Source: Candidatus Aadella gelida (GTDB lineage Bacteria > Omnitrophota > Gorgyraeia > Tantalellales > Tantalellaceae). From it: 64,000 bases of DNA. Shown here piece by piece: positions 1-64,000 of the stretch. The notes under the pieces are model-generated. The model saw nothing but the letters and a program-made list of their open reading frames with translations, did not search any database and was not told the DNA's origin. The translations under genes were made by a program, and so were the position numbers. How positions within the stretch are numbered: position 1 is the first letter of the stretch; every line of letters starts with the position of its first letter. Location of the stretch: contig JAVCDB010000106.1 of assembly GCA_030765205.1 (NCBI GenBank), positions 906-64,905 of the forward strand. The letters are read 5' to 3'.

Positions 1-246
1 CGAGTTTATCCGCTCTGTATGCTAAAAAAACTGTAATGAAAATAACGGAGATAACGGAGATAATAACAAAAAGACCCGGCCGATCCCCGAATGACCCGAA
101 AGCGGCCCCGGTATTATGAACAAGCGTAAGATGCAGAAAATTCTCGATCACGGGACGGCTGTCTCCCGAACGTAAAAGTTTTTCGGCATGAAATTTTAAA
201 AACTGATCCAGGAAACAAATAAACAACGATGTTATATAACATGCTG

Positions 247-660
247 CTATTTGCCTGAAGATTTTTCTTCCTTTTCCTGACATTCTATACAATGCTCCGC
301 CTGCGGCATAGCTTTTATACGTTGCTTGGAGATCGCCTGTCCGCATAAATTACATGTACCGTAAATTCCTTCGTCTACACGTTTGATCGCGTCGTCCAAT
401 GAATAAAGTATCTTTCTCTCTCCCTCGGCAAGTTCGAGAGAAAATTCTCTATCATAAAGATCTGTAGCCATGTCCGCCATGTGAAATGAGTATCCCGAAA
501 GATCCCCCGAGGCATCTTTGGAAGATTTATTTAGCGTATCTCCCTTAAGATTTATGAGTTCCTGCAATATCTCGGCTTTTTCTTTAACCAGACCTTTTCT
601 TATTTTTTCAAGATCCTGTTTTTTTAAAGTCTTTCCATTAGAGCTTTTCTTATTAACCAT
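247..660 (-). CDS. DksA/TraR-family C4 zinc-finger protein (YlyA-like, located after ileS)
   Basis: C-terminal CxxC...CxxC motif (CNLCGQ...CIECQ) in a 137-aa protein with a coiled-coil N-terminus. It sits directly downstream of ileS, as ylyA does in Bacillus. Confidence 0.7.
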   Translation of the reverse strand: MVNKKSSNGKTLKKQDLEKIRKGLVKEKAEILQELINLKGDTLNKSSKDASGDLSGYSFHMADMATDLYDREFSLELAEGERKILYSLDDAIKRVDEGIYGTCNLCGQAISKQRIKAMPQAEHCIECQEKEEKSSGK

Positions 661-664
661 TGGC

Positions 665-3484
665 TTATCTCCTTTCTGCCAGGATATTATAGCATCGTTC
701 GCACAAATCCTGAAAATCTTTATTAGTCCCTACACTCCCCGCGTAGTTCCAACATCTTGCGCACTTTTCACCTTCAGCTTTTTTTATTTTCACACTCATT
801 TTAATATCCTCGATCAAGGACATCCCGTCTTCTTTTGACTCAATTACTGAGACTTTTGATACTTTAAATATTCCAGGCAAGATACCCTTGTTCTCCATAA
901 TAAATTCTTTCATATTTTTATCATCTGAGTGCATAACTACAAGAGCTTCCATAGAACTTCCAATGATCCCATTTTCTCTTTCTAGTTCAAGTGCCTTCAT
1001 AATTTTGTCCCTAAGAACAAGTATCTTTTTCCATTTCCCATCAAGTTCTTTATTGGTCCATGCATCAGTCTCACCCGAGATACCCGGCCAATCAGCCATA
1101 TGAACACTTTCAGCTTTTCCGGGAAACTCGATATAACTCCAGACTTCATCCGCCGTAAATGGCATTATAGGCGCCATGAGACGGTCTAAAACACTTAATA
1201 TGTTAAAAATAGTCGTTTGATGCGATCTTCTCTCCTCTGAATCAGGCTTAAGTATATACAAGGTATCTTTCAAGACATCTAAATAGAATGAAGAAACTTC
1301 ATAAACACAAAAGTCATAGACTTCACGGTATACGCGGTGAAATTCCCATTTGTCATAATACCCTGTAACACGTGTAACTAGCCCTGAAAGCTGTGACAAC
1401 ATCCATTTATCCATTTCTGTTAAGCTGGCCGTTTCTAGCATATCCGTATTAGCATCAAAATCATATAGATTACTTAACAAAAACCTAAAAGTATTCCTCA
1501 TTTTTCTATATCCGTCAGCAAGGCGATCCAATATTTCATCAGAAAGTTTTATGTCACCGTCATAATCGCTTGATGCTACCCATAACCTCAATATATCAGC
1601 GCCATATTTTTTGATAACTTCCTGCGGTTTTATAACATTTCCAAGCGACTTTGACATTTTTTTACCTTCACCATCAACAACAAAACCATGTGTAAGCACT
1701 TCCTTATACGGGGGTTTGCCTTCATTCGCCATAGAGGTTATCAAGGCCGACTGAAACCATCCTCTATGCTGATCGGATCCTTCAAGGTAAAGATCGGCCG
1801 GAAATTTTAAATTCTTTCTAGCTTTAAGAACGGCTCTATGACTAACTCCTGAATCAAACCATACATCCAGAATATCCTCTTCTTTTTCAAACTCTTTCTT
1901 CCCGCAACCACCACAAACCGAACCCTGTGGCAGGAGATCGGAAACTTCTTTCTCAAACCAAACATTAGAACCTTCTTCTCGAGTAAAATCTGCTGCTCGT
2001 TTGATTACCTCTGCATTCGTGAATGTCTCTCCGCAGGACGCACATTTAAAAGAAGGTATAGGTACTCCCCAAAATCTTTGACGGGAAAGACACCAGTCGG
2101 GCCTTCCTTCTACCATAGAAGCAATTCTCTCTTCTCCTCTTTCAGGGGTCCATTTTACATCGTCCTTGATGGCATCCTTTATTTTACTTCTGAGATCATT
2201 ATGATCCACATTCATAAACCACTGTTCTGTTGCTCTGAAAATTATCGGTTCCTTACATCTCCAGCAATGCGGGTATGAATGCATAACGGTCTCTGAAAAT
2301 ATTAATGTGCCAAGCTTTTTCATTGTATCTATGATCAAAGGGTTGGATTCTATAACACCTTTCCCCTCAAAATCTCCTGCCTCGTCACTAAACTTGCCTT
2401 TATCATCAACTGGCATTATTACGGGCAGGAAATATTTCTTGCCTACAATGTAGTCTTCCTGTCCATGCCCCGGAGCTATATGCACACATCCTGTCCCATC
2501 TTCTTTCGTTACATAGTCTGCAAGAACAAGCTGTGATTGTCTATCAATAAAAGGATGTTTAAGATCCTTAAATCTTCCGGGAATATCTTTACCCAGTAAA
2601 GTTTCTAGTACCGCATGGGATTCGGTACCCGTCTTTTCCATAAGGGGCTTTACTAAATCTTCAGCAAATATCAAGACTTCACTATCAGTCTCAACCGCAG
2701 CATATCTAAAATCTGGATGAACTGCTACTGCAACGTTTGCAATTAAAGTCCATGGCGTGGTTGTCCATACAGCAAAAAATGTCGATTTCCCGTTAAGCTT
2801 CTCTTTAGTCTCAAATTTTACATATATAGACGGAGACTCTTTGTCTTCATATTCAACTTCAGCTTCCGCCAAGGCTGTCTCACAGCTGCTGCACCAATTA
2901 ACCGGTTTAAGTCCTTTGTATATATATCCTTTTTCATAAAGTTCAGCTAGAGAATCCAGGATATCCGCCTCATAATCTTTTGTAAGCGTAAGATACGGAT
3001 TATCCCATTCCCCAAGTATTCCTAAACGCTTAAATTCTTCAGCCTGTATCTTTACAAATTTAGAAGCATATTTGTAAGCTTTCTTACGAAAAATAACTTT
3101 ATCGATATCATGCTTTGTAATGTTAAGTTCTTTAAAAAGCTGATGCTCGACCGGTAACCCATGACAATCCCATCCGGGAACGTAAGGAGCCTTATATCCT
3201 AACATAGTGAAATATTTGATACACATATCTTTAAGTGTTTTATTGAGAGCATGTCCCACATGTATATGCCCATTAGCATACGGAGGTCCATCGTGAAGTA
3301 TAAAGGTCTTTTCTGAATCTTTCCTCTTCTCCAGGATAGACTCGTAAAGATTCTCATCAGTCCATTTTTTCAAAGTCTCAGGCTCCCTTTGCGGAAGATT
3401 AGCCTTCATTGAAAATCCGGTTTTCGGAAGATTCAGCGTATCTTTATAGTTAGGTTTCTCAGACTTTTTACTTTTTACATCCAT
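665..3484 (-). CDS. ileS: Isoleucine--tRNA ligase (type 1, with C-terminal zinc finger)
   Basis: HIGH motif (PPYANGHIHVGHA), KMSKS motif, and a C-terminal CARCW...CERC zinc ribbon. 939 aa. Confidence 0.95.
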   Translation of the reverse strand: MDVKSKKSEKPNYKDTLNLPKTGFSMKANLPQREPETLKKWTDENLYESILEKRKDSEKTFILHDGPPYANGHIHVGHALNKTLKDMCIKYFTMLGYKAPYVPGWDCHGLPVEHQLFKELNITKHDIDKVIFRKKAYKYASKFVKIQAEEFKRLGILGEWDNPYLTLTKDYEADILDSLAELYEKGYIYKGLKPVNWCSSCETALAEAEVEYEDKESPSIYVKFETKEKLNGKSTFFAVWTTTPWTLIANVAVAVHPDFRYAAVETDSEVLIFAEDLVKPLMEKTGTESHAVLETLLGKDIPGRFKDLKHPFIDRQSQLVLADYVTKEDGTGCVHIAPGHGQEDYIVGKKYFLPVIMPVDDKGKFSDEAGDFEGKGVIESNPLIIDTMKKLGTLIFSETVMHSYPHCWRCKEPIIFRATEQWFMNVDHNDLRSKIKDAIKDDVKWTPERGEERIASMVEGRPDWCLSRQRFWGVPIPSFKCASCGETFTNAEVIKRAADFTREEGSNVWFEKEVSDLLPQGSVCGGCGKKEFEKEEDILDVWFDSGVSHRAVLKARKNLKFPADLYLEGSDQHRGWFQSALITSMANEGKPPYKEVLTHGFVVDGEGKKMSKSLGNVIKPQEVIKKYGADILRLWVASSDYDGDIKLSDEILDRLADGYRKMRNTFRFLLSNLYDFDANTDMLETASLTEMDKWMLSQLSGLVTRVTGYYDKWEFHRVYREVYDFCVYEVSSFYLDVLKDTLYILKPDSEERRSHQTTIFNILSVLDRLMAPIMPFTADEVWSYIEFPGKAESVHMADWPGISGETDAWTNKELDGKWKKILVLRDKIMKALELERENGIIGSSMEALVVMHSDDKNMKEFIMENKGILPGIFKVSKVSVIESKEDGMSLIEDIKMSVKIKKAEGEKCARCWNYAGSVGTNKDFQDLCERCYNILAERR

Positions 3485-3531
3485 TTTTTATTTTCTCGCT
3501 CCGCTTGCTAGCCTTAATGCTAGGTCTGTTC

Positions 3532-4395
3532 TTAAATAAACCCTTCTATTATGGGTTTTAGTTTATCTAATGTCTCTTGAGGCACCTGATCTTTAGGTGT
3601 GATTATTGTGTTCTCTAAAGCCTTCGAACATCCACAGGCAGAACATTCTGACATATTACTGATAGTATTGATCAACATCTTCTTGGCTGTCTCAACGTTC
3701 TTGTTCAATGTTTCTATGATCATCTCTATGGTTACGCTTTCCGATCCGTCTTCTGTCCTCCAGCAATCATAATCTGTTACCATCGCCATCGTAGAGTAAC
3801 ATATACCTGCTTCTCTTGCTAAACGTGCCTCGGGCATATTTGTCATGCCAATAATATCCATACCCCACTTTCGATAAAGTTCTGATTCCGCTCTTGTAGA
3901 AAATGCCGGACCCTCCATATTCAAATATGTCCCTCCGTCATGTATTTTCACTTCAAGGTCTTTATTGCTCCTCATAATCAGATCTTTAAGAGAAAGACAA
4001 ACCGGATCCGCAAAAGGAACATGTGCCACTATTCCATCTCCAAAAAAAGTAGTCGCGCGAGCCTGGTTTGTTCTATCAACAAATTGATCCACAAGCAAAA
4101 CGTCCAACGGACGTATCTCTTCTTTTAGGCTTCCCACAGCCGAAACTGAGATCAATTTATCCACACCCAAAACTTTAAACGCGTAAATGTTTGCTCTAAA
4201 ATTTATTTCACTAGGCATAACCCGGTGTCCGCGTCCATGCCTTGGAAGAAATACAACTTCCTGATTTCCCATCTTTCCGACAACAAATTCATCGGATGGT
4301 TCCCCGAATGGTGTCTTGACTTTTTTTCGTTCGGTAACTTCAAGACCTTCAAGATTATAAAGCGCACTTCCACCGATAATTCCTATTTTATTCAT
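3532..4395 (-). CDS. mtnP: S-methyl-5'-thioadenosine phosphorylase (PNP family)
   Basis: N-terminal IGIIGGSA...EVVFLPRHGRGH and MTAP/PNP-family motifs. 287 aa, with a short Cys-containing C-terminal tail. Confidence 0.8.
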   Translation of the reverse strand: MNKIGIIGGSALYNLEGLEVTERKKVKTPFGEPSDEFVVGKMGNQEVVFLPRHGRGHRVMPSEINFRANIYAFKVLGVDKLISVSAVGSLKEEIRPLDVLLVDQFVDRTNQARATTFFGDGIVAHVPFADPVCLSLKDLIMRSNKDLEVKIHDGGTYLNMEGPAFSTRAESELYRKWGMDIIGMTNMPEARLAREAGICYSTMAMVTDYDCWRTEDGSESVTIEMIIETLNKNVETAKKMLINTISNMSECSACGCSKALENTIITPKDQVPQETLDKLKPIIEGFI

Positions 4396-4403
4396 ATGCT
4401 TGC

Positions 4404-4625
4404 CTATTTATTTATTGCTATTACCTTATTCCTTGATGTCGTTCCCTTGATAATAGTTACATCCCTTTTTTTAACACCATATTCTTTTGCCAAGAGATCT
4501 ATAACGGCCTTGTTGGCTTTGCCTTTATCCGGGGCGGCATTTATATAGACTTTCACGATCTCTTCCGACCGTACAACCTTCTCTGTTTTCGATTTAGGAA
4601 AAACCTTTATTTCGAGTTTCATCAT
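4404..4625 (-). CDS. DUF167 (YggU-family) protein
   Basis: 73-aa protein of YggU/DUF167 type. Its coding region overlaps yggT by 4 bp, matching the conserved yggT-yggU pairing. Confidence 0.6.
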   Translation of the reverse strand: MMKLEIKVFPKSKTEKVVRSEEIVKVYINAAPDKGKANKAVIDLLAKEYGVKKRDVTIIKGTTSRNKVIAINK

Positions 4626-4918
4626 CCAAGCCTATTGGCTATTTGGTACAAAATATTTACGACAAAACTTTTCACAACATTAAGAGCTATAAAGGCTACA
4701 ATAGGTGAAAAATCTATCCCTCCCGCCTGTAAAGGAAGTCTTCTGAACGGTGCCAGTATGGGGTCCGTTACTTTGTATATAATTCTCACTATCTCATTAT
4801 ACGTATCTGCCCCTACCCAAGAGAGGATTATCCTCGCAACTAGCAGAAAATATACTATATTTAAAACTAGAGAGATCAAAAGTGCCAAACTTCTGATTAT
4901 TTCTCCAAGAATGAACAT
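4622..4918 (-). CDS. yggT: YggT-family membrane protein (Ylmg-like, cell-division associated)
   Basis: 98 aa with two hydrophobic segments. Conserved position beside proC and the division cluster. Confidence 0.65.
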   Translation of the reverse strand: MFILGEIIRSLALLISLVLNIVYFLLVARIILSWVGADTYNEIVRIIYKVTDPILAPFRRLPLQAGGIDFSPIVAFIALNVVKSFVVNILYQIANRLG

Positions 4919-4920
4919 GT

Positions 4921-5718
4921 TTACCCTCCTGATATCTCTTTGGACCGATCCTTTGCCATCAATATAGCTTCTTTAATAGCAACCCCGACCTTCTTGTCAT
5001 TAAGAACATTAAGCGCAGATTCGGTAGTACCGCCTTTCGAAGCGACTTTATCTATAAGCTCACTGGGATTTGACCCTGAAGACATTAGAAAATTCCCTGA
5101 TCCTTCAATAGTTCCAAAAACAAGTTGTTTGGCCTTTTCAGCAGAGATTCCCATCTCTACACCGGCCTCTATCATCGCTTGAGCAAGATAAAAAAGATAT
5201 GCCGGTCCCGAACCCGACAAAGCCGTAACCGCATCCATTTGAGTCTCTTCTATCTCAACTACAGTTCCTATGCTTTTGAATATCCCGATAATAGCCTCTT
5301 TATGCTCGTCAGTGATGGAATCAGAAAAAGAAATGCCCGTAACACTTCTCCCAATAAAAGCCGCCATATTGGGCATAGCTCTAACAACGGGGACTTTTCT
5401 GTCTACATACCCTAATATCCCGGAAATATTTACCCCTGCCATAACAGACACTAATACCTGTCCGTCAAGTTTCCCTCTTAATTTTTCCATAAAATCTTGT
5501 GAATCCTGGGGTTTTATAGCAATAAGAATAACATCGCAATTACCAAGGATCTCATCTAGTCCCGCCGAAAAAGCCCCGATCTCCCCTGCAAGCTTGTCCA
5601 TCTTTTCTGCAGCTGCATCGTTCAAGAACACAGAGTCCGGCAAAAGGATATTATTCTTTATTATCCCCTGTACGATAGCTCTGCCCATGTTCCCGCAACC
5701 TATGACACCCAGTTTCAT
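4921..5718 (-). CDS. proC: Pyrroline-5-carboxylate reductase
   Basis: MKLGVIGCGNMGRAI Rossmann motif. Start moved to the internal ATG at 5716-5718; the longer track ORF runs through the upstream noncoding repeat. Confidence 0.85.
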   Translation of the reverse strand: MKLGVIGCGNMGRAIVQGIIKNNILLPDSVFLNDAAAEKMDKLAGEIGAFSAGLDEILGNCDVILIAIKPQDSQDFMEKLRGKLDGQVLVSVMAGVNISGILGYVDRKVPVVRAMPNMAAFIGRSVTGISFSDSITDEHKEAIIGIFKSIGTVVEIEETQMDAVTALSGSGPAYLFYLAQAMIEAGVEMGISAEKAKQLVFGTIEGSGNFLMSSGSNPSELIDKVASKGGTTESALNVLNDKKVGVAIKEAILMAKDRSKEISGG

Positions 5719-5922
5719 TTTACCCTGCCTTGTTTGACTATTTTCATAACTCAAGTCATTATATCTACAATGCTTCCGTACCTTTTTTGTGTTTTCTTGC
5801 CCTATACGCACCTTTGCCCACGAGAAGCAATGGTTAAAATTATCATAATCTATCCATTATGTCAAATAAGATTAATATATATAGAGGAACATCCAAATAA
5901 CTGTCCCTATGATCTTTATAAC

Positions 5923-6066
5923 TGTAACCCCAAGGGGTGAGTATTCCATCTTTTTTGTCGAAAAGTCGAAACACGGAGATTTCGACACACCTCGGACATT
6001 ACGTCCTCAGCGCCTCGTCCTTCGGACTGCGGAACTCGCTGCGAATACTCACCCCTTGGGGTTACA
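5923..6066. repeat. 144-bp element bounded by perfect 23-bp inverted repeats (gtaaccccaaggggtgagtattc ... gaatactcaccccttggggttac); MITE-like, or a cruciform/structured RNA
   Basis: Read directly: copy at 5923-5945, reverse complement at 6044-6066. The interior contains nested small hairpins (gtccttcggac with a UUCG loop, ggacattacgtcc). Confidence 0.6.
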
Positions 6067-6240
6067 AAGCTAGTGCACCGGGACGGGACAGCCACAAAAT
6101 TTTTGATATAATGATTCGAAAATACAGAAATATGAGAGAGCAAAATAGGAAGCCTGGGGGATTCAGTCCGCAAAGGCGGACCTTCCAAGAAAAGATAGCA
6201 TAGCATTCGGGGTTCAACATTTATCTACATATCAATCGCA

Positions 6241-6285
6241 TATCGGTCAATATGTGTCTATAGTCAATGGTCTATAGTCTACACT
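6241..6285. repeat. Solo terminal segment of the heptad MITE-like family (tctatagtcaatggtctatagtcta)
   Basis: Matches the right terminus of the elements at 26120-26170 and 28030-28075. Confidence 0.55.
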
Positions 6286-6301
6286 GGTAACTAGGGGCCA
6301 C

Positions 6302-7345
6302 TCAAAAATATCTGTCTAGGAAAGTAGTAACGACGTGGCCGGCTCTTTTCATGATACTATCGGACCTATTATACTTTTTTCTTTCATTATACAAATGATC
6401 GATAATGCCAAGTGTTCCAATATAACCTATTCTTTCTTGCGGCAATTTTTCAAAAGGGCGTACCGCGCATATTCCGTTTTTTGCGGGTAATCCAAAAACA
6501 TCTTCAATAGCTTCGATCGTTTTGTCAGGAACATCGCTTTCAGCGGTAACAAAAATCCTTCTGACATTATCAGATCCCGGAACATCTCTTACTTTGTCAT
6601 AAAGTTTTTGCAAAGCCCCCTGATCTATTTCATTCTCATTGACAATAATATCTTTCCCTCCTACCGGAAAAACGCGGCATCCTGACAGTACTCCACCATT
6701 AAAAACCATTACCTCGCTGATATCCTTTCTGATATTCAGAAGCATCGAACCCTTTTGCATATCTTCCTCGGAAAGTATCCTGTACGATGCCGCCAAACCG
6801 GAAAAAATGAACCCAGCTGGAACAAATCCCGCGTCTGAAATGCAGTTATGTACATTGCGAACGGCAGAGGATTTTATTGTGAGGATATTTATTTGTGATT
6901 CCAGTTTTACAGCTTCAAGATTAAGTGGGTTCTTGATCCCCACTTCACCGTCCACGATAAAATCCTGTATAATCCTGTGAAGAGGCTCCCTGTCAAGAGG
7001 TATACGTATTGTCGACGCTATTTCAACACACTTCCTTATGTCCCTATCTAATATCTCATGCCCATGCTTCGATATTAAGAGAGATCCTGATCCTGCCATC
7101 GCCTCAAGAGAAACCGAGCTGATCCCTGCATATATCTCGCGTATCCCACTATTGCCAAGTTTTTTAATGGCTTTACCCACAGTACGAATAGCTTCTGTCA
7201 TATCTGAAACAGTTCCCATAGAAAACCCATCGGAAGGCACACGAGAAAACCCGTCAATGGTATAGTCTCCATTCTTATTCCACCTTACAGCAACAGCCGT
7301 TAAATACGCATCTCCAATATTGATAGCAGCAAACTCTCTATTCAT
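6302..7345 (-). CDS. ftsA: Cell division protein FtsA (compact form, 347 aa)
   Basis: Actin-like ATPase; the blocks LHRIIQDFIVDG...GIKNP and FIFSGLAASY align with E. coli FtsA. The 2B region and C-terminal tail are shorter. Last gene of the dcw cluster. Confidence 0.8.
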   Translation of the reverse strand: MNREFAAINIGDAYLTAVAVRWNKNGDYTIDGFSRVPSDGFSMGTVSDMTEAIRTVGKAIKKLGNSGIREIYAGISSVSLEAMAGSGSLLISKHGHEILDRDIRKCVEIASTIRIPLDREPLHRIIQDFIVDGEVGIKNPLNLEAVKLESQINILTIKSSAVRNVHNCISDAGFVPAGFIFSGLAASYRILSEEDMQKGSMLLNIRKDISEVMVFNGGVLSGCRVFPVGGKDIIVNENEIDQGALQKLYDKVRDVPGSDNVRRIFVTAESDVPDKTIEAIEDVFGLPAKNGICAVRPFEKLPQERIGYIGTLGIIDHLYNERKKYNRSDSIMKRAGHVVTTFLDRYF

Positions 7346-7458
7346 ATCTCCTTTCTCCCCTTAATTGCACCCTTGAGATCCTTCGATTCTCTCAGGATGA
7401 GTTCGACCATACCCCCGTCGCTTTGCTCCGCAAAGCGGAGCAGCGGGGGTGGTCTCAC

Positions 7459-8241
7459 TCACTTTGGTGAAATTACTGCGTCTTCAAACCTGAGGTCGAT
7501 ATAATTCATATCCCTAATGTCCATTTCCGGGTCAGGCATGATCTCTCTAAGGTTCTTCATCTTACTAAGATATCCATCAGAGCCCATTTTTATCTCGACT
7601 CCTTTTACCGACAATATTGTATTCCGGTTATCGGATACGTCGATATAATCAATATTCCCTTTTACTTCAGGCAATATCTTGTCTATTCCTCTCATTAAGA
7701 GAAGAGCTTTTTCCAGATTCTTGTTTTTGACAAAAGTTTCTTTTGCAGGGGATCTGAAGAAAAAAGTTATTCCTTTTATTTTTGTAAGATTTTCGGGAGT
7801 TTCCCCTACGTCGATAACAAACCCTTCTATATCTACAACAATCCCTCCCATAGCATCAATAACAGCTACAGGCTCACGCGCAGTTATATCTATCTCAAGA
7901 ACATCCGGCAAGATCCGTCGCACCTCGACGTTCCTGAAAGTACGGAAATCATTATTAATAAGATCCTCTGCTTGTTTCAAGTTCACGGTGAAAATATTTC
8001 GCCCCGCATATCGTTTTTGTATTTTTCTGTTATCAGAATCTACAATATACCCCTTAACATTGTTAATAACCACTTTTCGAATATCAAAGCCTCTACTGTT
8101 ATACACAAAGTACCTTACTAGAAATCCCATCATAACAATTAACGCTATACCCGTTATCATCAGAATCACGTTCCTGTTCTCGAAAATGGTAACAAATGAA
8201 AACGATCCTCTTTTTTTCTTTTTGTTGCGTTTCTTGGCCAC
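7459..8241 (-). CDS. ftsQ: Cell division protein FtsQ/DivIB
   Basis: Basic N-terminus followed by a single TM and a POTRA-like domain. Sits between ddl and ftsA. Confidence 0.75.
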   Translation of the reverse strand: MAKKRNKKKKRGSFSFVTIFENRNVILMITGIALIVMMGFLVRYFVYNSRGFDIRKVVINNVKGYIVDSDNRKIQKRYAGRNIFTVNLKQAEDLINNDFRTFRNVEVRRILPDVLEIDITAREPVAVIDAMGGIVVDIEGFVIDVGETPENLTKIKGITFFFRSPAKETFVKNKNLEKALLLMRGIDKILPEVKGNIDYIDVSDNRNTILSVKGVEIKMGSDGYLSKMKNLREIMPDPEMDIRDMNYIDLRFEDAVISPK

Positions 8242-8282
8242 TTTTCCCCCTATTTACATTTAACTCTTGATCTTTTTAGTAA

Positions 8283-9221
8283 TCATCCTTCTGCGGTGTC
8301 ATCAAATGCCGCAAGAAGCATTTTAACACATAGTTCGTAAAAATCCAGACCCTCTTGCCTGGCTGCCATCGGCAAAAGGCTCCTATGGGTGAGACCGGGT
8401 ATGGTATTAACTTCCAGAACATGTATGTTCTTATCGTCTTCGACTATCATATCCACTCTTGAAAACCCCTTACAACCTAACGCATCATGCGCCTTTACCC
8501 CGTATTTCTGAGCCTTTTCATAAATGTCTTTTTTAAATTCTGCCGGAACAAGATATCTTGTTTTATCTGACAAATATTTAGAATCAAAATCATAAGTCCC
8601 GCCTGACGGAACGATCTCAACGATAGGTAGGGCTCTTCCCTTTAGTATCCCCACCGTTATTTCTCGCCCGGGGACAAACCTTTCGACTATCATATCCATA
8701 CCATATTTCAGGGCTTCCTCTATAGCCTGTTCGATCTCAGTTTCCTCAAACACTACCGACAAACCCATGCTTGATCCTTCTAACCTAGGTTTCACTACAA
8801 ATGGTATTTCCATGCCAAGGGATAATACCTCTTCAAAAGATCTTGCAACCTTGTATTCCGGCGAAGGTATTCCTTCCCGGAAAAATATTCTTTTTGATTC
8901 AAGCTTGTCAAATGCAGCTCTTGAAGCTTCTGGCCCGGATCCCGTATATGGAATCTTCATTTGAGATAACATATGCTGCACCGTCCCATCCTCACCAAAA
9001 GATCCGTGCAGGGCAATAAAAGCTACATCTATTTTGGTCTGCTCGATCGATGAGGCAAGATTTACTTCGTTCACATCACAAAGGATTGCGTCAAGCCCGG
9101 CTTGTTTGAAAGCATTGAAGACTTCTTTCCCGCTTCGGAGGCTTATCTCTCTTTCACTTGATGCCCCTCCGGCCAAAATACCAATTTTGAGTTTTTTTAA
9201 TGCCTCTATCCCTTTGGACAT
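8283..9221 (-). CDS. ddl: D-alanine--D-alanine ligase
   Basis: ATP-grasp motifs; 312 aa; dcw-cluster position. Confidence 0.9.
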   Translation of the reverse strand: MSKGIEALKKLKIGILAGGASSEREISLRSGKEVFNAFKQAGLDAILCDVNEVNLASSIEQTKIDVAFIALHGSFGEDGTVQHMLSQMKIPYTGSGPEASRAAFDKLESKRIFFREGIPSPEYKVARSFEEVLSLGMEIPFVVKPRLEGSSMGLSVVFEETEIEQAIEEALKYGMDMIVERFVPGREITVGILKGRALPIVEIVPSGGTYDFDSKYLSDKTRYLVPAEFKKDIYEKAQKYGVKAHDALGCKGFSRVDMIVEDDKNIHVLEVNTIPGLTHRSLLPMAARQEGLDFYELCVKMLLAAFDDTAEG

Positions 9222-9237
9222 TATTCTTGCCTCCGAA

Positions 9238-10149
9238 TCACCATATCTCTATCTCGGGTTCCAGTTCTACCGCAAATTCTTTTTTCACTCTTCCTTTCAC
9301 ATCTTCAATAAGAGAAACAATATCAGAAGATCTTGCGGACCCAGCATTTACTATAAAATTTGCATGTTTATTCGATATAATCGCATCTCCGCATTTCTTG
9401 TTTTTCATCCCAGCAAGCTCTATCAGCTCTCCTGCCGAAAATTTATGTGCTTCAGGATTCTTAAAAATACATCCTAATGTTTTTTCGTTTAGAGGCTGTT
9501 TTTTTATTTTTTCCGAAAAACATGTTTCAATCTTTTTTTTAGCATCTATCTCATTGCACCTTGTTAGCTGAAATTCCGCACTAATTATTATCCTATCTTT
9601 ACCCAGAGAAGAACAATGATATCCAAAAATAATATCTTTCTTATCAATTTCAACTTTTTTATAAAATTCATCAATAACATTTATTTTTATCAAATTGCCG
9701 CTGATAATATCCTTGTATCCGGCATTCGTTATAACCGCCCCTCCCACAGTAGCTGGAATACCTACGAGTCCCTCAAGCCCCGAAAGACCCTGTTTTGAAG
9801 ATCTTGCAATAAGTTCTTCCAGCCATACCCCGCCTCCGGCAAATACCTTTGTCCCGTCGAACGCTATCTCCCGAAAATCACCCCTGTTCAGGATAAAAAT
9901 AACCTTATCCAGATATCCATCCGGCATCAGAACATTGCTTCCCCGGCCGATAACTCCTGTCTTCATGCCAGCACTATCAAGGAACCTCTTAGCCTCGATC
10001 ATTTCCTCAAAATTTTGCGGCATATATACTGCAAAGACAGATCCTCCTGTCTTCATAGTATTACATCTTGAAAGCTGGTATTCAAACTCTACTTTTCCGC
10101 CAAACTTATCACTTATCTCTTTCAATGTTTTCTTGATATTGTCTTTCAT
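9238..10149 (-). CDS. murB: UDP-N-acetylenolpyruvoylglucosamine reductase
   Basis: FAD-binding MurB family; 303 aa. Confidence 0.85.
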   Translation of the reverse strand: MKDNIKKTLKEISDKFGGKVEFEYQLSRCNTMKTGGSVFAVYMPQNFEEMIEAKRFLDSAGMKTGVIGRGSNVLMPDGYLDKVIFILNRGDFREIAFDGTKVFAGGGVWLEELIARSSKQGLSGLEGLVGIPATVGGAVITNAGYKDIISGNLIKINVIDEFYKKVEIDKKDIIFGYHCSSLGKDRIIISAEFQLTRCNEIDAKKKIETCFSEKIKKQPLNEKTLGCIFKNPEAHKFSAGELIELAGMKNKKCGDAIISNKHANFIVNAGSARSSDIVSLIEDVKGRVKKEFAVELEPEIEIW

Positions 10150-10150
10150 G

Positions 10151-11515
10151 CTACTTATCCTTAAGGCGATTGACTATATCGGGTCCTATTTCCCTTATAT
10201 CACCTGCTCCCAATATAAGTACAATGTCATTCTCTTTGACCATGGACGGAAGAATCCCGGGTATGTCACATTTTTCAGCAACTGTTATCTTGTCGAATTT
10301 GTTACTATCGATCTTTTTTACAATATCCTGCACAGACATTTTATCTGAATTATCTTCGTCTGCCGAATAAATATCCGTAAGTATAAGTGAATCCGCTTCG
10401 TTAAAACTTGTTGAAAATTCTTCTGCAAGATCCCGCGTTCTCGAATATCTATGGGGCTGAAATATAGCTATCACTTTACCCTCCGTGAACCTTTTTGCTG
10501 CACCTATCACGGCCTTTATCTCAGTGGGGTGATGAGCGTAATCTTCCACTACCCTAATACCCTTAATGTTTGCTATCTCCTCGAACCTTCTCTTGACGCC
10601 CTTAAAGGACCTGGCACCTTCAATAATATACTTCATGTCGATCCCTATCTCGATGCTAAGAGCTATAGCTGCCAGGAGGTTCATAGTGTTATATTTGCCC
10701 AAAAGAGGACAAACTATCCTGCCGCGATCCTTACCTTTGATCAGAATATTAAATTCAATGCCTTTGTCAAAAACCTCATTCGTACATGTAACATCACAAT
10801 TCTCGGTCATGCCGAAAGAAATTTTCCTAGAACCTTCGAATGCATTTAATATCTCTTTCGTTCCTCTATCTTCCCCGTTATACACAAGAGTACCCTCAGA
10901 GGATATCTTAGCAATAAAACTTTCATATGTTTTGACAAGATCATTCCATCCCTTATAGTTTTCCATATGTTCACGTTCGACATTAGTTATAACAGCATGA
11001 CGTGACACAATGCTGCGAAAGAATCCGTCACTTTCATCTACTTCTGCGACAAACATTTTTCCTGATCCGGCTTTTGCGTTTCCACCTATTAAATCTATCT
11101 CTCCCCCTAAAGCTATCGTAGGATCCTGCCCTGCTATTTCAGCTATGTGAGCTATAATAGCTGTCGTAGTGGTCTTTCCATGAGTTCCTGTAACAGCGAT
11201 GCTGCATTCAGTTTCGGACATTTTCATACCAAGGAATTCACTTCTTGGTATGATAGGAATAGAATTCTCCCGTGCTTTAATGATTTCAGGATTATCGTTT
11301 CTTATTGAAGATGAGGCTATGACCATATCTATTCCTGGTCTAATATTTTTTACATCATGTACCAAATTAATAACCGCACCTTTTGACAACAATCCTTCTG
11401 TTAGATTATTCGATCTAATATCTGATCCCGATACGGCATCACCCTTAGAAAGACATATATGGGCGAGTGCACTCATTCCGATCCCGGCAATCCCTATAAA
11501 ATGTATATTTTTCAT
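10151..11515 (-). CDS. murC: UDP-N-acetylmuramate--L-alanine ligase
   Basis: MKNIHFIGIAGIGMSALA N-terminus, GTHGKTTTT P-loop, Mur ligase domains. Confidence 0.9.
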   Translation of the reverse strand: MKNIHFIGIAGIGMSALAHICLSKGDAVSGSDIRSNNLTEGLLSKGAVINLVHDVKNIRPGIDMVIASSSIRNDNPEIIKARENSIPIIPRSEFLGMKMSETECSIAVTGTHGKTTTTAIIAHIAEIAGQDPTIALGGEIDLIGGNAKAGSGKMFVAEVDESDGFFRSIVSRHAVITNVEREHMENYKGWNDLVKTYESFIAKISSEGTLVYNGEDRGTKEILNAFEGSRKISFGMTENCDVTCTNEVFDKGIEFNILIKGKDRGRIVCPLLGKYNTMNLLAAIALSIEIGIDMKYIIEGARSFKGVKRRFEEIANIKGIRVVEDYAHHPTEIKAVIGAAKRFTEGKVIAIFQPHRYSRTRDLAEEFSTSFNEADSLILTDIYSADEDNSDKMSVQDIVKKIDSNKFDKITVAEKCDIPGILPSMVKENDIVLILGAGDIREIGPDIVNRLKDK

Positions 11516-11540
11516 TCACTCTCCGTTCTTCTGATAAATT

Positions 11541-12641
11541 CTACCTCTCTCCCAACAAGATAACTGCATCCGCCAGCTTACTTCCGGCCTCAGGCATGGC
11601 AAGTCTCCCTGCGGCCTGACTCATTTCCGATAGCTTGTTCTTATCTTTTAGCAGATCGTTGATCTCCCTATATAGATCGTCTCCACAAAGATCTTTCTCC
11701 TCCCGATATATCGCTGCTCCTTTATCCGAAAAATATATGGCATTCGATCTTTGGTTGTTCTTAATATTGGGATATGGGATCAATATCATCGGCTTCTTGT
11801 AATATGCTATCTCAAAGATTGCGGCTGCTCCGGACCTTGATACTATAAGATCGCTTGCCGCATAAGCCTGATCTATCCTTTCCATAAAAGAAAAAACTGC
11901 AGCCTTTATCTCGTTGTCTGCATAAAAATCCTTAATCTTATTGTGATCCTTTTTTCCGGTTATGTGCAGGAACTGTATTTTGTCCCCCAGGGATCTTTTT
12001 AGAGCCAAGGCAGCCTCCGAAGCTTTAGTATTCAAAAAAGAGGAACCCTGACTACCCCCCATTACAAGTACGGTAGTTCTTCCGGCATCCATACCCAGGT
12101 TTTTCAAAGATTTTTCCTTATCATCCGACAATATATTCAGGCGCAATGGATTTCCTGAATGTATTATACATTTTTCAGAACGTTTAAAATACGTTCCGGT
12201 CTCTTTGAACGTCACAGCCACGACATCGGCTATTCTAGACAAGATCCTATTAGCTCTTCCCGGAAAAAAATTCTGTTCATGGATTAGAACGGGAACTCTG
12301 AACATCTTTCCGATAAAAGATATTGCCCCAGAAGAGTATCCTCCGAATCCGACAATTATTGCAGGTCTTGTCCTTACCAGAATATAAACGGAAGTTATAA
12401 TATCCATCAGGAACTTAAAGACAAAGACCACCATCTTTATAGGACGGAACCGAAGTGGCATGGGATTTATTGACAAAAAATATCCTGGGAATCCGCAACC
12501 TTCCAGCATATTCCTATCTAACCGCCTTCTGCTGGACACAAAGTATATATCCTTAATACCTTTTCGCTTCAATTCGTGCGCTAAAGCGACTGACGGAAAG
12601 ATGTGCCCTCCCGAACCTCCTGCTGCAATAATAACTTTCAT
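11541..12641 (-). CDS. murG: UDP-GlcNAc:undecaprenyl-PP-MurNAc-pentapeptide GlcNAc transferase
   Basis: GT28 MurG motifs (AAGGSGGHIFP, GGSQGS). Confidence 0.9.
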   Translation of the reverse strand: MKVIIAAGGSGGHIFPSVALAHELKRKGIKDIYFVSSRRRLDRNMLEGCGFPGYFLSINPMPLRFRPIKMVVFVFKFLMDIITSVYILVRTRPAIIVGFGGYSSGAISFIGKMFRVPVLIHEQNFFPGRANRILSRIADVVAVTFKETGTYFKRSEKCIIHSGNPLRLNILSDDKEKSLKNLGMDAGRTTVLVMGGSQGSSFLNTKASEAALALKRSLGDKIQFLHITGKKDHNKIKDFYADNEIKAAVFSFMERIDQAYAASDLIVSRSGAAAIFEIAYYKKPMILIPYPNIKNNQRSNAIYFSDKGAAIYREEKDLCGDDLYREINDLLKDKNKLSEMSQAAGRLAMPEAGSKLADAVILLGER

Positions 12642-12655
12642 AATGTACTATGCCT

Positions 12656-13747
12656 TTATTTATACTCCGCTCTTCTTGCAGCATTCAGGACCAATCCTAT
12701 CGCCGCAAGATGACAAACAAGGGAACTGCCTCCATAACTTATGAACGGCAAAGGGAGTCCTTTTGTCGGCAAGACTCCGGTTGAAACCCCGACATTGACT
12801 ATGACCTCAAAAGCTAACATAGTAGCTACACCAAAAACTGCCAAGGATGAGAATCTTTCCTTTATTTTTAAAGAAATTCTAAAAGAGTACCATATAAGCG
12901 CGCTAAATAGTATTAATGTCGATGCAGCTCCCAAGAATCCGAGTTCTTCACCAATTATAGAAAAAATGAAATCTGTGTGGGACTCCGGGAGATAAAAAAG
13001 CTTTTGGCGTGATTCTCCGAGACCCACTCCTAGAATTCCTCCCGACCCAAGAGCGATAAATGATTGTATTAACTGAAACCCGGCACCTTGAGCATCCGCC
13101 CAGGGATTTATGACCGTAAATATTCTCTTGACCCTATATGGTTTACTTTTAACAGCCAGGACGAGTGCCGGTATCATGCAGAGCCCCACCGAAAATAAAT
13201 GTTTTAATTTAACCCCTGACGAAAAAAGCATCACCGTTCCTATAAAAAGGATAGCAACAAAGGTACCCATATCAGGTTCCAAAAGTACCAATCCTCCCAT
13301 TAATCCTATAACAAAAAATGACGGTATAAACCCGCGTTTAAGATCCTTTATCATCTTCCCTTTACGTACTATAAGATCAGACATATAAAGAATAAGAATG
13401 ATCTTGGCCGCTTCCGAAGGCTGAAATCCAAACCCAAAGATCTTGATCCATCTACGTGCACCGCCAGCAACCGCCCCTATCCCGGGCACCAGAACGAGGA
13501 TAAGTAATATGATCATACCGATCATAACGGGCCTTATAACTTCCCTGATCCGTTCGATCTTAACCGACATACATGCGAGAGCAACGATCAATCCGACAAA
13601 AAGGAACAAAAGATGCCTTTTGACAAAAAAAAGGCTGTCTTCATATGATCCGTGCGCATAAATGGCACTTGAAGAATATATCATCACCACTCCCAGCATT
13701 AAAAGAAGTGATGTGGATAAAAGTATTATTTTCGAATCTCTAGTCAT
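12656..13747 (-). CDS. ftsW: Peptidoglycan glycosyltransferase FtsW (SEDS family)
   Basis: Multi-TM SEDS protein with the conserved PESHTDFIFS motif. Confidence 0.85.
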   Translation of the reverse strand: MTRDSKIILLSTSLLLMLGVVMIYSSSAIYAHGSYEDSLFFVKRHLLFLFVGLIVALACMSVKIERIREVIRPVMIGMIILLILVLVPGIGAVAGGARRWIKIFGFGFQPSEAAKIILILYMSDLIVRKGKMIKDLKRGFIPSFFVIGLMGGLVLLEPDMGTFVAILFIGTVMLFSSGVKLKHLFSVGLCMIPALVLAVKSKPYRVKRIFTVINPWADAQGAGFQLIQSFIALGSGGILGVGLGESRQKLFYLPESHTDFIFSIIGEELGFLGAASTLILFSALIWYSFRISLKIKERFSSLAVFGVATMLAFEVIVNVGVSTGVLPTKGLPLPFISYGGSSLVCHLAAIGLVLNAARRAEYK

Positions 13748-13772
13748 ATTTGAATTTACTATACCCCTTTCT

Positions 13773-15131
13773 TCACGATTTAGGGGCCCTTTTCATTACC
13801 TCGCTCTGAAAAACCTCTCCTCTTTCCTTGTACCCCGAAAACATATCAAAACTTGAACACATAGGCGACAGCATCACAATATCACCGGGTTCGGCGTATT
13901 TGATCGCTTTTTCCACGGCGTCCCCCATATCTTCAGCATCTACAACCTTTGTCTCCCCTTCAAACGCTTCGACGATCCTAGTCTTGGCCTCTCCAATAAC
14001 TATTATTGTTTTCACTTTCTGTTTCACTAGAGGTACTAGAGAACCGTAATCCCCGCCTTTATCTCTTCCGCCGGCTATTAGAACCGCCTTTTTATCGACG
14101 GTTTTCAGAGCAACTCTGGTAGCGTCAATATTAGTAGCTTTAGAATCATCTATAAAAACTATACCGTTGATGATGCCTATCCGCTCGGTACGATGCCGCA
14201 AAGGAACAAATATTTTAACGGCTTCTTTAACTTTATCCGTATTTATCCCAAGTATGCCGGCCACTATGATGCTACAGGCAATATTCTCAAAATTGTGATC
14301 CCCTGAAACGGGAAGGATCTCGTCATGTCTGAAAACCGGCAGCTTTCTTTCGAGCTTCGAATTTGTATCCTCATTTTTTTTGGCAGTAACGTGTTCATCC
14401 ATCTCTTTATCAAAAAAAACAACACGGCTTCTGACGTCTTTAATTTCAGGAGAATCTCTCAAACATTCATTTATCACTGCCCAGTCTGTTTCGGTCTGAT
14501 TTTCAAATATTCGATATTTTTCCGATTTGTATCCGTCATAGGACCCATGTCTATCATAATGATCTTCTGCTATATTAAGAAGAACAGCGATATAAGGTTT
14601 GAATCTTTGAATTGTCTCTAACTGAAAAGAGCTTACTTCGACAACAGCTATACTATTTTTTGATAGACCATCCACTTCTCCTATCAAAGGATTCCCTATA
14701 TTCCCGCAGACCTTCACGTCCATCCCTGCCTCAGAAAGAATATGACCAATAAGATCAGTAACTGTACTTTTACCGTTAGTTCCCGTGATAGCTATAATAG
14801 GCGCCTCGCAATACCGTGCCCCCAGCTCTAGGGTCCCGATCACTGGAACATCTTTAGGTAATACACCCGATGAATGGCTCTTCTTGATATCAATACCCGG
14901 GCTGACAACTACTATGTCAGCTCCCGAACAGAACTCTTCAGTGTGCCCTCCCCATTCAAAATCGCACTCACCTGATTGTTTAAATTTATCTACATCACTT
15001 TTTTTGAGAGTACCATCCCCGCTATCCGATACCTTTACCTTTATTCCTCTTTTTAAAAGAAAAGAAGCGGCCGCAAGACCGCTTACTCCCATCCCTAATA
15101 TCAGTACTGTCTTATCCTTGAGTTCTGTCAT
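13773..15131 (-). CDS. murD: UDP-N-acetylmuramoylalanine--D-glutamate ligase
   Basis: Mur ligase with GTNGKST P-loop; 452 aa. Confidence 0.9.
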   Translation of the reverse strand: MTELKDKTVLILGMGVSGLAAASFLLKRGIKVKVSDSGDGTLKKSDVDKFKQSGECDFEWGGHTEEFCSGADIVVVSPGIDIKKSHSSGVLPKDVPVIGTLELGARYCEAPIIAITGTNGKSTVTDLIGHILSEAGMDVKVCGNIGNPLIGEVDGLSKNSIAVVEVSSFQLETIQRFKPYIAVLLNIAEDHYDRHGSYDGYKSEKYRIFENQTETDWAVINECLRDSPEIKDVRSRVVFFDKEMDEHVTAKKNEDTNSKLERKLPVFRHDEILPVSGDHNFENIACSIIVAGILGINTDKVKEAVKIFVPLRHRTERIGIINGIVFIDDSKATNIDATRVALKTVDKKAVLIAGGRDKGGDYGSLVPLVKQKVKTIIVIGEAKTRIVEAFEGETKVVDAEDMGDAVEKAIKYAEPGDIVMLSPMCSSFDMFSGYKERGEVFQSEVMKRAPKS

Positions 15132-15145
15132 GGTTTATTTGATTA

Positions 15146-16234
15146 CTAACGTACTTTAAGTGTCGCTATACTAACCAGAGCTAAAATAGCCGCTATTATC
15201 CAAAATCTCACGGTTATTTTGGACTCATGTAATCCCTTAATCTGAAAATGATGATGTATAGGTGACATCAAAAAAAGTCTTTTCTTGAATGTCTTAAAGT
15301 AAAATACCTGTAATATGACCGAAAGCGCTTCCGCAACCAAAACTCCCCCAGTTATGATAAGAAGCATTTCCTTCTTTATAAGCATGCTTACTATGGCTAT
15401 GGCTCCTCCCATGGCAAGTGATCCCGTATCCCCCATAAACACACTGGCAGGATGACTGTTGAACCATAGGAATCCTAAACTAGCGCCTGCAAGTGCCGCA
15501 CAAAACACTGCAAGTTCACCCGCTCCCGGAAGATAGAATATCTGGAGATACCGACTCATCTCAACATGTCCGGTAAGATAACTTATAGCGGCATAGGTAA
15601 GAGTAACGAATACCATGCATCCTGTAGCCAAGCCGTCAAGTCCGTCTGTTAGGTTTACAGCGTTAGATGCGCCTGCTATAACGATAAAAGAAAATAATAT
15701 GTAGAATACACCCAGATTACATACTGCATTCTTTACAAAAGGGAGATAAAGATCCCCTCCTATATTCCCGTTCTTCAGAACAAAAAGCCCAACTATGACA
15801 GCCAGACACATCTGCCCCAAAAGTTTACTCAAAGCTCTAATACCTTTTGCGCTTTTGTTCTTCAATTTTAATACATCGTCCATAAATCCTATCCCACCCA
15901 GCCAGACTGTCCCCGCCAAACAGAGAAGCACATAATCATTATTCAGCTTAGACCAAAAAAGCGTCGACAAAACAACGGCTACCAATATTAACACCCCACC
16001 CATGGTGGGGGTTCCCTCTTTATGCTTATGAAGGTCATATAATCCCTCTACATGTTCCTTTCGAACATATTGTCCGGCATTGAACCTTTTTAAGATGTTA
16101 ATCAGAACAGGTCCGAAAATTATACAGACAAGAAACGATGTAACAGCGGCCATGCTGGCACGGAACGTAATATACTTAAAAACATTAAAACCAAACCATA
16201 TATCCCTCAAGGGGTAGAGTATGTGGTAAAGCAT
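15146..16234 (-). CDS. mraY: Phospho-N-acetylmuramoyl-pentapeptide transferase
   Basis: MraY N-terminus (MLYHILYPL...FNVFKYITFRA). Start moved to the internal ATG; the longer track ORF overlaps murF. Confidence 0.88.
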   Translation of the reverse strand: MLYHILYPLRDIWFGFNVFKYITFRASMAAVTSFLVCIIFGPVLINILKRFNAGQYVRKEHVEGLYDLHKHKEGTPTMGGVLILVAVVLSTLFWSKLNNDYVLLCLAGTVWLGGIGFMDDVLKLKNKSAKGIRALSKLLGQMCLAVIVGLFVLKNGNIGGDLYLPFVKNAVCNLGVFYILFSFIVIAGASNAVNLTDGLDGLATGCMVFVTLTYAAISYLTGHVEMSRYLQIFYLPGAGELAVFCAALAGASLGFLWFNSHPASVFMGDTGSLAMGGAIAIVSMLIKKEMLLIITGGVLVAEALSVILQVFYFKTFKKRLFLMSPIHHHFQIKGLHESKITVRFWIIAAILALVSIATLKVR

Positions 16235-17583
16235 TTGATGATCTCCTCCAATTTTGCGGCACGTGACGCTTTTAGTAATATCAGGGACTCTTTGACCGTC
16301 CTCTTCCGGATAATCTCTGAGGCATGTTCGCACCCGTCGGCCCGTATAACATTATCCGAAGACATGCCTTCTTCCAAGGCCCCTTCTATAGTTGAGTTAG
16401 CCCAGGAACCCAAAACTATTAATTTATTGATCTTTCTTCTAGCTACACTTTTCCCTATTGCGCGATGCAAGCTCTCGCTTTCTGCCCCCAATTCCAACAT
16501 GTCCCCTGCAATGACTACGCGTTCTCCCGAGCATTCGGAATTCTCTAAAACATTCAAGGCACACTCAAAAGATTCGGGATTCGAGTTATAGGCATCATTT
16601 ATAAAATATCTTTCACAAGTTTTGATCCGTTCAAGGCGCATAGGCGGCATGGAAACATTTTTGACCCGTTCCCTTATCTTCTCATCACCAACACCCAGAG
16701 ATTGAGCCACAGCTATCGCTACAGTCACATTATACACGTTATGTATCCCTTTTTGTGGAAAAATATATTCGTTCTCGTTCACATAAAAAACATAACCTTC
16801 ATTCACACCCTCTATATCTTTTATGATAAAATCACAATTCTTGGATGATCCGTAATAATTAACATCCCCTCTATCAGACTGGATCCCCTGCAAAAAAGGA
16901 TCATCTCCGTTAAGAAAAATGCCTCCGCCTCTTTTTAGAAACTTAAGTAGTTCTATCTTCTCTTTGAATACCCCTTCTTTATTGCCAAAAAACTCAATAT
17001 GAGACTGCCCTATGTTCGTTATAATAACCACATCCGGTCTAACTATATCACCTAAAATGGACATCTCTCCGGGATGATTTGTTCCAAGTTCAAGAATAAC
17101 AATTTCATGATCATTCCGTACATCAAATAGGGTCAACCCCACACCAATAACATTGTTGAAGGATCTGCGGCTGGAGACAAGCTTATATTTGGACGACAAA
17201 ACATGTGCCAAAAGGTCCTTTACCGTGGTTTTACCGTTGGAACCGGTTATTGCTATCACGGTAGCTTTTATTCTTTTCCTTATCTCCCGGGATATATCTG
17301 CGAGGGTTCTTATAACATCTTCAACAAGAATAACATGCTTATCACCATTTAAAGCTGTAACGGACTTTTCGTCCGATACGATAAACCCTCCAGCCCCCTT
17401 CTTTGCAGCTTCATCTATAAACTTATGTCCGTCGTGATTTTTACCTTGTATAGCTAAAAAGAATTCCCCTTTATTGATCGTCCGAGAATCCGTTGAAAAA
17501 CCGCAGATCATCCCATCGGGGATATCCGTCACAAGTTTTCCTTTTATAATGTCGGTTATTTCCTTGATTCCAAGTTCAATCAT
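16207..17583 (-). CDS. murF: UDP-MurNAc-tripeptide--D-Ala-D-Ala ligase
   Basis: Mur ligase family with GSNGKTT P-loop; dcw position. Confidence 0.88.
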   Translation of the reverse strand: MIELGIKEITDIIKGKLVTDIPDGMICGFSTDSRTINKGEFFLAIQGKNHDGHKFIDEAAKKGAGGFIVSDEKSVTALNGDKHVILVEDVIRTLADISREIRKRIKATVIAITGSNGKTTVKDLLAHVLSSKYKLVSSRRSFNNVIGVGLTLFDVRNDHEIVILELGTNHPGEMSILGDIVRPDVVIITNIGQSHIEFFGNKEGVFKEKIELLKFLKRGGGIFLNGDDPFLQGIQSDRGDVNYYGSSKNCDFIIKDIEGVNEGYVFYVNENEYIFPQKGIHNVYNVTVAIAVAQSLGVGDEKIRERVKNVSMPPMRLERIKTCERYFINDAYNSNPESFECALNVLENSECSGERVVIAGDMLELGAESESLHRAIGKSVARRKINKLIVLGSWANSTIEGALEEGMSSDNVIRADGCEHASEIIRKRTVKESLILLKASRAAKLEEIIKCFTTYSTP

Positions 17584-17598
17584 ATTGTCTGATACATA

Positions 17599-19065
17599 TT
17601 ATCCGGATATACCCGGATAATATCCCATTTCCTTTAAAATTTCTTTTGATATCACTGTATCATCAAAATAATAACGTTCATTCCCTATTATCTGATAATC
17701 CTCATGTCCCTTACCTGCAATAACGACTATATCACCGTCCGTTGCGCTTTTAAAAGCTTCCCTTATAGCCTCTCCGCGGTCCTCGATCGCTATTTCATCT
17801 TTCCCGCCTTTCATGCCTTCCCTTATCTGCTTTATTATATCTGAAGAACTTTCAGTTCTGGAATTGTCCGACGTTACAACTGTCTTGTCTGCCAAGGTCG
17901 AGACTATCTTCCCCATTATCGGCCGTTTACTTTTATCTCTATCCCCTCCGCATCCGAATACGCATATCAGCCTCTTTTCGGATAGTCCTCTCAAACATTC
18001 CAATAGACCCACAATAGCAACAGGCGTGTGAGCATAATCCACAAAAACCCTGAAAGGAGCGTCACTTAACACTTCTTGGAGTCTTCCTGGAACGCCCCTA
18101 AACTCTTCCGCTCCTTTTTTTGCGATCTCTAGATCCAATCCGGCACATATCATACAACTTGCCGCTGCCATAATGTTATAAACATTATGTACCCCCATTA
18201 CTCTTGAAAAAATCTCGGTACTGCCACATTTTTTTGAAGAAAGGATGAATCTCATACGGTCATTCACATAACCTATCTTTTCTGCCTTTATATCAGGAGT
18301 GCCTTTCAATCCGAAAGTTTTAAACTTTAAACCGTTTTTTTTACTTAATATGATCTCCGATGCGGGATCGTCAGTATTAAGCACGCCTATCCCGTCATCT
18401 TTCAGTGCATTAAATATTTTCATCTTATCATTCAGATAAGATCCCATATCCTTATGATAATCCAGATGTTCGGGTGTAATATTGGTAAAAACAGCCTGAT
18501 CAAGTCCTATTCCCGCCATCCTGTTCTGGCTCAAGGCATGAGACGAGATCTCAATAACTGCCGCCTTTCCCTTTAACTCCACCATCTTGGCTAAAAGTCT
18601 GTTAATCGAAACTACATCAGGAGTGGTCATTACGGCATCTTCAAGGTCCCCGTTTATGCCTTTAAGAGCAACTGTGCTGATAAACCCTGAACTGATACCG
18701 GCCGCGCTGAACATGCTGTCAATTAGATATACAGTTGTTGTCTTCCCGTTAGTACCGGTAACTCCGCAGGTTAAAAGTTTTTTGGAAGGATCGCAGAACG
18801 CGGTCTTGGTCATCTCTGCCAATGACAGGCGGCTGTCCTTGACACAAATTATCTTTTTCTTTTCTTCGTCTGTGGCGTTATATGAAGCATCTTCGCACAC
18901 AACGAATTCAGCCCCTCTTCTCAATGCCTCTCCCGTATATATATGACCATCCTCATTGTACCCTTTTATTGCGACAAAAATGTCTCCGGGTAGAACAGAC
19001 CGAGAATCTGTCTTTATTTTTTCGGGGCTCTTTGTAACTTTTTGAATTATTGTGTTTAGGTTCAT
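17599..19065 (-). CDS. murE: UDP-MurNAc-L-Ala-D-Glu--2,6-diaminopimelate ligase
   Basis: Mur ligase with GTNGKTTT P-loop; 488 aa. Confidence 0.88.
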   Translation of the reverse strand: MNLNTIIQKVTKSPEKIKTDSRSVLPGDIFVAIKGYNEDGHIYTGEALRRGAEFVVCEDASYNATDEEKKKIICVKDSRLSLAEMTKTAFCDPSKKLLTCGVTGTNGKTTTVYLIDSMFSAAGISSGFISTVALKGINGDLEDAVMTTPDVVSINRLLAKMVELKGKAAVIEISSHALSQNRMAGIGLDQAVFTNITPEHLDYHKDMGSYLNDKMKIFNALKDDGIGVLNTDDPASEIILSKKNGLKFKTFGLKGTPDIKAEKIGYVNDRMRFILSSKKCGSTEIFSRVMGVHNVYNIMAAASCMICAGLDLEIAKKGAEEFRGVPGRLQEVLSDAPFRVFVDYAHTPVAIVGLLECLRGLSEKRLICVFGCGGDRDKSKRPIMGKIVSTLADKTVVTSDNSRTESSSDIIKQIREGMKGGKDEIAIEDRGEAIREAFKSATDGDIVVIAGKGHEDYQIIGNERYYFDDTVISKEILKEMGYYPGISG

Positions 19066-19066
19066 A

Positions 19067-20731
19067 TTAATTATTAGAGTCTAAATACTGCAAAGTCCTT
19101 TCGACTATGTTCTTGAATGCTGGAGCTGCAACAGTGCCTCCGTAATAAGCCGGATGAGGATTACTGGCAGTTACAACTACACTTATAGCAGGCTTTTCTG
19201 CCGGAGCAAATCCAATAAAAGTCGCATTGAATTTACGATCAAAATATCCGCCTTCAGGATTTACCATTTGAGCTGTTCCTGTCTTACCGCATATTTCGCA
19301 ATTCTTAGATCGCGCCCGTTTACCCGAACCGTGCGTAACCACCCTCCTTAAGACATCTTTCATTTTATCACAAGTTTCTTTTTTTAGAACCTTACGTTTA
19401 ACATTTGGTCTAAATTCTTTATCAACGTCTCCTTCCCACGTAATGATCCTATCAACAACATACGGTGTCATAAGATATCCCCCGTTCGCTATAACACTCA
19501 CAGCGGAAACAAGCTGTATAGGTGTTACAGCTATCCCTTGACCTATCGGGATAGTGGTCATGTCACTCCTCGCCCATTTTGAAGGCACCCTGCTTATACC
19601 CGCGCTCTCACCCGGAAGACCTATCCCAGTTTTTTCTCCGAACCCGAACCTGCGGATATAATCATAAAACTTTTTCTTGCCAATTTTCTGAACCGCTTTA
19701 ACTGTCCCTATATTGCTTGACTTTGCTATAACATCACGAAATTCCAGAGTACCATAACCGTGTGAATCATGTAATACTCTACCTGCTATCTTATATTTAC
19801 CTTTCTCACAATATATTTTATCATCTAATGCAACTGCATTCTCGTTTATAACAGCACTCGCTGAAACTATCTTAAACACACTTCCGGGTTCATACATCTC
19901 AGAAATAGAGATATTCTTAATATCTTCCTTCCGGGCCTCATTAAAAACTTTCAAGTCATAATCGGGATAGTTAGCTATCGCCAATATCTTGCCCGATGAG
20001 GGATCCATTACAATCGCAGAGGCCTTATCAGGGTTGTATTTCTTCACCATCGCGAGAAGTTCTTCTTCAACTATGTACTGAATAACACTATCAATAGTTA
20101 AAATGATGTTTGAACCATTCTTTGGAGGTACATACCCTCTTTCATCCAGAAAAACCGTTCTTTGCTTAGCATCCCTAACAAAACTTCTTCGCCCGGCTTC
20201 GCCTTTAAGATAGGGATCCAGCTGAAGCTCGAGTCCTTCAAGGCCGTTATTGTCTATCCCCGCAAACCCAATTATATGTGAAGCAAGTTTGCCGTTGGGA
20301 TAGTTTCGTTTGCTTTCCTCAACAATATATATTCCCTTGAGCCGGGCATCCCTAACCTCATCCGCCTGTTTCTCATCTATCTTGCGTTTTATCCACACAA
20401 ACGCCTTGTCCCGGGAGAGCCGGTCTTTAAGAAGGTCTTTATCTATATCAAGGATATTGAATAGCTTCTCAGTCACTCCTTCAACATCCTTAATCTCTCT
20501 GGGATTAGAATAGATACTGGGGACATCAAGATTTATAGCCAGAGGGTCCATATGACTGTCAAATATGGACCCTCTTCTGGGTTCGATCTTTTGAGCGGAA
20601 GAATGCTGTTCTTCCGCCATCTTAATGAAGCGTTCACTCACGAGTATTTGAAGGTAAAATAATCTTATAAAAAGAAAAAAGAGCAGGGACATTGCCCCAA
20701 GGACAATAAAATATCGGCGGGTTTTATACAT
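19067..20731 (-). CDS. ftsI: Penicillin-binding protein (PBP3-type transpeptidase)
   Basis: N-terminal TM, PBP dimerisation domain, transpeptidase motifs (SxxK in SVFK, KTGTA). Confidence 0.88.
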   Translation of the reverse strand: MYKTRRYFIVLGAMSLLFFLFIRLFYLQILVSERFIKMAEEQHSSAQKIEPRRGSIFDSHMDPLAINLDVPSIYSNPREIKDVEGVTEKLFNILDIDKDLLKDRLSRDKAFVWIKRKIDEKQADEVRDARLKGIYIVEESKRNYPNGKLASHIIGFAGIDNNGLEGLELQLDPYLKGEAGRRSFVRDAKQRTVFLDERGYVPPKNGSNIILTIDSVIQYIVEEELLAMVKKYNPDKASAIVMDPSSGKILAIANYPDYDLKVFNEARKEDIKNISISEMYEPGSVFKIVSASAVINENAVALDDKIYCEKGKYKIAGRVLHDSHGYGTLEFRDVIAKSSNIGTVKAVQKIGKKKFYDYIRRFGFGEKTGIGLPGESAGISRVPSKWARSDMTTIPIGQGIAVTPIQLVSAVSVIANGGYLMTPYVVDRIITWEGDVDKEFRPNVKRKVLKKETCDKMKDVLRRVVTHGSGKRARSKNCEICGKTGTAQMVNPEGGYFDRKFNATFIGFAPAEKPAISVVVTASNPHPAYYGGTVAAPAFKNIVERTLQYLDSNN

Positions 20732-20761
20732 ACCAAAAATACCTTATTAGGGTTAGCGATA

Positions 20762-21121
20762 CTAGCGGGTTTCAGCTACGGCATCTGACGTGAAAACATC
20801 AAAAACCTTATCGAAGACATTCTCACTCGAAGCGTGACCATTCATATCGGCTAGTGCAAGCTTATAATTATCCGTCTGAATACTCCTATGCTTAGCAAAC
20901 ACTATTTCTTCCCCATTAAGGGAAGTAAGCAAGTATCGTGGAGATTCGAATTTGGATAGATTATACATTAACTTGGAGTTGCGGTCAATCAGGTGGGATA
21001 TATGTTTTATGTTTTCCTGCAGCATGTATGCGGACTTCAGTGTCTCAACTCTTTGATGGACATAGCATGACGCAAGAGATGTAATCATAAGGCTTATTAT
21101 TATGGTTTTACGTATTCTCAT
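20762..21121 (-). CDS. ftsL: Small bitopic membrane protein in the FtsL position
   Basis: 119 aa with an N-terminal TM segment; sits between rsmH and ftsI. Called by position only. Confidence 0.45.
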   Translation of the reverse strand: MRIRKTIIISLMITSLASCYVHQRVETLKSAYMLQENIKHISHLIDRNSKLMYNLSKFESPRYLLTSLNGEEIVFAKHRSIQTDNYKLALADMNGHASSENVFDKVFDVFTSDAVAETR

Positions 21122-22002
21122 ATTATTTTTTCCACTACTCTAAGTTTTGCGCTTCTTGCTCGCGGATTTTCTAATGTCTCCTTACGGGAAGGAGTTACCG
21201 GTTTTTTTGTGATTATACTTACCTCTGCACGTCCCGCCATATCTTTAAAAACATTTTTGGCAATGCGATCCTCTAAAGAATGAAACGAGATCACACACAT
21301 ACGTCCTCCGGGAGCCAAATAACGGCTAGCCCCTTTCAGGGCTTCTTCTTCTGCGCCTAATTCATCGTTAACGAATATCCTGAGACCCTGGAACGTACGG
21401 CAAGCCGGGTTAATTCTCTGTCTTTTATATTTTCTTCCGACAGCCTTAAAAATAATATCCGAAAGATCTTTTGTAGTCCTAATACGGTTTTTTCTTCTTT
21501 CCGAACAAATAACATTAGCTAAATGTTTAGCATGTCTCTCTTCACCGTACTTCCGTATAATATCCTCAATTTCTTCTTTCCCGAAATCGTTCACTACATC
21601 CGCGGCTGATAGTCCTTTATCCGGATTGTATCTCATATCAAGAGGACCATCTTTCATAAAGCTAAACCCTCTTTCCTCATCATCTACCTGAAAAGATGAC
21701 ATCCCTAGATCGAAAATTACTCCGTTAACCATCTTTTCTCCGGATATCTCCATTATTCTGTCGATATCTCGAAAATCTTCGTTCACCAAAATTATATTTT
21801 CCTTGTACTCTCTAAACTTTATAGCATTCCTCTCGATAGCTTCTTTATCCCTGTCTACAGCTATGATCTTCCCGTCCGGAAGTATACGTTTTAATATTTC
21901 AGAAGAGTGTCCCCCTCCTCCTAATGTCGCATCTATCACTGTATCGCCTTGTTTAGGAGACAAGTACCCGATAACTTCCTCCAACAAGACTGGACAATGC
22001 AA
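21118..22002 (-). CDS. rsmH: 16S rRNA (cytosine1402-N4)-methyltransferase RsmH/MraW
   Basis: The conserved N-terminus HCPVLLEEV starts at a TTG preceded by AAGGAG. The longer track ORF (to 22095) reads into the repeat element, so the start is uncertain. SAM motif DATLGGGGHS. Confidence 0.85.
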   Translation of the reverse strand: MHCPVLLEEVIGYLSPKQGDTVIDATLGGGGHSSEILKRILPDGKIIAVDRDKEAIERNAIKFREYKENIILVNEDFRDIDRIMEISGEKMVNGVIFDLGMSSFQVDDEERGFSFMKDGPLDMRYNPDKGLSAADVVNDFGKEEIEDIIRKYGEERHAKHLANVICSERRKNRIRTTKDLSDIIFKAVGRKYKRQRINPACRTFQGLRIFVNDELGAEEEALKGASRYLAPGGRMCVISFHSLEDRIAKNVFKDMAGRAEVSIITKKPVTPSRKETLENPRARSAKLRVVEKII

Positions 22003-22015
22003 TGTAATGTTCTCC

Positions 22016-22301
22016 TTTTGATTCGTGATTCGTAAGTCGTGACTCGTGAACAGTAAACGGTGAATAGTTATCTGTTGACCATAGACTATTGACAATTGAC
22101 TATTGACCTTTCAATTTTCACAGCAGTCGATCTCTACCTTTTAGACTGTTCCCCGCATCAGTCCAACCTAACATTTAAACCTTTAAAACTTTTTACCCTT
22201 TTAAACTCATCATCACATCAGTCACTCTAGACTACCCTCTACCTTCTAGCTTCTACCAACTGCCCTCTATCCCCTAAAACCTATAACCTAACACCTACTT
22301 C
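22016..22301. repeat. Heptad MITE-like element, copy in orientation A. It has a tcgtgaN/cagtRaa heptamer array, a TTGACNA terminal inverted repeat, a conserved core (ccgcatcagtcc) and a cctaNaa heptamer array
   Basis: Read directly. The inverted copy lies at 23336-23577. Confidence 0.75.
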
Positions 22302-22492
22302 CCGCTCTTAAAAACTTTTTCCATTACATTAGTTTGATTTTTGTAGAAACGGCTATATTCACTTATAAGATTATTTCCGGATTTGGACACGCCTTTAGGG
22401 GGCGCATTCTTTTTTGAAGTTGTGCGGTTCTTTCCATATATGGATTCGCCTATTTCGCAGGCCTGTATATACTTTTTCATCGTATTATTCAC
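22295..22492 (-). CDS. Hypothetical small Lys-rich protein (65 aa)
   Basis: ORF only. It lies inside the segment bracketed by the inverted repeat copies and overlaps the next ORF by 8 nt. Confidence 0.25.
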   Translation of the reverse strand: MNNTMKKYIQACEIGESIYGKNRTTSKKNAPPKGVSKSGNNLISEYSRFYKNQTNVMEKVFKSGK

Positions 22493-22676
22493 AATCCTTT
22501 ATTGTTAAATATGATCTTTTACCCAGACCGGAAGATGAAACAACATACCTTTTTACTCCGAGATGTTCTATCCCTGCAGGCAGAGCTCTCGCCTTTTTGA
22601 TCCTTTCTACCATGTTCACACAATTTATGAACTCCATCTGCTTTTTGTGAAATTTTATCGCGTATCTTCTATACAT
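22485..22676 (-). CDS. Hypothetical small protein (63 aa)
   Basis: ORF only; sits between mraZ and the repeat. Confidence 0.25.
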   Translation of the reverse strand: MYRRYAIKFHKKQMEFINCVNMVERIKKARALPAGIEHLGVKRYVVSSSGLGKRSYLTIKDCE

Positions 22677-22705
22677 GTTGCCCTCCCTTTTTACTAAAAT
22701 ATTGT

Positions 22706-23143
22706 TTATAGTTCGATCAAGCCCTCGGCAATTTCTTCATAATTCTGCTTTGAGCTTTTATAAAATTCGTCCCATTTCTTTTTGTCCCATATCTCTATAC
22801 GGTTTGATACCCCTATTATCATTATGCTCTTTGATAGCTTCGCATAATCCTTAAGATAATCCGGGACCAAGATCCTCCATTGTTTATCCGGCATAGCTTC
22901 AAATGCTCCTGAAAAGAAAAGTCTCTTAAATTTTCTGACCTCTCTCTTTGTAAAAGACAAGCTCTTGAACTTGCTTTCCTGCACAAGCCATTCGCTCTCC
23001 GTAAAAACAAAAAGGCATTCATCCAACCCACGTGTAAGGTACAACTTTTCCTCGCCGGAATCCTTAATAGGCTTACGGAAACGGGCCGGAATTATCAGCC
23101 TGCTCTTCTTGTCTAGACTATGTGCGTACTCACCGTAAAACAC
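22706..23143 (-). CDS. mraZ: Transcriptional regulator MraZ
   Basis: Two MraZ repeats (GEYAHSLDKKSRLIIPARFR and the second half). The likely start is the GTG at 23141-23143, preceded by GGAGGTAAGTGGA. Confidence 0.85.
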   Translation of the reverse strand: MFYGEYAHSLDKKSRLIIPARFRKPIKDSGEEKLYLTRGLDECLFVFTESEWLVQESKFKSLSFTKREVRKFKRLFFSGAFEAMPDKQWRILVPDYLKDYAKLSKSIMIIGVSNRIEIWDKKKWDEFYKSSKQNYEEIAEGLIEL

Positions 23144-23335
23144 TCCACTTACCTCCACTTTAATCCACCAACATATGCAAGTATACACACAAACAGGGAT
23201 CTTGTCAAATATGTAACTTTCGGGATTTTTAAATTTTACGAAATTTTACGCAATATATAGTGGTATGTGGTATTGAATGGCTTATATCTTGTGGATAAAA
23301 ATAGTTAAAAAAGTTTACCGCCGAGACTCTGCAAA

Positions 23336-23577
23336 GGGGCGTTATTAGACTATAACCATTGACCATAGACAGAGAATGACCTATGTAGGATGAGTTTAAA
23401 AAGTTTTAAAGGTTTAAAGGTTAGGTTGGACTGATGCGGGGAACAGTCTAAAAGGTAGGGATCGACTGCTGTGAAGATTGAAAGGTCAATAGTCAATTGT
23501 CAATAGTCTATGGTCAACAGATAACTATTCACCGTTTACTGTTTACTGCTTACTGTTCACGAATCACAAGTCACGAC
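23336..23577. repeat. Heptad MITE-like element, copy in orientation B (inverted relative to 22016-22301)
   Basis: Its core is the reverse complement of the 22081-22200 core; it ends in a cagtaaa/cgtgaat heptamer array. Confidence 0.75.
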
Positions 23578-23580
23578 AAT

Positions 23581-23620
23581 AAAAAAGGGGATGCGAAATA
23601 ATTCGCATCCCCTTTTTTTT
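23581..23620. terminator. Bidirectional rho-independent terminator (ggggatgcgaa-ataa-ttcgcatcccc with A6 and T8 flanks)
   Basis: 11-bp GC-rich stem with T-runs on both sides; immediately after the stop of the 23637..24074 gene. Confidence 0.8.
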
Positions 23621-23636
23621 ATTGTAAATTACAATC

Positions 23637-24074
23637 TTATGCTGCTTTTTCTTCTTGCGCCTTTTTCTGCTCTTCCTGAATCTTTCTTTTGTAACATTTT
23701 TTTGTGCAATAGAACGAGCCATTACGATAGTACCACAGCTTCTTCAGCAGGGCTTTTGCACATGCCGCACATTCCTCCGGCTTCTGAGGCTTTGTAGCTT
23801 TAGGTTGCCGGGCAGGCCCCTTCTTTACTTCTTCTTTGACCTCTTCCTTAGGAGCCTCGGGCTCTTTTACCGCTTCCTCTTTCGCCGGTTCTTTTTTTGC
23901 CGGTTCCTCTTTTGCCGGTTCTTCTTTTGCCGGTTCTTCCTTCGCCGGTTCTTCCTTCGCCGGTTCTTCTTTTGCCGGTTCTTCCTTCGCCGGTTCTTCC
24001 TTCGCCGGTTCTTCCTTTGCTGCTTCTTCAGCGGGCTCTACTTTTTCTTCTTTCTTTTCTTCTTCCTTACCCAT
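23637..24074 (-). CDS. Lys/Glu/Pro/Ala tandem-repeat protein, (AKEEP)x9, with a C-terminal C-x2-C-x18-C-x3-C tail
   Basis: The protein has about 9 perfect pentapeptide repeats encoded by a 15-bp DNA tandem array, followed by CAAC...CTKKC. No family recognised. Confidence 0.5.
   Translation of the reverse strand: MGKEEEKKEEKVEPAEEAAKEEPAKEEPAKEEPAKEEPAKEEPAKEEPAKEEPAKEEPAKKEPAKEEAVKEPEAPKEEVKEEVKKGPARQPKATKPQKPEECAACAKALLKKLWYYRNGSFYCTKKCYKRKIQEEQKKAQEEKAA
23878..24025. repeat. 15-bp tandem repeat array (gccggttcttcYttY x ~9-10) inside the coding region
   Basis: Read directly; it encodes the AKEEP repeats on the minus strand. Confidence 0.85.
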
Positions 24075-24099
24075 ATCTCCTCCGTTCTTCCATGTTTTA

Positions 24100-24444
24100 T
24101 TATTTTTCTTTTGCAGTTATCCACTTCTTATATATGTATTCGAGTATTCTTCCTCTATCCTCGCTTTTGATCTTTTTAAATTTGATACCACCCTGATGAT
24201 CTGCCTCCCCAGGAAGGGTTCCTCCGACCCAAGCTATCTGCCCTTCGAATATTATTGGAATATTATCTCCCGGGATCATCATCTCAAGTTCCAGATCCTC
24301 ACCCTGGTCCAAAGCCTCATCGCTTAACACGCCCACACCATCTCTGCAGAAATTATTCACCTTAAGTTTCTTTAAAGATCCTTTTCTCCGGCATATCGCA
24401 TCTAATAAAATATCAAAACGTATAAACCTTCTTTTCTCGCTCAT
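24100..24444 (-). CDS. PilZ-domain protein (c-di-GMP receptor)
   Basis: RRFIRF (RxxxR) and DGVGV (D/NxSxGG-like) motifs; 114 aa. Confidence 0.65.
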   Translation of the reverse strand: MSEKRRFIRFDILLDAICRRKGSLKKLKVNNFCRDGVGVLSDEALDQGEDLELEMMIPGDNIPIIFEGQIAWVGGTLPGEADHQGGIKFKKIKSEDRGRILEYIYKKWITAKEK

Positions 24445-24545
24445 TCATCCTCCCATAAACAACAACTCAAATCTATCTCACAAAATGTAAAGCCATATAA
24501 AGCGACACTAAAACATAAACTGCTGACCCGATAAAATAGAAAGGG

Positions 24546-24584
24546 AACGACGCGAAATCGTTCCCTTTCTATTTAAACTTCACA
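24546..24584 (-). terminator. Rho-independent terminator after the TIGR04073-like gene (agggaacga-cgcgaaa-tcgttccct + T-run)
   Basis: 9-bp stem followed by a T-rich tract on the minus strand. Confidence 0.55.
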
Positions 24585-24597
24585 TCAATTATATAAA

Positions 24598-24927
24598 TTA
24601 GTCGCTAAATACATATTCCGGCTCTATAACTGGCTGATAATCTTCAGGTATTGGGAACGGGAACGTTACGGTTTCATAAACGCCTGCACCTGTTCTTACT
24701 ATCGTCATACCTATACCTTTTGCTAGCCCCATTGTCAGACCAGAAAGTACATTTTCTTCAACGCTTGTTTCGTAAATATTTTTAGGAAGTTCAACCCATC
24801 CTGTTAAAACATTAGCAATACCTCTGCCTAGTTTCTTTGCAGGATCCTGAGCATAACACTGTGTGGTCATACCTACCATTCCTATGATAACACAACATAC
24901 GAATAACACCTTAAATGTCTTCTTCAT
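24598..24927 (-). CDS. Small secreted protein resembling the exosortase-system-associated TIGR04073 family
   Basis: Signal peptide followed by the motif KKLGRGIANVLTGWVELPKNIY...TFPFP; 109 aa. Family assignment made from memory of that motif. Confidence 0.5.
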   Translation of the reverse strand: MKKTFKVLFVCCVIIGMVGMTTQCYAQDPAKKLGRGIANVLTGWVELPKNIYETSVEENVLSGLTMGLAKGIGMTIVRTGAGVYETVTFPFPIPEDYQPVIEPEYVFSD

Positions 24928-25001
24928 AATTCTGTTTCACCTCCTCCTCTTATATACATTCTCAAAATTCTAATGAAGTATATCATGCGATTTTTACCAT
25001 G

Positions 25002-25370
25002 TCAAGTATCTGACCTTATTATATCATTAACCAATTTCCTTATTCTTCCCTTGTCTTCTTTCTGGAGATCTATAAATTCAATCCCTGTATCGTACAAAAC
25101 GGCACTCAGATCCTTATCTGAGCCCCCTTTTACCACCCATACCACTTTACCTCTACACCTTACTGGTTGCTGCCCTTCCCCTATGAAAACTTCCAGATTA
25201 ACCTTATCAAAGATCTTTATCTCCTCGGTCAGGGAAACACAAATACCGCCCTGCCCTATATTCTCAATGCAGGTATCGATCAAGCTTTCTTTATCGTCCC
25301 TACACACTAATATACGACATTTATAACTAACTCTCGGAAACTTTCTGCCGTTCATTCCGTCCCATATCAT
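25002..25370 (-). CDS. PilZ-domain protein (c-di-GMP receptor)
   Basis: RKFPRV (RxxxR) and NIGQGGICV (NxSxGG-like); 122 aa. Confidence 0.65.
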   Translation of the reverse strand: MIWDGMNGRKFPRVSYKCRILVCRDDKESLIDTCIENIGQGGICVSLTEEIKIFDKVNLEVFIGEGQQPVRCRGKVVWVVKGGSDKDLSAVLYDTGIEFIDLQKEDKGRIRKLVNDIIRSDT

Positions 25371-25409
25371 AATAATATACTATACACGAGTAAAAATGTA
25401 AAAACAAGA

Positions 25410-25946
25410 CTATCTGAGCTTTAATTCAAACTCATTCCCCTTTGGGGACATCATAAGCACTTTATCCTGGAATACCTCAAGCACGGTAAACCCATCGACT
25501 ATCTCTCCCCTAGAAACTACTGCATCGTTAATAATAGCTTGAGGATCCTGGGCCGAATACATTATCCCATTCAGCTCAGGCAAGTTTTCCAATATCCCTG
25601 TTCCCTTGGGTCTCTTTATAGAAACAAATTCTTCCATAACAGTTTGCTTTCTAGAACTGCTCTCATCTGCAGAATTTCCTGCCCCGGGAACAGATATAAC
25701 CCGGGAACTCTTTATCGTCTCATCCTTCGAAACTAAACTCTTAGATATAACACCTACGGCAACTACAACACAAATAACAGTTAACGCACCGACTATAACG
25801 CTCTTGGGTATCTTTATCCTGCTGAATATACTGGGACTAGGATTAGCCGGAACGGATGAGGTATAAGTAAAAACAGTATCATCTTTTGTCTGTTTTTTAG
25901 ACCTGTCCTCTTGTGCTTTTTTTAATGCTTTCGCTATTATACTCAT
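25410..25946 (-). CDS. GspB/ExeB-like bitopic membrane protein (partner of the ExeA-like ATPase)
   Basis: Basic N-terminus, one TM, a Ser-rich linker, and a C-terminal beta-rich domain. Directly downstream of the ExeA-like gene. Confidence 0.4.
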   Translation of the reverse strand: MSIIAKALKKAQEDRSKKQTKDDTVFTYTSSVPANPSPSIFSRIKIPKSVIVGALTVICVVVAVGVISKSLVSKDETIKSSRVISVPGAGNSADESSSRKQTVMEEFVSIKRPKGTGILENLPELNGIMYSAQDPQAIINDAVVSRGEIVDGFTVLEVFQDKVLMMSPKGNEFELKLR

Positions 25947-25975
25947 ATGAATTTTTATACGATAAGAAGAATGAA

Positions 25976-26170
25976 CCGTTATCTGTTGACCATTGACTAT
26001 TGACTATTGACCTTTCAATTTTCACAGCAGTCGATCCCTACCCTTTAGACTGTTCTCCGCATCAGTCCAAACTGACCTTTAAACCTTTAAAACTTTTTAA
26101 CCTTTTAAACTGTCCTCACATCTGTCATTCTCTGTCTATAGTCAATGGTCTATTGTCAATAGTCTAATAA
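25976..26170. repeat. Heptad MITE-like element; complete compact copy (orientation A) with both terminal inverted repeats
   Basis: Left terminus gttgaccattgactattgactattgacc; right terminus, as reverse complement, ttattagactattgacaatagaccattgac. Core contains ccgcatcagtcc. Confidence 0.8.
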
Positions 26171-26199
26171 GGTCCTTTTTCTTTCTACCTTCTATTCTC

Positions 26200-27042
26200 C
26201 TATACATCTGCCGTCTGACCCATCTCTGTGTAATTAAACTGTCCCTCGGTCTCCTCTATACTTTTCCTCACTACATCTTCATCTATAACATGCGCTTCTT
26301 GAACAAACCCCAACAGCAATGCCTTGTCGCATATTATGTTCACTACTCTGGGGATACCCCTGGAATATTCATAAAGATCTAAAATAGCCTTATCCGAAAA
26401 ATCGGGACCGTTTTCTGAACCAGCAACGGATAGCCTGTGCTCGACATATCCTCGAAGTTCGGTCTCATCAAGTGCTCTAACATGAAACCTAACTCCTATA
26501 CGCTGACGAAGCTGCAATAAACCCGGAGCATTAAGTTTATCCTTAAGTTCCGGTTGTCCTACCAGGACGATTTGCAGAAGTTTCTCTTTCTCGGTTTCCA
26601 AATTAGACAACATCCGTATTGTTTCCAGAGTTGCTTTACGAAGATTTTGAGCCTCGTCGATTATTAAAACCGCATTGTTCCCTAAAGATAATTGCTGAAG
26701 AAGAAATTCATTAAGCTGCCGTATAAAGGCTCCTTTGCTTTTCCTCTTGACCTCTATCCCAAAATCGTTCAATACAGCCTCAAGTAGCTGTGTTTCAGGA
26801 AGGCTAGGATTAAAGATTAGAGAAGTTTTTGTCCTGGAATCGAACTGATTAAGGAGAGCCCGGCAGAGTGTAGTCTTCCCGGCTCCAACCTCTCCAGTTA
26901 TCTCTACAAACCCTTTTCTCTGTTCTATACCATACGAAAGATGCGCAAGAGCCTCACGATGGGTATGACTGAGATACAAAAAGTTCGGATCACTAGTTAC
27001 ATTGAAAGGGTTTTCCCTTAAACCATAGAAATCAAGATACAT
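26200..27042 (-). CDS. ExeA/GspA-like AAA ATPase (MSHA MshM / PEP-CTERM-locus ATPase type)
   Basis: ExeA-type N-terminus (LDFYGLRENPF), Walker A GEVGAGKT, Walker B LIIDEAQ. Confidence 0.8.
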   Translation of the reverse strand: MYLDFYGLRENPFNVTSDPNFLYLSHTHREALAHLSYGIEQRKGFVEITGEVGAGKTTLCRALLNQFDSRTKTSLIFNPSLPETQLLEAVLNDFGIEVKRKSKGAFIRQLNEFLLQQLSLGNNAVLIIDEAQNLRKATLETIRMLSNLETEKEKLLQIVLVGQPELKDKLNAPGLLQLRQRIGVRFHVRALDETELRGYVEHRLSVAGSENGPDFSDKAILDLYEYSRGIPRVVNIICDKALLLGFVQEAHVIDEDVVRKSIEETEGQFNYTEMGQTADV

Positions 27043-27094
27043 ATATTCCGTTTCTCCTCGGCAATATTATACTATTAAAGAATAAGGCAGTAAA

Positions 27095-27475
27095 GGGATA
27101 TAAGGTTTTAGGTTTTAGGTGCTAGGTTTTAGGGGTTAACATTGACCGATGAGTTGTTAGGGGCTAGGGTTCAGGGGAGAAAAAGTCACCAGGTCACCGG
27201 TGATTGGGGCGTTATTAGACCATTGACAATAGACCATTGACTATAGACAGGGAATGACCGATGTTATAATTGAATAATAGAAAAAAGAGAGAAATGACGG
27301 TAGACTATGGAGTAATATTTTTTGTTAAGAGATCTTTAAAGGTCAATAGTCAATGGTCAATGGTCAATGGTCAACAGATAACTATTCACTATTTACTGTT
27401 CACTTTATACTACACTCTATATTCTAAAACTACAAACTATGAACTACCCACTACTAACTATCATCCTACATATCT
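27095..27475. repeat. Heptad MITE-like element (orientation B), with a ggttttA/ggtgctA heptamer array, terminal inverted repeats and an actaNNa array
   Basis: Segments at 27095-27262 and 27335-27475. The internal segment is the reverse complement of the 27935-28010 interior. Confidence 0.7.
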
Positions 27476-27855
27476 CTTACTTTGGAAGGAACGGGAACGA
27501 CCTTTCCGGCTTTATCTATGAAAGCATGTTTAGTATATCCCATTGAGGTAGTCTTTCCCTCTTTGGTGACTTCATATTCAAAAGTTATACGTGACTTTCT
27601 TATGTCTGTCATTATGGCTTTCACTTTTACAATATCATCATATCTGACAGGAGAACGGTAACGGCATTGAGCCTCCGTTACAGGAAGAAAAAGACCTTCC
27701 TCTTCTAGACCTTTATAACACATGCCGTTTGCTCTGAACATCTCCGTTCTTGCTATCTCGAACCAGACAAGATAATTCGCATAATATACAAATCCCATCT
27801 GATCGGTTTCTTTGTAGTTTACTCTATGCTCTATAGTGTGCTCCCTCATGATCAT
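27466..27855 (-). CDS. Acyl-CoA thioesterase (hotdog fold, YbgC/4HBT family)
   Basis: HRVNYKETDQMGFVYYANYLVWFE motif. Start moved to an internal Met (27853-27855) because the longer ORF N-terminus is encoded by the repeat. Confidence 0.75.
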   Translation of the reverse strand: MIMREHTIEHRVNYKETDQMGFVYYANYLVWFEIARTEMFRANGMCYKGLEEEGLFLPVTEAQCRYRSPVRYDDIVKVKAIMTDIRKSRITFEYEVTKEGKTTSMGYTKHAFIDKAGKVVPVPSKVRDM

Positions 27856-27887
27856 CCTTTTGTCGTATAGCGTAACTAGTAATCTGC

Positions 27888-28075
27888 GATCAGTAAACAG
27901 TGAACGGTTATCTGTTGACCACAGACAATTGACTATTGACAATTGACTTTTAAAGATCTCTCAACGAAAAATATTGTCCATAGTCTACTGGCATTTCTCT
28001 CTTTTTTCTACTCTTCAATCCCAACATCGGTCATTCTCTGTCTATAGTCAATGGTCTATTGTCTATAGTCTAACA
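27888..28075. repeat. Heptad MITE-like element (orientation A); forms an inverted pair with 27095-27475 around the thioesterase gene
   Basis: cagtaaa heptamers, TTGAC terminal inverted repeat, ...tctgtctatagtcaatggtctattgtctatagtcta. Confidence 0.75.
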
Positions 28076-28089
28076 TAGCTAGCCTACTT

Positions 28090-28506
28090 TCAGCTTGCTA
28101 TGATCTTTACATAAACTTTTCTTTTTCTGGGCCCGTCAAACTCACAAAAGTATATACCCTGCCATGTTCCTAAAAGAAGTTTTCCCTCTTCTACTATAAT
28201 GTGTGACGAGGCGCCTATAATGGATGCCTTGATATGCGCTGGGGAATTCCCTTCGGCATGCTTATATCCTAGTTTTTCTGATACTACATCTTCGAGCCCT
28301 TTTATCATATCAGTTTTGACATCGGGATCAGCATTTTCATTTATGGTAAGAGCGGCGGTCGTATGAGGGGTAAAAACATGACAGACCCCCTCTCCCGCAT
28401 TAGATGAGGTAACCAAGGATGTTACTTTTTCGGTTATATCAATAAATTGTATCTTATCGGAGGATATTACATCAATAATGAAAAGATTTTTATTCGACAT
28501 ATTCAC
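28090..28506 (-). CDS. YjbQ/UPF0047-family protein (secondary thiamine-phosphate synthase-like)
   Basis: Family-typical 138-aa protein (VFTPHTTAALTINENADPDV). Confidence 0.7.
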   Translation of the reverse strand: MNMSNKNLFIIDVISSDKIQFIDITEKVTSLVTSSNAGEGVCHVFTPHTTAALTINENADPDVKTDMIKGLEDVVSEKLGYKHAEGNSPAHIKASIIGASSHIIVEEGKLLLGTWQGIYFCEFDGPRKRKVYVKIIAS

Positions 28507-29581
28507 TAAGGGCAGATCTTACCGGAAGCTCGGGAATGTCCTCGACGACTTCCACTTTTCCAATGCGGCGAGGAAGAATCAACCTGGTTGTTCCGGAAAC
28601 GAATTTTTTGTCATAGGAATAGGCCTTCATAACCTCTTCTACCCCCACCTTTTGAATACGTTCCGGCAGACCTATCTTTTTAAGAAGAGCCTTCATTCGT
28701 ATGAACTCTTTTTCTTTTAGCATATCGAACCTTAACGCTATCTCCCCGGCAAGGATCATGCCCAGAGCCACAGCTTCTCCATGATTATATTTTTTCGAAT
28801 AACCCGCAGCGGCCTCAATCGCATGACCTAAAGTGTGTCCGAAATTCAACATTATCCTGACGTCTTTCTCATCCCTCTCGTCTTTTTCAACTATCCGGGC
28901 CTTCATTTTCACACAATCATAAATGATCTTCTCAATAGCTTGTTTATTGAGCTTCAATATTTTTTCTGTATTACCTTCGAGAAAAGTAAAAAATTCTTTA
29001 CTTGATATCATTCCATATTTTACAACTTCTCCCATCCCATTGCATATCTGCCGTTTTGGCAGGGTTTTCAGAAAATCTGTATCAGCAATAACTATTTTAG
29101 GCTGATAAAATGCTCCTACGAGATTTTTCGCTTCAGGGAGATCCACTCCAACCTTTCCTCCTACTGAAGAATCAACCTGCGCCAATAAAGTGGTAGGAAT
29201 CTGTACTAAAGGCACTCCCCGCCTATATGTAGAAGCAACAAAACCGGCCAAATCGCCGATAACTCCTCCGCCTATGGCAACCACCAGGGGACGGTGTCTC
29301 TTGGTCCTTTTTCCTATCTTTTGAATAACATCACGGAAGACATCAATAGATTTTGATTTCTCCTCTCCGGGAACAGTTATGCTAAACTGATCATTTGGCA
29401 GTTTATTCAATACGGGACATATCTTATGTTTAGCCTTTTTCCAAACCGTCCTATCAGCCACTATAGCTATAGGACCCTTGAAATTCATTTCTTTAATGAC
29501 TTCAGGCAAGTGAGCAAACGAATTGGATCCTATGATAATATCATACGATCTCTTTTTTAATTTGAGTATTATCTTCTTCAT
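28490..29581 (-). CDS. aroB: 3-dehydroquinate synthase
   Basis: GGGVIGDLAGFVA NAD-binding glycine motif and metal-binding His residues; 363 aa. Confidence 0.88.
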   Translation of the reverse strand: MKKIILKLKKRSYDIIIGSNSFAHLPEVIKEMNFKGPIAIVADRTVWKKAKHKICPVLNKLPNDQFSITVPGEEKSKSIDVFRDVIQKIGKRTKRHRPLVVAIGGGVIGDLAGFVASTYRRGVPLVQIPTTLLAQVDSSVGGKVGVDLPEAKNLVGAFYQPKIVIADTDFLKTLPKRQICNGMGEVVKYGMISSKEFFTFLEGNTEKILKLNKQAIEKIIYDCVKMKARIVEKDERDEKDVRIMLNFGHTLGHAIEAAAGYSKKYNHGEAVALGMILAGEIALRFDMLKEKEFIRMKALLKKIGLPERIQKVGVEEVMKAYSYDKKFVSGTTRLILPRRIGKVEVVEDIPELPVRSALSEYVE

Positions 29582-29641
29582 AGTAAGTGAAATATAGCAT
29601 ATAACCGGTAAAAAGGCAAAAAAATCACCATTGACATGATG

Positions 29642-30373
29642 TTACTGGTAAGATTGGATCAAGGCTGCGGGAAACCCAATGTCTTTAATGCTTATCTCTC
29701 CCGACACTTCCGGCCCATCGCCACAAAAGAACCCTATTTTAGGTAAACCAAAAGTTATGGTTTTATGGGCCTCTATACATCCTGGAGCTGCATATCCAGT
29801 AGTCGCATCCAACCCTGAAGGAATGTCTACCGCATAAAGCCTTGAATTTGAACTATTTATCCTAGAAAAGACAGTCCTGTATTCCTCAGGCAGCTCTCCC
29901 CTGAACCCTGTCCCAAAGACAGAATCGATAGCTATGGTAAAATTCGCTTCTTTATCCGCTCTTGAGGTAAAATTTTCTATAGGCTTGATCTTTATTCCCA
30001 TGTTTTTTGCAAGAATAAGATTATCTTCTGCTGATCCCGCCCTAATGCTTCCCTGATATATCGTGTATACCACCAAGTCACCGACCCCATGGTTAGCAAG
30101 ATGTCTTGCCGCCACAAAACCGTCTCCACCGTTATTTCCCTTACCGCAAAAAACAGCTATTCTTTCATTCTCTAGTGACTCAATGTCGGTTATAACGGCT
30201 TCAGCAACCGCACGGCCCGCATTTTCCATGAGAAAGGCTTGTTCTATCCCAAACTCTTCTTGGGCCCGCCTGTCTATCTCAGACATTATTTCCGCAGAAA
30301 CCGGTTTCATCATGCTCCTGATACTAGGATAAAAGAAATTGACCAGCTCCGTAATTCCGGACCTGGTCAACAT
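29642..30373 (-). CDS. NAD(P)H-hydrate epimerase (YjeF N-terminal domain)
   Basis: GKGNNGGDG motif. Confidence 0.8.
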   Translation of the reverse strand: MLTRSGITELVNFFYPSIRSMMKPVSAEIMSEIDRRAQEEFGIEQAFLMENAGRAVAEAVITDIESLENERIAVFCGKGNNGGDGFVAARHLANHGVGDLVVYTIYQGSIRAGSAEDNLILAKNMGIKIKPIENFTSRADKEANFTIAIDSVFGTGFRGELPEEYRTVFSRINSSNSRLYAVDIPSGLDATTGYAAPGCIEAHKTITFGLPKIGFFCGDGPEVSGEISIKDIGFPAALIQSYQ

Positions 30374-30401
30374 TATACGCTTTGAAACATTTTAGATCTG
30401 T

Positions 30402-30722
30402 CTATTTAACTGGAGCTCCTGCCACTACATCAGGTCCCGGAGAAAGAAGAACTGGACCGTTTTCTCCGCTAACCGCCAGAAGCATACCATTCGAACTTTC
30501 TCCTCTTATGACCGCTGGCTCCAGATTGTTCACAATGATTATTTTCTTACCAATAAGATCACTTTCAGAATACGTACCGCGAATGCCAGCTACTATTTGT
30601 TTTTCCTCATCCCCCACGTCAATACGAAGAACATACAACTTGTCCGCATCAGGATGTTCTTTAACTTCTTTGATCTCGGCAATTCTCAAGTCAATATCTT
30701 TAAAATCCTTAAAACTTATCAT
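30402..30722 (-). CDS. tRNA-binding protein (CsaA / EMAP-type OB fold)
   Basis: DLRIAEIKEVKEHPDADKLYVLRIDVG motif; 106 aa. Confidence 0.75.
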   Translation of the reverse strand: MISFKDFKDIDLRIAEIKEVKEHPDADKLYVLRIDVGDEEKQIVAGIRGTYSESDLIGKKIIIVNNLEPAVIRGESSNGMLLAVSGENGPVLLSPGPDVVAGAPVK

Positions 30723-30724
30723 TA

Positions 30725-31018
30725 TTAAGCCTTTTTACCGGCTCCCTTCTTTTCGGCAGCTGGTGCAGCAGCTGTATCCTTTGCAGGAGCACCTGCTTCA
30801 GCTTCTGGAGTCTCTGCTCCTTCTTCTCCCTCTGCGGGATCTTTAGCCTTTTTGACCTTAAACTTGATACGTTTTACTTTGGGAATCTTATACACGGAAT
30901 CCTTCTCAAAATCCCATTTTTCTTTTTCTGTAAGCTCCTTGATCTTTTCAAATCGCTTAAGTACAGATCGAAATTTCCCACTCAAACTGCTTCCCTTTAA
31001 ACTAGGATGTTGACTCAT
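30725..31018 (-). CDS. Possible divergent ribosomal protein bS21 with an Ala/Lys/Glu-rich C-terminal extension
   Basis: Weak match to bS21 (KFRSVLKRFEK...FEKDS versus ALRRFKR...FYEKPS); the tail is low-complexity. Confidence 0.35.
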   Translation of the reverse strand: MSQHPSLKGSSLSGKFRSVLKRFEKIKELTEKEKWDFEKDSVYKIPKVKRIKFKVKKAKDPAEGEEGAETPEAEAGAPAKDTAAAPAAEKKGAGKKA

Positions 31019-31199
31019 TTTTTCTCCTTATTGAACGTACAGATACCGCTTCTAAAAACATCCTGAATGTTCCTGACGTCGGTTACTGTCTTTTTTATCT
31101 CTCTCTCTCTTTTCTTCGTGCTTTGTCTTTTCCCTCGCAAGCCCCACTATGGGTAGTGTTAGATTGTAATTGAAAAACCCTGCTTGGTCAAGCACGATT

Positions 31200-31880
31200 T
31201 TATCGATTGGTCTTTTTTATATAACAATCCTTATACTCTTCAGTAAGAGTTTTCTGCGCCTCTTTTGCTTCATCTATTGTACGGTAGCCTTCCGTATAGA
31301 CCTGATACCATCCTCCACGTTTAGCCATATTAGCAACTAGACCTCTCTCTTTTAGATCTTTGGCCTCATCTTTTGCAGTCCCTTCATTCTTAAAAGACGC
31401 TAGCTGCAGCGTGTAAACTGTTTCAGATACATCACTTACCTCGCCAAGAGAAGGTTCTACCTCAAGCGGGCTTTTCTCCTCATTTGCAAGATTTACATCT
31501 TTCTCTTCCTGCAGAGGAGTCTGTTCGGAATTCATTTCATCCTTTTTAAAACCCACACTTTCCCCGCCGCTGCCTTGAACCTCATCCCAAAGTTGTATGG
31601 GAATATCTCTCCCAACTCCCGCATCTTTTACCCTGACCCTTTTGCCTGTTTCCACCCCAACAGCATATGCTACTACCACAAACAAAAGTACACCGATCGA
31701 GATTATTACCGTATATTCCAAAGGAATTCGTATAACCGGAAGAAATCTTTGCCGAGGATACTGTTTAAACCTTCTCAGCATCTTACTCTTTTCTTTCTCG
31801 AAATCCTGATCAAATAGATCTATTTTAATTTTGTCTTCACTCATGAGTTTATATTTTAGTTTGCCACACACAAATTGCAA
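31200..31880 (-). CDS. SPOR-domain membrane protein (septal peptidoglycan-binding; DedD/FtsN-like)
   Basis: TM segment plus a C-terminal SPOR motif (YTLQLASFKNEGTAKDEAKDLKERG...GWYQVYTEGY). Start codon uncertain. Confidence 0.7.
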   Translation of the reverse strand: MQFVCGKLKYKLMSEDKIKIDLFDQDFEKEKSKMLRRFKQYPRQRFLPVIRIPLEYTVIISIGVLLFVVVAYAVGVETGKRVRVKDAGVGRDIPIQLWDEVQGSGGESVGFKKDEMNSEQTPLQEEKDVNLANEEKSPLEVEPSLGEVSDVSETVYTLQLASFKNEGTAKDEAKDLKERGLVANMAKRGGWYQVYTEGYRTIDEAKEAQKTLTEEYKDCYIKKTNR

Positions 31881-31889
31881 ATATAAGAA

Positions 31890-32564
31890 TTATTTCGATG
31901 TGAGTTTATATATAGCAAATAAGAAAGCCGGGTTTCCCTTATAATCGATTACAGTTGAATACCATCCGTCCTCGTCCTCGGAAAGAACATTGTCTCTGAC
32001 GCCTTCCTCTAACTGATCGGTTATTTCAGGAGAGAACGATATCGTAATATCTACTTCTATTTCATCCCTGGTGTCATAATACTCATATTTCCCTCCAATA
32101 CGAACATCGTCGGAATCCGCCTTGAAATCATAAATCTTGATCTTGTTCTTACTCAAGTAGAAAGAGAAGAATATTTCTTTGTACTTCCTGTTGCAATCAA
32201 ACGGCATGAAGAACAAGTTTTCCAGAGACTTTTCCTGCGAAGCTTCTTCCTTCCCGAATAAGAACGAAACTCCTCTCATCCTGCAATAACCCTCTACCTT
32301 TTCATTCTTTATGATACTTTTTGTTGAGACTCCGTACTCGACACTATCCGCACTCACAGTTAGATCTTTTACCGGGAGAGTAACTTCAATGTTATTAAAA
32401 CGTCCTTTGCCGACGGATTCAATATCAAACCCGGAATAAGATACCTGATAATCAGTAAAACGATTAACAGAGAATTCTATTATATCCCCAAGGAAGATCA
32501 CACCGCAACATACAATAGACAATAAAATAATGAAAATAGCAGCGATTATAACTATTTTTTTCAT
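31890..32564 (-). CDS. Hypothetical membrane-anchored or secreted protein (224 aa)
   Basis: N-terminal hydrophobic segment; no recognised family. Confidence 0.4.
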   Translation of the reverse strand: MKKIVIIAAIFIILLSIVCCGVIFLGDIIEFSVNRFTDYQVSYSGFDIESVGKGRFNNIEVTLPVKDLTVSADSVEYGVSTKSIIKNEKVEGYCRMRGVSFLFGKEEASQEKSLENLFFMPFDCNRKYKEIFFSFYLSKNKIKIYDFKADSDDVRIGGKYEYYDTRDEIEVDITISFSPEITDQLEEGVRDNVLSEDEDGWYSTVIDYKGNPAFLFAIYKLTSK

Positions 32565-34060
32565 CTGACGCCAAGCTCTTTATCCAGCAATTTTCGAACA
32601 TCTTTCCTGTTTATAGCCTCACACAGGGCTTGTACTATTGCAGGATCGAATTGTTTTCCTGCGCTGTTTCTTATTTCTTTTATAGCATTATTGAGAGGAC
32701 GTGCCTTTCTATAAGGTTTTTCAGTTATAAGCACCTCAAACACGCTTATAACCGCAAGCATACGCGCAGCCAACGGAATATCTTTCCCCTTTAGACCTTT
32801 AGGGTACCCCTTACCGTCAAATCTTTCATGATGATATAGAATTATAGGCACAATAGGTTTGAGTGGTTTAAATTTCGAGAGTATTGCCGCTCCTGTCATA
32901 GGATGCTTCTTTATAATATCGTATTCATTCCCTGTAAGTTCCCCTTTCTTCATCAAAACCCGTTCCGGGATCCCTATCTGGCCGGCATCATGTAACATAG
33001 CCGCATACTGCAACATCAGTATCTCCCTTTCGTTCATCTTGAACTTAGGTCCGATAATACTTATCAGTTTTCCGAACGAAGCTTCGGCTCTCTGCGTTCC
33101 ATGGGGCCGGTTCTGCAATAATCTTGCGATACATTTTATACTACTTGTAGTAAGATCCGCTTGCTCTTTATACAGTTGTGCGTTCTTTATAGCGACTGCA
33201 GCTTGTTCCGCTAACGTCTTCATTATCTCCTGATCCGGCAATGTGAATTCCTTGTCTTCAAACTTATCATATAAAGTTATGACCCCGACAACATCTTCAT
33301 CTATCATAGGAACAGCAAGATAATTCTTTGACCGGACGGGCCCTCCTTTTTTAACGGCCCTTCCCGGAGCGTACTTCCCTATCTGGACCTTCTTCAATTT
33401 GGTCTTTTCTTTTCTGAGATCAATAGTTGTTTTAGGAATCAGTGCTTTTCTCTTTTTATCCACGAGTTTTATAGAACATCTGTTAGCCTTTATTACTTGT
33501 AAAGATAGGCGAGCTATACGCGGCAGAAGTTCGTTGAGATCGAGTGCGGATGTCATCAGTCTGTGCAGAGTATGTACCGTAGAAAGCGCCACGGCTCTTG
33601 GGCGGATATTCTCGTTAGCTTCTTCCAAATCAAAGTTTCTTCTGCTGTCTCGGACAAATGCATCCGTAATAGTAGTGAATATTTTCCCCAAGTCTTTAGT
33701 TAATTTTTTTTCTAATCCACACATAAACACGAATCCGAATATACTTTTATCCGCTATAAGAGGATAACATGCACCGTAAGAACGCCTGCCACATTTAAAA
33801 TATTTCAGACTTCTTGAATCTCTTGTATCTCTTATTGTTTTGATAAGACCGAAAATCTCTTTGCGTATATTCTTTTTATCCGTTCCTGCTCTTTCCAAGC
33901 ATTTGGATATACCTGTCTCTTTAACTCCCTTATAAGTCACAATAGATGCAGCAGACATTAGGATCCAATCGGGTCCCCCGAGATAAGCGCCTAAAGCTTT
34001 TATTTCTTCTCGAGAACACCACCGATTTTTAATTACATCAAATAATTCGTTATATTCCAT
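32561..34060 (-). CDS. HD-GYP c-di-GMP phosphodiesterase with an N-terminal GAF-like sensor region
   Basis: HDAGQIGIP...HHERFDGKGYPKGL motifs. Confidence 0.85.
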   Translation of the reverse strand: MEYNELFDVIKNRWCSREEIKALGAYLGGPDWILMSAASIVTYKGVKETGISKCLERAGTDKKNIRKEIFGLIKTIRDTRDSRSLKYFKCGRRSYGACYPLIADKSIFGFVFMCGLEKKLTKDLGKIFTTITDAFVRDSRRNFDLEEANENIRPRAVALSTVHTLHRLMTSALDLNELLPRIARLSLQVIKANRCSIKLVDKKRKALIPKTTIDLRKEKTKLKKVQIGKYAPGRAVKKGGPVRSKNYLAVPMIDEDVVGVITLYDKFEDKEFTLPDQEIMKTLAEQAAVAIKNAQLYKEQADLTTSSIKCIARLLQNRPHGTQRAEASFGKLISIIGPKFKMNEREILMLQYAAMLHDAGQIGIPERVLMKKGELTGNEYDIIKKHPMTGAAILSKFKPLKPIVPIILYHHERFDGKGYPKGLKGKDIPLAARMLAVISVFEVLITEKPYRKARPLNNAIKEIRNSAGKQFDPAIVQALCEAINRKDVRKLLDKELGVR

Positions 34061-34081
34061 ACAATATCCTATCTCTTTTCT

Positions 34082-35236
34082 TTACACCCTCTCGTACGGT
34101 TCAAAAAACATCTTATATTGATCCAGAGCATATCTGTCGGTCATACCAGCCATATAATCACATATTACCCTAAACTTATCCTCACCCTTGACTCTCTCCA
34201 AATATTGAGGCGGTAACTGTTCGGGATTATTAAGGTACTCCCCGAATAGGCTTGTTAAAAACCGAGAAGCTTTTTTCGACATTTTTATGACCCTGTAATG
34301 TTTATACAATTTTTCTTCGAGATTCTTCTTAAATTCTATACGTTTTGTATTAAGCTCTCCGCTGAACGCTATTACATTCTCCTCAATTTTATCTATATCC
34401 TCAACTTCTCTGATGCCAAACTCTTCAATTCTTTTAAATGATGTGTCAATAATGTCGGATACCTGCTTATTGATAAGATACCGCACTATTTGGGCCCTTC
34501 CGGTACTTTTATCAATATCCGGAGGTGAGTTCTTTTCGTTAAAAAGAACGGCTTCATCCCACATAGCCGTTCCTGCAAGATCTTTCCCTGACAATAATCC
34601 GCTTTTGAGTCCGTCATCCAGATCATGATTATCATATGCTATTTCATCAGCAATATTTACTACCTGTATCTCTAAAAGATTAGGACCCGGAACGTTCTGA
34701 TCTCCCATACGTTTTTGATCGAACGGTGTGGAATGACGTATGATCCCCCTCCGAACTTCTTCTGAAAGGTTAAGTCCGCAAAATTTTGGATACCTCTTTT
34801 CCAGTTTATCAACTACACGTAATCCATGTGTATTATGATCGAATCCCCCATGATCTTTCATGAGCTTTGCAAGCGTATCTTCCCCGGAATGCCCGAAAGG
34901 TGTATGCCCCAGATCATGCGCTAAAGCGATAGCCTCTACAAGGTCTTCATTCAATTTTAATGTGCGTGCAATAGTACGCGCGATCTGCGCGACCTCTAAA
35001 GTATGAGTGAGTCTCGTGCGGTAATAGTCACCTTCGTGATTAACAAATACCTGCGTCTTATACTCCAACCTACGGAAAGCTGTAGAATATACTATCCTAT
35101 CCTTATCCCTCTGATATGCAGAACGATAAGGATGCTCCTCTTCGTCATATTGCCGTCCTCTTGTATTGCTACTCTTCATAGCATAGGACGCGAGGATTAA
35201 ATTTTCTTTTTTTTCTATCTCATTTCTATAAATCAT
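34082..35236 (-). CDS. dgt: dGTP triphosphohydrolase-like HD-domain protein
   Basis: HSLEVAQIAR...HDLGHTPFGH motifs. Confidence 0.85.
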   Translation of the reverse strand: MIYRNEIEKKENLILASYAMKSSNTRGRQYDEEEHPYRSAYQRDKDRIVYSTAFRRLEYKTQVFVNHEGDYYRTRLTHTLEVAQIARTIARTLKLNEDLVEAIALAHDLGHTPFGHSGEDTLAKLMKDHGGFDHNTHGLRVVDKLEKRYPKFCGLNLSEEVRRGIIRHSTPFDQKRMGDQNVPGPNLLEIQVVNIADEIAYDNHDLDDGLKSGLLSGKDLAGTAMWDEAVLFNEKNSPPDIDKSTGRAQIVRYLINKQVSDIIDTSFKRIEEFGIREVEDIDKIEENVIAFSGELNTKRIEFKKNLEEKLYKHYRVIKMSKKASRFLTSLFGEYLNNPEQLPPQYLERVKGEDKFRVICDYMAGMTDRYALDQYKMFFEPYERV

Positions 35237-35269
35237 CTTATAAAAAAATATCAGTTCCTTTCCCTATTA

Positions 35270-36247
35270 TTATTTTACAAAGTATAATATCACAAACCCT
35301 ATGAAACCAATAGCAAAAATTAAACCTGTATCCCAGTTAATTCTCCTGTTTTTAGCCTTTTTACTCAATAGTCCTACAACAGCAATAGCTGAAAGAACAA
35401 GCACAAGAATAGTAGCTATCACCTGTCCCGTTGTCAAAAGACATAATATGGGACTATCTGTCAGGAAATCCAGTAAAGGAATAATACAAACATCGAACAA
35501 ATTGCTACCTAACACATTCCCCACAGCCATATCCACGGATCCTGCACGAAAAGCCGCAAAAGAAACTATTATCTCCGGCAATGAAGTGGCAACTCCAAGT
35601 ATCAATGTCCCTGTAAAGGTCTGAGATAAATTTGTACTGGAAACTATGCCGTCCCCGATCTTAGCCATCCATACACCCAAAAGGATAACCATCCCAAGAA
35701 ACAAAGTGAACTTTGCCCATACTTTCCATAACGGATCACTCGTTACTCTTCCTTCGCCCACATGACCCGGCGGATGAGCTCTACGCACTTTTTCAAGATA
35801 AGCAAAGTATATGAGGATTATAATAACACTTTCGATCCCGATCTTCCCGAAGACAGAAAATCCGATATTCGACAAATGCATTCCCGCGCCTACCAAAATC
35901 ACAAAACTGACTATAAGCGCAAAAATACCGGTAAGACCGGTAAGGTATGATACCTCTTTTAGTAAACGCCCCTTCTTATAGCATACATCCAGAGCAAACA
36001 ATATCATGAGATTAACAATAACGGACCCCATGATATCCCCGTATCCGAGACCTATCCTCCCGAAAGAACAAACAGCAGTCGTAGATGTGATTATCTCGGG
36101 AAAAGAAGTGGCAACAGCAAGAAAAAACATCCCGATAAGCCCTTCTGAGATCTTGGTCTTCTCGGAGACAATCGCTCCTTCCTTGCATAAATGGTAGGCA
36201 AAATAAGTCAGAAGCGAAGCGCATAAAAGAAATTCAATCCAGATCAT
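35270..36247 (-). CDS. Ca2+/cation antiporter (CaCA family, YrbG-like)
   Basis: Two alpha-repeat GTSFPE/ATSLPE motifs; 10 TM segments. Confidence 0.8.
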   Translation of the reverse strand: MIWIEFLLCASLLTYFAYHLCKEGAIVSEKTKISEGLIGMFFLAVATSFPEIITSTTAVCSFGRIGLGYGDIMGSVIVNLMILFALDVCYKKGRLLKEVSYLTGLTGIFALIVSFVILVGAGMHLSNIGFSVFGKIGIESVIIILIYFAYLEKVRRAHPPGHVGEGRVTSDPLWKVWAKFTLFLGMVILLGVWMAKIGDGIVSSTNLSQTFTGTLILGVATSLPEIIVSFAAFRAGSVDMAVGNVLGSNLFDVCIIPLLDFLTDSPILCLLTTGQVIATILVLVLSAIAVVGLLSKKAKNRRINWDTGLIFAIGFIGFVILYFVK

Positions 36248-36364
36248 AATCTATGTAAAACTTGATTCCCGGGTTGGTTGTATCAATAATGTTATACATG
36301 TTCCAGAACAGATCAAAAAACCTATAAATCGCGACGATCTTCCCTATCTACTATCACAAACAGA

Positions 36365-36856
36365 TTAATCGGCGCAACTGATTATTTCCGCATGAATATC
36401 GTCACCGTCTATTTCGATCATACCGAACGAACATCCCTTCGTACATACCCTGTCGGTTGCGCTTCCGGGATTAAAAAAAAGAACACCATCTATGACTTTG
36501 TTGACAGGCTCGTGTGAATGACCGAATATGATTATATCCGGCTTAGGCGAAAATTCCGTAGCAACATTATCTAACACTTTCAGAGGATGTCCCGATCCGT
36601 GTATAACCCCTATCTTTTTACCAGCTGCCTTAAATGTCAATTTTTTAGAGTAACGATTCTTTATCTCGGAACTATCCATGTTACCCTGAACGACCTTGGT
36701 CTCTGCCATAAGATTTAATTTCTCTATTACGGACTCCTCAACTATATCTCCGGCATGGACTATCAGATCACAATCCTTAAACCGATCGTAAACCTTAGCC
36801 GGCAGATCAAAAGTATTTATTGGTATATGTGTATCGGAGATTACGCCTATTTTCAT
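36365..36856 (-). CDS. YfcE/MJ0936-family metallophosphoesterase
   Basis: MKIGVISDTH...GDIV...GHSH motifs. Confidence 0.8.
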   Translation of the reverse strand: MKIGVISDTHIPINTFDLPAKVYDRFKDCDLIVHAGDIVEESVIEKLNLMAETKVVQGNMDSSEIKNRYSKKLTFKAAGKKIGVIHGSGHPLKVLDNVATEFSPKPDIIIFGHSHEPVNKVIDGVLFFNPGSATDRVCTKGCSFGMIEIDGDDIHAEIISCAD

Positions 36857-38490
36857 TTTACTATTTCAAATTTACCGAAAAGACGCAGGACCACATTGAG
36901 TTGCTTTTGGTCCCAAACCCAGACATTTTGTTCTTTTGCTAAAAGATATGCGTTCTGTTCTATTCCCTTAAGAGGAACAAATATCTTCCTCATGATCTTG
37001 ATATCCTTGTCGGGGAACTTCATGCTCCAAATATCGTGAATATCCTTATCATCAGAAATATCGTTCTGCTTTACATTACAAACCCAAGCTCTCTTGCCTT
37101 TTTTTCCTATGATCTGAAACACCGTATCAGACAATTTCTTTTTCTCAACACTGTCAAATTTAGGCATTTTTTTCATATTCATATTGATCTGCATTTTTTC
37201 GCCGCTAAAACTTTTGAACAGATCATAGATTATATCAGCTGCTTTTTTCTGACTAAAAACACAATATCTTCGGTAGTCATCTGATACTTCCTTCTTAAAC
37301 TCCAGATACTTGATCCCCATATCATCTATCACAGATCGACTCTTCAGATCATAAACATGTTTCAACCAATACTCAAAAAGTTTATCGGCAACGTAATAAA
37401 ATGTCCCGCTATTAAGGACAAGATCCATATCCTGCAATTTTTGAAGATTAAGCCCGGTATCCTTATCAGTTTTCCCGATATGGGCCTGAATGTCCTTAAT
37501 TGTCTGTTTCCCATGTGAGAGCGCCACAAGAATAGGGAGGAACTTCTTCCGGTTTTTTTTCTCAAGAAAAAAGTTAACGTTATTCATGAAATACTGATTA
37601 AGTACTCCGTTGGATTCATATAAAATGTAGGCTAAAGAATCTAAAAGATATTCCTCGTCGTTCTTCTCTCTCGTACTTTCTTTTCTTTTTATCTCCGACA
37701 CTTTCGAAGCCAGGTTCTCTAGATAGAAAGGATTGCCTTGAGTTATTTGGATAAGATAGCTCTTTATATCTTCGGCAATATCTACATCCTTGATTTTCTC
37801 GGACACAAAAGAACGAGCTGTCTGATTATCAAAACCGTCGATCTCAAGAACCTCAAAATTCCCAAAAAGAAGCGACAGTTTTTTAGTCAATATATCTTTT
37901 AGTAAGGATTTCTGAGAACTAGAAACTATATACATGGTATTTTTCTGTACCATGATAAATTTTCCAAAAACCTGAAAAGGTCTTCTAAGCTTGAAATTTG
38001 ACAGATTATGAAACTCGTCAAGAATGACCACACAATTCTTACCGGTCTCCTGTTTGAAAACAGAAGTTATTTCCAAAAGAGTCCCGTAAGCTTCCTCATT
38101 CTTCTTCCCGTCAAGACAGGTTGAGACCTTATCCATAGCACTAACGGTTTTGGGTATCATCCCTTTGGCTTTCATTCTGAGTGATTCAAAATCGTTTTCC
38201 GCCTTTTCCCCTTCAGACCGCAGGTAACGATACATCAAAGCTGCCATGAATTGAGTACAGAAAAAACGAAAATCCACCCCGTCCATTTCAATATACAACG
38301 GAATAACATCGGGGTCTTTGATACTTTTAAGAAAATGTCTTAATATGGAGGATTTACCGGCAAGCATAGGACCCGTAAGAGCGAGATTTTGTCTATACCC
38401 GCCTTTAAGGTCTGTAACTCTCTTCTGTAAAGTTCCGACCACTTCTTCCCGGCCGAACAACTTTTTACCGAAAACTGGTTCAATAAACAT
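36853..38490 (-). CDS. AAA+ ATPase of archaeal ATPase (Arch_ATPase) type with a C-terminal DUF234-like region
   Basis: Walker A GPMLAGKSS, Walker B VVILDEFH; 545 aa. Overlaps the esterase gene by 4 bp. Confidence 0.6.
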   Translation of the reverse strand: MFIEPVFGKKLFGREEVVGTLQKRVTDLKGGYRQNLALTGPMLAGKSSILRHFLKSIKDPDVIPLYIEMDGVDFRFFCTQFMAALMYRYLRSEGEKAENDFESLRMKAKGMIPKTVSAMDKVSTCLDGKKNEEAYGTLLEITSVFKQETGKNCVVILDEFHNLSNFKLRRPFQVFGKFIMVQKNTMYIVSSSQKSLLKDILTKKLSLLFGNFEVLEIDGFDNQTARSFVSEKIKDVDIAEDIKSYLIQITQGNPFYLENLASKVSEIKRKESTREKNDEEYLLDSLAYILYESNGVLNQYFMNNVNFFLEKKNRKKFLPILVALSHGKQTIKDIQAHIGKTDKDTGLNLQKLQDMDLVLNSGTFYYVADKLFEYWLKHVYDLKSRSVIDDMGIKYLEFKKEVSDDYRRYCVFSQKKAADIIYDLFKSFSGEKMQINMNMKKMPKFDSVEKKKLSDTVFQIIGKKGKRAWVCNVKQNDISDDKDIHDIWSMKFPDKDIKIMRKIFVPLKGIEQNAYLLAKEQNVWVWDQKQLNVVLRLFGKFEIVK

Positions 38491-38659
38491 AAGAAGGAAA
38501 TCTCAAATAATTATGAATAATAACGAATAAAATACCGCAATAAATAAACGGGTTAGTTATTAAAAACCAAGAACACATCTTATATTATCCCCCCACCCAA
38601 GTCAATATATATATTAAAATAAATGCCACACTTTCAAGCCCAATTTCCCTTGACAAAAT

Positions 38660-39300
38660 AATAGCCCCTTCGTCCGAATTTATTGTCACTACCATTATCG
38701 GAAACCGAGGCAAAGCCAAGGTTTCAAGAACGTCTGGGGCCACCTTTAAACACAAAAAAGGGGACAGTTGCCCTCACAAATTCGCAAACGGTACAAAATA
38801 GGGACATATGCTGAGTAATTGAACCTTTGTCAGAGTTTATTGTCGTTATTATTATCGGAAACCGAGGCAAAGCCAAGGTTTCAGGGTAGTTCCGTGTACA
38901 GCAAGGGGAAACCGAGGGCGAAGCCCAAGGTTTTAAGATAGTTCACGTGTACGGTGAGGGGATACCGTGTTACTCTTCCCTGCTACACTTACAGGTTCCC
39001 ACGAGCTCGCTCCGATGTTTGCGAGGAAAACTTTCTGGAAAGCTCGGTTTTCAGAAAGTTTGACGACCAAACATCAAAAAAAGGCAACTGTAAACAGTTG
39101 CCTTTTTGCCATAATTTTTCGAAGAAAAATTATGGAACGAGTGAGGGGAAACCGAAGCCACAGGCTGAGGTTCCCACGAACTCGCTGATAATGTTTGCGA
39201 GGAGAAATTTTAGAAAAGCTTGCTTTTCTAAAATTTTGACGACCAAACATTAAAAAACCCAAGTGCAAACCACTTGGGTTTTACCAACTTTTCCCTGAAA
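38660..39300. repeat. Array of degenerate direct repeats derived from the 3' half of the adjacent tRNA-Gly. It includes a 60-bp duplication (38668-38727 and 38824-38887) and two tandem ~150-bp paralogous units (38951-39110 and 39137-39282), each ending in a hairpin plus T-run
   Basis: Read directly: cgagtgaggggaaaccgaagccacaggctgag versus the tRNA's cgagtgaggggaatcgaacccccgtagccagc. Terminator hairpins at 39083-39108 and 39257-39282. Confidence 0.65.
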
Positions 39301-39303
39301 AGT

Positions 39304-39377
39304 TGGAGCGAGTGAGGGGAATCGAACCCCCGTAGCCAGCTTGGGAAGCTGATGTACTACCATTGTACTACACTCGC
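39304..39377 (-). tRNA. tRNA-Gly (anticodon CCC), CCA encoded
   Basis: Hand-folded: acceptor GCGAGTG/CACTCGC, D-stem GTAC/GTAC, anticodon stem TCAGC/GCTGG with loop TTCCCAA, T-arm GGGGG-TTCGATT-CCCCT, discriminator U, CCA. Confidence 0.8.
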
Positions 39378-39399
39378 CCACTACTCTCTTTATCGGCAG

Positions 39400-40302
39400 T
39401 TATCTATAAAACTTAGTAAGCCTCTCAAAATGCCGATACCTTTTATCAAAATCTTCTCTTTTAACTTTAGCCAAGTTCTCCGCACTAAACTTCTCAACCG
39501 CGAACGAGGCCAATATAGTACCGTACACTAAAGATCTCCTCAATATCTTATCACTGATCTTTTTATGTCTCGAAAGGTATCCCATCATCCCGCCGGCAAA
39601 AGTATCTCCGGCACCCGTAGGATCCTTGATCTTCTCCAAAAGATATGCCGGCACGACAAACTGTAACTTCGGCGAAAAGAATAGCGCGCCATGCTCGCCC
39701 TTTTTTATAACTATCATTTTCGCGCCTTTATCGGCAATATATCTCGCAGCTTCGAACAGGTTCTTTTCTCCGGATAACTGACAAGCTTCAGCATCATTCA
39801 GCAGAAAAATATCGACTTTTTTAAGTAACTTTTCAAGCTCTTTCTTCTTGTGTGTGATCCACAAATTCATCGTATCACATGCTACGATCCCTTTAGGATT
39901 CATCTTCTTAAATATCCATCCCTGCAGCTCCGGATCGATATTCGCCAACAGTAAATTGCTTTTCCGATTGATTGTATCGGGAATATTAGGCAGGAACCCT
40001 TCAAAAACGTTTAGATGCGTGCTTAGGGTCTCCGCATGACTTATATCACGATACCGCGCTTTCCACCTAAAAGTCTCGCCTTCCTTTATCTCTAGCCCGG
40101 AGACACCTATTTTCCTTCTCTTCATCATGACTATATGTTTTTTAGGAAAATCAGTTCCTACCACACTGATAAGCTCGACAGGAGAAAAAAACGAAGCACT
40201 AACCGACGCATAGGTCGCCGATCCACCAAGTATATCTTCATTTTTCCCGAAAGGCGTCTCAATGTTATCCAATGCCACAGAACCGATAATGTTCAACCCC
40301 AT
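39400..40302 (-). CDS. PfkB-family carbohydrate/nucleoside kinase
   Basis: C-terminal DPTGAGDTFAGG motif. Start moved to the internal Met so that it no longer overlaps thiC. Confidence 0.75.
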   Translation of the reverse strand: MGLNIIGSVALDNIETPFGKNEDILGGSATYASVSASFFSPVELISVVGTDFPKKHIVMMKRRKIGVSGLEIKEGETFRWKARYRDISHAETLSTHLNVFEGFLPNIPDTINRKSNLLLANIDPELQGWIFKKMNPKGIVACDTMNLWITHKKKELEKLLKKVDIFLLNDAEACQLSGEKNLFEAARYIADKGAKMIVIKKGEHGALFFSPKLQFVVPAYLLEKIKDPTGAGDTFAGGMMGYLSRHKKISDKILRRSLVYGTILASFAVEKFSAENLAKVKREDFDKRYRHFERLTKFYR

Positions 40303-40304
40303 AC

Positions 40305-41573
40305 TTAAGCCTTCTTCGCCATTTTTTTTATAGACTCTTCCGTGACCTTGATAGAGCAATATTCCGAACACATAGTACACACATCCTCTATTTTAGGCTC
40401 TTCTTCCTTACGCATCTTTTCAGCGGTAGTAGGATCTAAAGATAACTCAAACTGTTTTTTCCAATCGCGTTTGGCCCTAGCCTTTGAAATATCATCATTA
40501 CGTTTGATCGCTGAAGGGATACCTTTAACTATATCCGCGGCGTGTGCGGCTATTTTAGACGCCATGACGCCAAGCCTTACATCATCATCATCGGGAAGGC
40601 GAAGGTGTTCTGCCGGAGTAACATAACACAGAAAATCCGCTCCATGCCATGCGGCGATAGCTCCTCCAATAGCTCCCGTTATATGATCATATCCCGGCGC
40701 AATATCTGTTACCAGCGGCCCAAGAACGTAGAATGGAGCACCATTACACAACGACTTCTGCAATTTAACATTAGTCTCTATCTGATCTAAAGGAACATGA
40801 CCCGGCCCCTCTATGATAACCTGTACTCCCTTATCCAGAGCACGTTTCTGAAGATCGCCGAGAATAAGAAGTTCTGTTATCTGCAGCCTATCAGTAGCAT
40901 CGGATATGGCTCCAGGTCTTAAACTGTCCCCCAAACTCAAAGTCACTTCATATTCTTTGCAAATATCCAAAATATCATCAAAACGCGATAAAAACGGGTT
41001 CTCTTTTCCGTTTTCTATCATCCATGATCCGAGTAATGCTCCGCCGCGGCTGACAATATTCATTATACGTTCGTCACGTTCGACTATTTTCATAGCGTCC
41101 AAAGTTATCCCGGAATGTATAGTAAAAAAATCCACTCCTTCTTCGGCCTGTTTCTGTACTACGTCAACAAAATCATTCTCTTTCATGGAAAGAAATTTCT
41201 TTTCTTTCATACAGGCAAGCTCATATACGGGAACCGTACCTAAGGGAACCTGGCATTCCTCGATAACTTTTTTACGCAGCGTGTTCAGGTCCGGACCGGT
41301 TGAAAGATCCATAACCGCGTCCGCTCCGTAAGCTACGGCAGTTTCCATCTTTTTTATTTCCCTCTGAATAGTAGAACTTTCCACTGATAAACCTATGTTA
41401 GCATTAACTTTAGTGGTCAGCCCCTTACCTACCGCACAGGGTTTGGAGATATTATGGTTTTTGTTTTTAAGTAAAACTGCATGACCCTTTTTCACCGTCT
41501 CACGGATCACGTCTGCCGCAGCATCTTCTTGTTTTAGGACACTTTCTAGAAGCGCCTCATTTACCTCTATCAT
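40305..41573 (-). CDS. thiC: Phosphomethylpyrimidine synthase
   Basis: ThiC radical-SAM-like family with a C-terminal CTMCSEYCS cluster; 422 aa. Confidence 0.9.
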   Translation of the reverse strand: MIEVNEALLESVLKQEDAAADVIRETVKKGHAVLLKNKNHNISKPCAVGKGLTTKVNANIGLSVESSTIQREIKKMETAVAYGADAVMDLSTGPDLNTLRKKVIEECQVPLGTVPVYELACMKEKKFLSMKENDFVDVVQKQAEEGVDFFTIHSGITLDAMKIVERDERIMNIVSRGGALLGSWMIENGKENPFLSRFDDILDICKEYEVTLSLGDSLRPGAISDATDRLQITELLILGDLQKRALDKGVQVIIEGPGHVPLDQIETNVKLQKSLCNGAPFYVLGPLVTDIAPGYDHITGAIGGAIAAWHGADFLCYVTPAEHLRLPDDDDVRLGVMASKIAAHAADIVKGIPSAIKRNDDISKARAKRDWKKQFELSLDPTTAEKMRKEEEPKIEDVCTMCSEYCSIKVTEESIKKMAKKA

Positions 41574-41593
41574 TTTTTCCCTTCCTGATCACA

Positions 41594-42016
41594 TTATTTA
41601 ATGCGGCTCAAAACTTTGACCGCGGATTTTTCAATACCATACAATTTAAATCTGAAATTTTTAAACTGTTGAGAAAGATCTTTATCGAATAACTTCAAAA
41701 CTTCTTCCAGCACTCTTAACGACTCTTTTCCTCTTTGCGTATTTGCCAGGAAAAGGTCCACAAGGTTCTCTTTATTCTTTTCAGATTCAGTAGTCTTCAC
41801 TCCAACATCATTAATATCCCTGGCCGATACCAACTCATCTATATGTTCTTTTCTGAGTTCCTTGATGGCATTGAATATGTCATGCCGCAGAACCTTCAGT
41901 TTAGCTGTCATTTCCTCATTATCTGAAGCAAACCTTAAAATATCTTCAGATACCCTGATCCCTTCCATAACACGATTAAGATTCGCATCTATTATCCTGT
42001 ATACACCTGTATCCAT
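41594..42016 (-). CDS. Hypothetical protein; possibly thiamine-biosynthesis associated (YRIIDANLNR motif)
   Basis: Adjacent to thiC; the motif is remembered from ThiE-associated N-terminal domains. Weak. Confidence 0.3.
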   Translation of the reverse strand: MDTGVYRIIDANLNRVMEGIRVSEDILRFASDNEEMTAKLKVLRHDIFNAIKELRKEHIDELVSARDINDVGVKTTESEKNKENLVDLFLANTQRGKESLRVLEEVLKLFDKDLSQQFKNFRFKLYGIEKSAVKVLSRIK

Positions 42017-42032
42017 TTGAGTTTATACCCTC

Positions 42033-42509
42033 CTATCCTTTCATTCTTTTTATTGTATTTGTCGTTGAATATCCTTCTTCATACCCGATTATCTTGACCC
42101 TGCCACCGTTTTTCTTAACATACGCAGCTCCCGCGATTTCATCCTCTTTCCAATCTCCGCCCTTGAACAAGATATCCGGCCCCAGTTCTTCAATAAGTTT
42201 TTGAGGAGTATCCTCTTCAAAAAGAGTTATAAGATCCACACATTCCAGTGCGGCAAGAACTTCCATCCTATCATGCTCTAAATTGACCGGCCGGGAATCA
42301 CCTTTTATGCTCCTAACTGAGCTGTCACTATTCATCCCCACGATTAGAATATCGCATTCATCTTTGGCTGATCTCAAATATCTCACATGACCCGCATGAA
42401 TAATATCAAAACATCCGTTAGTGAACCCAACCTTATTACCTTTTTCCTTTGCGTCTCGGGCCACTCCCAGAAGTTCCGAACGGTTCTTTATCTTATCATT
42501 TTTCGTCAT
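42033..42509 (-). CDS. rfaE2: D-glycero-beta-D-manno-heptose 1-phosphate adenylyltransferase (RfaE domain II)
   Basis: Cytidylyltransferase motif GCFDIIHAGH. Confidence 0.85.
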   Translation of the reverse strand: MTKNDKIKNRSELLGVARDAKEKGNKVGFTNGCFDIIHAGHVRYLRSAKDECDILIVGMNSDSSVRSIKGDSRPVNLEHDRMEVLAALECVDLITLFEEDTPQKLIEELGPDILFKGGDWKEDEIAGAAYVKKNGGRVKIIGYEEGYSTTNTIKRMKG

Positions 42510-43090
42510 GCTAAAGAATCCTCTATAATTTTACACAAAATGTGTATAACAGCAATATGGACCTCTTGTATGCGAGCCGTATTTTCAGCTTTGACATTTA
42601 TTGTCACATCGGCTTCTGTAGCTAAAGTGCCACCCTCGTGACCTGTCAAAGCAACGACCGGGACCCCTTTCTTTTTAGCAGCAAGAACACCTTCGATCAC
42701 ATTCTCTGAATTACCACTTGTCGATATAGCCACGACAATATCATTTTCGGCTGCAAGAGCCTCCACCTGACGGCTGAAGATCTTTTTAAACTCATAATCA
42801 TTACCAGATGCTGTTATGATAGATGTATCCGTAGTAAGCGCCACAGCGGGTAATGCACGCCTTTCCTTTTCAAATCTGACCATCAGTTCTGCCGCAAAAT
42901 GCTGACTATCGGCCGCACTGCCACCGTTACCGAAAACAAGGACTTTCCCGCCCTTACCATAACTTTCTATTATTGCCGAAGCCGCTTTCTTAATGGCTTC
43001 TATGTTATCATTATCAGCAAAGAATTTTTCTTTGATCTTAACGCTTTCTTCTGCAAACTTCTTGATCATCATATCTATATCCATAATCAT
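42506..43090 (-). CDS. gmhA: Phosphoheptose isomerase (SIS domain)
   Basis: GNGGSAADSQHFAAEL motif. Confidence 0.88.
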   Translation of the reverse strand: MIMDIDMMIKKFAEESVKIKEKFFADNDNIEAIKKAASAIIESYGKGGKVLVFGNGGSAADSQHFAAELMVRFEKERRALPAVALTTDTSIITASGNDYEFKKIFSRQVEALAAENDIVVAISTSGNSENVIEGVLAAKKKGVPVVALTGHEGGTLATEADVTINVKAENTARIQEVHIAVIHILCKIIEDSLA

Positions 43091-43120
43091 TCACTCCTGA
43101 TAAATTAGCGTGCGATGCGT

Positions 43121-43723
43121 CTACCGCCTATACGGCACGGTATCCGAAGCAGTAGGCTTTTCCTCTCCATCAACCGGGATACCTTCAACCTGCGCGCCTT
43201 TAATGATCTTTTTTATGTTCATACTGATATTAACGCCTTCTTCTATCCCCAGCATACTTTGAACCTTATTCTTAACTTCCATCTGTATCTGTTCGGTAAC
43301 TTCAGGAATGCTGGCAGATGCTGAAATAGTAACATCTGTTGTAACATTTATACCCTTTTTCCCGGAACGAACACTAGACTTAACGTCTTTTATACCCCCG
43401 ATACTTTTCGCTATCTTTTGTATATAATCTTCCACTGCGGAAAGAGATATGGTTACTTCGCCATCAGGATTCTGAAAAGAAATGAACCTCGATCTTTTTA
43501 GTCTCTTGGCTAAACGGTACGGCGCGATGATCCCGATAAGGATTATCACTATTCCGGCAACCGCTCCCGCTATCTGATAGCCCGTATCTGCCACGATCAT
43601 GTTCATAATCTCAGCACATTTCTCCGGAGACAACAGGTTCAATGACGCCAATACAAGAAACCCTCCCAAAGAAACCATCAGTAACATATAAAGAAATACT
43701 ACTAATCTTCTAAAAAAATTCAT
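43121..43723 (-). CDS. Asp23/Gls24-family protein with an N-terminal membrane anchor
   Basis: Two TM segments then an Asp23-like domain (ISLSAVEDYIQKIAKSIGGI). Confidence 0.5.
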   Translation of the reverse strand: MNFFRRLVVFLYMLLMVSLGGFLVLASLNLLSPEKCAEIMNMIVADTGYQIAGAVAGIVIILIGIIAPYRLAKRLKRSRFISFQNPDGEVTISLSAVEDYIQKIAKSIGGIKDVKSSVRSGKKGINVTTDVTISASASIPEVTEQIQMEVKNKVQSMLGIEEGVNISMNIKKIIKGAQVEGIPVDGEEKPTASDTVPYRR

Positions 43724-43747
43724 GTTCCCTCCTTAGGGTCATACAAA

Positions 43748-45094
43748 TCACTCTTTTACTGGAAAATATTTTTCTATGAAATGAGTTGAATAGTCTCCTT
43801 TACGGAAATCCGGATTCAGAAGCACCTCTTTGTGGAAATCAACAGTAGTTTTAATCGGGGATATAAGGAATTCTTCTAAAGCCCTGCGCATGATCGTAAT
43901 AGCTTCATCCCTGTCCTTGCCGTAGGCGATGATTTTTGCCATCATGGAATCATAAAACGGAGGTATTTCATAACCTGCGTATATGTGCGTATCCACACGT
44001 ATCCCGGGACCACCCGGAATACTGAGAGCCTCTATGGTGCCGGGTGACGGTCTGAAATTATTCTCGGGGTCTTCAGCGTTTATACGGCATTCTATGGCAT
44101 GTCCCGCAAACTTTATATCTTTCTGCTCGAACGAAAGTTTTTCACCAGCGGCTATCCTAATCTGTTCCTTTATTAGATCTACACCAGTTATCATTTCCGT
44201 TACAGGATGCTCAACCTGTATACGAGTATTCATTTCCATGAAATAAAAATTATCCCCATCAAGCAAAAATTCTATCGTCCCTGCGCCCTTATATTTTACA
44301 GCTTTTGTGGCCTTAACGGCTATTTCACCCATCAGCTTTCGACGATCCTCATTCAGAAAAACCGAAGGAGACTCTTCTATAAGTTTCTGATGCCTTCTCT
44401 GAATAGTGCAATCCCTTTCTCCTAGATGTACGACATTCCCGTGTTCATCTGCAAGTACTTGAACTTCGACATGCCGAGGAGATTCAATATATTTTTCCAT
44501 ATAGACATCGGAATTCCCAAAAGCCGCTTCGGCTTCGCTCTGTGCTGTAAGCATCGCTCCGATAAGTCTGACATCATTATGACACACCCTCATGCCTTTT
44601 CCTCCACCACCGGCCGATGCTTTTATGATAACGGGATAACCTATCCGTTTCGCTTCCTTGAGAGCATGTTCCTGATCCTTTATCAGACCATCCGATCCGG
44701 GAGTTACGGGAACTCCTATCTTTCTCATAGTATCTTTAGCGGCAATTTTATTCCCCATCAGCCTCATGTTTTCGGGAGACGGACCGATAAATTTTATCTG
44801 GCAAGATTCACATATTTCAGCAAAATGCGCATTTTCCGCTAAAAATCCATATCCGGGATGTATGGCTTCGACATCGGTTATTTCAGAGGCACTAATTATC
44901 GCTGGAACGTTAAGGTAACTATCCGCAGGCATCGCTTTCCCGATGCATATGGCTTCATCAGCCAATCTGACATGAAGAGACTTCGCATCCGCTTCGGAAT
45001 AAACGGCTACAGTCTTCACTCCGAGCTCCCTACAAGCACGTATTATTCTAAGCGCTATTTCGCCTCTATTTGCTATTAATATTCTGGAAAACAT
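43748..45094 (-). CDS. accC: Acetyl-CoA carboxylase biotin carboxylase subunit
   Basis: ATP-grasp biotin carboxylase motifs; 448 aa. Confidence 0.92.
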
Positions 45095-45109
45095 AATTAA
45101 CGGGTTTCT

Positions 45110-45544
45110 TTATGCCGGTTCTACGAGGAACAATGTTTGCCCAAATTCTACCGCTTCGGCATTTTCTATAAGTATTTCGGATATCTTGCCGCCGAATTCA
45201 GCTTTGATCTCGTTCATCAATTTCATAGCTTCAATTATACAGAGCACATCACCTTTTTTCACTACATCCCCGACACCCACAAAAGGAGCCGCTTCCGGCG
45301 AAGACGCCCCATAGAACGTTCCAACCATAGGAGACTTCACTTCTTTTCCGTTACCGGCAGCTTGCTCTTGACCCGGAGAAGAACCCTGCGGAGTAGCAGC
45401 GGCAGGCGCGGTAACGATCTGTTCGACCATCCCACTTGCCTTCTTTGAAAGCTTTATCTTTTTACCCTCTTCTTCGACCTCAACTTCCGTGAGACCATTT
45501 TCTTTCATGAGATCGATCAATTCTTTAATCTTTTTAATGTTCAT
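45110..45544 (-). CDS. accB: Biotin carboxyl carrier protein
   Basis: EAMKLMNEI biotinylation motif. Confidence 0.9.
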
Positions 45545-45560
45545 ATTTTTTCTCCTGTAG

Positions 45561-45747
45561 TCGTGATTCGTAATTCGTGAACAGTAAACAGTGAACAGTG
45601 ACCTGTTGACTATTGTCTATTGACAATTGACCTTTTTAACCCGTTCTCCGCATCAGTCCGATCTGACTTTTAAACCTTTAAAACTTTTTAACCTTTTAAA
45701 CTGTCCCCATATCGGTCATTCTTTGTCTATTGTCAATAGTCTAATAA
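45561..45747. repeat. Heptad MITE-like element; the cleanest copy (orientation A) showing 7-nt periodicity from end to end
   Basis: tcgtgat tcgtaat tcgtgaa cagtaaa cagtgaa cagtgac ctgttga ctattgt ctattga caattga ... attgtca atagtct aataaca. Confidence 0.8.
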
Positions 45748-45802
45748 CATCCCCCGTCTTTCTTCCTTCTGATCTCTATAACCTATACCCTGAACCCTAT
45801 TA

Positions 45803-46360
45803 TTACGCTCTCTCTATATACTCCCCAGTACGGGTATCAACCTTTATTTTCTGATGCTGTTCCACAAATAAAGGAACTTTTACGATCTTACCCGTTTCCA
45901 ATGTAGCCGGTTTAGTGGCACCTGAAACCGTATCACCTTTCATTCCCGGTTCCGTATGCACCACTTCTAAAATAACATGTATCGGAGGATCCACCGACAG
46001 TACCTTACCATCATATATCTTGGCCGTTACGGACATACCTTCTTTAAGATATTCGGCTTTTTCACCTATTTTCTCTTCAGACAGATGTATTTGTTCGTAA
46101 TTAGCCTCATCCATCAAACAGAATCCCATATCATCCTTATAGAGATACTGCATCTGTTTATTTTCTATAAAGGCCTGTTCCAAGGTATCTTCCGGTCTCA
46201 TCGTTTCAGACATTATGGCCCCGGTAGTCAAATTCCTGAGTTTTGCTTTGATAAACGCTCCACCTTTGCCCGGTTTATTGTGTCTAGCCTCAACAACCTC
46301 ATGCAACTGACCGTTAAACAGAATAACGGCTCCCTGTCTCACCTGTCCCGCTTTTATCAT
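45803..46360 (-). CDS. efp: Elongation factor P
   Basis: EF-P family (KPGKGGAF loop); 185 aa. Confidence 0.92.
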   Translation of the reverse strand: MIKAGQVRQGAVILFNGQLHEVVEARHNKPGKGGAFIKAKLRNLTTGAIMSETMRPEDTLEQAFIENKQMQYLYKDDMGFCLMDEANYEQIHLSEEKIGEKAEYLKEGMSVTAKIYDGKVLSVDPPIHVILEVVHTEPGMKGDTVSGATKPATLETGKIVKVPLFVEQHQKIKVDTRTGEYIERA

Positions 46361-47430
46361 ACCGTTAACACCTCACATCCTTTATCCGTTACCAGAATCA
46401 TATCCTCTTCCCTAATACCGCCTAATCCTTCTACGTATAGTCCGGGTTCGATCGTAATGACCATCCCCTTTTTTAGTTTTTCCCGCGACCCAACCCGCAG
46501 GAAAGGCCTCTCATGAACCTCTATACCTATCCCGTGACCGAGCCCGTGAAGAATATTGCCGCCTAGATCCGCATCGAGAAACCTCTTATTTACCATACTT
46601 CCAAGCATCCCGATACACGTTCCATTCTTGACCATTCCTATGGCTTCATCATGTGCTTTGTGGACATGATCAATAAGCCCGCGAATTTGTCGGTCTATTC
46701 TACCGTTGAGGTATACTCTTGTCAAGTCTGAACAGTATCCCTTGTATCTAACCCCGAAGTCTACAAGCACATGTTCGTTTTCCTTCAGCCTACGAGAAGT
46801 AGGTATAGCATGAGGATATGCCGTATTTTCAGCTATTGCGGCTATGGTCGGAAAAGAATTTACGCATCCTGCCTGCCTTATTAGTACGTCTACCACAACG
46901 GCTATCTGCTTCTCGGTCATCCCTGTCCGGATCTCTCTTCGTACCTTTCTCCAGATACCCGTCGTTATCTTTGCAGCCTTGCGTATAATATCTATTTCCT
47001 GCTCACTCTTGATCTTTCTCATGTCAGCAAGAATACCTGGAACCGGGACACCCCCTTGAGATGATACGAATTTTATCCCGGGTATTATCCTTTTAAGACT
47101 ATTGTAGGCCGAAACTGAAACATATTCATCTGAATACGCTATGATCTTTATTCCTGATTCTTTAACATATTTTTTCAGACCATTCCTTACTGTTCCCGGA
47201 ACCAATAAAATGTCGGATTTTATCTCCCTCATTAGATCTTCTGCCAGGGCGTGGTTCATCGTATCTATAAGACAGATCGGTTTCCCTTTGCGTGGCACTA
47301 AAAGTACCATACCTGAAAAATAAAACCCTATGAGGTAACGCAGGCTCCGCTCATCCGCAAGATACAAAGCATCCGCTCCGATCCTGCTTATTTTAGCTTT
47401 TATTACTCTGAAATGTTTTTCGGCATACAT
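46357..47430 (-). CDS. pepP: Xaa-Pro aminopeptidase (M24B)
   Basis: M24 metal-binding residues (HGLGHGIGIEVHE). Confidence 0.85.
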   Translation of the reverse strand: MYAEKHFRVIKAKISRIGADALYLADERSLRYLIGFYFSGMVLLVPRKGKPICLIDTMNHALAEDLMREIKSDILLVPGTVRNGLKKYVKESGIKIIAYSDEYVSVSAYNSLKRIIPGIKFVSSQGGVPVPGILADMRKIKSEQEIDIIRKAAKITTGIWRKVRREIRTGMTEKQIAVVVDVLIRQAGCVNSFPTIAAIAENTAYPHAIPTSRRLKENEHVLVDFGVRYKGYCSDLTRVYLNGRIDRQIRGLIDHVHKAHDEAIGMVKNGTCIGMLGSMVNKRFLDADLGGNILHGLGHGIGIEVHERPFLRVGSREKLKKGMVITIEPGLYVEGLGGIREEDMILVTDKGCEVLTV

Positions 47431-47431
47431 G

Positions 47432-47872
47432 CTATTCTCGGCCCGCAGTTTTCATTATTCCTGATAAAGCTTTGATTCCTAGGATATAACTTTTCTTCCC
47501 GAATCCGCTTATCTGGCCGGTAACAACAGGCGCTATGAGAGACTTATGTCTGAACTCTTCTCTGGCATGTATATTTGAAAGGTGCACCTCAACAGAAGGA
47601 ACAGGCTTAGCTTTAAGAGCATCATGTATTGCTACGCTTGTATGAGTATATGCCGCTGGATTTATCAGTATTCCGTCTGCTTTGGTCCCGTTTATTTTAT
47701 CCACAATATCGCCTTCATGATTAGACTGATAACAGTCAATTTCAAGGTTTTCTTCTTTAGCCGCCTCGGCCATTGCGGAATTAATCGCCTCTATAGTCTC
47801 TTCCCCGTAAATATCCGTCTCTCTTTTTCCAAGAAGGTCCAGATTAGGACCATGGATCACAAGAACTTTCAT
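47432..47872 (-). CDS. aroQ: 3-dehydroquinate dehydratase, type II
   Basis: [19 protein letters not shown]-terminus. Confidence 0.9.
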
Positions 47873-47884
47873 ATTAGGATCCTC

Positions 47885-48835
47885 CTATTTAAATTCACCT
47901 TTAATATTGCACCAAAAATACATTATTCCTCCTATTAAGCTTGCAAAGATCAAACCTGCCAACATAAGAAGGCTTGCGGCAAATGCGATCTCTTTTCCGA
48001 CTATCGGGGTAAAAAAAGCCAGGATAGCCCCTTCCCTTACTCCCAGACCGCCCAGAGACGGTACCATGCTTATCAATACCACGATCGGCATGATAAGGAC
48101 TATATCCCCAAGAGGTACTACTTTTCCTAATGACAAAAAGAACAAGGATACTACATAAAAATAAAGGCACTGCGCTAGCGCTGACGTAACTAACGATTTT
48201 ACTACAACCTCTTTCCTGTTCTTATAGTCATGCACTATTTTGTAAACTTCGTTAAGTTTCTTACCTAACCCGAACATCTTTATCTTAGAAAATACATTCT
48301 CAAGAAAAACCTCTACATTCTTATGGGTTACCACAAAATACCCCAATATCCCCAATATGCTCAAACCCATAACAATAGGCTTTGTTCCCGGAAGATCTAC
48401 ATCCCCTCGATAGAACATCAAAGATATAGCGGCTATCGCGAGAAATGTGTACAACCCTATAAAACGGTCCATAAACACGCTAGCATAAGACTTTAATTTT
48501 TCACCATTTATTTTTGAAGCATAATGCGCTTTAATAATATCTCCACCAACCGCCGTGGGCATAAAATTGTTGAAAAAATATCCCATGAATGTAAGCCGCA
48601 CGGAGTTCTTAAGTGTCAGGTCCAGATCCTCACCCCTGAATATTATTTTCATGCGGTATGCCTGCATACTTACATTTATAAGCAGCAGAAACATCGCCAG
48701 AGATATAATTTGTCTGTTAACACTTTTTAATGTTCCCCCTATCTTTCCCAGATCATCCTTCATCACCCACACTAAAAGACCCAAAAGACTAAAACTAACA
48801 AGAATGCGTATCAAGGTTGAAATATTTTTTTTCAC
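47885..48835 (-). CDS. UPF0104 / lysylphosphatidylglycerol-synthase-TM-like (flippase-like) membrane protein
   Basis: About 8 TM segments; family recalled by topology and size. Confidence 0.4.
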   Translation of the reverse strand: MKKNISTLIRILVSFSLLGLLVWVMKDDLGKIGGTLKSVNRQIISLAMFLLLINVSMQAYRMKIIFRGEDLDLTLKNSVRLTFMGYFFNNFMPTAVGGDIIKAHYASKINGEKLKSYASVFMDRFIGLYTFLAIAAISLMFYRGDVDLPGTKPIVMGLSILGILGYFVVTHKNVEVFLENVFSKIKMFGLGKKLNEVYKIVHDYKNRKEVVVKSLVTSALAQCLYFYVVSLFFLSLGKVVPLGDIVLIMPIVVLISMVPSLGGLGVREGAILAFFTPIVGKEIAFAASLLMLAGLIFASLIGGIMYFWCNIKGEFK

Positions 48836-49638
48836 TATCTGCCTCTCTTTCCGAGTTTTCGTTCAAGCCTACTCATCTGCTGTTCTGATGCTTTGTATCC
48901 TTCCAAGATAATCTCTTTCGATTTATCAAAATCAAACTGATCAACATTTCTAAGAACTGGTTTTATGCTCAAATCGGCTATTTTAGACTGATAAGAATTA
49001 AGTTCCTCTCCCATTATCTGAACAGACTGGATCAGAGCCGTTATCACGTTATTAATTTTCTGGGTTTTCACACAAAAACCCGGATCTACTGCTACAATGA
49101 ACGTTGCTCCGAATTTCCTCGCCGCTTTAGTCGGAATACTGTTGCGAACCCCTCCGTCTACCAAAAGTCTGCCGTCGATCTCGACCGCTGAAAATATACC
49201 CGGCCAAGAACAGCTTGCACGTATAAGCTTCACCATATCGCCTGAATCATGCGCTTTTTCTTCTCCCGCCTCAAGGTCTGTCGTGGTCAACGCAAATGGT
49301 ATCTTTAAATCGTCAAATCCCTTATCTCCTATTATGCCGGATATTATGTCCTCGAATTTGTTGCCCCTGATAAGCCCTGTTGAAAATAACCCCAGATCGA
49401 CTATATTAGGCCAAGTGAACTCAGATGCTTTTTTTTCTATATCTTCTGGAGAAATGCCCATACAATACGCTGCGCCTATGAGGCTTCCTATACTCGTTCC
49501 TACGATCATGTCAAAAGGCATATTATCAGCCCCGAAATGGTCCTCCAGCGCTTTAAGTACCCCTATATTGGATAACCCCCTAGCTCCTCCCCCTCCTAGG
49601 GCCAATATTACCTTTTTCTTTTTTTTTGAAAACCACAT
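48835..49638 (-). CDS. Patatin-like phospholipase
   Basis: GGGGARG oxyanion loop, GTSIGS nucleophile, DGG motif. Confidence 0.85.
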   Translation of the reverse strand: MWFSKKKKKVILALGGGGARGLSNIGVLKALEDHFGADNMPFDMIVGTSIGSLIGAAYCMGISPEDIEKKASEFTWPNIVDLGLFSTGLIRGNKFEDIISGIIGDKGFDDLKIPFALTTTDLEAGEEKAHDSGDMVKLIRASCSWPGIFSAVEIDGRLLVDGGVRNSIPTKAARKFGATFIVAVDPGFCVKTQKINNVITALIQSVQIMGEELNSYQSKIADLSIKPVLRNVDQFDFDKSKEIILEGYKASEQQMSRLERKLGKRGR

Positions 49639-49658
49639 GCTCGCCCTGCCTTTCTTTA

Positions 49659-50462
49659 TCAGTATGAGATAATTATCCCGGCATACCCCACTACATTATC
49701 TGTCTCCCCAGTAGTATACCCGGAGTCCGTATATTTGACCAGTTCTGCTTTTTTAGCACACAGTTTATTCACACACATTAGCATTATAGCTGCGGGTATA
49801 TACCCGCACATTGAAATATTATTCTCTTCTACAACATCAATTAGCCCTTCAGGATCAAGAGAAATAATTTTTTGTATTGCAATATCATCTTTCATCCGTG
49901 CCTTACCGCGAGCTTCATAATGCGTCATATCGCTGGACGCTATGATAGCAAACTCTTTCCCGGATTCCTTTATCGCGGAACAAATAGCTTCGGTGACTTC
50001 ATACATCTCTTTCTTTGACGCGTATTTGACCGATATGGGAACTATTTTAGCAGAAGAAGCGATACTTTTAATAAAAGGCAATTGTACTTCTATGGAATGT
50101 TCGTCAATATGAGCAGCCCTGTCATCTTCTATCTTTCCATCGCCTTTTTTGATAAAATCCAGAAGATCCATATCTATGTCAAGTGTGCCTAAAGGCGTTT
50201 CCCAGGCTTCATTTGACGAAGCGAAAACAGGTCCATTCCCGACATGATTCGGACCTATGATTATGTAGGTATCCTTTACACCTACTTTTGCATAGGTCTC
50301 TCCTGCCACTAATCCTGAATACATGTAACCAGCATGAGGAACTATGGCCCCTATAGTACGAGTTCTACCGTCACATTCGGGAAGGATACCGTCAATCTCA
50401 ATCCTTAACGCATCCTCTTCTTTTGGATAGAATTGTCCCGCAACCGCAGGATACCTGACCAT
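49659..50462 (-). CDS. AmmeMemoRadiSam system protein B (MEMO1 family)
   Basis: MVRYPAVAGQFYP N-terminus and conserved His motifs. Confidence 0.8.
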   Translation of the reverse strand: MVRYPAVAGQFYPKEEDALRIEIDGILPECDGRTRTIGAIVPHAGYMYSGLVAGETYAKVGVKDTYIIIGPNHVGNGPVFASSNEAWETPLGTLDIDMDLLDFIKKGDGKIEDDRAAHIDEHSIEVQLPFIKSIASSAKIVPISVKYASKKEMYEVTEAICSAIKESGKEFAIIASSDMTHYEARGKARMKDDIAIQKIISLDPEGLIDVVEENNISMCGYIPAAIMLMCVNKLCAKKAELVKYTDSGYTTGETDNVVGYAGIIISY

Positions 50463-50539
50463 TTCATTCCCCTTCGTACTGTTAATAGTGCACTAGTATG
50501 GATATGATTATTATATGGTAACGTGGTGCGGAGGTAAAG

Positions 50540-50760
50540 AAATATTCGTACAATAAGATTGTAAGCAGTAGGCGGGGTTCTAACCCAGCCTACCATCAGT
50601 AAATGACTACGTACGAGTAGCCGGGGTTTAAACCCCGGCTACTGTTGTGGATAACTACGAACAAGGCAGCTCCCCTTAATACTGTTAACAATAAATGGGT
50701 TATAGTTACGAGTATTATATGACAACGCAGTGCAGAGGTAAAGAAATAAAGGTGTAGATA
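50540..50760. repeat. Noncoding region with two paralogous palindromes (gtaggcggggttctaacccagcctac and gtagccggggtttaaaccccggctac) bracketed by a direct repeat (atggtaacgtggtgcggaggtaaagaaata...)
   Basis: Read directly. No ORF. GC-rich relative to its surroundings. Confidence 0.55.
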
Positions 50761-51035
50761 TGTTCTTTTTTAGGAGGCGCCGAGAACGCGACCGAGGGAC
50801 ACCGTTCCCGAGGAAGTGCAGAGGGTAGAGATTCTCTGCTAATGTCCGAGACGAATGAGGATATAACTTATGGAGCTATAGCGAACATAAGTTATAAATC
50901 CGAATTTGGATCGAAATCTCCCGATTTCGACGTTTTGAAAGTCAGATTGATTTGAACCTTTGGGCATTTCCCCTGGGGACAGGTTTGGGAACAATTTCGG
51001 AAACGTCCCTATCTCTACGCCTATCTTTATGTTCC

Positions 51036-53843
51036 CTAATATTCGGTTCCGTCAGAATGGACGACAACTACCGCACTTTTATCTGGATCCAGCATATCCT
51101 TTGCCACGCTGACGATGTCTTCCCCTGATACCTTCTTTATCTTACTGGGATACGATAGATAATCATCGTATCCTAAACCATAAAGTTCATCGAGAGCCAT
51201 CCTTAGAGATATTGAGCTGTTTGTCTCTACCGAAAGAGCATTTTGTGTCACTAGTCGGTTCTTTGAAGATTCTATATCATATTCATCAATTTTTCCCTCG
51301 CGTACCATTCCAATGACTTCATCAACTGCCTCTCCCGCCTCGTTTAGATTCTCTTCTGTAGTTGCAATGTATATGGCAAAAAACCCGGGATCCACTGCCG
51401 GCACATTTACCGCACCTGAAGTGTAGGCAATCCCTTGTTTTTCTCTAGCCGTAAAGAACAATAATCCGTCCGATCCCGACAATAAGGCGCTTATTACGGA
51501 AAGAGGATATTTCCTGCTATCTCTGATCGTCACACCCCGAAACCCTGCAAGAAGTAAGGCCTGCTGTTTAGACATCTTTGTCTCAAACATTCTCTTTTTT
51601 TCAATAGGCAGAGAATCTTTTCCTTCCATTATCATTGAAGATCCTTTCCAGCCGGAAAATCTTTTTTCAAGATCTTTCAATTCGTTTTCTATATCAATAT
51701 CTCCACAAACGGTTATAACAGACCCTGCCGGGACGATACGTTCTCTGTAGAAGGACAATATCTCCTCTCTGGAGACCCTACCCACAGTATCTACTCTGCC
51801 TGATATTTTCATGCCATAAGGATCATTTCCGTAAAGAAGTTTTCTCAAATGATTTGTACCATTCTCAAAAATGTCTTTATCACTCTCATCTATTCCGGCA
51901 ATGATTTTCTTTTTAAGCTTTATAATTTCTTCTTCCGGAAAGATACTGTTCTTCAGTATATCTTCTATAATATCTATCCCCATACCTGCCTGTTCTGAAA
52001 GAAGGTCTAAAGTTACTCCTATACTGTTCATTCCGCTGAACGTATTTATCATTCCTCCGTACTCTTCAATTTCAGAAACTATTTCTTCTCCCGACCTTGA
52101 AGAGGTTCCTTTTAATAAAAGGGCCGCCGTAAGATTAGATATCCCGTTATTCTCTATATTTTCCGCTCTTAATCCTCCCTTGGCAGCAAAAGTAATAGAA
52201 ACCAGAGGAAGCCTGGCTTGTTTTCTAAAAATTATCTTGAGCCCGTTTTTAAGTGTAACTGCCTTTTCCTCAGCAGGCGGAGCTCCTTCTAACCGGACAG
52301 TTCGTTCTTCCGAAATCTTCCCGGGATCTGATTTGAAAAATTCTTTTATTCGTTCTACCCCTTCCGTGATCCCTTTTGCTATCTTTGAGGTCCTTCTCTC
52401 GTCCTTCTTCTTTTTATCCTTCGTCTTTTCGTTCTTTTCGTCAGGATCGCCTTTTAATTTTAACTCGGTCTTGATTATGTCTCGCTGTTCATTAGGCATA
52501 AGAAAAACCGTTGTAGACTTTTTTTCTGAAAAATATTTTGGAAGCATACTTTCGACATCGTCTTTCTTCACTTCCTGTATCTTGTTGACATATTTTCTGA
52601 AAAATAATGGATCATTCATCAGCATCTCAGAATTTGTCATAGCAGAATCTATATCTATTATCTTCTCATTAGAATGAAGATATTCTGATACAACAAGGTT
52701 CTTGGCGCGCTGCAATTCGTTCTCCAATACACCGTTATATTTAAGATCATCTATGATCTTAAATATTTCGTCCCTTGCTTCTTTTATTTTTTCGGGTTCT
52801 CCTATACCTGTTATAATGAACACTCCGGGATATTTAGGCGTATAATTGAAACTGGACACGTCATATAAAAGTTCTTTATCTTCTACCAGGCTTTTATACA
52901 ACCGGGAATCCTTACCGTTACCCAATAGAACGCTTAAAACATCCACAGGGTAAAGATCTTCCGAATAGAGACTGGTTGTATTAAACCCCATGGCCAGATA
53001 CCCCAGGGTAATATCCGCGCCGAACTCGGCCTCTCTAACTTCTTTCTGCGAAGGTTCACGCGGGATATCCGTTACATTTTTTCTCCCGCCCGTATATTCT
53101 CTTAATATTGCCGCAGACATAGGAACACTCTCTTCAAGCGGCACCCCGCCTACTACCCCCACTACCATTCCGCCGGCACCATAAGCAAGGGAATGATACG
53201 ACATGAGATCTTCACGGGTTAATTTCTTTAACCTCTCTTCCCATCCTATTATGGGATACCCGTAGACATGAGTTTTATATACTTCCGAGAACAACAACGA
53301 TATTCTTTTGTCTGCGGGATCGTCTTCCTTTAGCCTTATCTCTTTAAGGATAACTTCCCGTTCCATTTCCATTTCCTCATCCGTAAAGACAAGTTGCGTG
53401 ACCATATCCAAAAGTAATCTCAAAGCTGTCTCAAGCTGATCATTGGGAACCATCATATAGTAGTAAGCTGAGTCAAGCCCCGTAGCACCGTTTACCACGC
53501 CACCCATATGCTTTATTTTTTTGCGTAAATCTTCCGAATTGTATTTATCGGTACCTTTGAAAAGAAGATGTTCCAGGAAATGAGATATCCCGGTGCCGGC
53601 ATACTCCCCTTCATTTGATAATCCTGATAATACTCTAACTTGGACAGCTACAAGGGATGATTCCGGGATATATCCGCATATCAGTTTAGCTCCGTTATCA
53701 AGTTCGGTCTTCTCATAATCCAGAAAAGGTTTCTCGGCAAACGTGGTATGTGGAACACCTAGGAGTGTTAACATAAAAAAGCATGACACAAAAAATTGTC
53801 CCATGCTTTTCTTTGAAATAATAGCTGTAGATATTCGCTTCAT
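51036..53843 (-). CDS. M16-family zinc peptidase (tandem insulinase-like halves, secreted)
   Basis: Signal peptide and HFLEHLLF (HxxEH) motif; 935 aa. Confidence 0.85.
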   Translation of the reverse strand: MKRISTAIISKKSMGQFFVSCFFMLTLLGVPHTTFAEKPFLDYEKTELDNGAKLICGYIPESSLVAVQVRVLSGLSNEGEYAGTGISHFLEHLLFKGTDKYNSEDLRKKIKHMGGVVNGATGLDSAYYYMMVPNDQLETALRLLLDMVTQLVFTDEEMEMEREVILKEIRLKEDDPADKRISLLFSEVYKTHVYGYPIIGWEERLKKLTREDLMSYHSLAYGAGGMVVGVVGGVPLEESVPMSAAILREYTGGRKNVTDIPREPSQKEVREAEFGADITLGYLAMGFNTTSLYSEDLYPVDVLSVLLGNGKDSRLYKSLVEDKELLYDVSSFNYTPKYPGVFIITGIGEPEKIKEARDEIFKIIDDLKYNGVLENELQRAKNLVVSEYLHSNEKIIDIDSAMTNSEMLMNDPLFFRKYVNKIQEVKKDDVESMLPKYFSEKKSTTVFLMPNEQRDIIKTELKLKGDPDEKNEKTKDKKKKDERRTSKIAKGITEGVERIKEFFKSDPGKISEERTVRLEGAPPAEEKAVTLKNGLKIIFRKQARLPLVSITFAAKGGLRAENIENNGISNLTAALLLKGTSSRSGEEIVSEIEEYGGMINTFSGMNSIGVTLDLLSEQAGMGIDIIEDILKNSIFPEEEIIKLKKKIIAGIDESDKDIFENGTNHLRKLLYGNDPYGMKISGRVDTVGRVSREEILSFYRERIVPAGSVITVCGDIDIENELKDLEKRFSGWKGSSMIMEGKDSLPIEKKRMFETKMSKQQALLLAGFRGVTIRDSRKYPLSVISALLSGSDGLLFFTAREKQGIAYTSGAVNVPAVDPGFFAIYIATTEENLNEAGEAVDEVIGMVREGKIDEYDIESSKNRLVTQNALSVETNSSISLRMALDELYGLGYDDYLSYPSKIKKVSGEDIVSVAKDMLDPDKSAVVVVHSDGTEY

Positions 53844-53873
53844 GATAAAGACATTATATACCGTACCGCTGAT

Positions 53874-56800
53874 TTATTCTACCTTTACACTTCGTATCAT
53901 ACTGGTATGATGCGTTATTTTAATAGCAATATCGTCCACTATAGAATAAATGCAAGGTATAACTATGAGAGTGAGAAGCGTAGCGAAAGCTATCCCCCAG
54001 CATACAGCGAGCGCCATAGGAACAAGAAAAGGATCCTTTCCCCCGATGCCGTATGCTACGGTAGAGAGCCCCCCTACAGTTGTTATAGTTGTTAAAAGTA
54101 CCGGCCTGAGCCTCATTTGACCGGCCTTCACTATGGATTCATATCTCTCGCTCCCATCATTTCGAAGTTTATTTATGAAACTTACAAGAACAATAGAATC
54201 ATTAACAACTATCCCATTAAGACCTACTATACCTAAAATGGCCATAAAAGAGAACGGCATTCCATGCACAAGAAAAGCAAATACCACGCCTATGAGCCCG
54301 AAGGGGATAGCCAGCATGACTATCAGCGGCTGGATAAGAGATCTAAAGAAAGACGACAATATGAGATATATAAAAAGAAACGCGAACATAAAAGCTTTTA
54401 ACAGGCTTAAAAGCGATTCCATTGTCTCTTCCTGTTCTCCTCCATATTTTACGGAGTATCCCATGTACCGTTCGGAAAGATCCTTGAATTTTTCTGAAAG
54501 CATTCTATTAATTTCTACAGGCGTTATTTTGCTAGCATCCACATTACATGAAACCGTTACCACGCGTTTCCCGTCCAGATGACTGATAGTCGTACTCCCG
54601 GGAACTTTTTCTATTTCAGCCACGGTTTTTAGAGGTATCAGATTCCCGTATTTGTTCCTGATAAAGATATCTTCAAAAACCGATATATCTTTACCGAATC
54701 CTTCCGGGAACATGATAGTAACATCTGTTTCTTCTTCCGCCTTAACAGGTTTTATCCTGGTAGCTACATTGCCTTCAAATACACTTCTGACCGTTTTGGC
54801 TACTTGTTGTATGGTTATCCCCGCTAAAGCGGCCTGATTGTGATCCACTTTTACCAGGATCTCTTCTTTTCCTGGCTTATGGTCCCATGTCACATCAGTA
54901 GTACCGTCAATACTCTTTAAAAAGTCCATATATTCAGCGGATATCGTGTCAAGAACTTCGAAATCCTCTCCTCTTATTCTGGCCTCAACAGCCTTCCCCA
55001 CAGGAGGCCCGGACTCGGCTTCTTCAAACCGGAATTCAGTAAATCCCTGTATATCTTTTGTTTTCGCGCGCAGTTCTTCTATTATGTCACTGGCTTTCCT
55101 TTTTCGGTCCTGTTCGGGAGTCAGGTATACCGCTATCTGTACCATATAGCTCGCAACACCCGAAAATGGATCATGCCTGTCTTCAGATATGCTCCCGACA
55201 GAAGTCACGAAGGTATCAAGTTCTTCTTCCGGAAGCTGAGCAACGATCCTTTCAACCGGCTCGATCAGATCATTGGTCTTCTCAAGCGGAGTCCCTATAG
55301 GCGCTTCGGCTCTGACAAAAAAGTAATTAATTCCGGCACTCGGAAAAAGCCTGAACTTCATTACGTTCCCTGCCAGAAAGACACATAGGATAAGGATCAT
55401 AGAGAATGTAAAAAGAACTTTATATCTTCTCTTTATAGCCCCTTCCACTACCCAGGTATATCCCTTGACCAGTTTCTCGAACCAGGGAACCTTTTTTGCT
55501 ACTCCCAATGATTTCCCTTTGACATCAACTTTTACTTTCACAAAATCCGCCAGATGACTCGGCAATATTATCAAGGCTTCCGCAAGAGATGCCAGAAGCG
55601 CAACAATAAGCACCAGAGGTATATCTCGTATGAATTTACCGATGATCCCTGTCATAAAAAGAAGAGGTGAGAATGCCGCGACAGTGGTAAATACCGCTGT
55701 GGTGACCGCTCCCATGACCTCTTCCGCCCCCTTAACAGCGGCTTCTCTGGGCGGCATACCTTTTTCTAGATACCTAAAAATATTCTCTGCAACGATTATC
55801 CCGTCATCAACGATCATTCCAAGAACGATGATCAGACCAAACATACTTATAAGATTTATGGTTATACCCATCACACTCATCACTATGAATGTCGTAAAAA
55901 ACGCTATTGGGATACCCAGTATAGCCATCATCGCGACACGTTTTTCAAGGAACAGCATCATCGAAAAAATTACAAGCACCAATCCGAACCATCCATTATT
56001 CTTGAGAACATTGAGCCTTCGCCTTGTAAAAAAAGAATAATCATTTACATACGATATTTCAAGATCATCCGGGCATCTCTTCTCAAAAGCTTCGGATACT
56101 TCACGTATTTTATCGACACAATCTATAGCATCCCCTGACTCCTTTTTCTGAACAACGAGATTAATAGATCGTGTTTCACGCGTTTTGTAGATAATACTCT
56201 CTTTTTTAAAGGTATCCTTAACCTCGGCAACATCCTTTATCTTGAGCCAGTTTCCGGAATCATTCGCTCTGATTATCACTTCCTCGACCTCAGCGGCTGT
56301 ATCGAATTCCCCTGTAGTCCTTACGCTATATTCTGTATCTGCGGTATTCATTTCTCCCGCAGGTATACTTATATTCCTTGAAGCCAGGGCTTCTTCAATT
56401 TCATCAACGGAAACATAATACTCCTCAAGTTTTTCGGGTATAACACGTACTTGTATCTCCCTATCCCTGTACCCCGACTTAGTTATTTTAGCCACCCCGT
56501 CGATATCCTCTATTTCATCTTCCAGCGCCTCGGCATACCCCTGCAATGTATGTTCGTCCATCTCCCCCGACAATGACACCTCAATAATGGCATATTGCTT
56601 TGACGTCATCTCTTCGACAATAGGATCCTCGTCTATAGCGTCCGGAAGCCCTTTGACCCTCTTCGCAGCACTTTCGATATCCCTTATGACACGTTGTTTA
56701 TTATCTTCATCCGGATCAAGCTTTATCTGTATCAAGGATATCCCGGCAGTCGAAGATGAACTTATTTCATCTATCCCGTCTACCTCTCTGATCTCTTTTT

Positions 56801-57002
56801 CCAAAGGTACTGTTATAAGTTTCTCTACATCCGCGGGAGTAGATCCAGGATAGGTTGTAGTTACGGTCACTCTATCAAAATCCACATTCGGGAATATCTC
56901 TCTGCTCATTCCAAATAATACCGTTACCCCCACTATCAAAATAATAGCGGATATCAGATTCACAAAAAGAGATTGATTAACACTAAATTTAGGTAAGCTC
57001 AT
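53874..57002 (-). CDS. RND efflux transporter permease (AcrB/CusA superfamily)
   Basis: 12-TM RND architecture; 1042 aa. Confidence 0.88.
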   Translation of the reverse strand: MSLPKFSVNQSLFVNLISAIILIVGVTVLFGMSREIFPNVDFDRVTVTTTYPGSTPADVEKLITVPLEKEIREVDGIDEISSSSTAGISLIQIKLDPDEDNKQRVIRDIESAAKRVKGLPDAIDEDPIVEEMTSKQYAIIEVSLSGEMDEHTLQGYAEALEDEIEDIDGVAKITKSGYRDREIQVRVIPEKLEEYYVSVDEIEEALASRNISIPAGEMNTADTEYSVRTTGEFDTAAEVEEVIIRANDSGNWLKIKDVAEVKDTFKKESIIYKTRETRSINLVVQKKESGDAIDCVDKIREVSEAFEKRCPDDLEISYVNDYSFFTRRRLNVLKNNGWFGLVLVIFSMMLFLEKRVAMMAILGIPIAFFTTFIVMSVMGITINLISMFGLIIVLGMIVDDGIIVAENIFRYLEKGMPPREAAVKGAEEVMGAVTTAVFTTVAAFSPLLFMTGIIGKFIRDIPLVLIVALLASLAEALIILPSHLADFVKVKVDVKGKSLGVAKKVPWFEKLVKGYTWVVEGAIKRRYKVLFTFSMILILCVFLAGNVMKFRLFPSAGINYFFVRAEAPIGTPLEKTNDLIEPVERIVAQLPEEELDTFVTSVGSISEDRHDPFSGVASYMVQIAVYLTPEQDRKRKASDIIEELRAKTKDIQGFTEFRFEEAESGPPVGKAVEARIRGEDFEVLDTISAEYMDFLKSIDGTTDVTWDHKPGKEEILVKVDHNQAALAGITIQQVAKTVRSVFEGNVATRIKPVKAEEETDVTIMFPEGFGKDISVFEDIFIRNKYGNLIPLKTVAEIEKVPGSTTISHLDGKRVVTVSCNVDASKITPVEINRMLSEKFKDLSERYMGYSVKYGGEQEETMESLLSLLKAFMFAFLFIYLILSSFFRSLIQPLIVMLAIPFGLIGVVFAFLVHGMPFSFMAILGIVGLNGIVVNDSIVLVSFINKLRNDGSERYESIVKAGQMRLRPVLLTTITTVGGLSTVAYGIGGKDPFLVPMALAVCWGIAFATLLTLIVIPCIYSIVDDIAIKITHHTSMIRSVKVE

Positions 57003-58495
57003 AACATATCCTTGTATTTATCGAGAGTAACGTTCATTGTCCGGTTAAGATCGATCACCGCACTATTATATTTTTGAATGAACACAGCGTTCTCTAATTT
57101 AACATTCAGTATGTCTCTTTGATAATCAATTATTTTTTTAGTGTTGCTCCGGCCGTACTTAAACCGTTTTTCTTCTTCGGCAAGTTTTTTTTCTTCTAGC
57201 TCAACTGCCTTGTCAGAATACAGGATACTTTCCTTCAAGGCCTTCATGTCACCGAAAGCGTTTCCTATTTCAGTAATTATAGCGCGTTCTGTCTCCTTTA
57301 GAGTAATTAGGGCTTTTTCTTTCTCATGCTCGGCCTTAATTTTCTGGCTGAGTGCATCTCTATTATCGAGAGGTATTTCTACTTCTATCCCTGCGAGATA
57401 ATAAGTATTATCACCTCCTGTTGTTTTTCTTACAGCTTCGGTCAAGTCGCCTTCCAATCCGTTGACAGCCATACTTAAACTAACATCTACTTCCGGCAAG
57501 GTGTTATTCTTTTTGATCTTGAGATTCAATCCTTTTATCTCTATCTCTTTTTTTGCAACAAGATAATCCCTTCTTCTCATAAAGGCTTCTTTAAGGCATC
57601 CCTCGAGATCGACATGAGGCTCTTTCAACCTAATACCTTCTATTGCCTCCAGACCCTTCTCTGATCCTATATTCATCAACAATTTAAGATTAGCCCTAGC
57701 CTTTTCAAGATCGTTTTCAGAAATATTATATTCAGCTTTTATCCTTAAAAGATTAGCTTCCGAAGCTATCAGATCCACTTTTTCTGTGAGCCCTATCTCA
57801 AGATTCTTCTTATCAGTCTCATTCAGTTCTTCTGATCTTTTAAGCATCTCCTTGTATATATTCAAAGATTCTGTAGCGTGAACAAGGCCAATATATGCCT
57901 TTTCTACTTGAGAAATGACCCCCTCTATCCTGTCCTGCTCGTCAAGTCCAGCATTCTCTATAGACATTCTAGTTAAAGAAAGATTCCCCCTATCAATATA
58001 CCCCAATCCGTTTTTCGCTAAAGGCTGCACAAGCGTAACCATGCCTTCGACCTCATGTGCGGGATTTTTTGACGTAAATTCCGTATTATTCCACGACCTT
58101 TGGTCCGACAATTCCGCTGAAACTTCCGTTCCCGTGAGAAAGGTCTTTTTAAGACCTGCATAATACGAATTGGTCTGGTTGTCGTCAGAAGCAAAAACCG
58201 ATAATTGCTGACGTTTATCGTCTAAATAGGACGCTCCTCCGTACAAAACAGTATCGAAAACCGCTTCAGAATACATTCGATCTGTTTCCGCTATATAAAG
58301 ATCAAGCTTTGCCTTCTTCACTTCAAAACTATTTTTTAACGCGACCGTTACACATTCTTCTAGAGAAAAAGTTTCAATGGCATCCTCTTTACCTTCGAGC
58401 GTCATTCCCGAAACACATAGAAGTAAGGTAAGAGCGCAACATACCTTCAGAACTCTTAATCCCTTCTTCCTATTTTTAGAGCTGATAGATCTCAT
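56999..58495 (-). CDS. Outer-membrane efflux protein (TolC family)
   Basis: Signal peptide and tandem OEP repeats; 498 aa. Overlaps the RND gene by 4 bp. Confidence 0.8.
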   Translation of the reverse strand: MRSISSKNRKKGLRVLKVCCALTLLLCVSGMTLEGKEDAIETFSLEECVTVALKNSFEVKKAKLDLYIAETDRMYSEAVFDTVLYGGASYLDDKRQQLSVFASDDNQTNSYYAGLKKTFLTGTEVSAELSDQRSWNNTEFTSKNPAHEVEGMVTLVQPLAKNGLGYIDRGNLSLTRMSIENAGLDEQDRIEGVISQVEKAYIGLVHATESLNIYKEMLKRSEELNETDKKNLEIGLTEKVDLIASEANLLRIKAEYNISENDLEKARANLKLLMNIGSEKGLEAIEGIRLKEPHVDLEGCLKEAFMRRRDYLVAKKEIEIKGLNLKIKKNNTLPEVDVSLSMAVNGLEGDLTEAVRKTTGGDNTYYLAGIEVEIPLDNRDALSQKIKAEHEKEKALITLKETERAIITEIGNAFGDMKALKESILYSDKAVELEEKKLAEEEKRFKYGRSNTKKIIDYQRDILNVKLENAVFIQKYNSAVIDLNRTMNVTLDKYKDML

Positions 58496-58497
58496 TC

Positions 58498-58938
58498 TTA
58501 CCCTCTCAGTTTTGTATATACTTTAGTCAATAATCTCAAATATTCTTTTTTTTCATCATACGTAAACACGGAAAAAACATCGTTGACGACATCTATCTTC
58601 ATGCGATAGGTCTTTTCCACAATTCTTTTCCCTTTGGGGAGCATTAATACCATTACTACTCTGCGGTCCGTACCTGACCTTTCTCTCTTAACAAGCTTCA
58701 TTTCGGTCATCTTGTCGATAATCCCGGTAACAGCGCTCAAAGTTATCCCCAGAAGATCCGCAATATCACCCATACGACATGCACCTCTCTCTTTCAGCAT
58801 ATCCAATATCGCAATATGTGTCAGGCTTAAGTTATCCCTTCCCATTACCTTCATCTGTTTTACTACTATTTCCCGTAAGATAAGCGGGTGTATCTTAGCG
58901 AACTCTTCCCCTATATTTATCGTATTTTTCTTTTCCAT
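58498..58938 (-). CDS. MarR-family transcriptional regulator
   Basis: Winged helix-turn-helix (LSLTHIAILDMLKERGACRMGDIADLLGITLSAVTGIIDKM). Confidence 0.85.
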   Translation of the reverse strand: MEKKNTINIGEEFAKIHPLILREIVVKQMKVMGRDNLSLTHIAILDMLKERGACRMGDIADLLGITLSAVTGIIDKMTEMKLVKRERSGTDRRVVMVLMLPKGKRIVEKTYRMKIDVVNDVFSVFTYDEKKEYLRLLTKVYTKLRG

Positions 58939-59048
58939 GATCCATCCTTAAAATAAACTTAACCTACAAAATACTTAACTTACTTAACTATTTCTCCAGT
59001 AAAGTATATTCCTGTAAGGCAAATATGTCAAGTGTAATAGTTTGTAGT

Positions 59049-59340
59049 TGGGGGATGTTATTAGACTATTGACTATAGACCATCACTATAGACAGAGAAT
59101 GACCGATCCTTCTTCGCTGCTTGAAGACTAAAAAGAGGGTACAGCTTCGAAGAGACAAGTGTTTAAGAACAGTTTAAAAGGTTGAAAAGTTTTAAAGGTT
59201 TAAAATTCAGATTGGGCTGATGCAGGAAACGGTCTAAAAGGTAGGGATTGACTGATGTGAACAGTGAAAGGTCAATAGTCAATAGTCAATTGTCAAGGGT
59301 CAACAGATGACCTTTCACTATTCACTTTTACTGATCGTGC
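59049..59340. repeat. Heptad MITE-like element (orientation B), the longest interior variant
   Basis: ttattagactattgactatagac...cagattgggctgatgcaggaaacggtc...ggtcaatagtcaatagtcaattgtcaagggtcaacag. Confidence 0.75.
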
Positions 59341-59378
59341 TATACGCTATACTACATATTCTATACTAATTGCGACCT

Positions 59379-59867
59379 CTACCCTGCTAGGATTTCCTTA
59401 CCGGCTAGGCTCAATGCTAGAACTATTAGGCCAGCTATTAGTACTCCTGCGATTATTGCGGGAAGAGCGTATCTGAACCTTATTTTGAAAAGGGTGGCTG
59501 CCACGCATCCTGTCCAGGCACCTGTGATCGGAAGCGGAACAGCAACAAAAAGTATAAGGCCTAATGCTTCGAATTTTTCTATCAGACCGGCTTTTTTTCT
59601 TGTTCTTTCGAATAGCCAAGTAAAGAACTTTTCAAATACAGGAAGATGCCTTAACCTTTCCGAAACAGGCTTAAGCATTAAAAGTAGAGGAACAACCGGA
59701 ACCAGATTACCAAAGACACCCAAAAAATAGGCTTTTATCGGAGTGAAATCCATGGCTATTGCCAAAGGGATTGCTCCTCTCAATTCTGAGATAGGAAGTG
59801 CGGCCAAAATCATTACCCCGGCTTCCTTATTAAAAGATATTAATGTATCTGCTATCCTTTCCACCAT
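59379..59867 (-). CDS. Small multidrug-export-like membrane protein (COG2426 type)
   Basis: 4 TM segments and a PISELRGAIPLAI motif. Confidence 0.4.
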   Translation of the reverse strand: MVERIADTLISFNKEAGVMILAALPISELRGAIPLAIAMDFTPIKAYFLGVFGNLVPVVPLLLMLKPVSERLRHLPVFEKFFTWLFERTRKKAGLIEKFEALGLILFVAVPLPITGAWTGCVAATLFKIRFRYALPAIIAGVLIAGLIVLALSLAGKEILAG

Positions 59868-59868
59868 A

Positions 59869-60561
59869 TCATCCCCTTCCAGTGCGATGCCGCAGGATTA
59901 GCCATAAAAATTTCAGAGCATCTCTTAAAGGTCTTATTTTGGACGTTTCTTCTCCGTATATGGTCTGTACGGGAACTGATTTTATCATCATACCCTTAGC
60001 CGAAGCTTCCATAAGCATTTCCGAATCTATATCATATTTTTTTGATGTAAGCTCAAGTTTCGCCAATGAACTTATTTTTATTATCCTATATCCGCATTGA
60101 GTATCGGGGATATGCTGCCTACATATACCCGATACCACCCAAGACATAAATCTGTTCGTCAAATAACGTATGAGCGGCATGGATTTAGCGTTTTTCATCC
60201 TGTTTCCGATAACTATATCCGGTTCTTTCCAGTCTCCTTTAGTTGCGTCTATCAGGACGGGTATATCTTCCGTAGGATGCTGTCCGTCAGCATCCATTAT
60301 GATCATCCATTCAAAAGTTGTCTTTTTGAGAACATATTTTATCCCTTCTCTTACGGAAAAACCTTTCCCGAAATTTTTACGGTTCCTCATGACCATGGCA
60401 CCCGCGTCAAGCGCCACACGTTCGGTATTATCAGAAGAACCGTCATCTATCACCAAAACGCTTACCCCCATTCCGGCTATTTTTCTGACGATCGTCCCTA
60501 TCGTTCGCGCTTCGTTATACGAAGGCATTATAACTATTGTGTTTTCTGTTCTTGCGGCCAT
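59869..60561 (-). CDS. GT2 glycosyltransferase (polyprenyl-phosphate sugar transferase-like)
   Basis: VIMPSYNE...VIDDGSSDNT DXD-type motifs. Confidence 0.8.
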   Translation of the reverse strand: MAARTENTIVIMPSYNEARTIGTIVRKIAGMGVSVLVIDDGSSDNTERVALDAGAMVMRNRKNFGKGFSVREGIKYVLKKTTFEWMIIMDADGQHPTEDIPVLIDATKGDWKEPDIVIGNRMKNAKSMPLIRYLTNRFMSWVVSGICRQHIPDTQCGYRIIKISSLAKLELTSKKYDIDSEMLMEASAKGMMIKSVPVQTIYGEETSKIRPLRDALKFLWLILRHRTGRG

Positions 60562-61406
60562 ATTCTCCTAAAAGCGTACCATTGATCAGGATATTTTCTG
60601 ATATATTTTTCAAATATCTTGATATAATTTTTCATGATACTCTCTTCGTCAACTTTCGGGTCACCCGTAATAATGCTTTTATCGGGTCTTTCAAAAACAA
60701 AATCAAAAGTATCGTCAGTTTTTCTTATTCCGCTGCAAAACACTACCTGAGCACCTGTTCTTAAAGCTAAAGCTGCCGGGCCTCTGGGCATTATCGCCTT
60801 TTTTCCAAAAAATGTTATAGGAACGCCTACCGACGTATAGACTTTATCCCCCACAACTCCCACTACCTCATTCCTCGAAAGCGCCCTGAAACACTCTTTC
60901 ATCTTACTGCCTATGGGTATTGATTTAAATCCATTGAGGGCTCTTTGCCTTACAAAAAAATCATTTACCTTTTTGTCGGCATGTGTGAGAACTATCCCGC
61001 TTATAGGATATCCCAGACTTCCTATAACAGCCCCCCCAAGTTCCCAATTACCCAGATGCAGGGAAACAAGTACTAAACCCTTTCCCTCAGAAAGACATTC
61101 ATCAAAGTCCTTTTTACCTATGATATTGACGTTCGAATCTATATATTCACTAGTGAACTTGCGAAATCTGAAAAAATCGGCTAGATATTTAGAAAAGTTC
61201 CTGAAAACCTTAAAAACAAGCTTATCCAAGGTCTTATTGTCTGTGCCCTCTCCCAAGACTATCTTAAGATTCTCTTTTAGTTCCTTCTTATCTTGAACCG
61301 AGAATAGAAAAAAAATACGCGCTGTCCATCCTGCTATCAGATAACATACTTTTAGAGGTAAGTGAGCTGTTAAGAAAAATCCTATCCTATAAGCTAGATA
61401 TAACAT
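60534..61406 (-). CDS. Lysophospholipid/lipid A acyltransferase (LpxL/HtrB-like)
   Basis: N-terminal TM and an LPLAT-type HxxxxD region (LHLGNWE). Confidence 0.65.
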   Translation of the reverse strand: MLYLAYRIGFFLTAHLPLKVCYLIAGWTARIFFLFSVQDKKELKENLKIVLGEGTDNKTLDKLVFKVFRNFSKYLADFFRFRKFTSEYIDSNVNIIGKKDFDECLSEGKGLVLVSLHLGNWELGGAVIGSLGYPISGIVLTHADKKVNDFFVRQRALNGFKSIPIGSKMKECFRALSRNEVVGVVGDKVYTSVGVPITFFGKKAIMPRGPAALALRTGAQVVFCSGIRKTDDTFDFVFERPDKSIITGDPKVDEESIMKNYIKIFEKYIRKYPDQWYAFRRIWPQEQKTQ

Positions 61407-61488
61407 ATTATACCAGTTTCATTAATTAATTTATCCTTTTACAGTGGCCTTGCCGCATAAAACCATTTTTTTGCATATGCTATAGCAG

Positions 61489-61572
61489 GTTTTAGGTTCT
61501 AGGTGCTAGGTTGTAGGGTTATATTACCTTCCCTATAACCTAAAACCTAGCACCTAGCACCTAACACCTAAA
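61489..61572. repeat. Imperfect palindrome of ggtNNta heptamer arrays (ggtttta ggttcta ggtgcta ggttgta ... tataacc taaaacc tagcacc tagcacc taacacc)
   Basis: Read directly. Related to the heptamer array at 27100-27140 and to the 22270-22300 end. Confidence 0.7.
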
Positions 61573-61607
61573 CTAATTAATACAATTGGTATTAAGTGTT
61601 TCCGCGG

Positions 61608-62726
61608 TCATTTTATAAAAGCAAGGCGAGCGATATCCAAGGTGCTTGCTGGTCTGGCTATCTTTTTAGCCTGCTCTCTCATTTGGTTTAACTTTTTTCC
61701 TTTGTCAAACAAATCATCCAACTTTTCGTGTAGTTTGGTCTCATCCTCTACCTCAACAGCCGCACCATGCATAACCAAGTAATCCGCGTTCATACGTTCG
61801 TGACCCGGGATAGGCTTCATTATTATCATAGGAAGGTTTTTGACCAATGCTTCGGCGACAGTCATTCCTCCCGGCTTCGTGATAATAACATCCGCAATAT
61901 CCATTATTTCGTCGATATTGTCAACGAACGGCAGAACCTTGAGACTTCCGCTAGTTTTTTTATCCTCGATTTTTTGTAGTTTTGTGTATAACTTTTTATT
62001 CGACCCCGTGATCACTACAAGCTGGTAAAAATGTTCATCATCATTTAATATTGATTCTACGGCAGCTTCGATGCTTCCCAGGCCTTGATTTCCTCCCATT
62101 ATCAGTACCACCGGATGATCCTTGGATATACCCATCTGTTTTTTAAGGATATCCGCAGGTTGACTCTTCGTGAATTTTGGATCTACGGGAATACCATACG
62201 TTCTTATTTTTTCGGCAGCAACACCTTTTTTTGCAAGCATCTCAGATGTTTCTTCTGACGGTGTTATGTAAAGATCGACTTCATCGTACAACCAGTAAGA
62301 ATGAGGAGCATAATCCGTCAAAACTCCGACCAACATCAGCTCTTTTCCTGAGACTCTCTTATAATCAGCTACCATTCCACACGGAAAAGCTTGCGTACAA
62401 AATATTATATCCGGGGAAAATCCGTCCAGCAACTTTTTCATCTTGGACATATTGAACTTATGAAGGGTCTTACGTGCTTTCTCGGTCTTCTTCATGACTT
62501 CCGGGTTATCGTATATGTTTCCCCAGAATTCGGGTTTCTTCTTAATCACTTCATGGTAGGCTGAGATTATTATCTTTCCCAGTATGGGATTTGTATATTC
62601 GGGCGTGTTTATCATCTCCACTTGAATATTCTTATCCAGCTCAAAGAGCCCTTTTTCAATTGCTCTAGCTGCATGAAAATGTCCGGATAACTTTGAAATA
62701 TAGAATATAAGGACTTTTTTGTTCAT
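61608..62726 (-). CDS. Diacylglycerol glycosyltransferase (MGDG-synthase-like N-terminus + GT28 C-terminal domain)
   Basis: MurG-like GT-B fold with an MGDG_synth-type N-terminus. Confidence 0.65.
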   Translation of the reverse strand: MNKKVLIFYISKLSGHFHAARAIEKGLFELDKNIQVEMINTPEYTNPILGKIIISAYHEVIKKKPEFWGNIYDNPEVMKKTEKARKTLHKFNMSKMKKLLDGFSPDIIFCTQAFPCGMVADYKRVSGKELMLVGVLTDYAPHSYWLYDEVDLYITPSEETSEMLAKKGVAAEKIRTYGIPVDPKFTKSQPADILKKQMGISKDHPVVLIMGGNQGLGSIEAAVESILNDDEHFYQLVVITGSNKKLYTKLQKIEDKKTSGSLKVLPFVDNIDEIMDIADVIITKPGGMTVAEALVKNLPMIIMKPIPGHERMNADYLVMHGAAVEVEDETKLHEKLDDLFDKGKKLNQMREQAKKIARPASTLDIARLAFIK

Positions 62727-62758
62727 ATGGTAAAGATAGCGCTGTAAGAAAGTTTACA

Positions 62759-63949
62759 TTAGATCTTCATGTCCAATACTCTCTTAATACGTTTTGCGGC
62801 CTCAAGAAGCCTTTCCTCTTTTTCGACCAAAGCAAACCTTACAAATCCTTCCCCACCCTCACCAAAACCAGTTCCGGGAGAAAGGACCACCCCTTCTTCT
62901 TTTATGAGGAGTGATACAAATTCCATAGAGGTCAAAGAACTGTATTTTTCGGGGATACGTGCCCAAAGATAGAACGTAGCTTTGGGTTTCGGCACTTCCC
63001 ATCCTATGTCGGAAAGAGCCTTTACCATCACATCTCTTCTGCTCTCATATATCTTTACCTGCTCATTAACACAATCCTGCGAACCCGAAAGTGCCTTGAT
63101 AGCGGCATATTGGATAGGCTTGAATATACCAAAATCCATATACCCTTTTGTTTTAGCAAGAGAGCTAAGCAGTTTCGCGTTACCTACAGCAAACCCTATT
63201 CTCCATCCCGCCATGTTATAAGATTTACTCAATGAATGAAATTCGATCGCAACATCTTTAGCGCCCGGTATTTCCAGAACACTGGGAGCTCTATATCCAT
63301 CAAAGGCTATATCGGAATACGCCAGGTCGCTTATGAGCATAATATCGTTCTTTTTTGCGAAAGAAACAGCTTTCTCATAGAACTCTTTTGTCGCAACTGC
63401 GGTCGTAGGATTATTCGGATAACTCAAAAATATCATTTTAGATTTTTTAAGTATGTCTCCCGGGATATTATCCAGATCAGGCATGAACCCGTTTTCGGCA
63501 CTTACAGGAAGATTATGAAGCATCCCTCCTGCTATAAGGACTCCGTTAAAATGTACAGGATATGCCGGATTAGGGACTAATGCTATATCATCATTGTTAA
63601 GGAACGCAAGAGAGACATGCGCTATCCCTTCTTTCGAGCCGATAAGAGGCACTACTTCAGTACCAGAATCTAGTTTCACACCGAATTTTTTTTGATACCA
63701 GTTCGCAATGGTCCTTTTAAGTTCGTGCTCTGATTTGTCTATAGTTCTGGAATATCTATGGTTTTCCGGTTCTTTTGCTCTACTGCACAGCTCTTCTACA
63801 ATATGATCTGGCGTAGGAACATCTGGATTCCCCATACCAAGATCAAGGATATCCAGTCCCTTGCTTATCGCGTCTCTTTTAAGATCGTCTATGATCGTAA
63901 AAAGATATCTCGGTAACCGTTTCATTCTGTCAGCTTCTTCTATCATCAT
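62759..63949 (-). CDS. PLP-dependent class I aminotransferase (DapL/AlaT-like)
   Basis: SLSKSYNMAGWRIGF with the PLP-binding lysine. Confidence 0.8.
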   Translation of the reverse strand: MMIEEADRMKRLPRYLFTIIDDLKRDAISKGLDILDLGMGNPDVPTPDHIVEELCSRAKEPENHRYSRTIDKSEHELKRTIANWYQKKFGVKLDSGTEVVPLIGSKEGIAHVSLAFLNNDDIALVPNPAYPVHFNGVLIAGGMLHNLPVSAENGFMPDLDNIPGDILKKSKMIFLSYPNNPTTAVATKEFYEKAVSFAKKNDIMLISDLAYSDIAFDGYRAPSVLEIPGAKDVAIEFHSLSKSYNMAGWRIGFAVGNAKLLSSLAKTKGYMDFGIFKPIQYAAIKALSGSQDCVNEQVKIYESRRDVMVKALSDIGWEVPKPKATFYLWARIPEKYSSLTSMEFVSLLIKEEGVVLSPGTGFGEGGEGFVRFALVEKEERLLEAAKRIKRVLDMKI

Positions 63950-64000
63950 TTCTCCTGTTCTTCTATTTCTGCAAGGGTCTCCCCGGCAAGAACTTCTTCA

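Follow-up and report, generated by a model that had tools for sequence, protein, structure and literature searches.

The tRNA-Gly locus

At the locus described here, a tRNA-Gly(CCC) gene with an encoded CCA end is found on the − strand (39304..39377). It scores 67.7 bits with the Rfam tRNA model and is also called by ARAGORN. To its right lies a gene for a PfkB kinase (39400-40302, − strand); the left flank of the array to be discussed is a gene for an AAA-type ATPase (36853-38490, − strand). The genes flanking the array are syntenic housekeeping genes: the order ThiC, PfkB, tRNA-Gly, ATPase, metallophosphatase is conserved throughout the phylum, and the close homologues of the ATPase and the PfkB kinase are all labelled Candidatus Omnitrophota. 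In the window, i.e., the whole stretch of 64 kb that was analysed, neither an integrase nor a transposase is found between these conserved flanking genes. Extra ORFs are carried at the tRNA-Gly locus in some relatives (L086, L083, L028 and L033).

From the start of the ATPase gene (38490) to tRNA-Gly(CCC) extends a spacer of 813 nt. It accommodates two units, A and B, which a preliminary description of this DNA had correctly placed between a tRNA and a protein gene. Among Omnitrophota the tRNA-to-ATPase spacer measures anything from 28 to 1462 nt, and many assemblies terminate within it. The tRNA gene is the anchor of the locus and the sequence donor for modules called M2 in the following. A + strand ORF (38954-39253) was judged spurious as a coding sequence; it crosses a terminator and hairpins.

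Two tandem units and their relatives

The units had been described as two tandem paralogues. This is confirmed, and every element quoted for them was found in its place. The refined limits are 38948-39107 for unit B and 39133-39282 for unit A. The repeat finder yields a direct repeat of 67 nt (39015-39081 and 39191-39257), 84% identical and 176 nt apart. There are likewise two long inverted repeats, I2 in unit B (39014-39041 / 39048-39075) and I1 in unit A (39189-39219 / 39222-39252). Read on the + strand, a unit consists of a domain M2, a hairpin M1 and a bidirectional intrinsic terminator, in this order. A and B are not simple duplicates; their M2 domains belong to two different types. Also, the array is larger than two units and changeable, and it reaches leftwards to about 38700. 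Within the 64-kb window there is no further occurrence of the motifs shared by the units.

The 361-nt stretch folds tightly. On the + strand, its folding energy is −146.4 kcal/mol, as compared to −85.8 ± 5.6 kcal/mol for shuffled sequences (z = −10.8); on the − strand it amounts to −135.7 kcal/mol (z = −8.8).

Homologous loci were reached in other assemblies by way of the flanking proteins. Immediately downstream of tRNA-Gly(CCC), the modules are present in five other Omnitrophota genomes (loci L086, L083/L084/L107, L130, L251 and L030), and L028 has a degenerate copy. L086 displays the tRNA, a CCA hairpin, an identical GGCAACTG terminator stem, one M1 and two M2. L083/L084/L107, of which L107 and L083 represent the same population, carry at least three units; L130 has one, and L251 has one before its contig ends in the repeat. 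The modules are absent from the other Omnitrophota loci examined. Copy number and order of the modules differ even among close relatives, and fragments of the tRNA 3' end occur in both orientations. In L083, an inverted and degenerate copy of tRNA-Gly converges with unit 3 on a palindromic terminator. Units 2 and 3 of this locus have no + strand terminator; the one after unit 3 works on the − strand only.

Exact-pattern scans for the M1 outer stem plus loop gave no match in genome and metagenome contig collections that do not contain the source genome. The M2 pattern had 39 matches in metagenomes, of which only L107 was real and the others were high-GC coding sequence. In viral contigs, the M2 pattern was without match, and the 117 chance matches of a short M1 pattern never showed the hairpin architecture.

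The M1 hairpin

M1 is a hairpin of about 62 nt. In unit A (M1-A, 39190..39251, + strand), where it is documented by the inverted repeat I1, by folds and by alignment, an outer stem AATGTTTG/CAAACATT leads to the internal loop CGAGGA/GACGAC, which reads C·C, G·A, A·G, G-C, G·A, A·G. The inner stem of 14-15 bp is closed by a G(CUUG)C tetraloop that exists on the + strand only. Its paralogue M1-B (39014..39075, + strand), seen as inverted repeat I2, as direct repeat D2, in folds and in the alignment, has the same outer stem and the same internal loop. Its inner stem departs from that of M1-A by compensatory changes and includes a single + strand G·U. When the two inner stems are aligned outward from the internal loop, five pair positions differ. 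Three of these are double compensatory changes (A-U to C-G, U-A to C-G, A-U to U-A), the remaining two are one-sided changes to G·U. That compensatory changes maintain the hairpin, as was proposed from the two copies, is thus correct.

The relatives extend this picture. A structural alignment of seven copies from five genomes was built by hand from the + strand folds; MAFFT placed the M1 copies out of register, and an N-padded structural alignment evaluated by a script was used instead. In six copies, 98.5% of the cells pair on the + strand, and 19 of 24 pairs have changed on both sides. The covariation score of these six copies is 0.878, versus 0.289 for shuffles, none of which (0/500) reached it; with slid partners it does not exceed 0.183. 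When L251 is added as the seventh copy, 22 of 25 pairs show at least two Watson-Crick types. The preliminary description had suggested looking for covariation in homologous loci, and it is there. The covariation is strong in the seven copies available, which come from only five genomes, and identifies M1 as a structure under selection.

The internal loop is conserved in kind, not in sequence. Read on the + strand, either side of the loop has GA as the two nucleotides that adjoin the inner stem, in all seven copies, yielding a tandem G·A/A·G. Further outward, this GA/GA step is followed by one or two covarying Watson-Crick pairs and then by a second purine-purine step. The isolated Watson-Crick pair inside the loop, with invariant GA/GA at its flanks, is G-C in three, C-G in two and A-U in two copies. 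The purine loop may accordingly be pictured as two tandem sheared G·A/A·G pairs that are separated by 1-2 Watson-Crick pairs. A loop GA-G-GA opposite GA-C-GA recurs within M2 of L083 unit 1 and of L251, and a single GA/GA step is seen in M2 of unit A of the window and of L083 unit 3. The outer stems vary in sequence (ATGTTTG, GTATTTG, GGCATTT, AACATCT, GATGTTC). When 0.76 Mb of Omnitrophota DNA was scanned with a descriptor of the double-GA hairpin, M1 copies alone were retrieved, all of them antisense to the tRNA.

Two more specific ideas were abandoned. A CsrA-type GGA site is suggested by AGGA in the M1 loop of the window and of L086, yet is absent from L130, L083 and L251. A pseudoknot between the loop of the B-type M2 and the M1 loop finds a 6-bp match in L130 only, and this without covariation.

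The tRNA-derived M2 domain

That the first 55-65 nt or so of each unit, M2, come from tRNA-Gly had been missed in the preliminary description. M2-A (39133..39187, + strand; direct repeat D7 and folds) is a stem domain derived from tRNA-Gly. Its 5' arm TGGAACGAGTGAGGGGAA is a reverse-complement copy of the tRNA-Gly 3' end with 17 of 18 positions retained, and this repeat is 171 nt away from the copy in the tRNA. The closing stem is followed by GGGGAAACC-GA-AGCC-ACA-GGCT-GA-GGTTCCC, which contains a tandem G·A loop. On the − strand, M2-A appears as a 54-nt minihelix resembling an acceptor/T-arm with T-CCA at its end: GCGAGT...ACTCGT-T-CCA equals acceptor stem, discriminator and CCA of tRNA-Gly, and the ...CTCGTTCCA end is followed by a hairpin and a terminator of the real tRNA's kind. 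Because M2 is tRNA-derived and a tRNA-like hairpin and terminator follow unit A, the 'two units' reflect a tandem duplication of the tRNA 3' region, not the duplication of a small RNA gene alone. The earlier proposal of a duplicated pair of small RNA genes therefore holds as regards the selected hairpin and the favoured + strand (see below), but has to be amended by this second component.

M2-B (38948..39013, + strand) was recognised by comparison with homologues and represents the B type. Its centre is conserved in sequence, reading GUGUUACUCUUCCCUGCUACAC on the + strand. Compared with the copies in L086 and L130, M2-B is 81-87% identical, versus 88-96% for the tRNA. The flanking proteins of the relatives, where measured, are 55-78% identical to those of the window; at such distances neutral non-coding DNA is expected to be unalignable, and the B-type M2 still aligns. 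Read on the + strand, the closing stem of the B-type M2 pairs U with G in three genomes; the − strand would have C·A instead.

The 3' arm of M2 follows the variant of the local tRNA and reads CCCCTCAC, CCCCTCGC or CTCCTCAC. Together with the inverted tRNA copy of L083 and the modules of the relatives, these arms show an array that expands and contracts through recombination in which the tRNA 3' end takes part. On the − strand, acceptor stem, discriminator T and CCA are kept in five of nine M2 copies (unit A of the window, L130, L083 unit 3, L251 and L030). The other four have lost the CCA, and these include the best-conserved ones, the B-type copies of the window and L086. Neither ARAGORN nor the Rfam tRNA model calls an M2 as tRNA in the window, L083, L086, L130 or L030, and a T-loop is not seen in any M2 copy.

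Some further candidates were considered for M2 and rejected. A K-turn at its base (GA opposite ACGA) would have a bulge of 2 nt, and the key G is lost in the second M2 copy of L086 (L086b, ACAA). M2-B as a mimic of an anticodon loop (CUUCCC) does not fit L130, which has CUUCCU. Finally, a compensatory change in the M2 helix of L251, which would track the T-stem variant of its tRNA, was dismissed as ambiguous in its pairing register.

Terminators, trailer hairpins and the left part of the array

Each unit had been said to end with its own strong terminator. Strong stem-loops are indeed present, but both are bidirectional and better on the tRNA strand. Terminator B (39076..39107) comprises A7, GGCAACTG-TAAA-CAGTTGCC and T5, with T7 on the − strand; terminator A (39252..39282) comprises A6, CCCAAGTG-CAAAC-CACTTGGG and T4, with T6 on the − strand. 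The stem-loops proper extend over 39084-39103 (B) and 39258-39278 (A). With stems of 12-13 bp containing five G-C pairs, both qualify as intrinsic (rho-independent) terminators; a terminator scan calls them on the − strand (T7 and T6). The GGCAACTG stem of terminator B is the tRNA-Gly's own terminator in L086 and L028.

Adjacent to the tRNA is its trailer hairpin (39284..39306, CCAACTTTTC-CCT-GAAAAGTTGG, repeat I13). In the tRNA sense, its 5' strand begins with the CCA of the tRNA and its 3' strand ends with TGG. The same design with other stem sequences is found in L086, L028, L087, L128, L130 and L251. A second CCA...TGG hairpin of the trailer type (39109..39135, CCATAATTTTTC-GAA-GAAAAATTATGG, repeat I10) has an almost identical counterpart behind the true tRNA-Gly of L086; on the + strand it bears a promoter-like sequence, TTGCCA-16-AATTAT (39106-39133).

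The left part of the array is made up of small + strand hairpins of one design and of an element M3. The first hairpin (38905..38934, GGGGAAACC-GA-GGGC-GAA-GCCC-AA-GGTTTT) belongs to repeat D4. Another one (38857..38885, GGAAACC-GA-GGC-AAA-GCC-AA-GGTTTC) lies in copy 2 of the 68-nt repeat D1; it is identical in copy 1 (38700..38728), where the promoter-like part is degenerate. M3 (38754..38805) has the form ...GGGGACAGTTGCCC-N18-TACAAA... and has conserved counterparts in L083 (two copies), L087 and L082. Its + strand resembles a promoter, and its − strand bears a weak resemblance to a terminator.

Which strand?

The seven M1 copies, aligned from + strand folds, differ in quality between the strands. 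Either strand has 153 Watson-Crick pairs, but G·U and mismatches number 10 and 2 on the + strand as compared to 1 and 11 on the − strand. Of the ten G·U, three are the pair adjoining the loop at the base of the inner stem; without these, the count is 7 versus 1. The + strand is the more stable one in 12 of 14 modules. The loops contain 64-86% purine on the + strand and would be pyrimidine-pyrimidine mismatches on the other. Also, the + strand of the array is rich in G and A, contrary to the window as a whole (GC skew +0.079 versus −0.207). The asymmetry of G·U, the chemistry of the loops and the folding energy favour the + strand as the one that would be transcribed, which is the strand the preliminary description had assumed.

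Promoter-like sites are on record for the + strand. Unit A is preceded by TTGCCA-16-AATTAT (39106-39133, 9/12), and the best site of the strand is TTGTCA-17-TATTAT (38827-38855, 10/12), just before the small hairpin at 38857. Such sites end 4-7 nt before M2 in unit A of the window, in L130 and in units 1 and 2 of L083; those of L130 and L083 were read by eye, and their sequence is not conserved. In general, the + strand sites are weak, differ in sequence from genome to genome and lie within AT-rich palindromes; in L086 and L083 they are weak or absent. On the − strand, no sigma-70-like site is seen before M1. Against the + strand speak its shorter T-runs (T4-T5 versus T6-T7 on the − strand), the G·U of M2, which in single-sequence folds lean to the − strand (14 versus 7), the missing + strand terminators of L083 units 2 and 3, and the − strand CCA and acceptor stem that five of the nine M2 copies have retained.

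Comparison with known RNA families

A scan with Rfam models, which had been recommended, was done with Rfam 15. In the window, L130, L086, L083 and L030, only the tRNA passes its gathering score; the units are matched by no known RNA family at threshold. The ylbH leader (RF00516) is the sole non-tRNA model with E < 0.001. Its match (39073-39187, + strand) spans a terminator, the AT hairpin and GAGGGGAAACCG, and scores 33.2 bits, whereas the gathering score is 50. In L086 the equivalent match scores 28.8 bits and covers the terminator together with the antisense of the true tRNA; on this ground the ylbH match was rejected as a generic terminator plus chance similarity. Unlike the ylbH leader, the unit has no downstream + strand gene to lead. 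Literature searches on non-coding RNA of Omnitrophota and on ylbH brought up nothing relevant.

In their layout the units resemble tandem sibling small RNAs, and in their origin the tRNA-derived or tRNA-like domains. Like LhrC1-5 of Listeria and PrrF1/2 of Pseudomonas, they are head-to-tail intergenic paralogues of about 100-200 nt with conserved hairpins, each closed by an intrinsic terminator. LhrC-type RNAs carry UCCC seed loops, and the B-type M2 similarly exposes a C/U-rich loop, CUCUUCCC. The units show no similarity to these siblings in sequence or model and derive one third of their length from a tRNA, and the double G·A loop of M1 has no counterpart in either family.

M2 can also be compared with the tRNA-like domains of the bacterial Y RNA YrlA and of mascRNA and with acceptor/T-arm minihelices: on the tRNA strand, it keeps an acceptor-type stem identical to the one of tRNA-Gly, the discriminator T and, in five of nine copies, the CCA. 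T-loop, D-arm and anticodon arm are missing, and M2 is not recognised by the tRNA and mascRNA models; moreover, the M1 attached to it is better supported on the other strand. Y RNA of the YrlA type combines a tRNA-like domain with a Ro-binding helix and lies next to an rsr gene; the Rfam scan gave no match to a bacterial Y RNA.

The G·A pairs invite comparison with the K-turn, in which a 3-nt bulge and, behind it, tandem G·A/A·G link a canonical helix to a non-canonical one. As in K-turns and other tandem sheared G·A motifs, 5'-GA-3'/5'-GA-3' pairs flank helices, twice per M1 and again in M2 of unit A of the window, of L083 and of L251. The M1 loops, however, are symmetric (5x5 or 6x6) and have no 3-nt bulge; they are therefore not K-turns. 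Two G·A steps split by 1-2 Watson-Crick pairs, as in M1 and in M2 of L083 unit 1 and L251, could be matched to no named motif. The units are to be seen as a candidate RNA family, new and unclassified, yet of a known general kind.

Interpretation

Judged from sequence, units A and B are probably small non-coding RNA genes. They are paralogous copies of a lineage-specific, unclassified set of non-coding modules in a subclade of Omnitrophota, and we see an even chance that they work as sibling small RNA genes of the + strand. We infer both transcription and its strand from the features discussed above. A transcript would run through M2 and M1 to the terminator and measure about 145 nt (A) or about 160-250 nt (B), and the + strand RNA genes would be convergent with tRNA-Gly. 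In the simplest relatives (L086, L130), one RNA gene and the tRNA would share a bidirectional terminator; in the window, the block of gene and terminator would have been duplicated. The arms of M2 descend from the acceptor and T-stem strands of tRNA-Gly, and the copy number may change when the tRNA 3' end and the tRNA-like arm of M2 undergo unequal crossing-over. The invariance of its G·A steps suggests that the double G·A loop of M1 could be a protein-binding or structural platform. Similarly, the C/U-rich loop of the B-type M2, being conserved in sequence, may offer a surface for pairing or binding. If we have to commit ourselves to a guess, we predict a small RNA that acts in trans as a regulator or binds a protein.

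The tRNA character of M2 also allows a reading in which the functional RNAs are made from the − strand, which we consider rather unlikely. M2 would be a top-half minihelix of a tRNA ending in T-CCA, produced by read-through from tRNA-Gly and released by RNase P and 3' processing; M1 would be a leader or processing hairpin, and each copy would be closed by the trailer hairpin and terminator of the real tRNA. Unit A looks the part: behind its GCGAGT...ACTCGT-T-CCA come a CCA...TGG hairpin and a T7 terminator, which is just the arrangement of the tRNA in L086. The copies with a retained CCA, the 3' arm of M2 that tracks the local tRNA, the longer T-runs and the G·U counts of M2 fit as well, and in L083 unit 3 and the inverted tRNA-Gly copy face each other across one terminator, as would be expected of convergent tRNA-like genes. 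The selected hairpin, though, fits poorly, as M1 has its 11 mismatches and its pyrimidine-pyrimidine loops on this strand, and no promoter-like site is seen there between the strong terminator and M1. Moreover, four of nine M2 copies, among them the B-type ones of the window and L086, have lost the CCA; a T-loop is absent from every M2, and not one is called as a tRNA. Alternatively, there may be no RNA function at all, which appears unlikely to us. The array would consist of decaying tandem and inverted duplications of the tRNA-Gly 3' region, its trailer and its terminators, with palindromes maintained by template-switch correction and by gene conversion with the tRNA. Such decay would account for the spacer of 28-1462 nt, for the copy number and order that differ in close relatives, for the tRNA fragments in both orientations, for the assemblies that break at the locus and for the M2 arms that follow the local tRNA. 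It would not account for a B-type M2 that is 81-87% identical where neutral DNA should not align, nor for an M1 architecture that persists though almost every stem position has changed. Template-switch correction would erase a non-complementary loop of 5-6 nt, but the G·A/A·G is invariant in seven of seven copies, and the 10-to-1 asymmetry of G·U is not expected of double-stranded DNA.

DNA hairpins also tolerate G·T and G·A mismatches, and M1 might act at the DNA level, as a single-stranded hairpin recognised by the recombinase or transposase with which a small mobile element targets the 3' end of tRNA-Gly; the tRNA-like repeats would then be att-site duplications. We regard this as highly improbable. 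The last 18-24 nt or so of the tRNA are indeed repeated directly at a short distance downstream (17/18, 171 nt apart), as in integrase att duplications, and, as at att-site tRNA loci, the content of the tRNA-Gly locus varies among relatives, the insertions of ORFs in L086, L083, L028 and L033 marking a hot spot. Yet the DNA enclosed by the repeats has no ORF or element genes; it is itself conserved and contains a covarying hairpin and a terminator, and M2 has a complementary arm that forms a conserved helix. The geometry of M1, a stem of 7-9 bp, an unpaired spacer and a long stem, recalls the integron attC. There, the outer stem contains the core sites RYYYAAC ... GTTRRRY, and an integrase is nearby. 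The outer stems of M1 differ freely, which excludes a fixed cleavage core such as GTTRRRY and an attC-like hairpin; their polarity is the opposite (GTTTG...CAAAC), and the flanks are housekeeping genes without integrase or transposase. In addition, neither the remainder of the window nor 0.76 Mb of related DNA contains further copies, and viral contigs are without match. It is likewise quite improbable, if slightly less so, that the modules form an RNA system dedicated to tRNA-Gly(CCC), which might use either strand. On the + strand, the 5' end would be perfectly complementary over 15-18 nt to the 3' strand of the tRNA's acceptor and T-stem and would track its variants; by pairing with precursors or fragments of tRNA-Gly it could control the supply of a rare-codon tRNA. 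On the − strand, CCA-ended minihelices could be decoys or substrates for GlyRS, RNase P or the CCA-adding enzyme; they would carry the glycine identity pairs G1-C72, C2-G71 and G3-C70 as well as U73.

Significance

To our knowledge, Omnitrophota have no cultured model and almost no RNA biology. If transcribed, the units would be, according to our literature search, the first structured small-RNA family described for Candidatus Omnitrophota. They would also illustrate the making of a non-coding RNA gene out of duplicated parts of a tRNA gene and its terminator, followed by multiplication through unequal crossing-over. The recurring loop, in which a covarying Watson-Crick pair is set between two tandem G·A steps, offers a compact candidate for a protein-binding or structural motif. 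On the practical side, the tRNA-Gly/ATPase locus is a place where short-read assemblies of Omnitrophota genomes break.

Hairpins and Repeats Downstream of tRNA-Gly

The trailer hairpin of tRNA-Gly(CCC) begins with the encoded CCA of the tRNA as its first three nucleotides, and the end of the opposite strand reads TGG. Hairpins of this CCA...TGG type lie at 39284-39306 and 39109-39135 of the window and recur at loci of other Omnitrophota assemblies (L086, 3969-3995; L130, 2582-2634; L128, ~1250-1296; L251, ~3489-3515). Because the stem sequence varies among the genomes, it is the design that is conserved, not the sequence. A different perfect hairpin, GGGGGAACC-TTA-GGTTCCCCC, then ...TTCGCTCACTGTCACCCCCTCC, is located downstream of tRNA-Gly in L250 (~3600-3680) and in the gap after tRNA-Gly of L035; its stem is similar to the helix GGGGAAACC/GGTTCCC of M2, the tRNA-Gly-derived stem domain of the repeat units. 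The tRNA-Gly-to-ATPase spacer of L010 (~3830-4000) is occupied by short CTGATAA/CTGGTAA-type tandem repeats.

L083 further contains a degenerate, inverted copy of tRNA-Gly (4778-4900, read on the minus strand of the locus), which has the anticodon-loop CTTCCCA and terminates ...CGCTCGCTCCA; ARAGORN made no tRNA call for it. This copy and the third unit of L083 converge on a palindromic terminator whose stem is 18 bp long.

Many short-read assemblies of Omnitrophota stop between tRNA-Gly and the ATPase gene. They comprise assemblies from the ATPase side (L001, L002, L003, L008, L013, L018, L026, L030) and from the PfkB side (L085, L088, L128, L130, L251), and in L030 and L251 the break falls exactly within a unit. 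The position of these contig ends is consistent with repeat-induced assembly breaks.

The M3 Element and the ATPase Promoter Region

The conserved element M3, GGGGACAG-TTGCCC-N18-TACAAA (window 38754-38805, plus strand), is kept in several relatives: L083 (~4170-4240 and ~4440-4510), L087 (~4040-4180) and L082 (~240-275). The two copies of L087 form an inverted pair with ~70 nt between them and thereby resemble a miniature inverted-repeat element. In L083, M3 is found in plus orientation immediately 5' of M2, a placement that resembles that of a promoter.

The ATPase gene has the promoter TTGACT-17-TAAGAT (window 38577-38605, minus strand), accompanied by an AT-rich upstream tract and a 5' leader of ~90 nt, all of which are retained in L082, L001, L002 and L003; within this leader, the window and L082 can be aligned over GTGTTCTT.GTTTTT...AACTAAC..GTTTTATTTATTGC. 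A TGTCAAG(R)AAAA motif (window 38647-38658; CCCTTGACAAAA on the plus strand, TTTTGTCAAGGG on the minus strand), which precedes the -35 box of this promoter by about 45-70 nt, may be a regulator-binding site. It is kept across many Omnitrophota loci (L003, L004, L005, L008, L025, L026, L028, L031, L032, L036, L037, L043, L082 and L131).
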